Assembly (NCBI GenBank): GCA_963798085.1
Contig: CAWCRS010000008.1
Coordinates: 96,001 to 160,000 of the forward strand
DNA from: an uncultured Gemmatimonadales bacterium
Lineage (GTDB): Bacteria; Gemmatimonadota; Gemmatimonadetes; Longimicrobiales; RSA9
DNA: 64,000 nt
Direction: 5' to 3'
Position numbers and translations under genes: made by a program. Positions 1 through 64,000 of the stretch are shown piece after piece. The notes beneath the pieces were generated by a model. That model ran no database searches. It worked only from the letters and a program-made list of their open reading frames with translations, and was not told where the DNA came from. Every line of letters starts with the position of its first letter. The stretch's first letter is position 1.

Positions 1-295
1 CCGCTTCGATGATGTGACTCATCTCGACCATGTCGAAATGCGCGGGCGCCTGGTACTCGACGCGCACGCCCAGGTCCTTCGCCGCTGCGCGGGCACCGTT
101 GGAGACCACGGACCAGAACGGATCCGCGGACTGACCGTGGGTGACGAACACGATGCGCACACCGGCGCGGCCACCCGCTGCAGCCGAGTCCGGGCTGCGC
201 TGCGCGCCCCGGTCGGGGGATGCACACGCCGCCACGACCACCAGCGCGGCCGCGCAAGTCGTGACCGTTCCTGAACTGGTCCGGTTCCTGCCCAT
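1..295 (-). CDS. Sugar ABC transporter substrate-binding lipoprotein (periplasmic binding protein type 1), 5' part; runs off the window edge
   Basis: Manual translation from ATG at 295: [24 protein letters not shown]...[42 protein letters not shown] motif and lipobox-like VAAC. Not in the ORF track. Confidence 0.8.
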
Positions 296-425
296 GGGCG
301 ACGAAGCTACGCGGCGTGCCGGCCCGGTTCAATCGAACGGCCGGTTCGCGTGTGTGGCGGTGCCTGCTATACTTTGGGCCACGCTGCCGTACGGCGCCCC
401 ATTTCGCTTCGCTGCCGGGATCTGC

Positions 426-2306
426 ATGACGCACATCGCGAACGCATCCCCTGCCCTGATCTTCGCCCTGGCGCTGGCCATCGGCATGCTGGCACAGGTG
501 GTGGCTCGCCACGTCCAGATTCCGGGCATCGTGCTGCTGCTGGCGGCCGGGGTGGTGTTCGGTCCCGATGTGCTGAACATGGTCCGGCCGCAGGAGCTGG
601 GCAGCGCCGTGCAGACGATTGTCGGCATTGCCGTGGCCATCATTCTGTTCGAAGGCGGCCTGCACCTCGACGTGCGACGGCTGCGCGCGGAAGCGAAAGT
701 CATCCGCCGGCTGGTGACGGTGGGCGGCATCATCACGGCGCTGGGCGGCACCCTCGCGGCACGCTACATCATGCACTGGGACTGGCGCCTCTCGCTGCTC
801 TTCGGCACGCTGGTCATCGTCACGGGCCCCACCGTGGTGACGCCGCTGATCCGGCGCCTGCGGGTGCAACCGCCGGTGAGCACGATCCTGGAAGCCGAGG
901 GCGTGCTGATCGATCCCATCGGTGCGATCATCGCGGTGGTCGCGCTGGAATTCCTCTACGCCACGAACGCCAACGCCACGTTGCTGGCCAGGCCCGCGGC
1001 TGTGCTGGCGGGCGGAGCGGCCTTCGGACTGATCGGCGGCATCGTGATCGCCCTGCTGCTGCGGCCGCGGCGGCTGGTGCCCGAGGGTCTCGAGAATGTG
1101 CTCGTGCTCTCACTCGTCGTGGCGCTCTTCGAGCTGAGCGAAGGGCTGCTTGCGGAGAGCGGACTGGCCGCCGTGGTGGCCGCCGGACTCACGGTTGGCA
1201 ACCTGCGCACACGCGTGGGGCAGGGTCTGCTCGAGTTCAAGGAACAGGTGACCGTGCTCATGATCGGTCTGCTGTTCGTGCTGCTGGCATCCGACGTCCG
1301 GCTGGCCGAGGTGCGTGCGCTGGGCTGGCCCGCGCTCGCCACCGTGGCTGCACTCATGCTGGTCGTGCGGCCCATCGAGGCGTACCTGTGCACGGCGGGT
1401 GCGCATCTCAGCTGGCGCGAGCGCACCTTCATCGCGCTGCTCGCGCCGCGCGGCATTGTGGCCGCCGCCATTGCTTCTCTGTTCGCCGAGACCATCACCG
1501 CACGGGGCCTGCCCGGCGGCGCCGAACTGCGCGCGCTCATGTTCATCGTGATCGCGGTGTCCGTCACGGTGCACGGTCTGACGGGTGGCTTCATTGCGCG
1601 CGCGCTGCGCGTGTACCGTCCATCGGAGCAGGGTTACGTGATCCTGGGCGCGAACGGACTCTCGCTCGCGCTGGCGAGGCTGCTGCGCGAGGACCAGCCG
1701 GAGATCGTGTTCATCGACTCCAACCCGGACCACGTGATGCGGGCGCAGCGGCAGGGCTTTCAGGCGCTCTACGGGCAGGGTCTGCTGGCCAGCGTGCTCT
1801 CGAGTGTCGACCTGGATACCAAGCTCGGGTGCATTGCACTCACGCCCAACGAAGAAGTGAATCTGCTCTGGGCCACGCGCGTGCGGGCGGAAACACACGC
1901 GCCACGCACGTGGGTGGCGCTGCGCGCGGATGCGCGCAGTCTGCCCACCGAGCAGGCGCACGATGTGGGGGCGGTCGTGCTCTTCGGCCGGGGCCAGCCC
2001 GTCGATTTGTGGTCGAACCGGTTGCAGAACGGGGAGGCGGCGGTGGAGCGCTGGCGGCACGAACGCTCGCCTGCGACACTGGCCGGGCCGGAGGCCAGCG
2101 GCGCTCAGCCGGTGGCAACCGATGCGCTGATCCTGCTCACGGTGCGGCGCTCCGGCCGGGTGCGCCCGTTCGACGACGAAACGTCGCCACGTGAACGCGA
2201 TGAGGCGGATGTCGCGATCTTCCTAACGCGGCGTCAGGAAGCGGAGTCCTGGCTGCGCGAGCGCAACTGGGCACCGGTGGAAGCGGAAGAGGCGGCGCTG
2301 CTCTGA
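426..2306 (+). CDS. NhaP-type (CPA1) cation:proton antiporter with C-terminal TrkA-N/RCK domain
   Basis: Many TM helices; motifs IILFEGGL, TGPTVV, EGVLIDPIG, APRGIVAAA; C-terminal Rossmann-like ILGANG..IDSN. Start placed at MTHIA. Confidence 0.9.
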   Translation: MTHIANASPALIFALALAIGMLAQVVARHVQIPGIVLLLAAGVVFGPDVLNMVRPQELGSAVQTIVGIAVAIILFEGGLHLDVRRLRAEAKVIRRLVTVGGIITALGGTLAARYIMHWDWRLSLLFGTLVIVTGPTVVTPLIRRLRVQPPVSTILEAEGVLIDPIGAIIAVVALEFLYATNANATLLARPAAVLAGGAAFGLIGGIVIALLLRPRRLVPEGLENVLVLSLVVALFELSEGLLAESGLAAVVAAGLTVGNLRTRVGQGLLEFKEQVTVLMIGLLFVLLASDVRLAEVRALGWPALATVAALMLVVRPIEAYLCTAGAHLSWRERTFIALLAPRGIVAAAIASLFAETITARGLPGGAELRALMFIVIAVSVTVHGLTGGFIARALRVYRPSEQGYVILGANGLSLALARLLREDQPEIVFIDSNPDHVMRAQRQGFQALYGQGLLASVLSSVDLDTKLGCIALTPNEEVNLLWATRVRAETHAPRTWVALRADARSLPTEQAHDVGAVVLFGRGQPVDLWSNRLQNGEAAVERWRHERSPATLAGPEASGAQPVATDALILLTVRRSGRVRPFDDETSPRERDEADVAIFLTRRQEAESWLRERNWAPVEAEEAALL

Positions 2307-2343
2307 AGAGCGGAAGCCATGTCGTCGCCTGAATCCGTACCCC

Positions 2344-3222
2344 TCAACGCTGCGCTGCCAGCCGCCTTGCGCGCTCGAGCAGCTGCGTGTCCCCCAGCTC
2401 TGCCGCGAATTTCGCGAAATCCGCGCGCGGCCCCCGCCAGCGCAGCGTGTCCACGTCGGTGCTGACCGGTGCGTCCTCACGCAGCGTGGCGAGTGTGCGG
2501 AACAGCAGCACCGTCTCGCGCTGCTCGTTGAGCGTGGCCGCCAGCCGCAGTGCGCCACGCACATTCACATCCCAGTCGAGCGCCAGCTGCGGGATCTGCT
2601 CGATGTGGTGCCAGCGCGCGAGCACGGTGGCGGCAGAGCGCGGGCCCCAGCCGCTCAGCCCCGGATAGCCGTCGGCACTGTCACCCACGAGCGCGAGATA
2701 GTCGGTGATCGATGCCGGCAGCACGCCGAACTTCGCCTGCACACCGGCCTCATCACGCAGCTCATTGATGCGACGATCCAGCTGCACGACGCGGCCGTCG
2801 CGCACACACTGCGCAAGATCCTTGTCCGGGGTGCAGATCACGACCTGCTCGACGCGTTCATCGCGCGCCGCCATGGCCGCGCCCGCCGCGAGTGCGTCGT
2901 CCGCCTCGAACTCGACCATGGGCCACACCACGAGACCCAGTGCCGCCAGCGTCTCCTCGAGCGGAAGGAACTGGCCGTACAGCAGCGGATCGATGCCCTC
3001 GCCCGTCTTGTAGCCCGGCCAGAGCGCGTTGCGGAACGACTCGATCACGTGATCCGTGGCCACGGCGAGGTGCGTGGCGCCGCCCTCAATCATGCCCAGG
3101 ATCGTGGCGACGACGCCGCGCACCGCCCGTCGCGACTCGGGAATCGTCGGGTCGACATTGGCCGCCGGCGAATAGAAGTGGCGGAACAGCTCGAACGTGC
3201 CATTGATCAGGTGAACGCGCAT
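2344..3222 (-). CDS. Stand-alone 5'-3' exonuclease / flap endonuclease (PolA N-terminal-like)
   Basis: Motifs GYK, EADD, TPDKDLAQ, LVGDSADGYPG (H3TH). Confidence 0.9.
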   Translation of the reverse strand: MRVHLINGTFELFRHFYSPAANVDPTIPESRRAVRGVVATILGMIEGGATHLAVATDHVIESFRNALWPGYKTGEGIDPLLYGQFLPLEETLAALGLVVWPMVEFEADDALAAGAAMAARDERVEQVVICTPDKDLAQCVRDGRVVQLDRRINELRDEAGVQAKFGVLPASITDYLALVGDSADGYPGLSGWGPRSAATVLARWHHIEQIPQLALDWDVNVRGALRLAATLNEQRETVLLFRTLATLREDAPVSTDVDTLRWRGPRADFAKFAAELGDTQLLERARRLAAQR

Positions 3223-3250
3223 GGCGGGAATACTGCTGGAAGAGCGACGA

Positions 3251-3500
3251 CGTTGCTAGGGCTGGTCGCTCGTGCTGGTGCTGGGAACGGATTGTACTGA
3301 TAGAACTGCGTTGCTTGGGCTGGTCGCCTGGGCTGGATGCTGGGGAACAACGTGTAGGCATTGAACTGCGTTGCTGGGGCTGGTTGCCTGGGCTGGATGC
3401 TGGGGAACAGCGTGTAGGCATTGAACTGCGGTGCTGGCGCGGGTTGCTGCGGCGGGATGCTGCGGAACAGCGTGCATGGATCGAACGCGGTGCTGGCGCC
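3251..3500. repeat. Degenerate 60-bp tandem repeat (~4 copies) built on a REP-like unit
   Basis: Units at 3301-3360 and 3361-3420 are nearly identical (GAACTGCGTTGCTKGGGCTGGTYGCCTGGGCTGGATGCTGGGGAACARCGTGTAGGCA); the flanking copies are degenerate. Confidence 0.85.
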
Positions 3501-4008
3501 GGAGGCTCAGGAAGGGACGGGGGGCGATGTGCGTTCGGTTGGGCGGATCTCGCGCTGCGTGGAGAGCAGTGGCCTGGTGCGAGCTCTCGCCGTTCTGAGG
3601 TGTACAGCGATGAGTCCGCGTGGCGCAGGTCGGTGCGGTGTATTGCGTTGGGTGGCGAATGGCAGTTGCGCGAGGGCGCGGGTGTGCGACTTTCTCGCTT
3701 GTGTGCGATTCACAAGCAACTAACACGGCTGCAGCATGTCGAATGCCGCACCGCGCGAACGCGTGAGTCGGGGCGATGCCATTCTGGTGCGCAGCGGAAC
3801 TGCTGGCACCAGGATATCTGCCCGAGCAACGAGCTCGGCCAACAGCGCGAGCAACGGATTCGATCTGTCCCGAGCCCGAGCCCCGGACCCGTATTCGGGA
3901 ATTCTGTTGCCGCAACGCCTCACCAATTACTTTTGTCGTAGTCGGTGCCCCGGGACCGCGGCCCCTGTTCGGACCGCACGCCTCTACCCAATGAAGCAGG
4001 GGGATCAC

Positions 4009-4413
4009 ATGAAACCTCGTTCGCTGGTCCTGTTTGCGTTGTTTGCTGTGCTTGGCTGCGCCAGCGGTGGCGGGAGCAGCTCGACACAGACTGGCAGTTC
4101 CACGCCCCGGCAGCAGCGCACGACGCGCGATGTGATTGCGCAGGCGGAGATCGAGCGCACGGAAGTGAGCAATGCGCTGGATCTCATTCAGCGGTTGCGG
4201 CCGGAGTTTCTGCGGCCGCGTGGTGCGGGCGGGGTGCAATCGGTGCCGGTGGCGATCTACGTCGACGGCATCAAGCAGAGCAGCGCTTCCGTCCTCTCCT
4301 CGGTTCCCAAGAACCTGGTCGTGGAAATTCGCTTCATCAACGCGACGGATGCCACGACGCGCTTTGGCTCGGATCATGGCAATGGCGCGGTCCTCGTCAC
4401 CACGCGGCACTGA
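4009..4413 (+). CDS. Small lipoprotein resembling an isolated TonB-dependent receptor plug domain
   Basis: Lipobox VLGC; DVIAQAEI..NALDLIQRLRP..IYVDG..EIRFINATDATTRFG..GAVLVTT matches the plug-domain pattern; no beta-barrel follows. Confidence 0.7.
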   Translation: MKPRSLVLFALFAVLGCASGGGSSSTQTGSSTPRQQRTTRDVIAQAEIERTEVSNALDLIQRLRPEFLRPRGAGGVQSVPVAIYVDGIKQSSASVLSSVPKNLVVEIRFINATDATTRFGSDHGNGAVLVTTRH

Positions 4414-4416
4414 CGC

Positions 4417-5798
4417 ATGACGGCTGCGGCGTCACGCGGTGCGGGAGCGGAGCACAGACTCGCGGACGCCGACGTCGTCATCATCGGTTCAGGTCCGGGT
4501 GGTTCGACACTGGCGCGCGAGCTGGCGCGCGCGGGCCGGCGGGTCGTGCTGCTGGAGCGTGGCCGCGACTGGCGAGGTCATCCGCTCTACGGCACGTACG
4601 CGGGTGCGCTGCTCTACGCGGACCGTCGTGCGCTGCTGTTCACACGCGAGGGCCTGAACATCATTCGCCCGCTCATGCTGGGCGGCGCGACCAGCATGTA
4701 CTGCGGCTGCTCGTCGCCGCCACCCGCATGGTGGCGCGAGCGTCATGGGCATCGACCTCGACGACGGACGCGGCGCGGACTGTCGCCGAGCTGGGCGATC
4801 GCGCCACTGCCGGCGGAACTGCGCGGTGCAGCGTCGACGCGTCTGGCGGAAGCGGGGATGGCGCTGGGCATGCCGTGGATGCCGCAGGAGAAGTTCATTT
4901 TTCCCGCGCGCGCCGCACTTCGCATGTGGTGCGCAGTGCATGCTGGGCTGCCGCTGCGGTGCCAAGTGGAATGCGGCGGAGTTCGCGGACCAGGCCGTCA
5001 GCGGCGGGGTGCCGCGTGATCCCGCGGGCGCGCGTAGAGCGCATGCTGATTGAAGGATGGTGCGCGGCGGGCGTTGCGGGCCGATGCGGGCGGGTGCCGT
5101 TCAGCTGCGGGCGGACACGGTGATCTGCGCGGCCGGCGGTATCGGGCAGCGCGCGACTGCTGAGTCGCAGTGGTTTCGAAGGCGCAGGGCAGGGCATGGC
5201 CATGGACACCACGGCCATGGTGTACGGCCTTGCGCCGTTCCGCGGCAACGGCACGGATCCGCCCATGACATGGAGCGCGGCCGACGATGAGCTGGGTGTG
5301 CTCTACTCGACGCTGATCGATCCCTGGCTCATGTACCCGATCATCACTGATGACGCAAGGGGCCAGCGTATTCACTCACGTGGCACCGCTGGGGCCGGAC
5401 ATCGGGCATCATGATCAAGCTCAAGGACGAGATCAGCGGCTGATCGATGAACGCGCGGCATCAGCAAGGGACTGACCGTTCGCGGACGCGGAGCGCCTGA
5501 CGCGGGCGGAGGAGGCGGCGCGCCGGATCCTTCTGCCGCGCCGGCTGCGCTCCCTAACACCATATTCAGGACCCCACTTCGTGGTACACACCCTTCCGCG
5601 ACCGTACGCATCGGTGAACTGGTGAACAGCGAGCTGGAGACCGGCGTGCGCAGCCTTTACGTGTGCGACGCCAGCGTGTTCCCCGAGGCGCTGGCGCGGC
5701 CGACGGTGCTCACCATCATGGCGCTCGCCCGCCGGCTGGCGCGCTCACTCGCAACCGCGGCGGGTGCGGGTGCATCCAAGGGAGTGCACACGACGTAG
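4417..5798 (+). pseudogene. GMC-family FAD oxidoreductase broken by several frameshifts (pseudogene or poor local consensus)
   Basis: N-terminal DVVIIGSGPGG and LGGATS; C-terminal GTHPSATVRIG and LYVCDASVFPEALARPTVLTIMALARR end at TAG 5796-5798. Middle is split over several frames. Confidence 0.75.
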
Positions 5799-6201
5799 CT
5801 TGGGGGACCTGCCGGAATGAACCGGGCGCACCGGCCGGTTCGCCCGCGCGGGTTGATCGCCGACGTCAAGAGCGGCGTAATGGTCCGGCCGGAGCGCCAG
5901 CCGCCGAGGGCAATGCAGCGCCTTGCAATTGCAAGGCTTCGGCAGCGCGTCCCGCCGCGGCAGCGCCGTCCTTGCTGTCGGTCAAGGATGCCACGGTCCA
6001 CTGGCCGTGGTCCTCGCCGCTCCCTATTCCGCAAATGTACTGTTTGGTGTTCAGGCCAGGCGTGGCACCTGTTCCGATCGTTGCGGTGCTACGGTGCGGG
6101 GAAACCGGCCGGTCTGCCGGCCGCAGCCGTCTCATGCTGGAACGGGCGCGGTGGTTCTGCCCATCGGGCGTGCGCTCGCAATGCACCCAAGCGGGGGAAT
6201 C

Positions 6202-8626
6202 ATGCTGCCTCTCGACGTGCGTTATGCGCTTCGCCTGCTGCGCAAGCGGCCCCTCTTCTCCTTCGCCGTCGTGCTCACGATCGCGCTGGGCATTGCATCC
6301 AGCACGGCGATCTTCAGTCTCGTGGACGGCGTGCTGCTGCGGCCGCTGCCCTATCGTGATCCCGGCAGCCTGGTCTTCGTGTGGGAGCGCGACTTCCCGC
6401 GCGACCGCGATCGCAATGTGGTGTCCCCGGCGAACTACCTGACGTGGCGCGAGCAGCAGGGACTGTTCACGGGTATCGCCGCACTGGCAGGAACGAGCGG
6501 CACCATCACCGGGCAATGGCGACCCCGAGCGGGTCGGTGTGGTGCTCGCCTCGCCGGCGTTCTTCCAGCTGGTGGGCGTGCAGACTGTGACCGGGCGCGC
6601 CTACGCAGAAGCGGAGGACGCCGCCGGTGTGGCGCCGACGGCCATGCTGAGCTGGGAATTCTGGCAGCGGCGTTTCGGCGGCGATCCTGCCATCGTCGGC
6701 AGCACCATCACGCTCAATGACCGGTCGCGCACCATTGTGGGTGTGCTGCCGCGCGGCTTCCACTTCACGCTGTCCTTCGTGGTGGGCAGCACGCTGGCGC
6801 AGGATGTGTGGATTCCGCCGCAGTTCAGTCCCGCGGCGCGCACCGCGAGCGGCCGCTACCTGCAGGTGCTGGCGCGGCTGGCACCGGGCGTCTCGCGGGA
6901 TGCCGCGCAACTGCGCATGGCGGCGCTGGCGAAGCAGCTGGAGCAGCAGTTCCCCAGTCGGCAGGCGGGCTGGGGCGTCAACATCGTGCCCCTGCAGGAG
7001 CAGACCGTAGGCGATGTGCGGCGCGCGCTCCTCATCATTTTCGGCGCGGTGGGCTTCGTGCTGCTCATTGCCTGCGCCAATGTTGCTAACCTGCTGCTAT
7101 CGCGCGCGGCGGAGCGGCATCAGGAGGTGGCGGTGCGGGCGGCGCTGGGCGCGGGCCGCGGGCGAATTGCCCTGCAGCTCATGACAGAGAGCCTGGTGCT
7201 GGCGGCGACGGGCGGGCTGCTGGGCGTGGGTCTGGCCGCCTGGGCGGTGCGCGTGCTCAAGCTCATGGGTCCATCGATTCCTCGGCTGGACACGGTGAGT
7301 CTGAACAGCGGCGTACTGGCGTTCGCCGCGGTGACCACACTGCTGGCGGGCGCGCTGTTCGGCATGGCGCCCGTCCTGCACGTGATACGCTCGGATCTGG
7401 CAGGCTGGCTGAAAGGCCGACTGGGAATGGGCGGCTCGCGGGAATCGCGGCGCACCCGCAGCGCGCTGGTGGTGGCGGAGATCGCGCTTTCGCTGGTGCT
7501 GCTGATCGGCGCGGGTCTGCTCATTCGCAGCCTGCTGCGCCTGATCGATACGGGCGTGGGCTTCGACACGGGACACCTGCTGACGGCGCAGATCGAGCTG
7601 CCGTCCGCGCGCTACCCGCAGGATGCCGATCATGTGCGGTTCTTCGACGACCTGATCACTCGGGTGCGTGCGCAGCCGGGCGTGCAGTCGGCGAGCGCCA
7701 TCACATTTGCGCCGCTCGGGGGGTCGGGTTCGGCGACCAGTTTCTGGGCGAACGACCGCGCCATCCCGGAGCCGGGGCGGTTCCCCGTGGCGGACGTACG
7801 CTGGGTGCACCGTGACTATCATCGTGTTATGGGCATTCCCCTGGTGACCGGGCGCTACTTCGATGCGAGCGATCGCGCCGGCACACCCTACCACATTCTG
7901 GTGAGTCAGGCGACCGTGGCGGAGCTGTGGCCGGGGCAGAATCCGCTGGGCAAGATCATCTCCATGCCGTGGGGCGATACGCTGGTGGCGGAAGTCGTGG
8001 GTGTGGTGCAGGACGTGCGCACGGAAGGGCCGGCCACCGCGCCACGCTCCATGCTCTACTGGAACTACGAGCAGTTCCAGTCATTTCCCTTCATGACCGT
8101 GCTGGTGCGCACCGCAGGCGACCCGCTGGCGTTCACGTCCACGCTGCGCAGTGCCGTGCACGCGATCGACCCGCAACTGCCGGTCTTCGACGTGAAGACA
8201 ATGGACGCACGCTTCTCCGATGCGCTCACACGCGCACGCTTCGGGGCATCGGCACTGGCCTCTTTCGCCGTGATCGCGCTGCTGCTGGCGTGCGTGGGCA
8301 TCTACGGCGTGATGTCCTACATCACGGGGCAGCGCACGCAGGAGTTCGGGGTGCGCATGGCCATGGGCGCGACGACGCGGGAGGTGGTGGGCCTGGTGCT
8401 GGGCGAGGGCGCGCGGCTGGTGGCGCTGGCGCTGGGAATCGGAATGGCGGCCGCGCTGCTGCTGGCGCGGTTGCTTCGTACCCTGGTGTTCGAGGTGGGG
8501 ACAACCGATCCGGTGACGTTCGGCATCATGAGCGCGTTGCTGGCGGTGACCGCGCTGGCCGCGTGCTGGCTGCCGGCGCGCCGGGCCGCGCGCGTGGACC
8601 CGGTCCGGGCGATGCGCATGGACTGA
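6202..8626 (+). CDS. ADOP-type duplicated ABC permease (MacB_PCD/FtsX x2), one frameshift near 6512
   Basis: DVRYALRLL..TIALGI N-terminus, LLIACANVANLLL, EFGVRMAMGA, PARRAARVDP. An extra G in GGG at ~6511-6513 joins the two ORFs. Confidence 0.88.
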
Positions 8627-9680
8627 CGGACCGTCTTGGCGTTCTTGGCTTTGGCGCAAGTCGCTATGGGTGCGCCCGGATCACGCACGCAGATTGTGCG
8701 CCATGTCACGGCAGAAGCGCTTCTACCTCGCAGGCGCGTCGTTCCACGTGACGGCGCGCACGTTGAACCACGAACCGTGGTTCGACGAGACGCTGCGCGA
8801 TCGCGTGGTAGCCATCCTTGCGGAGTGCTTCTCACGCTCCGACGCAAAACTGATCGCGTACGTCGTCATGCCGAACCATTTTCACCTGGTCGTGCGCCAG
8901 CAGAGGCTTCCGCTGGGTCACATCATGCAGCGCGTGTGTCGCAGTGTTGCGCTGGCTGTGAACCACGCGCGCGAGCGCGAGGGATATGTCTTCGAGCGGC
9001 GTTATCGGGCCAAAGCCTGTCTGGACCCGGACTATCTGCGCGACGCTATCAGCTACGTTCACCTGAATCCCAGACGAGCCGGTCTCTGCACGGAGCTGCA
9101 CCAGTACCAATGGAGTTCGCATCCCGAGTATGCACAGTGCGCCCCTAACAGGCTCTCAGCCCTTGTCCGGCCGCATCTCACCACGGCGCTGGAGCTGTAC
9201 TCACCGCGCGGTCCCCTGGATGCGTCGCGCCAGATTCTGGCCTATCTGGCCTACCTGGCATGGCAGGAAAGTCGCCACCAGGAATCCGATGACAGGCCAC
9301 CGCCGCCGCGCCCGCGGTGTGCGTACGGCGATCACTACTGGAGGACGAACTTCACCACGCTCACGCTCCCGCTGAATCCCAAGCCCGATCTGCGCGACAT
9401 CGTGTTGCGTGTTCTCCAGGAAGAAACGCCTGGCGTGAACCTGAACATTCTGCGTTTGCGACGAGGCGGAACAGCGATGGTTCGAGTCCGCCACCGAGCC
9501 ATCGAGCGCGCATATCTCGCAGGCTATCGCGGTGTCGATGTTGCGCGCTTTCTCAACATATCCGAGACCACGGTCTCGAAGGTGTGCACGAGCCTCGTTG
9601 CCAGCGGGGTCAATGCCCTGGCGGGTCGCGAGCCCGGCATGGGAGGATGGCGCACAACCCAAGAACGCCAAGACGGTCCG
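8627..9680. mobile_element. Element bounded by 22-bp perfect inverted repeats enclosing an HUH (Y1) transposase-like gene
   Basis: 8627-8648 CGGACCGTCTTGGCGTTCTTGG; 9659-9680 CCAAGAACGCCAAGACGGTCCG is the exact reverse complement. Confidence 0.7.
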
Positions 9681-9719
9681 AAGCTGCAACCCTTCGCCCA
9701 ACCCCTCCGTATGGTCTGA
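8703..9719 (+). CDS. RAYT/TnpA(REP)-like Y1 HUH transposase with C-terminal HTH (DnaA C-terminal-like)
   Basis: FHVTAR, AYVVMPNHFHL (HUH), YVHLNPRRAGL (catalytic Tyr), YQWSS; C-terminal DVARFLNISETTVS helix-turn-helix. Confidence 0.88.
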   Translation: MSRQKRFYLAGASFHVTARTLNHEPWFDETLRDRVVAILAECFSRSDAKLIAYVVMPNHFHLVVRQQRLPLGHIMQRVCRSVALAVNHAREREGYVFERRYRAKACLDPDYLRDAISYVHLNPRRAGLCTELHQYQWSSHPEYAQCAPNRLSALVRPHLTTALELYSPRGPLDASRQILAYLAYLAWQESRHQESDDRPPPPRPRCAYGDHYWRTNFTTLTLPLNPKPDLRDIVLRVLQEETPGVNLNILRLRRGGTAMVRVRHRAIERAYLAGYRGVDVARFLNISETTVSKVCTSLVASGVNALAGREPGMGGWRTTQERQDGPKLQPFAQPLRMV

Positions 9720-9779
9720 CTGCTCGCGGGAACGCTCGCCCGCCGACACACGGGTTGGTCACACTGCACGGGAGGACCG

Positions 9780-12193
9780 ATGTCGAGGCTCATCCAGGAT
9801 GCCAGGTACGGGTTCCGCATGCTGATCCGGACGCCTGTGGTCTCCGGGGTCGCCGTGGTATCCCTGGCTCTGGGCATTGCCGCCGCCACGGCCATGTTCT
9901 CCCTGGCCAGCGCCTTCTTCCTCGAGCCCCTGCCTTTCGGCGATCAGAACGGGATGGTCCTCATCCGCCAGGCGCACCCGGGCGACGGTCAGGACCAAGC
10001 CACCGGCCTGTCCATGCCCAACATGCGGGATCTGGAACAGGCATCGTCGGCATTCACCGGGCTCACCACCTTCACCACTGATAACACCAATGTTACCGGG
10101 CTGGATCAGCCCGAGCAGATCCAGGTGATGAGCGCCACGCCCAACTTCTACGATGTGCTGCACATCCAGCCGTGGATCGGCCGCGGCTTCCGGAAGGACG
10201 AAGGCGTCGAAGGTAGCGGGCGCGTACTGGTTCTCTGCACGCCTGGTGGAAGCGCCGTTTCCTTTCCGACCCGGGTGCAGTGGGCCGCACGCTCAATCTG
10301 GACGGGCAGCCCTACACGATCATCGGCGTCATGCCCGAGACCTTCGAGATGGTGCCGGCCGACGTGCAGGCGTTCCGGCCCACCAATTTCGCGGCCGACC
10401 AGGACCGCGCCACGCACAATTACATGGTGCTCGGGCGCCTTCGTCCGGGCGCCACACTCACGCAGGCGAATGCAGAGGTGAGCAGCGCCTTCCGCCGGCT
10501 GGCAGCGGAGTTCCCCGATGCGAACAGCAACTGGACCGTGCTGGTGCAGCCGGCCCGTTCCTTCTTCCCCGGCCCGACGGACACCAGGCTCGTCCTGCTG
10601 CTGCTGGTAGTGGCGCTCTTCGGCGTCGCCATTGCCTGCGCCAATGTCGCTAACCTGATGTTGGCGCGCGCCGAGCTGCGCCTGAAGGAAATGGCCGTGC
10701 GCACGGCGCTGGGCGCGCGCCGCGGGCGCCTGCTCGCACAGCTGCTGACCGAGAGCGTGCTGCTGTCACTCATGGCCGGCGCGCTGGGTACCGTCTTCGC
10801 CACCTATGCGATCCGCGGCCTGCGCGCGTCCATGCCACCCGTGCTGCCACACTCGTTCTGGCCCAGGCTCGACATACCGACAATGCTGGCGACGACGCTC
10901 GTCGCCATGCTCACCGGAATCCTGTTCGGACTGGCGCCCGCACTGCACGCCACCAGGAGCGGATTGCGCGAAGCCATGGGCGACAACAGTCGGGGCGGCA
11001 CCGCGAGCCGCAACCGGAAGCGCATCCGCAATGCCTTCGTCATCGGCGAGATCGCCATTGCGCTCGGACTGCTCACGGGCGCGGGATTCCTCATGAAGGC
11101 CATGGACACGGTCATCAACGCGGATCCGGGCTTCAATCCGCACGGGCTGCTGACATTGCAGATGACGTTGCCCGAGTACCGCTACCGCAACGATTCGGAA
11201 CTGGGCCGCTTCCAGGACGAGGCCGTCCGCCGGCTGACCGGGATTCCGGGCGTGAGCGGCGTCGCCCTGATGAGTATGCTGCCGCGCAGCATGTCGAACT
11301 CGAGGACGACGTTCCACATAGCGGGCACACCCGTTGTCGAGGCCAACAAGCTGCCCGGCTCCTACTGGGAAACGGTCAACCCGGACTTCTTCCCCACACT
11401 CGGCATCCCCTTGGAGGCCGGGCGCCTCTTCAACGCATCGGACCGCGCGGACTCGAGGCCCGTGATCGTCGTGAGCCGGGGATTCGCCAACCGCTGGCTC
11501 ACGGGCGGTCCGGCGCTCGGGCAGCGCATCGAGGTCTTCGGCGTGGAGCGGGAAGTGGTGGGCATCGTCGGCGACATCATGCAGACGCGCGTTCCGCTGG
11601 GGCCGGAAGACAAGACGGCGATCTACATCGCGGCTGCGCAGCGGCCACCGCGTAATCCCGCGTTTGCCCTGCGCGTGAGCGGCGATCCAGCGACGCTCGC
11701 GGCCCAGGTGCGAAGCGCCATCGCGCAGATCGATCCGGACGAGCCGGTCGCCGATATCCGTACGCTGGACGACCACATCAGCGAAGCGCTGGGCGGGCCA
11801 CGCGCCATCGGCGTCTTCGTCCTCGCGCTCGGCACCCTTGCCATGGTGCTCGCCGCCATCGGCATTTACGGCGTCATGGCGCACAGTGTGGTGCAGGCGA
11901 AGCGTGAGATCGGCATTCGCGTGGCTCTGGGCGCCAGACAGGGTCAGGTCGTGGGCATGGTTGCGCGGCGGGGCATGGTGCTGGCTGGCGTGGGCCTGCT
12001 GCTGGGACTGCCCATCGCGATTCTCGTACATCGCGCCGTGGTCAGCTCACTGAACATCTTCGCCATCAATCTGTCGCCCGCCTATGCGCTGATCATGGCC
12101 GGAATGCTCGTGACAGTTGCGGTTTTCGCGAGCTGGCTGCCGGCGCGCCGCGCCGCACGCATCCAGCCTGTGCAGGCACTGCAGGCCGAATAG
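9780..12193 (+). CDS. ADOP-type duplicated ABC permease, one frameshift near 10235
   Basis: GGGAGG RBS; QDARYGFRML..SLALGI; IACANVANLML; EIGIRVALGA; PARRAARIQP. Confidence 0.88.
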
Positions 12194-12295
12194 CCACGCA
12201 TTGCGGTCACATTGCAGCGCCGCCGCGCGTTGCCAGAGGGCGTACCGGAGATGCCGGCGCGCCCTCCTCCTTCTACAGTCAAGGAGCGCGGCCTC

Positions 12296-12802
12296 ATGCG
12301 CATCCACCGATTCGCGACACTGCTGCTGCTGGGATGCGCTCTTGCCTGTTCGCAGGATGCGACTGCGCCGGATCCAGCGAAGCTCACCTACGATCCGTCG
12401 CTGGGCATCGATATCACGCAGATGACGCACACGGCCAGCGGCCTGTACTACCAGGACGTGACCGTGGGCAGCGGCACCGCAGCCAGTGCGGGCAGCACCG
12501 TGCACGCGCTGTACAGCGGCTGGCTGCATGACGGCACGCTGTTCGGCGCCGCCGAGGATCCCAACGACCCGCTCATCTTCCGGCTGGGTGTGGGCGAGGT
12601 GATCAAGGGCTGGGATGAAGGTGTGGCAGGCATGCGCGAAGGTGGTGAGCGCAAACTCGTGATTCCGCCTGCACTCGGTTACGGCAACCGCGCCAACGGA
12701 CCGATTCCGGCAAATTCCACACTGGTGTTCCGCATCCAGATCATCAGCGTGCAGCTACCGATGCGCGCCCCCAATGTCGGGATACATTGTGGCGGCGGGT
12801 AA
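12296..12802 (+). CDS. FKBP-type peptidyl-prolyl cis-trans isomerase (lipoprotein)
   Basis: AAGGAG RBS; lipobox ALAC; YSGWLHDGTLF, VIKGWDEGVAGM, LVIPPALGYG, IPANSTLVF. Confidence 0.92.
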   Translation: MRIHRFATLLLLGCALACSQDATAPDPAKLTYDPSLGIDITQMTHTASGLYYQDVTVGSGTAASAGSTVHALYSGWLHDGTLFGAAEDPNDPLIFRLGVGEVIKGWDEGVAGMREGGERKLVIPPALGYGNRANGPIPANSTLVFRIQIISVQLPMRAPNVGIHCGGG

Positions 12803-13874
12803 GTCACTGCCCTCGAGTTCACGCGCGCACCACGCGAGAATGCGACCGCGCAGGTCGGCGGGCACGTCCTTGTGTCGATCGGCGGTGCCGCGCACGAACA
12901 GCTCGGCATTGGTCTGCAGCAGGTGCGGCGGGTTCATCTCGAAGGCGTCCTTGTGCCGCTGCATGTAATCGAAGCCGGTCTTCTCGACGATGCTCGCGAC
13001 CTCCGCATCCGTGAGCGGCTGCATGCCCAGGAAATCAGCGACCCGGCGCACGGTGCCGGGCAGGTCACGCTTCATTTCCTCGAAGTACACAAACAGAACG
13101 TTAGTGCCGGACGTGGACCGCTGCCACCAGCCCCTGACATGGTCCGGCCAGGTGCCCCACCACATCAGCTCGGGTGAACAGAACCACGCCTCGACCTCGG
13201 ACAGCGGCGGCGCCGCCGCGCCAATGTTGGTGGCCACGAAATCGACGCAGCTGGCGAAGCACGATACCGGATGGCGTGCCACATACACGTACTTCGACTC
13301 CGGGCTGAACGGGCACAGCTGCGCGGGCAGATGCGTCTTGATGATGCGAGAAGGGCGTTCGCTGCCGATGAGTGGCGCCTGCTCGATGGGTACGCTCTTC
13401 AACGCCTCGATCCACGGCGAAATCGCGTACATCGTCCTGCCCGTGTCCACAATGTCGCCGTGACCGCGCTGCAGAACCTCGTACACGACGTGCTGCATCC
13501 AGGTCGTGCCGCACTTCATTCTGCGTGGCCACAAAGATGTCTTCCGGGCGCGCGTGGTACTCGTCCGCGCGGGCGAAACTCGCCGCACTGCAGGTGCCGC
13601 GCGGGCCCGCGATTCCCTTGTGGTGAAAACTCCCCTTGGCAAACGTGAAGGACGAGAAGCGCCCGATCAGCCGCAGGATCGGAAAGAGGATGCGAGCCTG
13701 ACGACGAAGGGTCGCCTTGAACTGCTCCCGTTCCGCCGGCGAGAGACCGTAATAGCCCAGTCCGTTCGTCTTCTGGTCACCCCACGTCAGCACCACCGAC
13801 AGATAGATCAGCTGGCCGAACAGGAACACCACCACGGCCGCAGCCGCGATCAGAATCCATTTCACGACACCCAT
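12755..13874 (-). CDS. PAPS-dependent sulfotransferase (Sulfotransfer_1-like) with N-terminal membrane anchor, frameshift near 13520
   Basis: EDIFVATQ/MKCGTTW (5'-PSB loop), IIKTHLP, YVARHP..S, YFEEMKRD; hydrophobic N-terminus MGVVKWILIAAAAVVVFLFG. Confidence 0.85.
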
Positions 13875-14014
13875 GCGCTCGCCCCTCGACAGTCGCTGCG
13901 ATGGCGCAAGCATAGACGTCCCGCACCGCGCCCGGCAAGCACCACGCAGTGGCCGCACACACCCGCGACACGGCGCGGCCCCGCCTGCCCGCCGCAGATG
14001 CGCCTTGCCGTACT

Positions 14015-14045
14015 ACTGTCGATATGATACTATCATGTTGACAGT
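14015..14045. promoter_or_regulatory. AT-rich imperfect palindrome, putative PadR-type operator
   Basis: ACTGTCGATATGATACTATCATGTTGACAGT. Contains ATACTATCATG, which is also found upstream of padR at 63935-63945 (minus strand). Confidence 0.5.
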
Positions 14046-14098
14046 GCCGGGCCGCCCACCAGCGCAACGCTGCCACCATGCAGCAGGGAGCATGCTCG

Positions 14099-16786
14099 AT
14101 GATGCGGGTCTATCGCTGGCTGCTTCGCCTGTTCCCGCGCGAATTCCGCGACACGTTCGGCGCCGACATGGAAGCGCTGTTGCGCGAGCAGCTGCGTGCG
14201 GCCGGTGTTTCGCGCAGGCGACGGGCGCGGGTCTGGGTGGGCGGCGTGCTGGACGTGGTCACGCAGGGATGGGCGGAGCAGCGGCGACGTCGGGCAGCAG
14301 GCTCACGCCGGGCGGGTGCGCTGATACAGGATGCGCGCCTGGCCGTGCGTTCGCTGCGCCGCACGCCCGGTTTTGCGGCGGTGTCACTGCTGACGTTGAT
14401 GCTGGGCACGGGCGCGACTGCTGCCGTGTTCAGCGTCGTGAATGCGCTGTTGCTGCGGCCGCTTCCGTTCCCGCAGCCCGGGCGGCTGGTGGCGGTGTGG
14501 CCCGAGAAGGGTTTTAACGCGGTACTCGTGCACCGGCTGGCGCAGCGGCTGCCGGCGCTCCAGGCGGTGGCGGGCGTGGGCGGGTACACGCTGACGCTCG
14601 CCGGTGACCGTGGCGTGGAGCCGCGCCAGATCAACGCGCTCCTGGTAACACCGAATTATCTGGACGTGCTGGGTGTGCGACCGGTGCTGGGCCGTGGCTT
14701 CGCGCCGGGGGAGGACGGGATCGGCAGTTCCGGCGTGGTGCTCCTGAGCTACGAGCTGTGGCTCGGGCGGTTCGGCGGGGACCGGGGTGTGCTGGGCCGC
14801 GAGATCGCGCTGGCGGGCGCCGATCACGAGACCCGCGTCGTAATCGGTGTGCTGCCGCCGCTGCCGCGCGCCGTGGGAGGCACGGGCGACGTGTGGGTGC
14901 CGCTGCAACCGCGCGCGTCGCTGACGGTGGCGGACGGGTCGCAGAGCTGGGTTCCGCTCGATCCCGGGACGGCGGCGTACGCGGCGGACGGGTCGTACTG
15001 GGTCAATCTCTGCATCGGCCGTCTGGCGCCCGGAGCGACGCGCGAGCAGGCGACGGCGCAGCTGCGCGCCGCGGCGGCGGCACTGCAGCGGGAGTCGCCG
15101 ACGCTGGTGCGCGATGAGGAAGTACGCACGGCGAGTGTGCGGGACCTGCGCTCGGCGCTGACTGCCGACACGCGACCGGCGCTCTGGGTGCTTTTCGGCG
15201 CTGTGGGTCTGGTACTGCTGATCGGCTGCGCCAACCTCGCGAATCTCATGCTGGCGCGGGGTGAGGCTCGTCAGCGCGAGCTGTCGTTGCGGGGCGCGCT
15301 GGGCGCCGGCCGTGGTCGCATCATCGGCATGCTGCTGACCGAGGCGCTGGTGCTGTCGCTGGCCGGTGGCGCAGCCGGCCTGGTGCTGGCCCGGGTGCTG
15401 CTGCGCGTGATCACGCTGCTGGCGCCACCGCAGCTGGGCACTCTCGACGGCGTGGCGATCAATGGCGGCGTGCTGACATTCGCGTTCGCGGTGTCCGTCG
15501 GCGCCGCGCTCCTCTTCGGTACTGTGCCGGCGGTGCGGGCGGGCCGCTTGCCGGCGGGTGCCACGCTGCGTCAGGGCGGCCGGGGCACACTGGGGATGAG
15601 CCGGAAGGGCGCGGTCAGTCGCACGCTGGTCGCACTCGAGCTTGCGCTCGCCATCGTCGTGGTGGTTGCTTCGCTGCTGATGGTGCGCAGCCTGCGCCAG
15701 CTCTGGGCCGTGGACCCGGGTTTCCGCGCGGATCGTGTGCTGGTGATGCGGCCGAGTCCTGCGGAATCATCGGCGCCCAACGCTGCGGCGTATCTGCGCT
15801 TCTACGACCGCGTGCTGGAGCGTGTGCGCGCACTGCCCGGCGTCGAGACCGCAGCCGCGATTCAGGTGCTGCCCGCGACCGGCTCGGGCTGGCAATTCCC
15901 CACCTTCGTGGAGGGGCAGGAGACACCTGCTGGCACACCGCCGCCCGCTTACAGCTTCCGGGTGATCACGCCTGATTACTTCACTGTCCTGGACATTCCC
16001 CTGCTGGGGGGCCGCACCATTGCGTCGGGTGACCGCGCCGGCACGGACCGGGTCATGGTGGTGAACCACGCGTTAGCGACACTGCTGTGGCCGGGCCAGG
16101 ACGCCATCGGGCGCAGGATCCGCATGTTCGATCGGACCGGTGCGCCCTTCACCGTGGTGGGCGTCGTGGGGGACACGCGGCAGCGACTGAACCGCCCCGC
16201 CGAGCCGGAGCTGTACGTGGCGCTGGCCCAGATCGGCTGGGAAGTGACCATGAACCTTGTGCTGCGCACCCGTCCGGCGGATCCCATGACACTGGCGCCG
16301 GCGGCGCGTGCCACGGTGTGGTCCATCGACCCGCAGGTGCCCATTACTCAGCTGGGAGCACTGCGCGATGTGGTCGGCAGGGGCACGGCGAACACGCGTT
16401 TCCTGACACTGCTGTTAGCGGCGTTCGGCGGACTGGCGCTGCTGCTGGGCGCCATCGGTGTCTATGGCGTGACCGCGTACACCGTGGCCCGGCGCATTCC
16501 CGAGTTCGGCGTGCGCATGGCGCTGGGGGCAGGGCCTGCGGCTGTCATGGGATCGTCGCTGCGGAGCAGCATGCCACCCGTGTTCGCAGGCCTGGCGCTG
16601 GGCCTGATCGGCGGGCTCGTGGGCGGCCGGCTGCTGCGCGACATGCTGTTCGGCGTGGACGCGCACGACCCACTCACGTTCCTGGCTGTGACGCTGGCAC
16701 TGCTGGCTGTGGCGATGCTCGCGATCCTGGTCCCGGCGAGGCGGGCCACACGTGTCGATCCCGCCAGCATCCTGCGGGGCAACTGA
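14099..16786 (+). CDS. ADOP-type duplicated ABC permease with N-terminal prefix extension
   Basis: Prefix [63 protein letters not shown]. Confidence 0.9.
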   Translation: MMRVYRWLLRLFPREFRDTFGADMEALLREQLRAAGVSRRRRARVWVGGVLDVVTQGWAEQRRRRAAGSRRAGALIQDARLAVRSLRRTPGFAAVSLLTLMLGTGATAAVFSVVNALLLRPLPFPQPGRLVAVWPEKGFNAVLVHRLAQRLPALQAVAGVGGYTLTLAGDRGVEPRQINALLVTPNYLDVLGVRPVLGRGFAPGEDGIGSSGVVLLSYELWLGRFGGDRGVLGREIALAGADHETRVVIGVLPPLPRAVGGTGDVWVPLQPRASLTVADGSQSWVPLDPGTAAYAADGSYWVNLCIGRLAPGATREQATAQLRAAAAALQRESPTLVRDEEVRTASVRDLRSALTADTRPALWVLFGAVGLVLLIGCANLANLMLARGEARQRELSLRGALGAGRGRIIGMLLTEALVLSLAGGAAGLVLARVLLRVITLLAPPQLGTLDGVAINGGVLTFAFAVSVGAALLFGTVPAVRAGRLPAGATLRQGGRGTLGMSRKGAVSRTLVALELALAIVVVVASLLMVRSLRQLWAVDPGFRADRVLVMRPSPAESSAPNAAAYLRFYDRVLERVRALPGVETAAAIQVLPATGSGWQFPTFVEGQETPAGTPPPAYSFRVITPDYFTVLDIPLLGGRTIASGDRAGTDRVMVVNHALATLLWPGQDAIGRRIRMFDRTGAPFTVVGVVGDTRQRLNRPAEPELYVALAQIGWEVTMNLVLRTRPADPMTLAPAARATVWSIDPQVPITQLGALRDVVGRGTANTRFLTLLLAAFGGLALLLGAIGVYGVTAYTVARRIPEFGVRMALGAGPAAVMGSSLRSSMPPVFAGLALGLIGGLVGGRLLRDMLFGVDAHDPLTFLAVTLALLAVAMLAILVPARRATRVDPASILRGN

Positions 16787-16798
16787 TCGCTTGCGAAT

Positions 16799-18107
16799 TC
16801 AGCCGATCAGCGTCGCGGGCCGCGTGCGGCCGTGCTGTACCGCGAAACGGATGGCCTCCCAGTCGGCCATGCCGAACCAGAAGATGGTCCAGCGATCATC
16901 CTTCACGGCGCCATCGCAGTTCGCGAAGTAGAATTCGTTGATCGCATTGCCTCTACGGGAACGCCAGAAGAGCTGCGGGTTCTCCGGTCGCATCACCTGC
17001 CAGAATGGCTCGCCCGAGGCCTTCGCCCTGTGCGTCGTCCGCCACGACGAACTTGTCCATCCACGTCAGCTTCCCTTCGCGCGTGAGCACGATCGCGGCG
17101 CGATAATGCTCGCTCAGGTAGACGCGGAACGGCCGTGTCGTTTCGAAGTAATCCTGTGTCAGGGGCCGGCCGAAGCTCGACTGCACGAGCGTACGCAGGC
17201 GCTCCCGGTCAATGCGCTTCCACAATGGGTAGCGACGAATGCGTTCGCCCCGGCGGACCAGTGTGCCCGAGCCGCGGTGCGTGAAGAGCTCCTTCGCCAT
17301 TTCGTCGGGACGGGTGATGGACAGCGAGCTGGAGGGCGGCAGCTGCATCAGCAGGGCATGAATCTGCTCGATCTCCCGGCGCATGCCGGGCTGCAGCCAC
17401 GGCTGGCGGATCAGCTCATCGTACTCGGTACTGAGGTTGATGGAATCGATCACGCGCTCGCGATCATCGAGCAGGCCACCGGTCGGCGTCAGGAAAATGA
17501 TCTTGTAGGGCTGCAGCCGCCTGACCAGCTCGTGCGTCGCGGAGTCGACACTGACATCGAGGATCTGCCCGCCTGCGGTTTCGCCCAGCGAGGCCAGCAC
17601 CGGAATCGAGCCCACCGCGATGGCCGCTTCAATGCCGGACGTGTGCACACGGACGACGCGACCGCACAGGCCGTGGCGACCGCCCGTGAGGAGGTCCGCC
17701 TCGAATACACCGGAGGGAATCGACGTCGCGCGCACGCCCTCGGCCTGCAGTGCCTCGACCAGCCGCAGGTTTTCCAGCTGCAGCACGCGTCGCACCACCG
17801 CGAGCGCGGCGGCACTCGTGTACGGAGTTCCGGCGACGCTGCGCCTCCGGATGCCGGCGGCCGTCAATTCCTCGTCGAGACGCGGCCCCGCGCCATGCAC
17901 GACGATCGGTGTCAGTCCCACCTGCTGCAGGAAGGCGAGCGAAGAGACGAGCGGATCCAGCTCATCGCGCAGGATCGCGCCACCCGCCTTCACCACCGCG
18001 AAGCGCGCGGCGTCGATCTGCGAGAAGCGCTTCAGATAGAGCTGGATCTCGCGCGTGCTGCCCATGTTCGAGAGCAGGCGCACAATGGTGGGACGCATGT
18101 TGGTCAT
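16799..18107 (-). CDS. argB: Acetylglutamate kinase with C-terminal NAT (DUF619) domain (bifunctional NAGS/K type), frameshift near 16995
   Basis: [52 protein letters not shown]; continues as LFWRSR..N.INEFYF in the 16799-16996 ORF. Confidence 0.85.
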
Positions 18108-18120
18108 GGCGCGGACACCC

Positions 18121-19183
18121 TCATCGGCAGCGACCCTGCTTCACGCCATGGATCAGCTCATCCTGCGACAGGATCTGTGGGCGCGGCAGCATGAGCGCGG
18201 GGAAATAGTGCCGCGTATAGATACGCACCATCAGACTGTCACGCGTCCGGCCGAACGTCAGCACCTCGATGTGCTCCACGCGATCGGGCAGCATGTTGTC
18301 CAGCCGCTCGTCGCCTGTGAACGGCGGCCCCTCGTCGATGACGAAGCAGCCGACGCGCTTCAGGCGGGTGCCCAGATACTCCTTGAGTACGTCGCGCACC
18401 GTCCGGTTCACGTTGATGAGCAGCTGCTCGCGGGTGATCACGGGTGTTGACGGATCGCTGCGCTGCGCCGAGCGCGCCGTCAGCCTTGCCTTGGCGTCCG
18501 CGATCAGACGGTTGGCAATGGGGTCGAGCTTCGAGCGCGATGCGCAGAATCGTGTCATTCTCGGCCACGACGGCCAGCGACCGGGGCTTGTAGCCGAGAT
18601 CGCTGATCTGCAGCACGAACGGCACATTCGCCGGCACTTCCTTGAAACGGAAACGCCCCGAGACATTGGTACGCTGCGGCTTGCCGGGCGGTTTTGCGAC
18701 CACCACATCGAGCAGCTCGCGGCCCGTCTCCGCGTCGGTGATCACGCCGCTGACCGACACCTTCGCTGCCTGCACGTTCACGGTATCGAGTGCGACGGGC
18801 GCAGGCTCGAGCGCGATGGTCAGCGTGGTGTCACGGTGCACGAGAAAATCGACCTCCTCGTCCTTCCATCCCAGCGCGTGTACGACGATGGTGTAGCGAC
18901 CCGCCGGCACGTCGTCGAACCGGAACTGCCCGTCACTGCCCGTCAGCACCGTCAGCAGGCCGCGCAACTCGACACTTGCGCCGGCAATGCGACCGCCTGT
19001 CCGCTGCTCTGTCACCGTGCCCTGTACCGTGTACTGCTGCGCGGCAGCGCTCGCCGCGGTCACAGCCGTGGTGACGAGGCTCAGCCCGAGCGCCACGCCA
19101 ATACGCGTGAGACTTGTTTCGCGCACCACGGCACGCGACGCGGCGACTCCGCAGGAAGTCCTCCGCGCGGGGGTGCAGGCCAT
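18121..19183 (-). CDS. Secreted protein with two carboxypeptidase-regulatory-like beta-sandwich domains and a plug-like C-terminus, frameshift near 18525
   Basis: Signal ..[38 protein letters not shown] repeated as [20 protein letters not shown]-terminal [22 protein letters not shown]. Confidence 0.7.
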
Positions 19184-19333
19184 GACTCCACCATCTCTCT
19201 GATTCGAGGCCTCGCGGACAGCGAAAGGTTCGGCAACGGGCGCCTGCTCGCAAGGGCAGCGAAGCGGTGAAGCGCCGCATCGCCGCGATGAACGGATCAA
19301 GCCGGGCGGTGGCGCGCAGTGCGCCGCACGCAT

Positions 19334-20554
19334 TCAGGAGTGCGGCCGCAGCGCGTCCAGTGGCAGGAAGGTGCCGTCATCGACGTGGCCATCCTTCACG
19401 TGGTACACGGTGATGCCGGAGCGGAGCCCCATCGGTCCTCCGCTCGTGGGAGGATCCGTCACCGCCGCAGTCTGGTAGAAGCGGCGCGTGCCGACGGCCG
19501 TCTCGTAACGGAGCATCTCGCGACAATGCATGTGGCCGCCCAGCGCGATTTCGAGATGGCCGCCCACCACCGCCAGCACATCCTGCACATTGCTCACAGT
19601 GTGGCGGAAGTAGGTGTGGCCATTGACGCGGATGGTCGTCGGCGCCGGACCATCCTCATTGAAGCCGTTGAGCTGGTCGTTCGCGCTGAGCAGGGGGATG
19701 TGGTTGAAGGTGACGACGGGCCGGTCGGGCGGCAGCCGCGCCAGATCACGCTCGAGCCACGCCAGCTGCACACTGTCGACATGGCCGTGATACCAGAGAT
19801 CCTCGTAGTCCTGCGTGTCCAGCCCGACGAAGTGCACGCCGCCAAAGTCGAACGCGTAGTAGTCCGGCCCGAAACGGGACCGGTACATGCGCTTGCCATA
19901 CAGCGGATGGGACGCGCTGACCAGAGAGCGCTGCCGTTCAATGCCGAAGATGTCGTGATTGCCGGGCACGGTGTGCACGGGCATGCGGAAGCCGGCCAGC
20001 TCGTGCGCCACCATGTCGAAATAGCCGGTCGCCTGGGCCTCACCCACACGCAGCGCGTCGCGCACCAGGTCACCCGTGATGAGCACGAACGCAGGCGAGA
20101 TCGAGTCCACCATGTGCTCCATGCGCCGCATGCGGGGAAGGTCGGCCGAGTCGAGGTGCGTGTCCGAAGCGTGCACGAAGGTGAACTCGCGCGGTGCGGG
20201 TGCCCGGGTCACTGCAAACGACATGTTAGAGCCAGGCTCGGCGCGCCGCCAGAAAGAGCCGCGCAGAGCGTAGCCATCGGGCTGCTCGATGAAGACGACG
20301 CCGTACCCCTGCGCGTCCATGGCGAACCGGCCGGCGGCATCCGTGCTCACGACCGAGACCTGATCCGACACGGCGACGCCCGCCAGACCTGCCTCGCCGG
20401 GATCACGCACACCATTGCCATTGCCGTCCACAAAGACCTCGCCGGTCACATGAGCCGGCTGGCGCACACGCTCCGCAAGCTGCGCACGGAGCGGCGCTGC
20501 AAGGCAAACGAGCCCGATGAGGAGAGGTCCCGGAGTCATTGTCTTCATGGTCAT
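19334..20554 (-). CDS. Secreted calcineurin-like metallophosphoesterase with N-terminal beta-sandwich domain
   Basis: DTH, ITGDLV, PGNHD, FNHIP, GGHMH motifs; N-terminal VFVDGNGNGVRDPGEAGLAGVAVSD. Confidence 0.9.
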   Translation of the reverse strand: MTMKTMTPGPLLIGLVCLAAPLRAQLAERVRQPAHVTGEVFVDGNGNGVRDPGEAGLAGVAVSDQVSVVSTDAAGRFAMDAQGYGVVFIEQPDGYALRGSFWRRAEPGSNMSFAVTRAPAPREFTFVHASDTHLDSADLPRMRRMEHMVDSISPAFVLITGDLVRDALRVGEAQATGYFDMVAHELAGFRMPVHTVPGNHDIFGIERQRSLVSASHPLYGKRMYRSRFGPDYYAFDFGGVHFVGLDTQDYEDLWYHGHVDSVQLAWLERDLARLPPDRPVVTFNHIPLLSANDQLNGFNEDGPAPTTIRVNGHTYFRHTVSNVQDVLAVVGGHLEIALGGHMHCREMLRYETAVGTRRFYQTAAVTDPPTSGGPMGLRSGITVYHVKDGHVDDGTFLPLDALRPHS

Positions 20555-20767
20555 CCCGCTGTCAGGTAACAGGACAGTCGAAACCGTCCGCCCGCTCATT
20601 CCCGATCGTAATGCGGCCCGGCCCGAAAAGCATGCGTCGCGGGGCGGTCCGTGCGCCATACCCTCCCGGGTTGCCCTCTGCGGGGGTGAGGACTCGTGCG
20701 AACACGCATTCTCTCGCGTCATCGGCGGGCGGGGAGGGGCCGGAGGAACGGATAACGGCAACGGACA

Positions 20768-21215
20768 ACGGACAACGGAAATTCTCACACAGTGGCCACG
20801 GAGGGCACTGGGGACGGATCGACGGAAACAGGATCGGCGATCGCGGGGGACACATTTCCTGAGAATGACTGCAACAGGGAGAAGCCTGCGCTGCGGGCAG
20901 AATCATCATGGATGGAAAGGAGTATGTCTGGCATCAGCACTGCCCGCACGGTCGCGTGCGCGGCAGCGCGGGATCGTGGAGCGAATGTCGGTCAGAGTCG
21001 TTGCCCGCAGCAAGGTGTCATATAACTGACAAACCGGGCACCACTGAAACCGATCAACCACAGCTACCGACTCCCCGTCACCACCTCCACTCCAGCTCCT
21101 GCATCGAGACTGTTCAGCCCCAATGCCCCCCCCCGTGTCCGCACCCTGCCGACTCGTGTGTTATCCGTCCTCAGTGCCCCCTGTGGCCTCTGTGTGATAA
21201 AATTCTGTTATCCGT
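20768..21215. repeat. MITE/REPIN-like element: ~52-bp imperfect inverted repeats around ~340 bp of non-coding DNA
   Basis: Left 20768-20819 ACGGACAACGGAAATTCTCACACAGTGGCCACGGAGGGCACTGGGGACGGAT; reverse complement of right 21163-21215 ACGGATAACAGAATTTTATCACACAGAGGCCACAGGGGGCACTGAGGACGGAT. Confidence 0.75.
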
Positions 21216-21265
21216 CCTCGGCGCCCTCGTTTTCGAGCCTCCGAGCCTCGCTGCACGAGTCGCGA

Positions 21266-22414
21266 TCACCGCCCCCGCCGAAGACCCGTCCCCGCGTAGC
21301 CGGTCAGCTCGACGTAGCCCCTGCCTGCAATGGGGGCGCCGGCGCGCGTGCCGCGCACATCTACGGCGCCCTCCCAGTAGCGCACGGCGAGGTTCAGTTC
21401 CTGGTCTGCTGACACGGGTGTTACCTCGAGGTCGAGGCCGAGACCGGGCACGCGCACGCGCCACCGGGAAGGATAGCGCGCTCCGTCCAGCGGGCTGATC
21501 CAGGTGGCCAGCGGGGTGATCGTTGCGGCTGCGGCATCGAGATGGGTCGTGCCGCCGCGCGCGTCGACGAACGTGCCGGCGCTGAACGGATCCGTGCTGT
21601 CGTCCGAGCGGCGCAGGCGGTACACCATCAGCTCGGTGGAGTCGTTGAGCTGCAGCGCGAACCAGTCCCAGCCGGCGACGCCGGGTCCCAGGCTGCTGGT
21701 GCTCCATTCGCGATCGAACCAGCTGGCGCCCTGGACGCGCGTTTCGCCCGCTGGTGTATGCACGGTGCCTTCTGCAGGCAGGCGGGTGAACGAGTAGTAG
21801 TAGCTCGCGCTGCCCGGGGCGTCGCTCTTGCGGCTGAGGCCGGCATCGCCGTGCAGAACCAGCGGCTTGCCCGCAGTCAGGACGAGATCAATGGCGACAC
21901 CGCTGTCCGCAGCCTGCACGTGCAGCGGGAAGAATGCGGAATCGGTCGAGCGCATGCTCCAGTCTTCGAGCCACACGCGGAAGGGCGCCGCTTCCGCGCC
22001 GGCCAGTTCCTCCGCGCCGCGCGCGAAGCGCTCGAATGCGTGATAGCGACCGGCCCGCACATCCGTGAGCGCGAAGTGCGCCATGTACACCTGGCGCGTG
22101 GCCCAGCCCGATGCACGCTGCGGCATCGCGGGCGCGAGCGCGCTCCGGAAAATCGTGAGCTGCCAGCCGAAGCGCGCGCCCGTTTCGCTCTGCAGATTGC
22201 CGGTGAGATACCACCACTCGGTGCGGAAATCGGGGTGCGGGCCGTGGTCGCGCGGAAATACGAACGGCCGCGGTACAAACGCACGGGCATAACCCGCTGT
22301 GTCCTCGCCGCCCACTGCCTGCGCGACGGACAGCGTGGCGCGCACCACGTCGCGCGGCGAGGCGCCACCCAGCAGGCGCACGGCCAGCGCGCGCGAGCAC
22401 AAGCACCAGACCAC
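21266..22414 (-). CDS. AttH/CrtC-like lipocalin-fold secreted protein (start uncertain)
   Basis: FPRDHGPHPDFRTEWWYLTGNL, SYYYS, WFDREWS, GWDWFALQL, YWEG..GYVELTGY. Confidence 0.88.
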   Translation of the reverse strand: MVWCLCSRALAVRLLGGASPRDVVRATLSVAQAVGGEDTAGYARAFVPRPFVFPRDHGPHPDFRTEWWYLTGNLQSETGARFGWQLTIFRSALAPAMPQRASGWATRQVYMAHFALTDVRAGRYHAFERFARGAEELAGAEAAPFRVWLEDWSMRSTDSAFFPLHVQAADSGVAIDLVLTAGKPLVLHGDAGLSRKSDAPGSASYYYSFTRLPAEGTVHTPAGETRVQGASWFDREWSTSSLGPGVAGWDWFALQLNDSTELMVYRLRRSDDSTDPFSAGTFVDARGGTTHLDAAAATITPLATWISPLDGARYPSRWRVRVPGLGLDLEVTPVSADQELNLAVRYWEGAVDVRGTRAGAPIAGRGYVELTGYAGTGLRRGR

Positions 22415-22496
22415 CCGCAGCGAAGCCGCGCCACAATGAGCGCCGGAGCAGGCTCACCGGTTGCCGCACCGGGCCGCAAGCGCGTAATGCATGCGA

Positions 22497-25037
22497 TTAC
22501 TCCTCGCGCAGCGCGGCGGCGGGCGGCGTTCCGGCCATGCGCAAGGCGGGATAAATGCCCGCGAGCAGCGCAGCCAGCAGCGCCAGGCCAACGGCCTGCA
22601 GCAGGCCGGTCCCGTCGGCGTGCAGGTTCATCGTCCAGCCGAAGGAGCGACGATTCACCACACGGATGAGGAGCCAGGCCATGGCCAGTGCCAGCGGTGC
22701 GCCCAGTACGCCCGCGGCCAGGCCCATGAGTCCGGTCTGTGCCGTCACCAGGCCGCGCAGCTGTCCCGGTGTCAGGCCCGTGGCGCGCAGTACGCCCAGC
22801 TCGCGGGTCCGCTCCAGCTGCAGCGCCATCAACGAGGAGAGCACGCCCACGAACGCGACCAGCAGCGCCAGCGCGCGCAACACGCGTGTGATCGCGAAGG
22901 TCCGATCGAACACATCGAGCGTCACCTGGCGCAGCCCGCGATTGGAGCGCACGAACAGCTGCTGCACACCGGCCGTGCGCTGCGTGATGGCTGCCGCCAC
23001 CGCCTCGGCATCCGTGCCGGGCGCGAGGAACACCGCCATCGAGGAAACACCCGCGTCGCGCCACCACGTGTCATAGGCAGCACGATCCAGGAAGGCCACG
23101 CCGAATTCGCTGGAATAGTCCCGGAACACGGCCGCCACCGGAAAACCATGAGGGCCGCGATCGGTGGCCAGAACCGCCGTGTCGCCTGCACTCAGATGAT
23201 TGCGCCATGCGAAACTCTCGGACACCAGCAGCGCGCCGCGCGCGAACGCCGGCCACACCGCCTGCGCATCGCCCTGCAGGAAGCTGAACGCCGCGCGGTG
23301 CCGTGGGAACATGGCAAGGGCCACGAGGTGCAGGTCGCCGGCCGGATAACGCAGCGTTATCTGGCGGTAGCGGCTCACACCGGCAATGCCGGGCGACGAC
23401 GCCACCGCCGCCACTGCGCGCGGATCCAGCGTGCCTTCGCCGCGGCCGCTGGTCGCCGTGGAGACGTAGAGGTCGGCCTGCAGCGTCGTGTCCAGCCAGT
23501 GCTCGACACTGCGCCGGAAGCTGCTCACCATGATGGCGACCGCGGCGCCCACCGACACGGCCACCATGAGCGCGGCCACGGCCGGACCGGTGCGACTGAG
23601 CGCAGCCGTAACGCCACGCACGGCCATGCTGCCCAGCTGCCCGAACAGGCGGGTCGCGAGCGGGCGCAGCAGGCGCATGAGCAGCATGGTTCCCAGCGGC
23701 GCCAGCAGGGCCGCGGCCAGCACGACCGAGAACATGGCGCCGAAGCCCGCACGCAGATCGCCGCCCGGCAGCGCAATGAGGATGGCCGCCAGCGCCAGCA
23801 GCAGGGCGCCGCCTGCCGCGGCGCGCAGCGCAGTGCGCCGGGCCCGCGACTCGAGCAGCGAGCGCACCGTGGCGGATCGCGGCGTCGTCGACGTGGCTTC
23901 GCGCAGCGGCGGCAGCGTGGCCAGCACGGTGGCGCCCATGCCGAGCAGCACGCCCTTGAGCAGAGAAACGGGGGCGAGCGAGACGTGCGTGACGCTCACC
24001 GCGAAGTACAGGTCATTGATGGTGCGCGCCACCAGCCGCACCAGCGCACTGCCCAGCGCCGCGCCCAGAACCAGACCGAGCAGCGTCGCCAGCAATCCGA
24101 TGACCACGGCCTCACCCAGCACCAGCGCGAAGATCTCGCGCCGGGTCACGCCCACGGCGCGCAGCAGCCCGATCAGCTCGCGCCGCTGCACCACCGCGAA
24201 ACTCATGGTGTCATAGATCAGCAGCGCGCCAAACACCAGTGTTATCAAGGCGAAAGCGGAGAGGTTCAGCTCGAACGCTCGGGCCATGCCGAGCGTGCTC
24301 TGAGCCCGGGCCGCCGTGGTCACGACTTCCGCGCCCGGTGGCAGCACGGCGCGCACGCGCTGCAACTGCCGCTCGCCTGCTTCGCCCGCCGCCAGTTCGA
24401 GGTCAATGCGGTCCAGGCCGTGGCTGCGTCCGGTCAGCTCCTGCGCCGTCGCAATGTCCGCGAGCACCAGATCGGCGAGACCCGCACGACTGCGCGCATC
24501 GGACGGCCGCAGCACACCGGCCACCCAGGCAGAATGCGTGCGGCCCGCGAACTCGAGTGTCAGCGAATCACCGGGCGTGAGGCCCAGCGCGCTCGCGGTG
24601 GCCGCGGGCAGGAGCAGCGCGCCCGGCCGCGTCAGCATCACCGCGAGATCGGCATCGCCGGCCGACACGTCCAGGTATCCGCGGAACCTCGCCTCGGCGA
24701 ACGGGTCGACGCCCAGCAGCTGCGCGCTGCGCACGCCGGCCGCCGCGCGCAGGCGCACCGCCGCGTCGACGACCGGCGCGGCGGGCAGGCCGAGATCCAC
24801 ACGCAGCACGCGATCGAGACTGTCCGGCAGGCCGGCCGGTCCCGCCAGCAGCTGGTGCGTGGTGCGCCCGAACACGGCTTCCGCTGAGAGCGTGAAGGCG
24901 CGGCGCGCGCTGGCCGTCGCCAGGTCGACCAATGTGACCACGGCCACACCCAGCGCAATGCCGATCACGGCCAGCGCCGCCTGCCAGGGATGACGCAGGT
25001 AGTGCCGCAGACCCGCACGGCGCAGCAGCGGACTCAT
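22497..25037 (-). CDS. FtsX-like ABC transporter permease (AttF/G type)
   Basis: Two FtsX domains ([22 protein letters not shown]); overlaps the ATPase stop. Confidence 0.9.
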
Positions 25038-25735
25038 CGGAGAGCACCGCGCTCGAGCAGATGGCCGTGCGAGAGCTGCAGCACGCGGTCCGCCCGCTGC
25101 ACGACACGCTCACTGTGTGTTACCACCAGCAGCGTACGCCCGGCCGCGCGCGTCAGCGACTCGAGCAGGTCGAGCACGGCTTCCGCATTGTCGTCGTCGA
25201 GATTGCCGGTGGGCTCATCCGCCAGCACCAGCACCGGCTCGTGCACCAGCGCACGCGCAATCGCGACGCGCTGCTGCTCACCACCCGAAAGGCGATCGGG
25301 AAACGTGTCCGCCCGGCGCGCCAGCCCGACCCGCTCGAGCAGTGCATGCGCCACGGCAGGATCCGCGCGGCGACCATTCAGCTCCAGCGGTAACAGCAGA
25401 TTCTCCGCGACCGTCAGCGTGGGCAGCAGATTGAAGAACTGGAAGATGAATCCCACACGGCGCCGCCGGAACAGCGTGCGCGCCCGCTCGTCCAGACGCC
25501 CGAGCGAGACGCCGCCCACCACGATCTCCCCCGCGTCCGGCAGATCGATGCCGCCCACCAGATTGAGCAGCGTCGACTTGCCCGATCCGCTCGGCCCCAG
25601 CAGCACCACGAACTCACCCGCACCCACACACGCGCTTACGCCATCCAGCACCACGTGCTCCGCGTCGCCCTCGCGGTAGCTCTTGCGTACATCCGTCAGG
25701 CGGATCAAGACATCGGTTTCGGCAGCGTTGCGCAT
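25034..25735 (-). CDS. ABC transporter ATP-binding protein (LolD-like)
   Basis: [36 protein letters not shown]. Confidence 0.95.
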
Positions 25736-25787
25736 GGCGCAAGGTAATGCTGGAGCCGGCGGGCTGCCTGCAGCGGTCTCTCAATAG

Positions 25788-26009
25788 CGTTGCTGGGGCT
25801 GGTTGCTCGCGCGGATCCAGCGTTGCTGCACGGGCTGGTCGCTGTGAACTCGACATGCGCGCTTCAATTGTCCAGCCGCCGAACAATGCGAAGTCCGTTC
25901 ATCCGTTCCCCAGCAACCAGCGCCAGCAACCAGCCCCAGCAACGCCGTTGATCCAGCCGTGTGTGTCGCTCTTTCCCAACCGCAGCCCGTGACCCGGCCC
26001 CGGCAACGC
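25788..26009. repeat. REPIN-like cluster (two forward, two inverted copies) of the same unit as 3251-3500
   Basis: CGTTGCTGGGGCTGGTTGCT at 25788; inverted copy 25905-25944 (revcomp CGTTGCTGGGGCTGGTTGCTGGCGCTGGTTGCTGGGGAAC); degenerate copies at ~25821 and 25972-26009. Confidence 0.75.
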
Positions 26010-26020
26010 GGGGCAACGCG

Positions 26021-26549
26021 CTATTTCCCGACGGACGCCCGCAACTGCCGGGCCTCCCGGAGATGGGCCTCGAGCACGGGCTCCACCTTCTCGAGCAGCG
26101 CTTTGAGCTGCGGATTCTTCGCGCCGGGAACCAGCACCTGTGTCACCGCATCGATCACAGCCTGGTGATACGCGACTTCGCGGTCCGCATAGGCGACGTC
26201 GAAGGCGGCGCCGCTCAGGGGCTGCAGTCGGGCCCTGGCTTCGGTGGCGCCCTGCTGCAGCGCCCGGCTGGTGGTGTTGTCGGCCGGGGTCACGTGCAGC
26301 GCCTGAACCAGCGTCGTCGCCTGATCGATCACGCTTGCGTGATCCTGAGCCATCATGCGCGCGAACTGCAACACTGCCTGATTCCGGCTCTTCGACTGCG
26401 CCAGCTTCGCCATGTCAATGTCGATCTGGTTCGCGGTCACGGCAATGTGGGCAATCTCCGCATCAGTGGGTCCCGGCTGCTGAGCCCGGGCCAGCGCGGG
26501 CAGGGCCACGCTGACGATGAGACTGAATGCCTGCGATGCTTCGGCTCAT
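26021..26549 (-). CDS. DUF4142-family secreted protein, frameshift in the signal-peptide region
   Basis: AGGAGG RBS before ATG 26549; TDAEIAHIAVTANQIDI..QFARMMAQDH..FDVAY..YH..HL..A. Confidence 0.8.
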
Positions 26550-26677
26550 GGTCGTCTTCCTCCTGGATGCCATCCGGTTTCCGCCGGCGCCACTGGGTCG
26601 GGCGCTCCGCGTCGCGGCGGTGCGCGAGGCGAGCCGGCGGCTGGTGTGCGGAGGAGGGTAGCTCCACAATCGACACT

Positions 26678-26702
26678 TTGTCAATATCTTTATTGTATAA
26701 AC
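26678..26702. promoter_or_regulatory. AT-rich imperfect palindrome between divergent genes, probable operator/promoter
   Basis: TTTGTCAATATCTTTATTGTATAAA in otherwise GC-rich DNA; contains TTGACA on the minus strand. Confidence 0.5.
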
Positions 26703-26790
26703 TCGCCACGGCCGGACACGTCGCGCAGATTGCACACCGCACATCACCGCCGCCGCACCCGACGCAGCGACCCGCGTGGAGGACCAGACA

Positions 26791-27408
26791 ATGGCGAAAT
26801 GGCACGAGCGCATGGCGGCCGGCACGCGGGGCCGCATCCTGGCGCTGCTGCGCCGCTCCGATCAGACGATCCCGGAGCTGGCCGAGTCGCTCGGGATCTC
26901 CGGGAACGCCGTGCGCGTGCACGTCGCGGCGCTGGAACGCGATGGCCTGCTGCATGCCGCCACATCGCGCAGTACCGGCGGCAAGCCGGCGCAGGTCTAT
27001 GCGCTGACGGATGCGGGGGTCGAGTTGTTCCCGCGTGCCTACGCGATCTTCCTTGCCGAGATGCTCGGTCTGGTGCTGGAACGCGACCGCGCCACTGCAC
27101 GCCGGCTGCTGCGCGAAGTGGGTCGCCGCGTCGGCTCGCGCCAGCCGGCCCGGCAGGGGACCGTGGCGGAAGGCGTACAGGCGGCGGCCGCGGCGTTGCG
27201 CCTGCTGGGCGGCAATGTGGAGGTGGAAGCGACGGGGACTGGATTTCGCCTGCGCGGACACGGCTGCCCGCTGCGCGCCGTGACGGCGCAGCAGCCCGCT
27301 GCCTGCGTGATGGCCGAAGCGTTCGTCGCCGCCGTGACCGGTCAGCCCACGACGGAAAAGTGCGAGAAGGGCGACCGGCCCCGCTGCGTCTTCGAGGTGA
27401 GAAGCTGA
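26791..27408 (+). CDS. HTH transcriptional regulator (ArsR/SufR-like wHTH plus Cys-containing C-terminal domain)
   Basis: TRGRILALL..IPELAESLGISGNAVRVHVAALERDGL..GKPAQVY; GCPL..AC..C..C. Confidence 0.85.
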   Translation: MAKWHERMAAGTRGRILALLRRSDQTIPELAESLGISGNAVRVHVAALERDGLLHAATSRSTGGKPAQVYALTDAGVELFPRAYAIFLAEMLGLVLERDRATARRLLREVGRRVGSRQPARQGTVAEGVQAAAAALRLLGGNVEVEATGTGFRLRGHGCPLRAVTAQQPAACVMAEAFVAAVTGQPTTEKCEKGDRPRCVFEVRS

Positions 27409-27601
27409 CCACCCGCAGCCGAAGCGGAGCAGAGCCGCGGCGGCATCGTCGCCTGAAATACGTTGTCAGGAAGATTGTGTCGGAGTGCGCCCGGCCTGCG
27501 CCGAAGCGCCGGGGACCGCTGCGCGCGCCTGCGCACGAATCAGGATCGCAGACCCAGCCCCAGCCGGCTGCAGCTCAGTTCCACTCCCGGCTGCCCGTGG
27601 G

Positions 27602-28004
27602 CTACAGGAGCCAGCGCAGCACGCGGAACACCCAGTCGGCGCTGGCGATCAGCGTGGGCAGCAGGGCGAGGCCGGCGGAGAAGGTGAGGCCCATGCGGAA
27701 GAGCACCGGGCCCGTGGGAAGCACCTTGCCGCCGCCCAGCTTTTCGATCGCGATCTCGGTCATGGGCCCGAACAGGTAGCAGAATGTTTCCCATCACGGC
27801 GAAGACCAGAACCGCGCCCAGCGGCAGCATCGCATGCGGGTCCGGCGGCAGCCAGGTGAGCAGCCGGATCACGCCCAGCGAAAACAGGCCGGCCGCCCCT
27901 ACGGCGAGGTTCCACTTCAGGCGGCGGGCCTCCCACCAGCGGAAAATGGCCGGGGCGCTGCGCGCGGCAGGCGCAGGAAAGAGGAACTCCGTGAGCGCGG
28001 TCAT
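27602..28004 (-). CDS. Hypothetical small membrane protein, frameshift near 27782
   Basis: MTALTEFLFPAP..RWWEARRLKWNLAVG..AVMGNI, continuing CYLFGPMTEIAIE..LFRMGLTFSAGLALLP..RWLL* after a one-base shift. Confidence 0.65.
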
Positions 28005-28369
28005 CAGCAGGCTGCCGGGTTGTGTGATGCGTGTCGGTTGCCTGGAGGATGGCGGTCCCGGTCCCGTGTGTCAAGTACTTCACATTGCAAAGTTGCGGAC
28101 CTGCCAACCCGCGCGCAGGCGTGCGGCATTGCGCGGATCCATTCGCGCAGAGGCGCGCAAACCGGCCTGGCCGGGCTGCCATGCGCACGACTGCAAGTGA
28201 CTGACAGGTCGTTAGTTGTGCGATCCGGTCGCGCTGGCCTGCCGGGTGCCTTGCGCGTCAGGGCCGCCGGGGTTCGGCGGTTCCCGGACGCGCGGACGCG
28301 GCCGGCCGCCGCCGCGCCGGGACAGGAAGTCACGCGCTCTCCAGAGAGCGCAGGGCAGGGAGGTGTGTG

Positions 28370-28685
28370 ATGCAACGTTCAGTCAGTCGGGTGGTGGCGG
28401 CGTGCGTGCTGCTTCTGGGCGGCTTCGCGATGGCGCTGAGCGCGAAGGAGGCGCTGGGCTGCGCCAACATGATCTCGGGTGACATCGGTCATCCGGTGAC
28501 GGGCTACCTGATCGGTACGGAGACCCGCACGCAGACGTGGACAGTGACAGTGATCACGGCGCCTGGCGGTGTGGGCGGATCGGCCGCTTCCACCGTTTCG
28601 GTCACGTACGACGTGGGATTCTACCGAGATGTCCGACGGCACACGGCTGGCTATCGACTGTCGGAGCTACGACGTCACTTCCTGA
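28370..28685 (+). CDS. Secreted two-cysteine mini-protein, paralog 1 (~104 aa after removing one extra base near 28624)
   Basis: GGGAGG RBS; signal peptide ending ALSA; corrected C-terminus GFYEMSDGTRLAIDCRSYDVTS* aligns with the 29373-29675 protein. Confidence 0.75.
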
Positions 28686-28700
28686 GTCCGCCGTTCGGAG

Positions 28701-28723
28701 GGGACCGGCACCATGCCGGTCCC
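28701..28723 (+). terminator. GC-rich hairpin right after paralog 1
   Basis: GGGACCGGCA-CCA-TGCCGGTCCC perfect 10-bp stem ~15 nt after TGA 28685; no U-tract. Confidence 0.45.
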
Positions 28724-29372
28724 GCTCCACGGCGCCCGTTGCGCCGGCTCCCGCCGCTGGTGTGTCCGTTGCGCGTGGCGCGCGAGGCGGCGGTGCGTCC
28801 CCGTCGCCCTGGCAGTGGGATGCGGCGTTGGCTGGAGTGACCGCGGCCGGTCGCCTCTAACCTTGTCTTAGCACCCATCCTCGCCGGGTCCGTCCGCGCC
28901 GCCGGGTGAGGGTTGCATCGCCTGTCCGGTTCATGGAATGCGACACGCGTGTCCTCGTCCGGCGCGTGCCTGCTGCCCGCGTCTCGCCGAATGTCCGATC
29001 CGGCTATGGCCTTCCGAAACCGCAATGACAACCCTGTCACGGCCGGCATCAGCCCCCGCCGCGCTGCAAGCCGGGCAGGCGCGAGCCGCGGCGGGTGGCG
29101 TACGTGGCGACGGGCGGCTGGGTCTGGCGCGCCTGGTGTCATTGGCGGGGTCCGTGTTCACTGGCTGCGCAGAAGCGGGCAGACATGGGAAGACCTGCGC
29201 AGTGCGGGACGCCGAGGCGTGCCTGCGATTCCTTCTAACTCACTGTTGCAGGAAGACCTGGAGCCGTGACGTCCGGCGGTCCGGGGTGTGCGTTGCCAGC
29301 GGGCAGGGGCGGCACTCGCGGTCGCAACAGATCGGCCGCTCTCTGCAACACACAACGCACCGGGAGGAAGAC

Positions 29373-29675
29373 ATGCGGGCATGGCGGGGAGCGGCGCTCA
29401 TTGCGTGCGCGAGCATGACGGCGCTGGCGTCGGCGCGGGCGCACGCCAAGGAATCGGGATGTGCAGACACGCTGAGCGGAGCGACGGGCAATGGCGAGCC
29501 GATGAGCGGCTACCTGCTGGGTGCGGAGACGCACACGTATTACTTCCCGTTCTTCTCCGGGGGTACGTGGATCCTGGCGCAGGGCACCTACAGCGAGGGC
29601 TACTACCAGTTCAGCGATGGCACGCGTCTGCTCATCAGCTGCGACGATCTGAAGATCACGGTCACGGGCACGTGA
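29373..29675 (+). CDS. Secreted two-cysteine mini-protein, paralog 2 (100 aa)
   Basis: GGGAGGAAGAC-ATG; signal ending ARAHA; mature KESGC...GYLLGAET...EGYYQFSDGTRLLISC. Confidence 0.8.
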   Translation: MRAWRGAALIACASMTALASARAHAKESGCADTLSGATGNGEPMSGYLLGAETHTYYFPFFSGGTWILAQGTYSEGYYQFSDGTRLLISCDDLKITVTGT

Positions 29676-29729
29676 ATGCCCGCGCGACCGGGAACGCAAC
29701 GAAATTCACCTGGACCGAGGGGGACCGAC

Positions 29730-30791
29730 ATGATGCGCTCGACAGGTCTGATCCGGCCGTCCCGGCGGGTCCGCATTGCCGCGCTGCTGCTCTGCGACGT
29801 AGTCGCGGGCTGCGGTGGACGGGTTGCCGACGCATCCGGCGTCATGGAGGAGCAGCGGCCATCGCTGGTGCTCGAGGCGGTGGAAGCGTCGGGTCCGAAG
29901 GCAGCAGGCGAGCACCCGGTCGAGCTGTTTCACACGACGGATCTCGCGCTGGTGGGTGACACGATCGTGCTGGTCGATTCGGGGAACGACCGCCTCGTGC
30001 TGCTGGACGCCAGTCTGAGTCCGCTCGCGGTGATCGGCAGGCAGGGAGCCGGCCCGGGCGAGTTCGAAGCGCCGCTCACCATCCGGACCGCGCCGGACCG
30101 GATGGTGGTTTACGAGCTGGGCAACGCGCGGTTCAATGTGTTCGAGCGCAACGGCGAGTTCCGCCAGGTCATTCCCGGGATCACGAGTGGTGGCTGGTTC
30201 GAAATGCTGAGCGACGGCCGCGTGGTCGTGCCGGCTCGGTCCGCCGCCAACTACCTCGCCTTTGCCGGCGACACTGCGCACGCTTTCGCCGGCCGTGTGG
30301 ACACGGCGCGCACGGAGCAGCAGATCAGGGCCGCAATGGAGGGGTTCCGGTACCCGCTGCTGGCGGCCACGGGTGACACGCTGCACGTGTTCGACGCGGT
30401 GGCGGGCGTGCTGCTCAAGTACGATGTCCGTGGCAGGCTGCTGTTGAAGCGAGCGCTGCCCACGGCGCTGCTCGATTCACTGAAGAGCGAGCTGCACGAC
30501 ACAATGGCGCCATTTCTGAAGCGGGGAGCGGTGATCGGTGGGGCGGGCGTGGCGAAGGGTCTGACGGTCACGCGCGATGGCCGGCTGCTGCTCCTGCTCA
30601 GCTATTCGCGCACGGTCGCGCTGCTGATAGACCCGGTGACCTATCGAGCGACCCGCATCATCGTGCGGGATGATGGGCCAGCAGCCACCAGCTTGCGTGT
30701 GGCGGCGGCGGCAGTGTACGCGCAGCCGAGGCTCTACGCGGTGACATCGGACAGCGTGATCGCCTATCGTCTGGGGCCGGCCACGAAATGA
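29730..30791 (+). CDS. Six-bladed beta-propeller (NHL-like) lipoprotein
   Basis: GAGGGG RBS; lipobox-like VAGC; LVDSGNDRLVLLD..IGRQGAGPGEF propeller signature. Confidence 0.75.
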   Translation: MMRSTGLIRPSRRVRIAALLLCDVVAGCGGRVADASGVMEEQRPSLVLEAVEASGPKAAGEHPVELFHTTDLALVGDTIVLVDSGNDRLVLLDASLSPLAVIGRQGAGPGEFEAPLTIRTAPDRMVVYELGNARFNVFERNGEFRQVIPGITSGGWFEMLSDGRVVVPARSAANYLAFAGDTAHAFAGRVDTARTEQQIRAAMEGFRYPLLAATGDTLHVFDAVAGVLLKYDVRGRLLLKRALPTALLDSLKSELHDTMAPFLKRGAVIGGAGVAKGLTVTRDGRLLLLLSYSRTVALLIDPVTYRATRIIVRDDGPAATSLRVAAAAVYAQPRLYAVTSDSVIAYRLGPATK

Positions 30792-31507
30792 AGGATCGCG
30801 CCGCACCCGCCAGCATCGCGCGGACGCGTTTTCCCCTGATGCTCGGGCTGGCCGCGTGCGCCGGTGCAGGCTGGCTGGGCGGCAGGATCTGGAGCGCGCA
30901 GCGAGGCGCCGTGCAGGAACACGCAGTCAGGGGCTGGACAGGGATCCCATTCGCGGGTTCCGGCATCGTGGTCCCGGCGACGGCCGGCACCGCGACGAGC
31001 GGCACGCAGCCCGTGTTGCGCATTTTCGGCGATTACGAGTGCTCCGGCTGTCGCAGCCTCGAGGCGACGATCGGCGATTCGCTGCGTGCGCTGGCCGCGC
31101 GCGGTCGCCTGCGCCTCATCTACTACCAGGCCCCGTTACGGGCGCATCGCAGAGCACCCATCGCCGGCGCGTTGACGTATTGCGCGGAGGCGCAGGGCCG
31201 TGGCATTGCCGTGCAGCACGCTCTGTACGCCAGCATTGGCGCATGGAGTCACGATGCGCCGTTGCCCGCCATGCTGCGGGCTGCAGCCGGCGCCGACGCC
31301 GATACGCGGCGCTTGCAGACGTGCATGGCGAGCGGGTCAGGCGAGGCTGCAGTACGGCGCGACCGGGCACTGGCCGAACGCATCGATACGCGAGCGGTGC
31401 CGCTCATACTCCTGGACAGCATGCGACTCGAGGTCTCGTCCTGGCGCGCACTGCTTCGACATGTGAGGAGGCGATTGCTGCCTGATGACGTCCACGAGGG
31501 TGTGTGA
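30788..31507 (+). CDS. Membrane-anchored DsbA-like thiol-disulfide oxidoreductase
   Basis: FGDYECSGC (CxxC), APL..H..A..CAEAQG, AVP cis-Pro loop; ATGA overlap with the propeller gene. Confidence 0.8.
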   Translation: MKDRAAPASIARTRFPLMLGLAACAGAGWLGGRIWSAQRGAVQEHAVRGWTGIPFAGSGIVVPATAGTATSGTQPVLRIFGDYECSGCRSLEATIGDSLRALAARGRLRLIYYQAPLRAHRRAPIAGALTYCAEAQGRGIAVQHALYASIGAWSHDAPLPAMLRAAAGADADTRRLQTCMASGSGEAAVRRDRALAERIDTRAVPLILLDSMRLEVSSWRALLRHVRRRLLPDDVHEGV

Positions 31508-31690
31508 TCCTCGGACAGCAGGCTCTCCCGCGACTCACCGCGTCCGGCTTAATGTCAAGAATGGCCGCACGTCACAACCACGCTGATGTGCGAGAAGATC
31601 CGGAGGCCGCCGGCATCGGGTGGCTGAGTTGCAACGCGGTCCGGAGCCGACATCACTCCGGACCGCCTCTCGCGCGACTGCGTGTATGCT

Positions 31691-31993
31691 TCAGGAAGTG
31701 GACGCGGGACCCGAGGCCGGCTCTTCGTCGCGTACGATGCGATCGATCTCGGATTGCTTCTGCTTCATCTGCTCTTCGATGGCGTGCACCTGATCGCATG
31801 CGGCGGCCAGCTCTGCCGGCGCCTTGCCCGCGGCGTGAAGCGCGATCACGCGCTCGCCGATATCGTGCAGCAGGTCGGTCCGGCGTCGATTGAGCCCACT
31901 GATCTCCATGCGCAGGCGGGTGGTCTGCGCCAGGTCGCTCGCCTCGTCCTTGGCCTTCTCCAGCCCCGATTTGATCTTGTCCATGAGGCCCAT
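31691..31993 (-). CDS. Hypothetical coiled-coil protein
   Basis: GAGGAGG RBS; amphipathic helical sequence MGLMDKIKSGLEKAK..LRMEI..IGE. Confidence 0.7.
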   Translation of the reverse strand: MGLMDKIKSGLEKAKDEASDLAQTTRLRMEISGLNRRRTDLLHDIGERVIALHAAGKAPAELAAACDQVHAIEEQMKQKQSEIDRIVRDEEPASGPASTS

Positions 31994-32338
31994 GGGTGGT
32001 CCTCCTCGCTCGCGAAGGTGCGCTACGCGGCCTCGACTCGTCAGCGCAAGCTGAGCGGGCCGCCGGCCTGCGGCAAGTCGGGCAGTGCCGGATTACCGCG
32101 GCTCCTTCAGACTTCGGCTAGCGGGGCCCCCCGGTTTCAGCGGTGCGACCGACGGCGCGATCGACAGGCGCTGGCAACCGGACGAATCTCAGCGGGATCG
32201 AAGCGGGTGCAGCGAAAATCGCGCGGACCGCCCGAGCCCGCGAACAAAGGCATCCGTGACTGTGTAGATGCAGCCCGGAGCCGGACGGTCCCATGGGGCG
32301 GGACGGTCCCGCAACCGCAAGGCAACACGGAGGCAAAG

Positions 32339-33880
32339 GTGAGTTCATTGACACGCAAGGCATTGACGGCCGGGGGCTTCGTGGTGTCCGTGCTCGTGGC
32401 GGCCACCGGCATTGAGTCGATCCGGCAGGCCCACGCGGAACCCGCGACGGCCGTTCCGCAGCAGGTGGCCCAGGCAACGAGCAGCACGAAGAGCCCGCCG
32501 GCGACATTCAATGTCGCCGATGCGCTGAGCAAGGCTTTCAGGGATGCGGCGCACACGGCGCTGCCGGCAGTGGTCTCCATCGAGATCAGCGGCCAGCAGC
32601 TGGTCTCGGACCAGAATGGCTCGCCGTTCCGCGGCTTTCCTTTCTTCGATAACACGCCTCGCCGCGGCCAGCAGCCGGAAACGCAGCAGGTGCACGGCTA
32701 CGGCTCGGGTTTCGTGTTCCGGCCCAATGGCTACATCATGACGAACAATCACGTGGTGGAGGATGCCAGCCGCGTGACGGTGCGCTTTTCGGATGGCCGC
32801 GAGATGGCGGCGCGGGTCGTCGGGCGCGATCCCGACACGGATATCGCGGTGGTGAAGGTCGATGCGTCCGGTCTGCCAGTCCTCGATTACGGCAACTCGG
32901 ATGCGACGGATGTCGGCGACTGGGTCGTGGCGCTCGGCTTCCCGCTGACCCTGCGCAATTCCGCTACGGTCACGGCCGGCATCATCAGCGCCAAGGGTCG
33001 CAGCCTCGGCATTCTGCGACAGAACAACGACCAGGCGCTCGAGCACGACATCCAGACCGACGCGGCGATCAACAAGGGCAATTCCGGCGGACCGCTGGTC
33101 GATCTGAACGGTCACGTGATCGGAGTGAACGCCGTGATCGAGAGCCCGACGGGCTACTTCAGCGGCTACGGCTTCGCCATTCCGGTCAACATCGCGCGCC
33201 GCGTCGCCAATGACCTGATCAAGTACGGCGAGCCGCATCGCGCCCGCCTCGGCGTTCAGGTCAAGGACCTGAACGATGCGGACAAGGAGGCGACCCACGC
33301 GCCCAGCCTGGACGGCGCGCTCGTGAGCGAAGTGCAGCCGGGTACGGCGGCGGACAAGGCCGGCGTGCAGCTGGGTGACGTGATCGTGTCCATTGATGGC
33401 ACGCCGATCCACGACGGTGGCGAGCTGACCGAGATGCTGCAGCAGAAGTTCGAGCCCGGCCAGAAGGCGAAGCTGGATCTGTATCGCAGCGGCCGGCGCA
33501 TGACGGTCAATGTCACCCTGGGCGCCTTCGCGTCGACCATCAGGAAGGAGCGCACGGCAAGCGGACCGACACGCGAGCACGGTGTCTCCCGACTCGGCTT
33601 CTCCGCGTCCGACATCACACCGCAGCTCGCGCGCAGCATGGAACTGGGCGACGCGCCACGCAAAGGCGTGGTGATCACGGACGTCGATCCCAACAGCAGC
33701 GCGAGCCAGTATCTGGCCGAGGGCTGGATCATCGATCAGTTCAACGGCAAGGCGATCACCTCGGTGGACGACCTGGATCACGCCACCGCCTCCGTGAAGC
33801 AGGGCGATGTCGTGTCTCTGATCGTGCGCCTGCCGCCCGACTGGCAGCGCACCGTCGTGAACTATCGCGTTCGGCAGTAA
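32339..33880 (+). CDS. degP: DegP/HtrA (Do family) serine protease with two PDZ domains
   Basis: GSGF, TNNHVV, DIAVVK, IQTDAAINKGNSGGPL; GGAGG RBS before GTG 32339. Confidence 0.92.
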   Translation: MSSLTRKALTAGGFVVSVLVAATGIESIRQAHAEPATAVPQQVAQATSSTKSPPATFNVADALSKAFRDAAHTALPAVVSIEISGQQLVSDQNGSPFRGFPFFDNTPRRGQQPETQQVHGYGSGFVFRPNGYIMTNNHVVEDASRVTVRFSDGREMAARVVGRDPDTDIAVVKVDASGLPVLDYGNSDATDVGDWVVALGFPLTLRNSATVTAGIISAKGRSLGILRQNNDQALEHDIQTDAAINKGNSGGPLVDLNGHVIGVNAVIESPTGYFSGYGFAIPVNIARRVANDLIKYGEPHRARLGVQVKDLNDADKEATHAPSLDGALVSEVQPGTAADKAGVQLGDVIVSIDGTPIHDGGELTEMLQQKFEPGQKAKLDLYRSGRRMTVNVTLGAFASTIRKERTASGPTREHGVSRLGFSASDITPQLARSMELGDAPRKGVVITDVDPNSSASQYLAEGWIIDQFNGKAITSVDDLDHATASVKQGDVVSLIVRLPPDWQRTVVNYRVRQ

Positions 33881-33928
33881 CCGCGCGGCGAGCGCGGAAC
33901 CGTTCGCGCGTCTCGCGCCGTTTGAATG

Positions 33929-33961
33929 GAGGCCCCGCCGCTGGCGGGGCCTCGTTGTTTT
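33929..33961 (+). terminator. Rho-independent terminator
   Basis: GAGGCCCCGCC-GCT-GGCGGGGCCTC stem followed by GTTGTTTT. Confidence 0.8.
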
Positions 33962-34088
33962 GCCGGCTACAACGCGAGTTGCAGGGCGGGCGCGCGCGGG
34001 AATTTCCCGACAGCGGGCCTCGCGATCGACTGCTGGAGCCCGGCGCAGGCACGTGCTAGGTTGAGGCGGACACGACAGGAGCCTGACG

Positions 34089-34547
34089 ATGGAAACAGTA
34101 AGGAACAGCAAGGTTGTGGTGCGTTGCCCGTTCTGCGGCAAGCTGAATCGAGTGGAGGCCGCGCGCGCGAAGGATCGCCCCACCTGCGGGGAGTGCACGA
34201 AGCCGCTGCTGCTGGACCGACCCATGATCCTGACGGACGCGGATCTCGACAAGGTCGTGCAGGAGTCCGAAATCCCCGTCGTCATCGATTTCTACGCGGA
34301 CTGGTGCGGGCCGTGCAAGGTCATGGCGCCGCTCTTCGATGAAGCGGCGCGCGAGCGGATGGGGCAGGTGCTCTTCACCAAACTCGACACCGACCGCAAT
34401 CCCGCCGCCTCCGTTCGCTTCGGCGTCCGCGGCATTCCCACGTTCATCATCTTCCGCGGCGGCAAGGAAGTCGCTCGTCAGGTGGGAGCGGTGCCCCGCC
34501 AGCAGTTCAGTCGCGTGCTGGACGAGGCGATCACACCGGGAGGCTGA
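34089..34547 (+). CDS. trxC: Thioredoxin 2 (N-terminal zinc finger)
   Basis: CPFCGKLNR..CGEC zinc finger; WCGPC active site. Confidence 0.9.
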   Translation: METVRNSKVVVRCPFCGKLNRVEAARAKDRPTCGECTKPLLLDRPMILTDADLDKVVQESEIPVVIDFYADWCGPCKVMAPLFDEAARERMGQVLFTKLDTDRNPAASVRFGVRGIPTFIIFRGGKEVARQVGAVPRQQFSRVLDEAITPGG

Positions 34548-34574
34548 GTCCCGGAGCACGAGTCGGGGGTGTGC

Positions 34575-35093
34575 ATGGCGACGTCGGTGCAGACGCTACT
34601 GGACGAAGCGCTCGAGCTGTGGCAGTTCACGCGTGAGGGCGTGATCGCGGAAGCCGAGACGATTCCCGCGGACCAATACGACTGGCGGCCCGCACCGCGC
34701 TCGCGCAGCGTCAGCGAGCTGGTGCAGCACATTGCTTCGGCGGCGCTCATGGGCGTCGGCGAACTGACGCGGGCCGACGGCGATTTCCGGCGCGTGCCCT
34801 ATCCCGACCTGCTCGAGGAGTACGCGGGCTACGTCGATCGCATCACCGGCAGGGAGCCACTGCTCACGCTGCTGCGCGCATCGCACCAGCAGGGCGAAGA
34901 CCGGTTCCGCGGCGTGGGCGAGCTGTTCCTGCTGCAGGCCATTCACCGCTTCGACGGCAGAATGGGCACACGCCTGGCCTGGCTCTATCACCTGATCGAA
35001 CACGAGTCCTATCACCGCGGCCAGCTCGCGCTCTACGTGCGCCAGCTGGGCCTGGTGCCGGCACTGACGCGCGCCATTCTGGGCGAAACATAA
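34575..35093 (+). CDS. DinB-family protein
   Basis: WRP..RSVSELVQHI and HESYHRGQLALYVRQLGLVP. Confidence 0.85.
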   Translation: MATSVQTLLDEALELWQFTREGVIAEAETIPADQYDWRPAPRSRSVSELVQHIASAALMGVGELTRADGDFRRVPYPDLLEEYAGYVDRITGREPLLTLLRASHQQGEDRFRGVGELFLLQAIHRFDGRMGTRLAWLYHLIEHESYHRGQLALYVRQLGLVPALTRAILGET

Positions 35094-35101
35094 CAAACGG
35101 T

Positions 35102-36672
35102 TTGGATTTGGCCGGGCGGGTGGCGCTGCGCGCTGCGCAGGGCGCAGCCACGTACCGCGAGCTGCGGCAGGCAGCGGCCCGCGTGCGTGCGGGCCTGCTC
35201 GCCGGGCGCAGTGATCTGCAGGAAGCGCGCGTCGCGTTTCTCGAGCCGCCCGGTCGTGAATGGCCGGCACTGCTGCACGGCATCTGGCAGGCGGGCGGTC
35301 TGGCCGTACCGCTCGCCGTCTCGCATCCGCCGCCCGAGCTTGACTACGTGTTAGGCGACGCCTCGCCCTCCGTGGTCGTCGCCCACCGCAGCCTTGCCGG
35401 GCGCGTCCAGCCGCTGGCGCACGCGCGCCGGATCCCGCTGCTGCTGAGCGACGAGCTGATGGCCGCGCCCGCGACTGGCGCCGCCTGGCCCGGCGCAGCC
35501 GACAATGCTTCGCCCGGCCCGCCTGACGCGGCGCCGCCGGATCCCCGGTGCGCGCCTGCGCGCCGCGCCCTCATGCTGTACACGTCCGGTACCACAGGCC
35601 GGCCCAAGGGCGTGGTGACCACGCACGGCAACATCCGCGCACAGGTGGAGACGCTGCTCGAAGCGTGGGGCTGGAGCGAACGCGATCACATCCTGCACGT
35701 ACTGCCGCTGCACCACGTGCACGGCATCATCAACGTGCTGTCCTGCGCGCTGGCGGCCGGTGCCTGTTGCGAATTCCTGCGCTTCGAGCCGGACGCGGTG
35801 TGGTCAGGCTGGCCTCGGGCGAGATCACGCTGTTCATGGCCGTGCCCACCATCTATCACCGTCTTATCGCCGCGTGGGACAGTGCGTCAGCCGAGCGGCA
35901 GCGGCAGTGGTCGGAAGGCGCGCGTCGCCTGCGACTCATGGTGTCCGGCTCGGCGGCGCTGCCGGTGCGCATCCTCGAGCGCTGGCGCGTGATCACCGGG
36001 CACACGCTGCTCGAACGCTACGGCATGACCGAGATCGGCATGGCGCTGTCCAACCCGCTGTCAGGCGAGCGGCGCGCGGGCACCGTCGGACAACCCCTGC
36101 CCGGCGTGGATCTCGCCTGGTGGACGAGCAGGGACGCGTGGCGCCGCCCGGTACCCCGGGTCAGATCGAGGTGCGGGGTCGCGCAGGTCTTCCTGGAGTA
36201 CTGGCAGCGGCCCGAAGCGACCCGCGCCGCGTTCCGTGACGGCTGGTTCCGCACCGGCGATGAGGCGGTACTGCAGGACGGCTACTACCGCATTCTCGGC
36301 CGCTCCAGCATGGACATCATCAAGTGCGCAGGGCATAAGCTGTCGGCGCTGGAAATCGAGGATGCACTGCGCGAGCATCCGGCCGTGCGCGACTGCGCCG
36401 TGGTCGGTCTGCCCGATGACGATCTGGGAGAGCGCGTGGCAGTCGCCGTCGTCACTAACAATGATGTTAATGCACGCACGGACGCAGCGACCGACGTCCC
36501 CGTCCTGGAAACGGAGGCGTTCCTGGCGTGGGCGCGGGCGCGGCTGGCACCGTACAAGGTGCCGCGCGCCGTGCGCGTCGTCGACGATCTGCCGCGCAAC
36601 GCCATGGGCAAGGTCACCAAGGAAGCCGTGAAGCGGCTGTTCCGGGAAGCGCCCGACGGCAGCGCTTCCTGA
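35102..36672 (+). CDS. Acyl-CoA synthetase (malonyl-CoA synthetase MatB/ACSF3-like), frameshifts near 35805 and 36115-36180
   Basis: YTSGTTGRPKG, LPLHHVHG, LLERYGMTEIGM, WFRTGD, LPRNAMGK. Confidence 0.85.
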
Positions 36673-36687
36673 GCCGGGCCGACCCAC

Positions 36688-39111
36688 TCACTCCATGCGC
36701 AGTGCGACCATCGGATCCACGCGACTGGCGCGCCAGGCGGGCAGCGCCGCGGCGCCCGCGGCGATGAGCAGCAGGAACAGGGACACGCCCAGCAGCGTCC
36801 AGGGGTCGGCCGGATGCACGCCGAACAGCAATGTTCGCAGGTAGCGCGTGAGCACGAGGGCCAGCGCCAGGCCTGCCACGAGGCCGCCCGCGGCAAGCCG
36901 CAGTGCGTGTCCGAGCACCAGGCCCATGGCGTCTCCGGGGCGCGCGCCCAGGGCGGTGCGCAAACCGATCTCACGCGTGCGCAGTGTCGTCGCGTAGCTG
37001 ATGACGCCGTAGATGCCGACCGCGGCCAGCAGCAGCGCGACCAGCGAGAAGACGAGCAGGCTGAGCGACGAGAAGCGCGGCTCCGCCAGTGATTCCGCCA
37101 CCACGCGGTCCAGCAGCTTCACCTCATCGACGGGAATCGCGGGATCGAAGGCGTGCACGCGCGTGCGCACCGCATCCACCAGCGCCAGCGGGTCCGTGCG
37201 CGTGCGCAGCACCAGCGAGAGTGCCCGGGTCTGCGGACTCTGGTAGTAGGGCAGGTACATCACGGGTTCGGCGGCGCTGGAGAGCGCCTCCAGATGGACA
37301 TTGCCCACCACGCCCACCACCCGCCGCGGCACACCGAACACGATGCGGTGCGCAAGCGCATCGCGGCCGCTGAACGACAGCCGGGCCGCCGCCTCGTTGA
37401 TCACGATCACGGGCTCGCTGCCGGATACGTCGCCATCCTCGAAGCCCCGCCCTGTCACCACCGGTATGCCCATCGCCTCGAAATAACCCGGTGTTATGAA
37501 GCTGAAGTTGACGTGATTCGTGCCTTCGGCCGCCGGCGGATCGCCTTCGACCTCCAGCTCGGTACCCTGATAGTCCGTGGCCAGCGGCACGTCGAGCGAG
37601 AAGCCGGCCGCCTCCACGCCCGGCAGCTGGCGCACCTGCTCCTCGAGCTGACGGAAGGCCGCGAAGTGCTGCGCCGGCTGCGCGTACGTGCCACGCGGCA
37701 GCGTCACACGCATCGTGAGTCCATGCTGCGCGCGGAAGCCGGGATCAATGCCGCGTTGCGCGAGGAAACTGCGGAACAGCAGGCCAGCGCCCACGAGCAG
37801 CACGAGAGAGAGCGCGACTTCGGCAATGACCAGCCCGTCGCGCAGCCGGCTCTGCGCATCGCCACTGCCCGAGCGACCGCCCTGACGCAGCCACTGGCTC
37901 AGGTCCGGATGGAACGCGCGCAGCGCGGGCGCCAGGCCGAAGAGCAGACCCGTGACGACGGACAGCGCGATGGCATAGCCGATGACGGCGGGATCGATGC
38001 CCGTCTGATCGAGGCGGGGGATGTTGCCCGGCGCCAGACGGACCAGCGCCTTCGTCCCCAGCCACGCCAGCACCAACCCCATCACGCTGCCCAGCAGCGC
38101 CAGCAGCTGACTCTCCAGCAGCGCCTGCCGGATGAGCCGTGGTCGCCCCGCGCCCAGCGCTGCACGCACCGCGTACTCCTTCTGCCGTCCCGTCGCCCTC
38201 GCCAGCAGCAGATTCGCGACGTTGACGCACGCAATCAGCAGCACGAGACCCACCGCGGTGAGCAGCACGAGCAGCGCCGGTCGCACATTACCCAGTGCCA
38301 CGTCGCTCATGGAGACGACACGCGCGCTCCAGCCGGCGTTGCTCTCCGGATACTGCGCTGCGAGGTCGCGTGCGATGCCGCCCAGCTCGCTCGTCGCGCT
38401 CACCAGCGTGGCGTCCGCGCGCAGCCGCCCGACCACCGTCATGAAGTGCGACGAGCGCCCGAAGTCATCCATGTTGGCGGCGAAGGGATACCACAGCTGT
38501 GTGCTGCGCGGCAGCGTGTGTCCTTCGAGATCGATGGGCGGCGGGAAGTCGAAGTCCCGGCCCATGACGCCCACCACCTCGGTCGCCTGTCCATCGATCT
38601 GCACCGAGCGACCGACAATGTCGCGCGCACTGCCGAAGCGATTCTGCCAGAGTCGCCACGAGATCACGGCAACACGCGGCGCCCCCGGCCGATCGTCATC
38701 AGCCGTGAATGCGCGGCCCATCACAGGCGACACGCCCAGTGTCGTGAACAGGTTGCCGGTCACACGCGTGGCCGCCAGGCGCACCGCCTCCGGATCGCCC
38801 GCGAGCAGCACTTCCGCCGACGTGAAACCGGCGAGCTGCTCGAAGCTGCGACTGCGGTCGCGCCAGTCCACGTAGTTGGGCGGTGAGAGGAACATGGGTA
38901 TGTCCAGCGGGCGAGGCATGATCTCCCAGGTCACGGCGAGGCGCCCGGGATCGCGGAAAGGGAAGGGCCGCAGTAACACCGCGTTCACGACACTGAAGAT
39001 CGCACTGTTTGCACCTGTGCCCAGCGCCAGCGTCAGAACCACCACGACGGTGAATGCGGGAGACTTGCGCAGGGCTCGCCATGCGTAGCGGGTTTCACGC
39101 AGCAGGCTCAT
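36688..39111 (-). CDS. ADOP-type duplicated ABC permease
   Basis: GGAGG RBS; RETRYAWRAL..TLALGTGANSAIFS; LLIACVNVANLLL; EIGLRTALGA; RVDPMVALR. Confidence 0.92.
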   Translation of the reverse strand: MSLLRETRYAWRALRKSPAFTVVVVLTLALGTGANSAIFSVVNAVLLRPFPFRDPGRLAVTWEIMPRPLDIPMFLSPPNYVDWRDRSRSFEQLAGFTSAEVLLAGDPEAVRLAATRVTGNLFTTLGVSPVMGRAFTADDDRPGAPRVAVISWRLWQNRFGSARDIVGRSVQIDGQATEVVGVMGRDFDFPPPIDLEGHTLPRSTQLWYPFAANMDDFGRSSHFMTVVGRLRADATLVSATSELGGIARDLAAQYPESNAGWSARVVSMSDVALGNVRPALLVLLTAVGLVLLIACVNVANLLLARATGRQKEYAVRAALGAGRPRLIRQALLESQLLALLGSVMGLVLAWLGTKALVRLAPGNIPRLDQTGIDPAVIGYAIALSVVTGLLFGLAPALRAFHPDLSQWLRQGGRSGSGDAQSRLRDGLVIAEVALSLVLLVGAGLLFRSFLAQRGIDPGFRAQHGLTMRVTLPRGTYAQPAQHFAAFRQLEEQVRQLPGVEAAGFSLDVPLATDYQGTELEVEGDPPAAEGTNHVNFSFITPGYFEAMGIPVVTGRGFEDGDVSGSEPVIVINEAAARLSFSGRDALAHRIVFGVPRRVVGVVGNVHLEALSSAAEPVMYLPYYQSPQTRALSLVLRTRTDPLALVDAVRTRVHAFDPAIPVDEVKLLDRVVAESLAEPRFSSLSLLVFSLVALLLAAVGIYGVISYATTLRTREIGLRTALGARPGDAMGLVLGHALRLAAGGLVAGLALALVLTRYLRTLLFGVHPADPWTLLGVSLFLLLIAAGAAALPAWRASRVDPMVALRME

Positions 39112-39327
39112 ACGACCTCCACGTCCATGGGATTGTGCAGGCAATGACAGGATGCGACGGTGCTGGATCGGGTCGCCATGAGAAACGCGGGCGACTCGCC
39201 CCATTTCGACGGTGGATCCGACCGGATGGTTGGGCGGCGTCCGCCACCGCCGAGCACTTCCTCGCCTTGCCTCGCCCCACGCGTGTCGCCATGATCGTCG
39301 CTCCTCACGAACGGAGTCTCGCCTTTC

Positions 39328-40104
39328 ATGCTGGCACCCGCACGCGTGCGCGTCGCCCTGTTCGCCACGTGCCTCGTCGATCAGTTCTTCGCGCCTGCGG
39401 CTCTGGCCGCGGCGAAGCTGCTGCACCGGCTGGGTTGCGTCGTCAGCGTGCCGCGCGCGCAGACGTGCTGCGGCCAGCCCGCGCTCAACGCGGGGTATCG
39501 CATCGAGGCGAGGCGCATGGCGAAGCACACGCTCGAGGTATTCGCCGGCACCGACTACGTCGTGCTGCCGTCCGGCAGCTGTGCCGCCATGCTGCGCCGT
39601 CATTACGTCGAGCTGTTCGCCGCCACGGGTCACGGCAACGACACGGCTGCAGGCGACGACGCGGCCTCGGCCGCCGCACTCGCCGGACGCACCTTCGAGC
39701 TGAGTGAATTCCTGGTGCGCGTGCTGCGTGTAACCAGCGTGGGCGAAGGGCTGCGCGGCCGGCGGGTCGCGTGGCATCCCGGCTGTCATGGACTGCGCGA
39801 CCTCGGTCTGTCGACGGAACCGCTCACGCTGCTGCGCAACGCAGGCGCCGAACTCGTGCCCTGGGAAGCCACCGAAGAGTGCTGCGGCTTCGGCGGGCTT
39901 TTTTCCGTGAAGCAGCCGGAGGTGTCGGCGGCCATGGCGGACCGCAAGCTGGAGACGCTCGCCTCTAACCGGCCATTACCAGACGTCCTTACATCCGCGG
40001 ACGCCGGCTGCCTGCTGCAGCTGGGCGGTCGCCTGAAGCGGCAGGGCTCGAGCCTGGCAGTGCGCCATGTGGCGGAGCTGCTGCTGGAGGCGGCCCATGG
40101 CTGA
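39328..40104 (+). CDS. lutA: Lactate utilization Fe-S protein A (CCG domains)
   Basis: FATCLVD, QTCCGQP, PSGSC, HPGCH, CCGFGG, DAGCL. Confidence 0.9.
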   Translation: MLAPARVRVALFATCLVDQFFAPAALAAAKLLHRLGCVVSVPRAQTCCGQPALNAGYRIEARRMAKHTLEVFAGTDYVVLPSGSCAAMLRRHYVELFAATGHGNDTAAGDDAASAAALAGRTFELSEFLVRVLRVTSVGEGLRGRRVAWHPGCHGLRDLGLSTEPLTLLRNAGAELVPWEATEECCGFGGLFSVKQPEVSAAMADRKLETLASNRPLPDVLTSADAGCLLQLGGRLKRQGSSLAVRHVAELLLEAAHG

Positions 40105-42367
40105 GCTGGAGTACCGGCGCAATGCGGCGCGCATACTGGCCGAGCAGCCGGCGGTGCGCGCGTCGGTAACGGGCGCCACACTGCATTTCGACCGCAGTCG
40201 GGCCCGCGGCTACGGCGAGATCAATGCCGACGCCTGGCGGCGCTGGGCGGAGGCGGTGAAGAGCCACACGCTGACGCATCTCGATCGCTATCTGGATGAA
40301 GCGCAGCGCAACCTCGAGGCGCACGGCGTACAGGTGCACTGGGCGGCAACCGCCGCGGATGTGCACGACACGCTGCACAGCATCGTCGCCCGCAACGCGG
40401 TGAAGCGCGTGGTCAAGGGCAAGAGCATGCTGTCGGAAGAGCTGGGCGTGAACGAGATGCTCGAGGCAGCCGCCGTCGAGGTCTTCGAGACCGATCTGGG
40501 CGAGTACATCCTGCAGCTGCTGCACGAAACGCCCAGTCACATCCTCGGGCCGGCGATCCACCGCAGCCTGGACGAGATCCGGCAACTGTTCCACGAGCGC
40601 TTCGACACGCCCCTCGACGCATCGCCGGACGCACTCGCGGCCGCGGCCAGGCGAGTGCTGCGCCAGGCGTTCGTCACCGCGGACATGGGCATCACGGGCG
40701 GCAACTTCCTGGTGGCCGAAACCGGCACGCTGGCGCTCATCGAGAACGAGGGGAACATCCGTCTCTCGACATCCGCACCCCGCGTGCACGTCGCGCTGGT
40801 AGGCATCGAGAAGCTGCTGCCCCGCTGGAGCGATCTGGCGCCGTTCCTGCAGCTCACGGCACGCGCCGCCACCGGCCAGGGGGTGGGCACGTTCGTTTCG
40901 CTGATCCAGGGGCCGCGCAGGTTTGCGGCGGACGCAGCGGGCGCGTCCGCGGCTGACGAACAAGGTGTTAGCCGCGCCCGGGCGGGTGACGGGGCGGGAG
41001 AACCGGACGGGCCCGACCAGGTGCACGTCATCCTGGTGGACAACGGGCGCACCCGCGTGCTGGCGGATCCCGCAGCGTGGGAAGCGCTGCGCTGCGTGCG
41101 CTGCGGCGCCTGTCTCAACGTGTGTCCGGTGTACCGGCAGACGGGCGGGCACGCGTATGGCTGGGTCTATTCGGGCCCCATCGGCGCCATTCTGGATCCG
41201 GGCCTGCTGGGCCTCGAGGCGGCGGCGGAACTGCCGTTTGCCTCCACGCTGTGCGGCGCGTGCGCTGATGTCTGCCCCGTCCGCATCCCCATTCCCCGGC
41301 TGCTGCTCGAGTGGCGCGCGCGTGCGGTGGACGCGGGCCTGCGCCCGCCAGGCGAAAAGCGCATGATCGCGGCGTACGCGGCAGCCGCCACGCGACCCGC
41401 CTGGTTCCGCGCGGCCGGCACTGCGCTGCGTCTGCTGCCGGGACCGCTGCGCGCCGCACTGCCCGTGCTGCGTGACTGGAGCGGCGCGCGCGCTGTCCCC
41501 GAACCGTCGCCGGCTGCCTTCGGCACGCTCTGGAGACGGGAATCGCGAAAGGTGGCAGAAGAGCCCGCCGGCACCGTGGCTCGACCAGGGGCCGCGCCCG
41601 AGCCAACACCGCCGACCGTGACGGAAGACACCGGGCCGCGCCGGGCGTTCGCCGGCGGTCGGCTGACCCGCCCACCGCAGGGCGAGGACCGGGCAGCGGG
41701 CGCGGCTAACGCGGTGTCAGACCGGCACCGGGTGCCGGCCGCCGTCGCGGAAGCGCTGAGCGGCCGTACCCGCCTGGTGCACCCGGGTCTGCTCCAGGCT
41801 TCCAATGCGGTGGCCGCTCCGCCGGAGACGGCGGCGTCCACTGAGGGAGAGACAGGCGGAGCAGACGGCAACGACGTCGTCGCCTGGAATGCCGTGCAGG
41901 CATTCATGGAGCGCTTCCGCGCAAACGGCGGTGAAGCGGTGAGGTTCAGCGCTCTGCAGGAGGCACACGCCTGGCTGTGTGCGTTGTGCGCCGATTTCGC
42001 AAGCGCGTGCACGGGCGTGGGCGTGCCGGAAGAATTGTCGCCGGCGAGCTGCGGCCGGCCCGGTACACCGCCCGTGGAGGCTGAGCTGGGCGTCTCTCTG
42101 GCACGGCAGGCGGCCGCGGCCACGGGAACCGTGCTGCTGGACAGCCGCGAGGGCCGCCTGACACAACTGTTAGTGCCGACGCATCTCGTCTGGGTGCGGG
42201 AGGCGACCATTCGGGCCACGCTGGCGGAGGCGCTGGACGCCGTGCGCCACGACCTGCCTGCCGCCCTCGGACTGCACTCGGGCCCCAGCCGCTCCGCCGA
42301 CATCGGCCGGGTGCTGGTGACCGGTGTGCACGGGCCGGGCCGGGTGATCGCCGCCATCATTCCGTGA
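40097..42367 (+). CDS. lutB: Lactate utilization protein B, in frame with a C-terminal LutC (LUD) domain
   Basis: KGKSM..EE, ETDLGEYI, NEGN, CVRCGACLNVCPVY, TLCGACADVCPV; after a P/A-rich linker, HSGPSRSADI..GVHGP (LutC signature). Confidence 0.85.
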   Translation: MAELEYRRNAARILAEQPAVRASVTGATLHFDRSRARGYGEINADAWRRWAEAVKSHTLTHLDRYLDEAQRNLEAHGVQVHWAATAADVHDTLHSIVARNAVKRVVKGKSMLSEELGVNEMLEAAAVEVFETDLGEYILQLLHETPSHILGPAIHRSLDEIRQLFHERFDTPLDASPDALAAAARRVLRQAFVTADMGITGGNFLVAETGTLALIENEGNIRLSTSAPRVHVALVGIEKLLPRWSDLAPFLQLTARAATGQGVGTFVSLIQGPRRFAADAAGASAADEQGVSRARAGDGAGEPDGPDQVHVILVDNGRTRVLADPAAWEALRCVRCGACLNVCPVYRQTGGHAYGWVYSGPIGAILDPGLLGLEAAAELPFASTLCGACADVCPVRIPIPRLLLEWRARAVDAGLRPPGEKRMIAAYAAAATRPAWFRAAGTALRLLPGPLRAALPVLRDWSGARAVPEPSPAAFGTLWRRESRKVAEEPAGTVARPGAAPEPTPPTVTEDTGPRRAFAGGRLTRPPQGEDRAAGAANAVSDRHRVPAAVAEALSGRTRLVHPGLLQASNAVAAPPETAASTEGETGGADGNDVVAWNAVQAFMERFRANGGEAVRFSALQEAHAWLCALCADFASACTGVGVPEELSPASCGRPGTPPVEAELGVSLARQAAAATGTVLLDSREGRLTQLLVPTHLVWVREATIRATLAEALDAVRHDLPAALGLHSGPSRSADIGRVLVTGVHGPGRVIAAIIP

Positions 42368-42387
42368 GCTGCGGCCACCCGGATCAC

Positions 42388-42549
42388 TCATTCGGGCCGC
42401 GCCCGCAGACGTCCCGCTTCGACCAGCGCCTGGCGCAGCAGGAACTCGATCTGCGCGTTCAGACTGCGCAGATCATCGGCCGCCCAGCGCTCCAGCGCCT
42501 CGTGGACTCCGGCATCGATCCGCAGCAGGAACGGTTTGCGCTCGGCCAA
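42388..42549 (-). CDS. Small Arc/ribbon-helix-helix DNA-binding protein (53 aa; not in the ORF track)
   Basis: TTG start; MAERKPFLLRIDAGVHEALERWAGDDLRSLNAQIEFLLRQALVEAGRLRARPE*, directly downstream of the SPFH gene. Confidence 0.85.
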   Translation of the reverse strand: MAERKPFLLRIDAGVHEALERWAADDLRSLNAQIEFLLRQALVEAGRLRARPE

Positions 42550-42562
42550 GACTAACACTCCG

Positions 42563-43429
<867 letters not shown>

Positions 43430-43452
43430 GGCGACCTCCGGCTGTAGTTGCA

Positions 43453-43473
43453 TTATGATATCACAATGATATA
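43453..43473. promoter_or_regulatory. Repeated ATGATAT boxes upstream of the SPFH-Arc operon (putative RHH operator)
   Basis: TTATGATATCACAATGATATA contains palindromic TGATATCA plus a second ATGATAT. Confidence 0.5.
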
Positions 43474-43540
43474 GGAGCCGCAAGAGTCTCATGAGCACGG
43501 CATCTGAACGTGCGGCACCGTTCACGGGTAAATCTGTGCC

Positions 43541-45959
43541 GTGAAAGCCAATACGCGTGTGCACGGGAGGATCGTCCTGCTGGCGGCACTGATGCTCGCC
43601 GCGGTGGGGCCGCTCAGGCCGGCGCGTGCCGGCGCGCAGGCGCCGCCGGCGGTCGCGCGCAACCACGGCGCGGCCGCGAGCTCGCCGCGTGTGGACGCCG
43701 CTCGGGTGGCGCCGCCGCAGGAGGGGTTCGGCGGATTGCGCGGCTATGCGTTCGAGCGGCAGATAACAGAGCGTTGGCTGAATGCGCGGCAGAAGCCGGC
43801 GTTTACGGCGCCGGACCGGGGCACGCTGTGGCTGCGCGTGGACTCGGCGCGCGTGGCGAGTGCGGGAGCGCGTTCGCTCTATCTCTCGGTGGCGCGTTCG
43901 CTCGGGGAGCGTGGGGACTGGGCGGAGCTGGACGTGGCGTCGACGGGCCGGCTCACGGGCATGACTCTCAGTGCGCGGCCCTGGACCGTGCAGGCGGACG
44001 GCGCGGTCGATTCGGTGCGCGAAGGCATCGCGCGCTATCACCTGGTAGCGGACGGATCCTTCGGGATGCCGGAATCGCGTGTGTGGGAGCTGCTGCCCGC
44101 AGTGCATCCGGCGCGTTTCCGCGCGGGTGAGCGCTGGTCGGACACCATCAATCTGAGTGGGCGACAGGGCGGGTTCGAGCAGACACTGCGCGGCCGGCGC
44201 ACAGCGACACTGGTGCGCGATACGCTGATCGACCAGCGCCGGCTGTGGATCGTGCGTGACAGTGCCAGTGTGCGCTACGAAGAGAAGCATCCCGAGGACG
44301 CGCGCACGCTGGACACGCTGGCAGTCATCGAGCGGCTGACAACGGGCGTGATCAAGCGCCGTTATCTGTACGATGCCGAGCTGCACGTTTTCCTCGTGCG
44401 GCATGACACCACGCTATTGTCGGGCGCCGTCGTGCTGCGCTATTCCGACGGCCGCGCCTTCCGGGCGACGACGCGGTACGAGCGCGCGGACGTGTGGTTG
44501 TTGCGCGACCCGGCGGCGGTGGAAGCGCAGCGAGGGGCGGATCGGGCGGCCGCGGAGGCGAGGGTCGGGGCGTCCAGCCTGGTGCCATCGAACGACGTGG
44601 AACTGCGGTTGGCGCGAGGCGAAGCGGGCGTGCGCGATTCGCTGCTCGCGCGCTGGCGCGATGTGCGTGACCCGGAAGAACGCGAGCGCGTGTATCGCAC
44701 GCTCGTGCTGTTTGCCGGCAACGGAGCCACTGCGGGCGACGTGGAGGAGCGCATCGCCGCGCTGGCTGCGGCGTCGGGCGACACGGTGTTCGAGGCGCAG
44801 GCCGCATTGCGACGGTTGTCGGTGGGCCCGCGGCCCATCGATCTGTCAGGCATGCGCCTGCTGCTGCCGCTCCTCGCGGACCCGGGGGTCGCGCTCGGCT
44901 TTGGTCTGAACAGCGACAAGCTGTATGCGAGTGCGGTGGACGGATTGCTGCGCGCACCGCCGGCGGGGGAGCCGGATTCCACGCGCTGGGCGTGTCTGCC
45001 GTCTGCCTGCCGCCTGCTGGCGCGCGAGTGGGATCAGAAGCACGAGGCAAGGCTGCGCGATCTGGGTCTGCTGGCGCTCGTGCTGATGGACCCTGCGCGC
45101 TGGAGCGCTGCGGTCAGCGATCGCGCCGGTGCCGGCTCCTGGATTGCGCGCCGCGCCCTTCCGCTCCTGGACGGTGCGCTGCAGCAGCCGTTCGGGCCGG
45201 CGCCCTCGCCGTTGCCTGCGCCGGATGCGGACTGGAGTGCGTGGCTGCAATGGCTGGGTGGACGCGTACCGGTCAATGTGGATGCGCGCGTAGGTCACGC
45301 GCTGCGGCTGTACGCGGCGAAGAGCGGGCGCGACGTGCTGGCGGAGCTGAACGCGAAGCGCCAGCAGTCCACGTCCGACGCCGCCACGCTCGTCTGGGAG
45401 GGCATTCTGCTGAGTGCCGACGCGTACCATCCGGATGCGGACACGACGGCGGCCCGCCTGCTTTCGGGGTCCGCGGCGCTGCGTACGCTGGCGCAGTCCG
45501 AGCTGCGCGCGCTGTTCCGAAGCGCGGCCCGGCCCGCACCGGACTCGCTCGTGACAACGCTGCAGGGTGAGCTGCTGGACATCGAGCTGGCCGCGGGCGA
45601 AGCGTGGCCGACGCTCGAATGGTCGGCCCATAACAGCGGTGTCAGCAGGGCAGGATACGGCGGTGTTTCTGCTGGCTGACAGCGTGGCGGCCGAGCTCCG
45701 CGACCGCTGGGCCACGCGCGTCCGCATGGTCAGTCCGGCCGAGTGGCAGGCCCGGCCGCTGCGCTGGGCGGGTACGCTGTTCGTGCCGCAATCGGTGCAG
45801 GTCACGGGTCGTTTCGCACGCGTCGCTCTGGCCTGGGATGGCCGGCTGGCGCAGCGTGCGGGATTCCCGCCGCGCGGCTTCACCGGCTCCGCCATTTTCT
45901 TCCTCTTGCGCACGCCTGCTGGCTGGCTGGTGGTGGATCGCCAGGCCGGAATGACCTGA
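43541..45959 (+). CDS. Large secreted hypothetical protein, probable frameshift near 45620
   Basis: Signal peptide ([18 protein letters not shown]); 712-aa ORF continues in the 45567-45959 frame ending [12 protein letters not shown]. Confidence 0.6.
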
Positions 45960-46129
45960 CGCGCAGGCGCTGTCGGGCAAACACGCGGCAATGTGGGCGA
46001 ATCCCTGACGGTCTGTCCCATCCGCGCGCCCCATCCATAGAGAGAGACAGCGGCGCCGGGCGCGCGCAGACGCCATGTGCGGGCGATCGGTTGCACGTGT
46101 CGTTGCTCATGCCGGAGGGAGTGTCGCGC

Positions 46130-48527
46130 ATGCAAGTTCCGACCGACGTCCGTTATGCGCTCCGGGTGTTGCGCAAGAGCCCGGGCTTCACGATCCCGGC
46201 GCTCTTCATGCTGGCGCTCGCCATGGGCGCAGGCACCTCGATCTTTGCGGTCGTCCGGGCCGTGTTGCTGCGGCCGCTGGCGTATCCGGAATCGCAGAGA
46301 CTGGTCAGCATCTGCGAGGTGAATCCGGCCGTCGACCGGTTCTGTGTCGCCTCGCCGCCGGACGTGGCCGACTGGGCGGCGGCATCGCGCAGCTTCGAGG
46401 CGCTGGGCTTTGCGCGCAGCTGGTCGTTCATGCTGCGCACCAGCGAGCGCGTGGCAGGCGTCGCTGGCGGTTATGCGACCGCCGACTGGTTCCGCGCACT
46501 ACGCGTGGCGCCGGAGCTGGGCCGACTCATCGAACCAGGCGACATGTCGGTGGGCCGCAATCATGTCGCACTGATCAGTCACGCGCTGTGGCTCGAGCGA
46601 TTCGCGGGCAGCCCATCCGTTGCAGGCAGCACCACGACGCTCGATGGCGAAGCGTTCACGATCGTGGGTGTGCTGCCGGCGTCATTTCGTGGACCCGAGC
46701 TGGAGTGGGTGAAGCTGTGGACGCCGCCGCCATGGGATGTGCGCGATGAGGAGCGACGCAGCTGGCGTGGTTTCCAGGTGGTGGGCCGGCTGGCGCCGGG
46801 CGTGAAGCTGGCGCAGGCGCAGGCGGAGCTGGAGGTGATCCAGTCGAATCTGGCGCGCGCGCATCCGCCCACCAATGACGGCTGGGGTGTGTTCGTGCAG
46901 TCCCTGCACGAACACATTGCCGGCTACACGCGACCGGTCTTTCTGGTATTCAGCGGAGCGGTGGCGTTGCTGCTGCTGATTGCCTGCGCGAACCTGGCTA
47001 ACCTGATGCTTGTGCGCGCCACACAGCGGCGGCGCGAAATGGCGATCCGGGCGGCCGCGGGCGCGGGTCGCGCGCGCCTCGTGCAGCAGCTGCTGGCGGA
47101 AAGTGTTACGCTCGCATTGCTGGGAGGTGCGCTGGGACTGCTGCTGGCACGGTGGGGCACGCGGCTGCTGGTGCGGCTGGCGCCGGCCGGGATTCCGCGC
47201 ATTCGAGGAGACCCACCTGGATCCGGTGGTTTTCGCGTTCACGCTGACACTCGCGTTAGTCACGGCCGTGGCGTTCGGGCTGGCGCCTGCGCTATGGACC
47301 GTGCGTGTCGACCTGGCGCGCGGACTGCGCGAGGGCCTGGGTGCGGGTCATGCGCCGGGTGGTGCGCGTCTGCGGCGTACACTGGCCACGGGCGAACTCG
47401 CACTGACGCTGATGCTGCTGGTGGCCGCCGCACTGCTGACACGCAGTTTCGTTTCTCTGCTGCGCTGGGATCCGGGGTTCGACCGGAGCCAGCTGCTGAC
47501 CTTCTCTGTGTATGCGCCCACAGAAAGGTACCGCGACCACGCCGCCGTCGCCTCTCTGTGGAGCCGGCTCGAGCAGGAGGTAGCAGGTCTGCCCGGCGTA
47601 CGCAGCGTGAGCACGGCTTCGGCCGGTCCGATGTTCGGCGGTATTGAGCCCGGGCGGTTCCAGATCCTGGGTCAGGCGCCGCTGGCAGATGCGCCGTCCG
47701 CGCGCTGGTATGACGCGGGTCCCGGCTATTTCCGTGTGTTAGGCGTGCCCATCGTGAAGGGCCGCGACCTTTCGGAAGGCGACGCACTGGGAGCACCCGT
47801 CGTCGCCCTGATCAATCAGACCATGGCTCGCCGTTTCTTCGGCGATCGCGATCCGGTCGGGCAGCAGCTGCAAATGGTCGACGAAGGTTTCGACGTGAGC
47901 ATCGTGGGCGTTGTTGCCGATGTGAAGCCTTTCTACGCAGGTCGTCCGCCGGAACCGGAGATCTGGTGGTCCAACCGGCAGCGGCCGCGCTGGGCCACGT
48001 TCTTCGTGGTGCGTGCGAGTGGCGACCAGGGCGCGCTGGCGCGCGGCATCCAGCAGCGACTCGGGAGTGTCGACAGCGAGCTGGAGATGGGAGCGCTCGC
48101 TGCGCTCAACGAGCTGGTGGACCAGCGACTGGTCGGGCCTCGATTCAATCTGCTGCTGGTCGGTGTGCTGGCGCTGCTGGCGCTCGTCCTGGCGACTGCG
48201 GGCGTGTATGCGGTGCTGGCCTATGCGGTGGCTGCGCAGCGACGCGAGATCGGCATCCGCATGGCTCTGGGTGCACGCCGGCTGCAGGTCGTGCGCAAAG
48301 TGCTGCGCGAGGGCGCGCTCATGGCCGCCACTGGCCTGGTGATTGGCGCGATCGGCGCACTCATGCTGTCACGTTTCCTCGGCAGCATGCTCTACGGCGT
48401 AGCGCCGCGCGATCCCGCGACACTGGTTGGCACGACGCTGCTGCTTCTGTTCATTGCGCTTGCGGCGTGCACGATTCCCGCCGCGCGCGCGAGCCGCGTC
48501 GATCCCGCGCGGGTCCTTCGCGAATAG
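46130..48527 (+). CDS. ADOP-type duplicated ABC permease, frameshift near 47203
   Basis: [59 protein letters not shown]. Confidence 0.88.
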
Positions 48528-48866
48528 GCTCTTCATTTCACCGCGCAGGGCGTCGCGGGCGCGGAGAGGCACGCGGGAGCGTTGGGCACGTCGGCGTGAC
48601 GGCTTCCGTTTGTGCCAGTGACTGTCGAGGGTCACGATGTGCGGTCCGATCCGGCGTGCATCCTTCCTTCCGTGTCCTCTTCCGGGAACTGGCTGGCCGG
48701 TGTGGAGGGGGTGGACTATCATCCGGAGCAAGGCCGAGGCAGGGATTGCTGTTCAACTGCTGCTTACGATGGGCAGGCAAGCGTGCTGACGAGTCACAGC
48801 GACAGGGTGCGTGCAATGAGCGTGAGAGGGTGTGTGTGGTGGGGCAGACCTCGGTTGAGGCGGGTT

Positions 48867-50489
48867 GTGCAACGTGTGCGCCGTCCCATGCCGGGCCTGT
48901 CGCTGCTCTTGCTGTCGCTGCTGCCGTCTACTGTGCTGGCGCAGCATGATGAGCACATGCGACTGCCGCCGTCGTTCGATCAGCCGATGCCGCTGTACAC
49001 GGTGGGGTTGGGGCCGTACGCGCGTCGGATTACGACGACGTCGCGCGAGGCGCAGGCCTACTTCGATCAGGGGATACAGCTGCTGTACGCGTTCGCGCCC
49101 GAGGATGCGGCGCGTTCGTTTCGCGAGGCGGAAAAGCGTGATCCCGCGTGTGCCATGTGTTATTTCGGAGAAGCCTGGGCGTGGGGTCCGTACCTGAACG
49201 GGGAGATGCGGGCGGATGATGCGCCGCGCGCGTTCGCGGCGATCCAGCAGGCGACGAAAGTGGCGGAGGGACACACGTCGCCGGTCGAGCACGCACTGAT
49301 CGACGCCATGCGCGTGCGCTACGAGCCGGTGCACGACGCGCATCGTCGCAAACAACTCGACTCTTTGTATGCCCGTGCGATGGGCGATGTCTGGCAGCAG
49401 TTTCCGAGCGATCTGGATGCAGGCACGATGTACGCGGAAGCGTTGATGCTGCTGGAGCCGCGGCGAGGCACGTGGGATGTGAAGAAGCCGGCCGTACAGC
49501 AGATACACTTCGTGCTGGAGTCACTGCTGGCGCAGGACCTGCTGCACCCGGGCGCCTGTCATCTGTACGTGCACGCCACGGAATCGACGGTGGTGCCGGG
49601 AAAGGCGGAAGCCTGCGCCGACCATCTGGGCAACGCGATTCCGGGCGCGAGTCACATCAATCACATGCCGTCGCACACGTACAACCGCATTGGCCGCTGG
49701 GGTGATGCGGTGCGCGCCAACCTGCGGGCGTGGCACTCGGATCAGAAGGCGGCCATTGGCGAGGGCTTCGCCATCTATCCATCGCACAACCTGCACATGC
49801 TGCTGTTCGCGGCGTCCTATGATGGGCAGGGTGCGATCGCGCTGGAGGCGGCGAGGGAATACGCGAAGATTTCGCCGGGCGGCGACTTCTACCCGGCGCT
49901 CGTAATGGTGCGCTTCGGCCACTTCGACGACGTGCTCGCGCTCCATGTGCCGCGTCCCGGACACCCCATTTACGCCGGGCTGCTGGATTTCGCGCGCGGC
50001 TATGCGCTGCTGCGCACGGGCCATCCGGACAGTGCCCGCGTCCTGCTCGCCAGCATGGAGACGACAGCGCGCACCGCGCCGGATTCCGTGAACTTCCGCG
50101 GCCACACGGCAGCGCAGCTGCTGGGCATCACGGGCGGCATTCTGAAGGGTGAGATCCTGCGCGACGAGAAGCGCATGCCGGAAGCGATCGCGGCGTTCGA
50201 GCAGGCCGTCGCGGCGGACGATGGGCTGCGCTACGACGAGCCGGAGCCGCTCGATTTCGCCGCGCGTCACTGGCTGGGCGCGGCGCTGCTCGAAGCGGGT
50301 CGCGCAGGTGATGCCGAACGCGTGTATCGCGACGAGCTGGCGCATCACCCGAAGAACGGCTGGAGTCTGCTCGGTCTGGAGCAGGCCGTGCGCGCCCAGG
50401 GCCGGCGGGCGGAGGCCGACAGCATCATGCGGCAGTTCGACGAGGCATGGTCGCGCTCCGACACCTGGATTCGCGCTTCCCGTTTCTGA
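48867..50489 (+). CDS. Secreted TPR-like helical repeat protein with His-rich motifs (start uncertain, 48867 or 48888)
   Basis: AQAYFDQG..F..EDAARSF..DP.CAMCY; HPGACHLYVH; SHINHMPSH; HPKNGWSLLGL. Confidence 0.8.
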   Translation: MQRVRRPMPGLSLLLLSLLPSTVLAQHDEHMRLPPSFDQPMPLYTVGLGPYARRITTTSREAQAYFDQGIQLLYAFAPEDAARSFREAEKRDPACAMCYFGEAWAWGPYLNGEMRADDAPRAFAAIQQATKVAEGHTSPVEHALIDAMRVRYEPVHDAHRRKQLDSLYARAMGDVWQQFPSDLDAGTMYAEALMLLEPRRGTWDVKKPAVQQIHFVLESLLAQDLLHPGACHLYVHATESTVVPGKAEACADHLGNAIPGASHINHMPSHTYNRIGRWGDAVRANLRAWHSDQKAAIGEGFAIYPSHNLHMLLFAASYDGQGAIALEAAREYAKISPGGDFYPALVMVRFGHFDDVLALHVPRPGHPIYAGLLDFARGYALLRTGHPDSARVLLASMETTARTAPDSVNFRGHTAAQLLGITGGILKGEILRDEKRMPEAIAAFEQAVAADDGLRYDEPEPLDFAARHWLGAALLEAGRAGDAERVYRDELAHHPKNGWSLLGLEQAVRAQGRRAEADSIMRQFDEAWSRSDTWIRASRF

Positions 50490-50600
50490 TCGCGGCCGCC
50501 CGGACCGAAAGGCGGCCGGCGCAGCCGCGACTCCTCAAAGAAACCACCCTGCTCCACGCGCCGAATCATCGGATCCGACCTGATTGAAGCGCGACGCGCT

Positions 50601-51620
50601 TCAGAGTCCGTCCGCCAGCAGTGCAATGACATTGTCCGAGCGGCGCGCGAGCTGTCCGCGCTCGATACGATGCACCGCATCGACGAGTCGAGCGGTGAGC
50701 GGCGTGGGCACACCACATTCCCGCCCGTAGCGCACGACCGGACCGAGCTGTGGATCGACCTCGGTTTCCCTGTGGCGCACGGCGAGGTCGCGCCAGATGC
50801 CGCTGTGCGTCTTGGCGGAGCGGCGGTTGTGCGCCACCAGTTCATTGAGCGAGCGCGTGGTACGGGCTTCAGTCGAGTCGGGCGCGAAAGCAAGCGGATC
50901 GAAGCCGTCGAAGGATTCCAGACGAATGCCGCGCGCCAGCGCCACCGTCACGACTTCGCGGGCCAGCGCAATGTGAACGGGACGATGCACCGGATTGGCT
51001 AGTGAATCGGCGATGGCGTCATCGGTGATGGCGGTGGCGAAGAGCATCGCCGCGTAGGCCAGCTTGCTCCAGAGATAGCCCCAGATGTTGTCGCTGCGGA
51101 TGGCGTGTTCGTCGAACCTGCGCAGCAGTGCGTGCAGCTGTTCCAGCCGGGGCGTCAGAGCGCCATCCAGTTCGCCCAGCACCAGCGTGCCGCGGCCGCC
51201 ATAGTGAATCACACCTGGCTCCAGATAGTCAGCGCCGAAATTCACGAAACAGCCGAGCGTGCGCGTCGCACCCGCGAGGCGGGCAATAACCTCCTCGTTC
51301 AGTCCGTTCTGCAGCGAGACGATGACGCCGTCCGCCGCGAGATGAGGCAGCAGCTGCGTTGTCGCCTGCTCCGTGTGCTGCGCCTTCACGCACAGCAGAA
51401 ACAGCGGGGCCGTGCCGGCAAAGCCGTCCGGCGTGAAAGCGGGCGCCTGCACGACGAACTGCGCGAGCGGGCCGGTGATGCGCAGGCCCTGCTCGCGAAT
51501 GGCTGTCACGTGAGCGGTTGCCTGGTCCACAAACACGACATTGTGGCCGGCGCGCGCGAGGAAGGCGCCCACAGTGCCGCCAATGGCGCCTGCACCCCAC
51601 ACGACACAACCGGGTGTCAC
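50601..51620 (-). CDS. panE: Ketopantoate reductase family protein
   Basis: VWGAGAIGG, LCVKA, SLQNGL, LWSKL, SGIWRDL..RETE; GTGA overlap with the upstream gene. Confidence 0.8.
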   Translation of the reverse strand: MTPGCVVWGAGAIGGTVGAFLARAGHNVVFVDQATAHVTAIREQGLRITGPLAQFVVQAPAFTPDGFAGTAPLFLLCVKAQHTEQATTQLLPHLAADGVIVSLQNGLNEEVIARLAGATRTLGCFVNFGADYLEPGVIHYGGRGTLVLGELDGALTPRLEQLHALLRRFDEHAIRSDNIWGYLWSKLAYAAMLFATAITDDAIADSLANPVHRPVHIALAREVVTVALARGIRLESFDGFDPLAFAPDSTEARTTRSLNELVAHNRRSAKTHSGIWRDLAVRHRETEVDPQLGPVVRYGRECGVPTPLTARLVDAVHRIERGQLARRSDNVIALLADGL

Positions 51621-52102
51621 GTGGATTCGAACACACCGGTCTCGCGATTCTTGCGGACGGCGTTCCAGGGGAACCAGCGACCGTTCATGGCGACGTACAC
51701 ACCCGGCGCCAGCAGCTGCACGAACGACAGCGCGCTGCCGAGGTTGAACAGGCCATCCGAGCTGCCGAACGCGTAGGGGACCATGGCGCCGGTGAGCACG
51801 ATCGTCTTGCCGAGCGCGGCTTCGGCCAGTGCGCCGGCGGTCTGCACCATGGTGTCCGTGCCGTGCGTGACGACGATCTGTGTCTCGGCACAGCGGCGAC
51901 AGTGATCGACGATGGTGGCTCGATCCTCCGCCGTCATGTCCAGGCTGTCGATCATCATGAGCGAGCGCACGGCGACGTCGAGGTGGCAGCGTCCGCGGCG
52001 CAGCATCTCGGGGACGTGCGTGTCCTGGAAGAAGAGCGTACCACGCAGCTCGTCGTATTCCTTGTCGAAGGTGCCGCCCGTCACGAACACACGGATGGTC
52101 AT
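51617..52102 (-). CDS. Short L-asparaginase-domain protein (N-terminal domain only)
   Basis: TGGTFDK, DSLDM, THGTDTM, VLTGAM. Confidence 0.88.
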   Translation of the reverse strand: MTIRVFVTGGTFDKEYDELRGTLFFQDTHVPEMLRRGRCHLDVAVRSLMMIDSLDMTAEDRATIVDHCRRCAETQIVVTHGTDTMVQTAGALAEAALGKTIVLTGAMVPYAFGSSDGLFNLGSALSFVQLLAPGVYVAMNGRWFPWNAVRKNRETGVFEST

Positions 52103-52361
52103 GTCGGCTGTCCTGTCGCGCAGGCGTGATTCCCGGGATGCCGTCCACCCGCATCGTTCCGGAACAGTTCACGGAGGAAGCGGGCCTTCGCAGGACGCGC
52201 GGGAACGATAGGCAGCGGCGCATACGCGGTCAATCAGCCGCGAGGCAGTGCCGCCCGGCCTGCAAGCGCACGACCGCGCGCAGCGAACAGCCGGAAAGCA
52301 GAACGGCGAGTCCACTGTGCGGACTCGCCGTTCCTGAGTGCTGGCAGAGCAGACTGTTCTG

Positions 52362-54123
52362 CTAGTTGTGCTTTGCGGACCGACCGCTGGCGGAGCCGGA
52401 GCGCGCGGAAGCGTGACCGCCGGAGGAACGCGAAGCGCTCGAGCCGCGCGTGTACCCGGAGCTGCGCGAAGCGCCTGCCGACTGGCGCGTTTCACTGCTG
52501 CCGCGTGTGGCGCCCTGCGAGCGTGAGCCGCCACCGAGGATGCGGCTCATGACGCCACGGCTCTGCGATCCACCGTTCTCCGAAGAGCGCGGCGCGTAGG
52601 TGCGGGTTGGCTCACTGCGCGCAGGCGCTTCCATGCGCCGGCCTTCATCGCGCCGCACCGCCGAGCCGTTGTCACGCGGCGGATTGCTGTCACGCGAAGA
52701 GCGCGGGTTGGCGACGCGCTGGTTCTGCTGCGTATCGCGCTGCGGTTGCGGATCCAATGGAATCATGCGCGAGGCCGACGAGCCGCCACGCAGAACACGC
52801 GTGCCGCCATCCAATGCGCGCTCATCGGAACGCGAATCGCGCGGCTCTGCGCGGCGCACGAACGGATTCTCGCGCACCGGGCGGCTGCGGCCCGGATCCG
52901 AAGCCTGCTGCGCATCACGGCCACTCCGCGTCGCTCCCTCGTCCGGAGGCTGCGCGGCTCGTGCGCGCGACGGATCGCGCGGGTTCGCCTGGCGCTGCGG
53001 CTCGCTGGCGCGCGCGCCGCCGTTGCGATCATTGATGTCTGACGCCGACCGGCGAGGCGCTGGATCCGACACCTGAACGGCACGGCCGAAACCGTCGGTC
53101 GCAGCGCCGCGACGCACAGGCTGCGTGCCGTAGTCGGTCGCGCTGGCGCGATGCACCGCGTACCGGGGCGGTGGTCCATCGTTCTGGTGCTGCAGGCGGC
53201 CCACGCCCCAACCGGGCTGCCCTCCCGGATTCCCCCAATGGACTCCCGGCCCGTTGTGCGCGAAGCGTCCATCACGGCGGCAGAACGGATCACCACCGCA
53301 GCGATCGCCGTAGTGCAGACCCACGGCGTAGCGCGTACGCCGCGGCCCCAGCAGGAAGCGGTTGACGATCACCACGCGCGTCGGACGGAAGAACGAATTG
53401 TAGAAGAACGGGTCGTACACGAACGGATCGTAGTAGAACGGATCGTAGAAGGAGTCGTAGTAGTACGGCCGGTAGTACCAGGGCCGGCCGAACGAGATGC
53501 TGAAGTGGAAGCCGGAGCGCACACCGAAGCCGTAGCAGTCGAAGCACCACGGATCGAACAGGCCGAGCGAGACGCTGACGTGGCTGCGGCTGTAACGCGG
53601 CTGTTCGCGACCTACGAATGTACGGCGACGCATCGTAGTCGAAATGCGTGTTGCCGGCCATCTGCTGCACAATGTCCAGCAGCATCGCTTCCGGATCATC
53701 CGAGGCCCGGCCATTGTCGCCGATCACGCGGTAGTCCCAGTGATCGCCGCGTACGAGATCATTGAAGTTGAACGGATCCTGCGCGTACGCGGCCAGCACC
53801 ATGCCCGATCCCGAGGGCTCCTCCACGAGGAACGCTTCGCGATCCCCTCGCCCGCGGATCTCGACGCGCTCGCCACCGCGCACGAAGTTGTCCAGGCCCG
53901 GATCCAGCGGGAACAGCACACGCGCACGTCCATCTTCATCCGCGCGCAACACCACCAGGTAACCGTCCTGAGCGGCCCGCACGTAAACGCGCGCACGATC
54001 ACCCTGCTCGTACTGCGCATCCGAGCTGAGCCACACCTGCACGGACGGTTCGCGAGCGGATGGCTGATTGGCTGGAGCGCCGCCGGACTGCGCCAGCAAC
54101 AACGGCAGGACCAACGGGACCAT
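52362..54123 (-). CDS. DUF4384-domain secreted protein with Tyr/Pro-rich segment and long disordered tail, frameshift near 53615
   Basis: VQVWL..YEQGDRARVYVRAAQDGYLVVLRADEDGRARVLFP; second frame carries YDPF repeats and an R/S/G-rich tail. Confidence 0.7.
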
Positions 54124-54573
54124 CGTCAGTGATGCCACCTCGGGGGAAGGGATTCCTCCCCCGATACACCGGCTGCGCCCCTGTGTTCGCGGGTTGTGAC
54201 GAATCGATCCCGCCATTTCCACCGCTGCGCTCGAGCAGCGCCGCAACCGGGCCGGATCACCGCCGCCGGACGCCGGACGAGGGTGCTCAGCAAGCGGCGC
54301 GGTGAGGCGGGAGAAGCCCGCAACGTCGCCTTCGACACGCACTCGACGCGCGTTCTGTGCGCTGTCGCGGTATCCGTGTCGACCGGGGCAGCATCCGCGA
54401 ATGTATACGTTATGCGCAGCGGAAGGTCGTGTTCGGGTTCAACCTCGCTGGCTGCGCAGTGTCGCGCCGCGCTGCGCCGCAATACCCGGCGCCGCTGCGG
54501 TCCTGTCACACCCTGCCAGGCCGGACGTCTACGGCAAATGGGTGGTTGACAGGCCGATTGCAGGAGATGCGAA

Positions 54574-54593
54574 ACCCGTAACCGGCTACGGGT
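54574..54593. promoter_or_regulatory. Near-perfect 20-bp palindrome upstream of the RND operon (putative repressor operator)
   Basis: ACCCGTAACCGGCTACGGGT; TTGACA just upstream at 54546-54551. Confidence 0.5.
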
Positions 54594-54705
54594 ATTGGGT
54601 AGTGAAACCGGGCAGTGGCGTGGGAGCGGTTGAGACGATCGTTGAGCGATGGATGGACCAACCAGACCGACTGCGTCCGCACAACAGGTTCGAGGAGGAA
54701 AGTCC

Positions 54706-55873
54706 GTGATCCGGCAAGAGCACGGGCACGCGTTCGCGCGCGCCCGTTCATTACTGAGTCTGTTTCTGGCAGTGCCGCTGAGCACGGCGTGTGCGCGCGG
54801 GGCCGCGAATGCCGAGGGTGGTGCAGGTGGCGGGGGTGCGCCGCCGCCGGCGGAAGTGGCGGTGGTGCAGGTGGAACCCGAGACGGTGGCGGAGCCGTTC
54901 GAGTTCTCCGGCCAGGTGATTCCGTACCGGCGCGTGGAAGTGCGTGCGCGCGTGGACGGCATCATCGAGGAGAGGCCATTCACCGAGGGCATGCTGGTGG
55001 AGGCGGGGCAGGTGCTGTACCGCCTGGACCGGGTGCGTTACGAGGCAGCGTATCGCAGTGATCTGGCGCGATTCCAGAACGCGGAGCGCAAGCTGAAGCG
55101 TCTGGAGCCGCTGCTGGCGCAGCACGCGGTGGCGCAGCAGGACGTGGACAATGCGCGCTCGGAGTACGAGTCGTCGCAGGCGGATCTGGATCGTGCGAAG
55201 CAGGATCTTGATGACACGGAAGTTCGCGCGGGCATGGCCGGCCGTGTGGGCCGCACGATGCTGGAGGTGGGCGCGCGCGTCACGGGATCCGGCGACCTGC
55301 TCACCACGATCGACCGGCTGGACCCCGTGTACGTGACGTTTCGTCCATCGACGCAACAGCTGCTCAGCTGGCAGGAAGACCCGCGCTCCCGCGCGCTGAT
55401 GCGTGCGGGCAGCAGTCTGGAAGTACAGGTGGTGCTGCCGGACGGCTCGATACTGCAGCGCAAGGGGCGGCTCGACTTTGTCGCACCGTCGCTCGAATGC
55501 GGCGACGGGCACACAGGAATTCCGCGCACTGTTCCAGAATCCTGATCACCTGCTGTTACCAGGACAGTTCGTGCGTGTGCGTCTCATCGGATTCGCACGC
55601 AACGAGGCCCTGGCAGTACCGCAACGCGCGGTGCAGACGGGCCTGGGGCGGCAGTTCGTGTATGTGGTGGGCGTGGGCGACACGGTAGCCATACGCGACG
55701 TCGTGCCCGGCTCATGGAGCGGCAGTCGCTGGATCATCGAGAAAGGACTGTCACCCGGCGATCGCGTCGTGGTGGATGGCATCCAGAAAGCCGTGCCGGG
55801 TCGCACGGTGCGTCCCGTGCCGGTTGCGGACAGCAGCGCAGTGCAGGCGGCAGCGGCAGGAGCGGCGCGATGA
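54706..55873 (+). CDS. RND efflux periplasmic adaptor (AcrA/MexA-like), frameshift near 55497
   Basis: GAGGAGG RBS; VEVRARVDGII..F.EG..VEAGQVLY; NPDHLLLPGQFVRV; VPQRAV. Confidence 0.9.
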
Positions 55874-58800
55874 AAGAGCTCACGCAAGTGCCTCGCCGGG
55901 AGGCGCAGCCCGCGCCTCGCCCAGCGGCGACGCCAGGACAGGGAGAAAATTCCGGCGGGCGGCCGCACGCGGCGCCACCCGTCGTGCAGCCGACCGAGGA
56001 GATTCGCTACTTCTTCATTCGCCGCCCGGTGCTGGCGGCTGTCATCTCGGTGGTGATCACGCTGCTGGGCGTTTTCTCCATTCGGCTGCTGCCCATCTCG
56101 CGTTATCCGCAGATCACGCCGCCCGCGGTGCAGGTGCAGGCGTTCTACCCGGGCGCGACCGCGGAAGACGTGGCCACTGCCGTGGCCGCGCCCATCGAGG
56201 AGCAGCTCTCGGGATTGCAGGGACTGCTGTACTTCACGTCGGCGAATTCCAGCGACGGCACCATGAGTCTGCAGGTCTACTTCGATGTGTCGCGTGATCA
56301 GGACCTGGCGGCTGTGGACGTGCAGAATGCGGTAAAGCTGGCCGAGCCGCGACTGCCCGACGCGGTGCGGCAGAACGGCATTACGATTCTCAAGGCGAAT
56401 TCCGACATCCTCGCGGTGCTGGCGCTGACCTCCACCGATCCGCGCTACAATGCACCGTACCTGACCAACTACCTGAAGCTGTACGTCGAGGACGAGGTGA
56501 AGCGCGTGCCCGGTGTGGGCAACGCGCAGACCTTCGGCGGGCTCGAGTTCAGCATGCTGCTGCAGCTGGACCCGGACCGCATGGCCAAACTCGGCATTAC
56601 AGTAGGCGACGTCGCAGCCGCCGTGCGCGAGCAGAACGCCACCAATCCGGCGGGCCGCATCGGCCGGGAGCCGGCGCCGCCGGGCACGGAGTTGACGGTG
56701 CCGGTGACGGCGCAGGGCCGGCTGCAGACGCCGGACGAGTTCGACGACGTGGTGGTGCGCGCCAAGGCCGATGGCTCACTCGTCCGGCTGCGCGACATCG
56801 GCCAGGCGGTGCTGGGCTCGCGCAACTACGACTTCTCCGGGCGTCTGAACGGCAGTCCCACAGCGTTCACGCTGCTGTTTCTGCGACCGGGCGCCAATGC
56901 GCTGGCCGTGCGCGCGGCCATCGAGAAGCGCATGGAAGAGCTGGCGCACAATTTTCCGCCGGGCATCCGCTACCAGATCCCGTTCGACACGACGCCCTTC
57001 GTCACCGCGTCCATCAATGAGGTGGTGAAGACGCTGGCCGAGGCAATGGTGCTGGTGGCGCTGGTCGTGTTCCTGTTCCTGCAGAGCTTCCGCGCCACGC
57101 TGATCCCCATGCTGGCGGTGCCGGTGAGCGTCATCGGCACGTTCCTGGGCATGCTGATGATCGGCTTCTCCATCAACGTACTCACCCTGTTCGCGCTGGT
57201 GCTGGCCATCGGCATCGTGGTCGATGACGCGATTGTCGTCATCGAGAATGCCGAGCGCATCATGGCGGCCGAGGGTGTGAGCGCACGGGTGGCGGCGGAC
57301 CGCGCCATCCGCCAGGTGGCGGGTGCGCTGGTTGCCATTGTGCTGGTGCTGTGCGCCGTGTTCGTGCCGGTCGGTTTCACGGGAGGCGTGACCGGCGGGC
57401 TGTTCCGCCAGTTCGCCATCACCATCGTCATCGCCGTGGTGCTCTCCGGTATTGTGGCGCTCACGCTGACGCCCTCGCTGTGCGCGCTCCTGCTGCGCGA
57501 GTCCAACGAGGCGCACACAACCGGGTTCTTCGGCGTGTTCAACCGGGGTTTCGGCCGTGTAACACGCGGTTATGCCGGCACCGTGGACCGGGTGCTGGGC
57601 CGGCCGCGCACGTGGCTGGCCGCGTTTGCCGTGCTGGTGGCGCTGGCCTTCGTGCTCTGGCGCCACGTGCCCACCGCGTTCATTCCCACGGAAGACAAGG
57701 GTTACATGGCAGTGGCGCTGCAGCTCCCTGACGGCGCGTCACTGCAGCGCACGGAGCGTGTGATCAAGACCGTCGAAGGGTACCTGCGGCAGGAGCCGGC
57801 CATCCGCAACATGGTGGCGCTGGCCGGACTCGACATCCTGAGCCGCTCCAACCAGACCAACGGCGCAACCATCTTCGTGAACGTGAAGCCGTGGGAGGAG
57901 CGCACGAAGAACGAGTCGATCGATGCGATTGCGCAGCGGCTCAACTACAAGCTGTTCGGCATGAAGGACGCCATCGGCTTCGCCTTCAATCTGCCGGAAA
58001 TCCCCGGCCTGGGCGCGACCTCCGGCATCGAGGCCAACCTGCAGAACCGGTCCGGGATGGACCTGCAGGACTTCTCGCAGCAGGTCACGCAGTTCGTGCA
58101 GGCGGCCAATCAGCTGCCGGCGGCGGGCGGGCTGAACACGAACTTCCGCGCCAATGTGCCGCAGCTGTGGGTGGATGTTGATCGAGCCACGGCAAAAGCG
58201 CGAGGCGTGCAGCTGAGCGATCTGTTCGGCACCATGCAGGCATTCCTCTCCACGCTCTACATCAACGACTTCAACCTGTACGGCCGCACGTACCGCGTGC
58301 AGGCGGAAGCACTGCCGCAATTCCGGCTGCGCCCCGAGGACATCGGCAGGCTGTATGTGCGCGGTCGCGACAATGCAATGATCCCGGTGTCAGCGCTCAC
58401 CCGCACGGAGTTCCGCGGCGGACCGACCCTGCTCACGCGCTTCAACGGCTTCACCTCGGCGCTGCTGACCGGTGCGCCCAAAGGCGATCGCAGCTCCGGT
58501 GAGCTGCTGAACGAGCTGGACAGCCTGGTGACGAACCGCTTCGGGGCGCAGGGCGTGGGGCTGTCGTACTCGGGTCAATCCTATCAGGAGCGCCTGTCGA
58601 GCGGCGCCGCCGGACTGGTCTTCGCGCTGGGCCTGATCATTGTGTTCCTCGTGTTAGCGGCGCAGTACGAGAGCTGGTCGATTCCCTTCGCGGTGCTGCT
58701 GGGCGTGCCCTTCGGCGTGCTGGGCGCGTTCCTCGGCATCTGGCTGCGCCATCAGCCGGCGGACATCTACTTCCAGATCGGCCTCATCACGGTGGTGGGA

Positions 58801-59133
58801 CTGGCCGCCAAGAACGCGATTCTGATCGTCGAATTCGCGAATGATCTGCGCAAGCAGGGCCACGACGTGCGCCACGCCGCCGTGGAAGCGGCGAGGGAGC
58901 GGTTCCGGCCGATTCTCATGACGTCGTTCGCGTTCATTCTCGGGGTTTCGCCGCTCGTCGTCGCAGGTGGCGCAGGCGCGGCCAGTCGTCATTCGATCGG
59001 AACCTGCGTGTTCGCGGGCATGCTGTTCGCCACGACGATCGGCATCTTCTTCATTCCGCTCTTCTTTGGCGTAATCCGCGGACTGGGTGAGCGCGGCCGG
59101 CAGAAGGCCGCCAGCACGGAGGCAGCGTCATGA
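55870..59133 (+). CDS. RND efflux permease (HAE1, AcrB/MexB-like)
   Basis: FFIRRPV, YPQITPP, AIGIVVDDAIVV, GLAAKNAILIVEFA, RFRPILMTS. Confidence 0.95.
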   Translation: MKELTQVPRREAQPAPRPAATPGQGENSGGRPHAAPPVVQPTEEIRYFFIRRPVLAAVISVVITLLGVFSIRLLPISRYPQITPPAVQVQAFYPGATAEDVATAVAAPIEEQLSGLQGLLYFTSANSSDGTMSLQVYFDVSRDQDLAAVDVQNAVKLAEPRLPDAVRQNGITILKANSDILAVLALTSTDPRYNAPYLTNYLKLYVEDEVKRVPGVGNAQTFGGLEFSMLLQLDPDRMAKLGITVGDVAAAVREQNATNPAGRIGREPAPPGTELTVPVTAQGRLQTPDEFDDVVVRAKADGSLVRLRDIGQAVLGSRNYDFSGRLNGSPTAFTLLFLRPGANALAVRAAIEKRMEELAHNFPPGIRYQIPFDTTPFVTASINEVVKTLAEAMVLVALVVFLFLQSFRATLIPMLAVPVSVIGTFLGMLMIGFSINVLTLFALVLAIGIVVDDAIVVIENAERIMAAEGVSARVAADRAIRQVAGALVAIVLVLCAVFVPVGFTGGVTGGLFRQFAITIVIAVVLSGIVALTLTPSLCALLLRESNEAHTTGFFGVFNRGFGRVTRGYAGTVDRVLGRPRTWLAAFAVLVALAFVLWRHVPTAFIPTEDKGYMAVALQLPDGASLQRTERVIKTVEGYLRQEPAIRNMVALAGLDILSRSNQTNGATIFVNVKPWEERTKNESIDAIAQRLNYKLFGMKDAIGFAFNLPEIPGLGATSGIEANLQNRSGMDLQDFSQQVTQFVQAANQLPAAGGLNTNFRANVPQLWVDVDRATAKARGVQLSDLFGTMQAFLSTLYINDFNLYGRTYRVQAEALPQFRLRPEDIGRLYVRGRDNAMIPVSALTRTEFRGGPTLLTRFNGFTSALLTGAPKGDRSSGELLNELDSLVTNRFGAQGVGLSYSGQSYQERLSSGAAGLVFALGLIIVFLVLAAQYESWSIPFAVLLGVPFGVLGAFLGIWLRHQPADIYFQIGLITVVGLAAKNAILIVEFANDLRKQGHDVRHAAVEAARERFRPILMTSFAFILGVSPLVVAGGAGAASRHSIGTCVFAGMLFATTIGIFFIPLFFGVIRGLGERGRQKAASTEAAS

Positions 59134-60623
59134 CGATGCGACGGCTGCTGTGGCTGGCGGGCGTCGCCGGTACCGCCACCGGGTGCGCGCTGGGTCCGCG
59201 CTATCACGCCATGCCGGCCGTGCCGGAAACCACACGCCTGGGTGTGGAGACGATCAGCGATTCGACGCGCCTGTTCTTCGACTCACTGGCAGCCGCGCGC
59301 GAAGCGGATACGGTGCGCGTGGCGAGGCCGGAGAGTTTCGCGGTGCGGCCAGCGGGCGCGGATTCGATCGTGCAGGTCTCCTGGCTGGAAGTGCTGAAAG
59401 ACCCGGCACTGGAATCGCTCGTGGGCACGTCGCTGCACAACAACCGCGACCTGGCGGCGGCGAGGGCGCGCATCAGCGAGTATCGCGCGCTGCGCGGTGT
59501 GGCCCGGGCGCCGCTGCTGCCCGCGTTGACCGTGAACGCCAGCACGAGCAAGAACCAGATCGCGCTGGGCGCCTTCCCGCCCGTCTCGTACGACGCCTAT
59601 CGCATCACGGGCGATGTGGCATGGGAACTGGACTTCTGGGGGCGCACGCGGCGAGGCATCGAGGCGGCCGGCGCGGACCTCGATGCGCAGGTGGCGGCGG
59701 AGCGGGCGCGCGTGCTCACGCTGGTGAGCGATGTCGCGACCGGCTACCTGCAGCTGCTGGAGCTGGACCAGGAGCAGCAGATCGCGGAGCGCACGCTGTC
59801 ATCGCGGCGCACCACGCTCGACCTGGCGCGCCAGCGCTTCGCGCAGGGACTCATCTCGGAGCTGGATGTGCGTCAGTTCGAGGCACAGGTGACGGTGCCG
59901 GCAGTGCGACTGGCGCAGGTCGAGCAGCAGCTGGCAGTGCAGGAGCACGCGCTTGCCGTGCTGGCGGGTGAGCCACCGTCCACCATTGCGCGCGGCACAT
60001 CGCTCGCCGCCGCCGCGCGTGCCGTAACCATTCCGGACACGCTGCCCGCATCCCTGCTGATGCGGCGTCCCGATGTGGAGCAGGCGGAGCGCAGCTTCGC
60101 GGCCGCAACAGCGCGCATTGGCGTGGCCGATGCGGCGCGCATGCCCACCGTGTCGATCACGGGTTCCTGGGGCACGCAATCCGGTAACACGGGTGATCTG
60201 TTCAAGGACCAGACGCGCGTGTACCAGCTGCAGGCCGGCCTGTCCTTCCGGCTGTTCACGGGCGGGTCGCTGGAGAATCAGTCGCGGGCCGCACGCGCAC
60301 GCGCCGACCAGGCGGAAGCCAGCTGGCAGCAGACGGCGCTGGTTGCGCTGCGCGAGGCCAGCGACGCCATGACGGGTGTGCGCGCGGCCCGCGACCAGGT
60401 GGTGGCGCAGGAAACCCAGGCCAGCGCGCTGCGTCGTGCGCTCGATCTCGCGCAGCTCCGCTACAGCACCGGTGTCTCCAACTATCTGGAAGTGCTGGAC
60501 GCGCAGCGCAGCCTGTTCGATGCGGAGCTGGCGCTCAGTCAGGCGCAGCTGCGCCAGGTAACGGCAGCCGTGCAGCTGTACAAGGCGCTGGGCGGTGCAT
60601 GGACAGAAACACAGACGAGATGA
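59130..60623 (+). CDS. Efflux outer-membrane factor lipoprotein (OprM/NodT-like)
   Basis: Lipobox TGC; WELDFWGR, LLMRRPDV, YLEVLDAQR, LYKALGG. Confidence 0.95.
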   Translation: MTMRRLLWLAGVAGTATGCALGPRYHAMPAVPETTRLGVETISDSTRLFFDSLAAAREADTVRVARPESFAVRPAGADSIVQVSWLEVLKDPALESLVGTSLHNNRDLAAARARISEYRALRGVARAPLLPALTVNASTSKNQIALGAFPPVSYDAYRITGDVAWELDFWGRTRRGIEAAGADLDAQVAAERARVLTLVSDVATGYLQLLELDQEQQIAERTLSSRRTTLDLARQRFAQGLISELDVRQFEAQVTVPAVRLAQVEQQLAVQEHALAVLAGEPPSTIARGTSLAAAARAVTIPDTLPASLLMRRPDVEQAERSFAAATARIGVADAARMPTVSITGSWGTQSGNTGDLFKDQTRVYQLQAGLSFRLFTGGSLENQSRAARARADQAEASWQQTALVALREASDAMTGVRAARDQVVAQETQASALRRALDLAQLRYSTGVSNYLEVLDAQRSLFDAELALSQAQLRQVTAAVQLYKALGGAWTETQTR

Positions 60624-60682
60624 TGGGTACGCCTTTGCACGCCTGACACGCTGTCAGGATGTGAAGTGCCGTTGCAAACGAA

Positions 60683-60714
60683 GGGCGCCGCTCCCGGGAG
60701 ACCGGACGGCGCCC
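60683..60714. terminator. Hairpin between convergent genes
   Basis: GGGCGCCG...CGGCGCCC stem. Confidence 0.4.
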
Positions 60715-60762
60715 GCTTCACAGGGTACGGCCAGCGCGGACTTGCGCGGCGTGCGGGGTCCG

Positions 60763-63543
60763 CTACTCGCTGCGCATGGCGCGCAGGGGATCGAGCCGGG
60801 TCACTCGGCGGGCCGGAATCCAGCTGGCCAGCAGGGCCACACCGCCGAGCACGATGGCGCAGGCGAAGTAGACACGAGGGTCGGCGGGCCGCACGCCGAA
60901 CAGCAGCGATTCTAACAGTCGGCTAGAGGCGAGCGCCGCGGGCAGGCCCAGTGCCACACCCAGCGCGCCGGCGAGCGCGCCCCGCCGCAGCACGAGGGCT
61001 ACGACCGACCGCGCACGTGCGCCCAGTGCCATGCGCAGTCCCAGTTCCTGCGTGCGCTGGTTCACGGTGTACGCCACCACGCTCCAGATGCCGCATGCCG
61101 CCAGCAGCACGGCGAACGCGGCAAAGAGTGCCAGCAGCCAGAGCAGCACGCGGGTGTCGGCCGTGGCGCCGGCGGCGATCTGTGCGGCGGTGGCAATGCT
61201 GTAGGGCAGGGCGCCGGGATCGATCGCGTGCAGGGCTGCCGTAATCGCGGGCACGAGCGCCAGCGGCTCGACCGATGTGCGCAGGAACACGACGTCATCC
61301 AGCGAGCCCTGGTGCATGGAAACGTACGCCTCGGGCATTACGCCCTGCTCGGGACGTGCGTAAAGCACATCGCCGACCACGCCCACAATGGTGTAGCTGT
61401 CATCTTGGCCGCGTACGTTGTAGCCCATGTGCAGCTGCCGGCCCAGCGGATTGTCGCTGCCGAACAGCCTGCGCGCAGCCGCGCGGTTGATGATGGCGAC
61501 CAGCGGGGACGCTTCCGTGTCGCCCGTGTTGAACGTGCGACCCGACGCGACCGGAACCCGCAGAGTCGTGAAGTAGTCGTCGCTGATGCTCTGCACGCCA
61601 ATGCGCGGCCCGCTGCCGTCCGGCCAGGGCGGGCGGCCTTCGACGCGGTTCACACCCGTGATGCTGCAATGGCCGGACAGCGGCGGCAGACAACCACTCG
61701 CGGCGCTGATCACACGGGGATCGGCGCGCAGCCGTTGCAGCAGCGCATCCTGCAACGGGACCGGATCGCGGGCAGCGACACTGTTGCGCGGCACACTGTA
61801 ATTGAATGTCAGGAGCGAATGCGCGTCATAGCCCTGCTCCACGTGCAGCAGGCCGAGCAGGCTCGCGCTCATCAGGCCCGCACCCACCAGCAGCACGAGC
61901 GCGAGCGCCACTTCCAGCGCGATCAGCACAGCCCGTCCCTCGATACGCCGACTGGTCTGCGCCGTGCGCACGCGGCCGCCTGCGCGGAGTGCCTCGGCCG
62001 GCCCGGCCGCGGAGAGCTGGAGCGCGGGCAGGATCCCGCATAACACGCCTGTCAGCAGCACCAGGGCGGCGCAGAAGGCAAGCACGAGCGGATCCAGGCC
62101 GAGCGCGGCCACGTCCAGCGAGCGCAGCGAGCCGCCGGAGCTGGCGGCGAAGCGTGCCGGCCACGCCAGCCGGAGCAGGCCGATGCCGAAATGCGCCACC
62201 ACGATGCCGGCAATGCCGCCGGCAGCCGAGAGCAGCAGGCTTTCCAGCAGCAGTCCGCTCAGCAGCCGGCCACGACGCGCACCCAGGGCCGCGCGCAACG
62301 CGATCTCGCGCCGGCGTGCCAGGCCGCGTGCCAGCAGCAGTCCCGCGAGATTGGCGCAGGCAATCAGCAGCACCAGCAGCGCGGCGCCTCCCAGCACGAG
62401 CACCGCGCTGCGCGCAGCGGGATTGATGCGCGCCTCGCGCAGCACACTCACTCTGCCGCCGTACTCGATATCGGGCGCCGGCGGCGGATAGACCTCGTGG
62501 ATGTGCTGCACCACCGCGTCCGTGCGCGCCGTGGCATCGGCAACGGTGATGCCCGGTCGCAGACGCCCAATGGCGCGGAACCAGTGCGCCTGCGGCTGCT
62601 GCGTCATGAAGGGACTGAAGAGGACGCCGGCGCTGCCCAGCGGCAGCCACAGATCGATGTTGCCGGTGAGACCATCGAATCCGGGCGGCGCGACGCCCAG
62701 CACCTGCACAGTCTGCGAGCCGATCTGCAGCGTACGCCCCGGAAGTGAAGGGTCGCTGCCAAACCGGCTGGCCCACAGACGGTGGCTCAGGACCGCCACG
62801 AATGCAGGCGACGATGCATCGTCCTCCGCCTTCGTGAACAGCCGGCCCGGCGCTGCCTGCACGCCCAGCAGCGCGAAGTAGTCCGCCGACACCAGCTCCG
62901 CATTCACGCGCGCGGACTGCGTGCCGTACAGCACGGTAACACTGCGTTGCGCGAAGCCCGCGATGGCCGACATGCCGTCGTCGCCGCTCTCCTGGAACAG
63001 CTTGAACTTCGCATAGGACCAGGGAAACGAGCGGCCTGCTCCCGGCGTGCGTGCGACGCCGCCGTTCGCCTGCAGCGCGAGCGCGGGCAATGTGCTCGTG
63101 CTGTTGCGCTCGAGCATGTCCACCAGCACCAGACGCGCCGCATCCGGATAGGGCGGCGCCGTGAACAGCAGCGCCTTCACCGCCGTGAAGATCGACACGT
63201 TCACGCCGATGCCCAGTGCCAGCACGAGCACCGCGGATGCCGTGAAGCCGGGCGCCTGGCGCAGCGCGCGCCCGGCCTTCGACACGTCCCAGAGAATGCC
63301 ACGCAGCATGCCGAAACGCCTCGCCCGGGATAGCCGCTGCTCGCGTACCACGGTGAAGGACAGATCGACCACGGAACGCATGGCAAAGACGAGCGCCGCC
63401 AGCCGGCCGCGTGCGTGCCGGCGATCGCGGATGGCGTCCTCGAACGATTCGACGATCGCCTCGCCGTAGCCGGCGCGCAGATGCGCGGGCAGCAGGCGCA
63501 CGAGCGTCGCCATCAGGCGAGCCGCCGGGCCACGCTCGCTCAT
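60763..63543 (-). CDS. ADOP-type duplicated ABC permease with N-terminal prefix extension
   Basis: Prefix [53 protein letters not shown]; overlaps the padR stop. Confidence 0.9.
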   Translation of the reverse strand: MSERGPAARLMATLVRLLPAHLRAGYGEAIVESFEDAIRDRRHARGRLAALVFAMRSVVDLSFTVVREQRLSRARRFGMLRGILWDVSKAGRALRQAPGFTASAVLVLALGIGVNVSIFTAVKALLFTAPPYPDAARLVLVDMLERNSTSTLPALALQANGGVARTPGAGRSFPWSYAKFKLFQESGDDGMSAIAGFAQRSVTVLYGTQSARVNAELVSADYFALLGVQAAPGRLFTKAEDDASSPAFVAVLSHRLWASRFGSDPSLPGRTLQIGSQTVQVLGVAPPGFDGLTGNIDLWLPLGSAGVLFSPFMTQQPQAHWFRAIGRLRPGITVADATARTDAVVQHIHEVYPPPAPDIEYGGRVSVLREARINPAARSAVLVLGGAALLVLLIACANLAGLLLARGLARRREIALRAALGARRGRLLSGLLLESLLLSAAGGIAGIVVAHFGIGLLRLAWPARFAASSGGSLRSLDVAALGLDPLVLAFCAALVLLTGVLCGILPALQLSAAGPAEALRAGGRVRTAQTSRRIEGRAVLIALEVALALVLLVGAGLMSASLLGLLHVEQGYDAHSLLTFNYSVPRNSVAARDPVPLQDALLQRLRADPRVISAASGCLPPLSGHCSITGVNRVEGRPPWPDGSGPRIGVQSISDDYFTTLRVPVASGRTFNTGDTEASPLVAIINRAAARRLFGSDNPLGRQLHMGYNVRGQDDSYTIVGVVGDVLYARPEQGVMPEAYVSMHQGSLDDVVFLRTSVEPLALVPAITAALHAIDPGALPYSIATAAQIAAGATADTRVLLWLLALFAAFAVLLAACGIWSVVAYTVNQRTQELGLRMALGARARSVVALVLRRGALAGALGVALGLPAALASSRLLESLLFGVRPADPRVYFACAIVLGGVALLASWIPARRVTRLDPLRAMRSE

Positions 63544-63905
63544 GTCGTGCCTCGCAACAGGTCCTGCTCGAGCGCCAGCTCGACGAGCCGGCGCATACGC
63601 GCCGCTTCGGCCTGCGCCACCGTCCGCCCGAACGGCGTCAACCGGTAATAGCGTCGTCGCCTGTCCATGCTGGATTGGGCCGCACCCGCAAGGTCCGCCG
63701 CGGCGACCTCCTCCAGCAGGCGATCACTCACCATGCGCGCAATGGTGGCGTACAGCGATCCGGGCAGCAGCGTCTCCCGGCCGCTCGTGCGCCGCTCCAG
63801 GGCCTGCATGATGGCGTAGCCGTGCATGGCGTCGTCACCCAGCGTCAGCAGGATATGGAAGACGGGTGGGCTGAGGGGCAGCAGTTCGTCCGGTCCAGGT
63901 CTCAT
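63540..63905 (-). CDS. PadR-family transcriptional regulator
   Basis: FHILLTL..MHGYAIM..PGSLYATIARM..RRRYYRLTPFG. Confidence 0.92.
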   Translation of the reverse strand: MRPGPDELLPLSPPVFHILLTLGDDAMHGYAIMQALERRTSGRETLLPGSLYATIARMVSDRLLEEVAAADLAGAAQSSMDRRRRYYRLTPFGRTVAQAEAARMRRLVELALEQDLLRGTT

Positions 63906-64000
63906 GGTGTCATTATCGGCATTATAATTTTCCGCATGATAGTATTCGAGGTGGAAGCGCCGCAAGGAGGGGCAGGCCGGGGCGGCGACTGCGGACAAGG

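Follow-up and report, generated by a model that had tools for sequence, protein, structure and literature searches.

The window, which is the whole stretch of 64,000 nucleotides that was analysed, carries a cassette in which two related genes for small proteins with signal-like N-termini (mini-proteins A and B) are followed by genes for a propeller lipoprotein and a DsbA-like protein. The cassette is an unnamed two-gene module with an optional oxidase, and its features are the following:

28370..28685, forward strand: mini-protein A, about 104 amino acids if read across a break (extra base near 28625), with signal-like N-terminus, Cys31, head, 32-residue hairpin and a tail with the second Cys
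28370-28840, forward strand: stored open reading frame of gene A, 156 amino acids
28517..28612, forward strand: hairpin of A, residues 50-81, with Thr/Ser-rich arms and a PGGVGG turn, common to canonical members
29373..29675, forward strand: mini-protein B, 100 amino acids, intact, Cys30/Cys90, second-copy type with an aromatic, non-alternating hairpin
29523..29594, forward strand: hairpin of B, residues 51-74 (24 residues), strands E18-37 and E40-55 of the mature model
29730..30791, forward strand: NHL-type six-bladed beta-propeller lipoprotein, lipobox VAGC with Cys28, likely immunity protein
30456..30558 (approximate), forward strand: helix-plus-strand insertion of the propeller, whose strand pairs with an edge strand of the mini-protein head in the model of a relative
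30788..31507, forward strand: DsbA-like thioredoxin-fold protein with CSGC and a hydrophobic N-terminal stretch, optional accessory gene

The initial annotation had described genes A and B as two open reading frames of about 100 amino acids on a common scaffold, each behind a strong ribosome binding site. A GGAGG-type site indeed stands ahead of both genes, and the common scaffold is borne out by a local alignment score of 121, where 2000 shuffles reached at most 53 (A with X at the break). The length was correct for gene B, which is intact with 100 amino acids, and not for gene A, in which one extra base near 28625, silently passed over in the initial annotation, leaves no intact frame of 104 amino acids. 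The frame starting at 28370 departs from the family sequence after Tyr85 and reaches 156 amino acids, and the family tail EMSDGTRLAIDC..., including Cys97, is found in the next frame with its end at 28685. The two genes are not adjacent, the gap between them being 690 bp. Signal peptides were assessed by eye.

The extra base in gene A is probably an assembly error, since indels can be demonstrated elsewhere in the assembly: 3 of 30 conserved genes checked are frameshifted, one of them a gyrB homologue, and homologue matches reveal five frame switches in 35 kb of the window plus one in the gene just upstream. Decayed mini-protein genes are present in relatives (L084, L086, L108, L112 and L117), whereas the lesion in gene A is a single base and the tail is intact. 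A search for reads or contigs spanning the break returned none, as the near-identical contigs from one soil run cover only most of B (29396-29657, with one substitution), and a metagenome scan with the first part of A gave no matches. The protein P0020 was considered as independent support for the reading of A and rejected, as it is the same frameshifted product.

Within the order (Gemmatimonadota), 31 of 401 genomes gave profile matches to the mini-proteins. After correction the count is at least 32, as G021 was a false match and G108 and G343 were added via their propellers; in the phylum sample matches fall in 30 of 401 genomes and 4 of 12 families. Chance matches were removed before counting, namely G021, weak rows at G011, G029:C127 and G069, and two rows from outside the Gemmatimonadota. 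Where a source name is given, members come from Longimicrobiales or Gemmatimonadota. Each member found consists of a single small domain; lengths are 84-142 amino acids, mature chains have 70-90 residues, and the median identity is 36%. All aligned rows (38/38 and 59/59) have the two Cys and the Tyr within VGxY. The claim of exactly two Cys thus stands for the window pair and for all rows of the 38-row alignment, and is too narrow for the family, as 18 of 42 further members have a third Cys, located at the hairpin tip in the members printed. The invariance of the Cys pair, the signal-like N-terminus and the DsbA-like neighbour suggest that the pair forms a disulfide closing the head. A lipoprotein nature of the mini-proteins themselves (via Cys12) was considered and rejected, as the hydrophobic stretch is too short and Cys12 is not conserved.

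It had also been stated that the mini-proteins belong to no named family, and this held in all searches made. Pfam gave four families with one member each among 38 mini-proteins (best E 0.011), NCBIfam two families with one member each among 59, PADLOC matched none of four, and the best hit among PDB sequences had an E of 0.12. A Foldseek comparison of the mini-protein model with PDB and viral models gave no match at E<=0.001, and the best match in the fold comparison (VIA) was an SH3-like design with Z 4.3, where the absence of a match does not mean that the fold is new. ESM Atlas returned no usable match for the queries B and P0008, a word-index search with B alone matched only B itself, and viral contigs and plasmids yielded no match to the single query P0029. 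The listings of open literature that were searched contain no description of the family.

The AlphaFold2 model of B (pLDDT 79) comprises a small beta head and a single long hairpin, with five strands in total and the hairpin between strands 2 and 3. Measured from the LxG to the VGxY anchor, the hairpin could be parsed in 99 of 107 members, in which kin are not independent; it ranges from 17 to 48 residues, with clusters at 23/24, 27/28, 32, 36, 40, 43/44 and 48. A length of 0 mod 4 is found in 40 of 57 members at less than 60% identity and in 16 of 25 at less than 50%, and the rule is weaker out of sample, with 23 new members at 0 mod 4 and 11 at 2 mod 4 (42 parsed of 54). Since steps of four are expected for any regular tight-turn hairpin, this rule indicates regularity and not a pore. 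The odd positions are 46-87% Ser/Thr, and one face consists of Ser, Thr and Gly; the even positions are bulky, being charged near the base and head and hydrophobic or Gly/Ala near the tip. Ser and Thr together make up 31% of the hairpin. Alternation exceeded z 1.64 against shuffles in 49 of 89 members; gene B fails with a z of -0.5. The two-faced pattern is kept across 17-48 residues with no common sequence motif. The middle part, initially described as unrelated in sequence, differing in length and a variable hairpin, is therefore a hairpin of this kind, and is constrained, amphipathic and regular instead of freely variable.

The paralogous copies noted in the window recur in the family. Second copies exist at other loci, where aromatic, non-alternating hairpins like that of B are also seen, and two metagenome loci have two mini-proteins in tandem. 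A tree of the heads only is mostly without resolution and only hints at a repeated origin of the second copies with hydrophobic hairpins.

The lipoprotein downstream of B had been called a propeller, and this is confirmed by the VAGC lipobox and by the six-bladed NHL-type fold modelled for a relative. The model of the G010 propeller has a pLDDT of 90, and its top Foldseek matches are NHL domains (E 4e-12). It shares the fold and the GxGPGE repeat motif with NHL-repeat/DUF5128 six-bladed propellers, but the cassette propeller forms a distinct subfamily that has a helix-plus-strand insertion and a weak or no Pfam match. Subfamily members score 154-449 bits, compared to 27-48 for other propellers of the same loci, and 3 of 12 match DUF5128 (PF17170) weakly (best E 0.0009), the window propeller being unmatched.

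Mini-protein and propeller are closely linked, as had been expected: a subfamily propeller follows the mini-protein in 52 of 55 loci, the exceptions being two mini-proteins alone with the propeller elsewhere in the genome and one at a contig end. The same order was found in all five metagenome loci with room for it. The flanks vary by lineage (recN, gyrB, groEL-like, peptide transporter), and one flanking gene set occurs in G000 where the cassette is missing. The mini-protein loci yielded no informative promoter, terminator or repeat, and the sigma-54 -24/-12 motif is absent upstream of 34 mini-protein genes.

The CxxC DsbA-like gene is translationally coupled as described; its ATGA overlaps the propeller stop, its active-site motif is CSGC, and the protein matches Thioredoxin_4 (PF13462) with 37.7 bits at a cut-off of 23.2. 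It is not a dedicated part of the cassette, as a DsbA-like gene is present in 15 of 52 genome loci and in none of the f7 and f4 loci. All four metagenome loci with room for it do carry one (these were all found by a close-kin query). Considering this distribution and the further DsbA-like genes in G000, the gene is accessory and not core.

A complex of the secreted protein with the propeller, envisaged from the window alone, is predicted for the pair from G010, a relative with a single-mini cassette, with a score of 0.69 against 0.01 for the best of three controls. Of 157 solved complexes 116 attain this mark, as do 2 of 215 mismatched pairs; these counts are rough with own alignments, and close cousins also pass the test. 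Runs agree in at least 80% of contacts, with a partner pLDDT of 70-72. The model supports binding of the mini-protein by the propeller, with the conserved head and the hairpin base in contact and the hairpin tip not among the contacts. The insertion strand of the propeller (residues 216-222, behind a helix at 194-213) runs along residues 55-60 of the mini-protein, and the window propeller has the same helix-plus-strand insertion. This speaks against the middle part as a variable binder, since the region predicted to contact the propeller is the conserved head and the hairpin is left free. The distances of mini-proteins and propellers are correlated (0.66), a value confounded by kinship.

The distribution of the propellers was analysed in the genomes. 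All 30 genomes with a true mini-protein match have a subfamily propeller (E<1e-40). At this threshold 52 propeller rows were obtained, of which 33 lie directly behind a mini-protein, 4 are tandem extras and 15 are without an intact mini-protein; with five candidates scored per genome, these are lower bounds. Upstream DNA was readable for 14 of the rows without intact mini-protein. Nine keep lipobox and frame and five look truncated or broken. In eight of the nine genomes with an intact orphan propeller (four of them single-contig) no mini-protein match was found, while the positive control G108 was detected. The ninth, G075, has only mini-protein fragments, one pair of which is split by insertion sequences before an intact propeller.

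At the recN site of one genus the propeller alleles are 81-95% identical within and 66-71% between alleles. Here the mini-proteins pair as G195-G273 (83%) and G153-G335 (88%), and the first propellers show the same pairing with 84% and 83%, compared to 67-69% across. RecN pairs otherwise, G195 with G335 (95%) and G153 with G273 (93%). Propeller alleles therefore match mini-protein alleles in 4/4 cognate pairs, against the kinship of RecN, in a test that covers four pairs in one genus. In addition to their first propellers, G153 and G273 have further ones that belong to the other allele; G181 and G278 possess both propeller alleles but lack a mini-protein. The predicted interface columns of the recN-site propellers are no more variable than the rest (p 0.72). 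A receptor for the signals of neighbours could yield the same pattern of orphan, stacked and allele-paired propellers.

Judged from gene content and alleles, the orphan, stacked and paired propellers read like a toxin and immunity pattern, and the propeller lipoprotein is likely an immunity protein. Among the roles initially considered, immunity (propeller) and antagonist (mini-protein) are better supported than assembly factor or variable binder. We consider it probable that the mini-protein is a secreted antagonist that is neutralised by the propeller; that it also kills via a minimal beta-barrel pore has a somewhat less than even chance. The mini-protein, predicted to be exported, would fold into a small beta head, likely closed by the disulfide, with a long two-faced hairpin. 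In the membrane of a rival, the hairpins of several mini-proteins would assemble to a narrow beta-barrel pore. In the producer the propeller is predicted to grip the head, which would block assembly, and capping of the edge by its insertion strand would stop self-assembly. Points against this reading are that the cassette contains no exporter for the outer membrane, that no pore former matches the fold and that the predicted interface columns do not stand out in variability. The DsbA-like protein may help where housekeeping oxidases do not suffice. Second copies of the B type, whose hairpins are hydrophobic, may represent either a variant or another component of the pore.

A toxin and immunity pair that works without a pore has a low probability. 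The hairpin would then pair with an exposed beta-edge or bind a lipid precursor in the envelope of the rival, with the mini-protein sequestered by the propeller. The genomic pattern applies equally to such a pair, several hairpins are weakly hydrophobic or short (17-20 residues), and no fold match to a pore former was found, the Z of 3.1-3.3 to aerolysin and monalysin being at noise level. However, a hairpin conserved in its two-faced pattern only suits self-assembly better than a single fixed target.

Slightly less probable is an allele-specific system for signalling or kin recognition, in which the propeller acts as receptor for a mini-protein that serves as ligand or surface tag, and additional propellers read the neighbours. 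Allele pairing and stacked propellers suit listening as well as defence, the predicted binding agrees with it, and a sigma-54 activator is located upstream in four loci. On the other hand, in G000 the counterpart of this activator is encoded on a different contig that lacks the cassette, the cassette loci share no conserved kinase or membrane transducer, and the long hairpin would be left without a role.

It is improbable that the mini-proteins build a fibre or channel in the producer's own envelope, with the propeller as chaperone or anchor and the B-type copies as minor subunits, even if the Ser/Thr/Gly face of the hairpin, the strand donated by the propeller in the complex model, the recurring second copies with hydrophobic hairpins and the third Cys at the tip in one subgroup would fit such a polymer. 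No usher or secretion channel was found in the cassette loci, and for a chaperone an intact and doubled propeller would be unexpected where the subunit is gone (G181, G278). The NHL fold is common to peptidyl-alpha-hydroxyglycine lyase (PAL), whose catalytic and metal-binding residues include His ligands, but a PAL-like propeller that modifies the mini-protein is very improbable, as its invariant columns comprise, apart from Gly and Pro, just one Glu and one Arg, most of these positions belonging to the repeat motif, no His is invariant, and its median identity of 25% is below the 36% of the mini-proteins.

The antagonist and immunity reading was compared with known systems. As in the polymorphic toxin-immunity systems described in PMC3482391, a small exported gene is followed by a fast-evolving partner, and orphan and tandem partners differ between close relatives; the homogeneous polyimmunity loci of that account likewise contain orphan and tandem immunity-type genes. 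Unlike the polymorphic toxins as presented there, the cassette lacks a multidomain toxin and a trafficking domain, as well as any known domain for toxicity or immunity; it has just one mature chain of 70-90 residues with a putative activity, and by its lack of a multidomain build it falls outside the classical polymorphic toxins.

In beta-pore-forming toxins of the aerolysin family, barrel segments have alternating faces and a Ser/Thr-lined lumen (PMC3110756, PMC4823867), a Ser+Thr content of 23-44% and a length of 75 +/- 8 residues (PMC4823867). The mini-proteins, B excepted, share the Ser/Thr-rich alternating hairpin, their Ser+Thr content of 31% falls within this range, and the hairpin of their model is likewise placed between strands 2 and 3 of five. 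In contrast to these toxins, the mini-protein hairpin has 17-48 instead of about 75 residues, a receptor domain and propeptide are missing, there is no sequence or significant fold match, and a dedicated propeller partner is present. The hairpin thus resembles a pore-forming stem and stands outside the aerolysin family by its length and the lack of a sequence match.

A precedent for a propeller-like periplasmic immunity protein is Tsi1, which, according to PMC3391265, binds the exported Tse1 in a pair stabilised by disulfides. Tsi1 is described there as a partial propeller that blocks an enzyme delivered by type VI secretion, whereas the lipoprotein of the cassette is a full NHL propeller, and its partner is non-enzymatic and has a signal sequence of its own.

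The gene arrangement can also be set beside that of small bacteriocins, and the module would function in the manner of a bacteriocin-immunity cassette. Disulfide-bonded bacteriocins with accessory thiol-disulfide oxidoreductases include sublancin (BdbAB) and pediocin (PedC), and lactococcin 972 is a Sec-exported bacteriocin. As in these, a small secreted antagonist and an immunity gene (both putative here) and an oxidoreductase stand in one cassette. The differences are that the mini-protein matches no family model, that neither a dedicated ABC exporter nor a membrane immunity protein was found in the cassette, and that the oxidoreductase is limited to 15 of 52 loci.

Tentatively, and with slightly less confidence than in the pore itself, we propose a new class of minimal beta-pore bacteriocins, built from a disulfide-stapled head of 70-90 residues and one hairpin tuned by two residues per strand. 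Allele-specific NHL-propeller immunity lipoproteins would cap the edge strand, strains would hoard propellers against the alleles of their neighbours, and many other propeller lipoproteins of Gemmatimonadota would perhaps likewise confer immunity.

If true, an antagonism system would here be described for the first time in Gemmatimonadota, which are common but little studied as a phylum, and both of its partners would come from unnamed families. Few beta-pore formers would be as small as a self-assembling pore made from a tiny head and a single hairpin, and the family would offer a natural series of stem lengths for nanopore work and for studying how barrels assemble. As one genus has both cognate and non-cognate allele pairs, a direct test is possible, and for one subfamily of the NHL-propeller lipoproteins, which are numerous in these genomes, immunity becomes a testable function.

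Divergent from the cassette lie genes for an ABC ATPase and a large permease together with a third gene, in the window as well as in two loci of relatives (L017 and L054). Common ancestry of the site, rather than function, is the likely explanation for this shared set. A frame switch likewise interrupts the small membrane-protein gene immediately upstream of the cassette, and five further frame switches are found in the window, near 6500, 10200, 18500, 35800 and 47200. The upstream features in the window are:

21266-25735 (-), ABC ATPase, large permease and third gene
27540-28004 (-), small membrane-protein gene, frame-switched

In four other loci (L053, L056, L058 and L070) a sigma-54 activator gene is located immediately 5' of the cassette. 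Its counterpart in genome G000 (C3:486930-487946) has no adjoining cassette.

On the 3' side, the window encodes a small helical gene, a DegP-like protease and a thioredoxin (31691-34547), and the small helical gene is found near the cassette of L017, too. Unlike in L016-L018, three relatives with a glycosyl-hydrolase-like repeat protein of roughly 1000 aa 3' of the cassette, this protein is absent downstream in the window. Behind the cassette of L072 an ORF of 48 aa (9508-9654) has no match in NCBIfam and, judged by its motif, resembles a double-glycine-leader bacteriocin precursor.

At first look, propeller candidates numbered 31-364 per genome listed in the subfamily propeller survey; those genomes hold many other NHL-propeller lipoproteins.

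One subgroup of the mini-proteins (P0019, P0079-P0102, L097 and L099) carries a third Cys, placed at the tip of the hairpin, and its hairpins often have 34 residues. This tip Cys could cross-link adjacent subunits. Second mini-protein copies are located 3' of the propeller or DsbA-like gene in L053, L058, L070, L082, L085, L088, L090, L094 and L016, and their hairpins are shorter and more hydrophobic. The tree hints that these second copies arose repeatedly.
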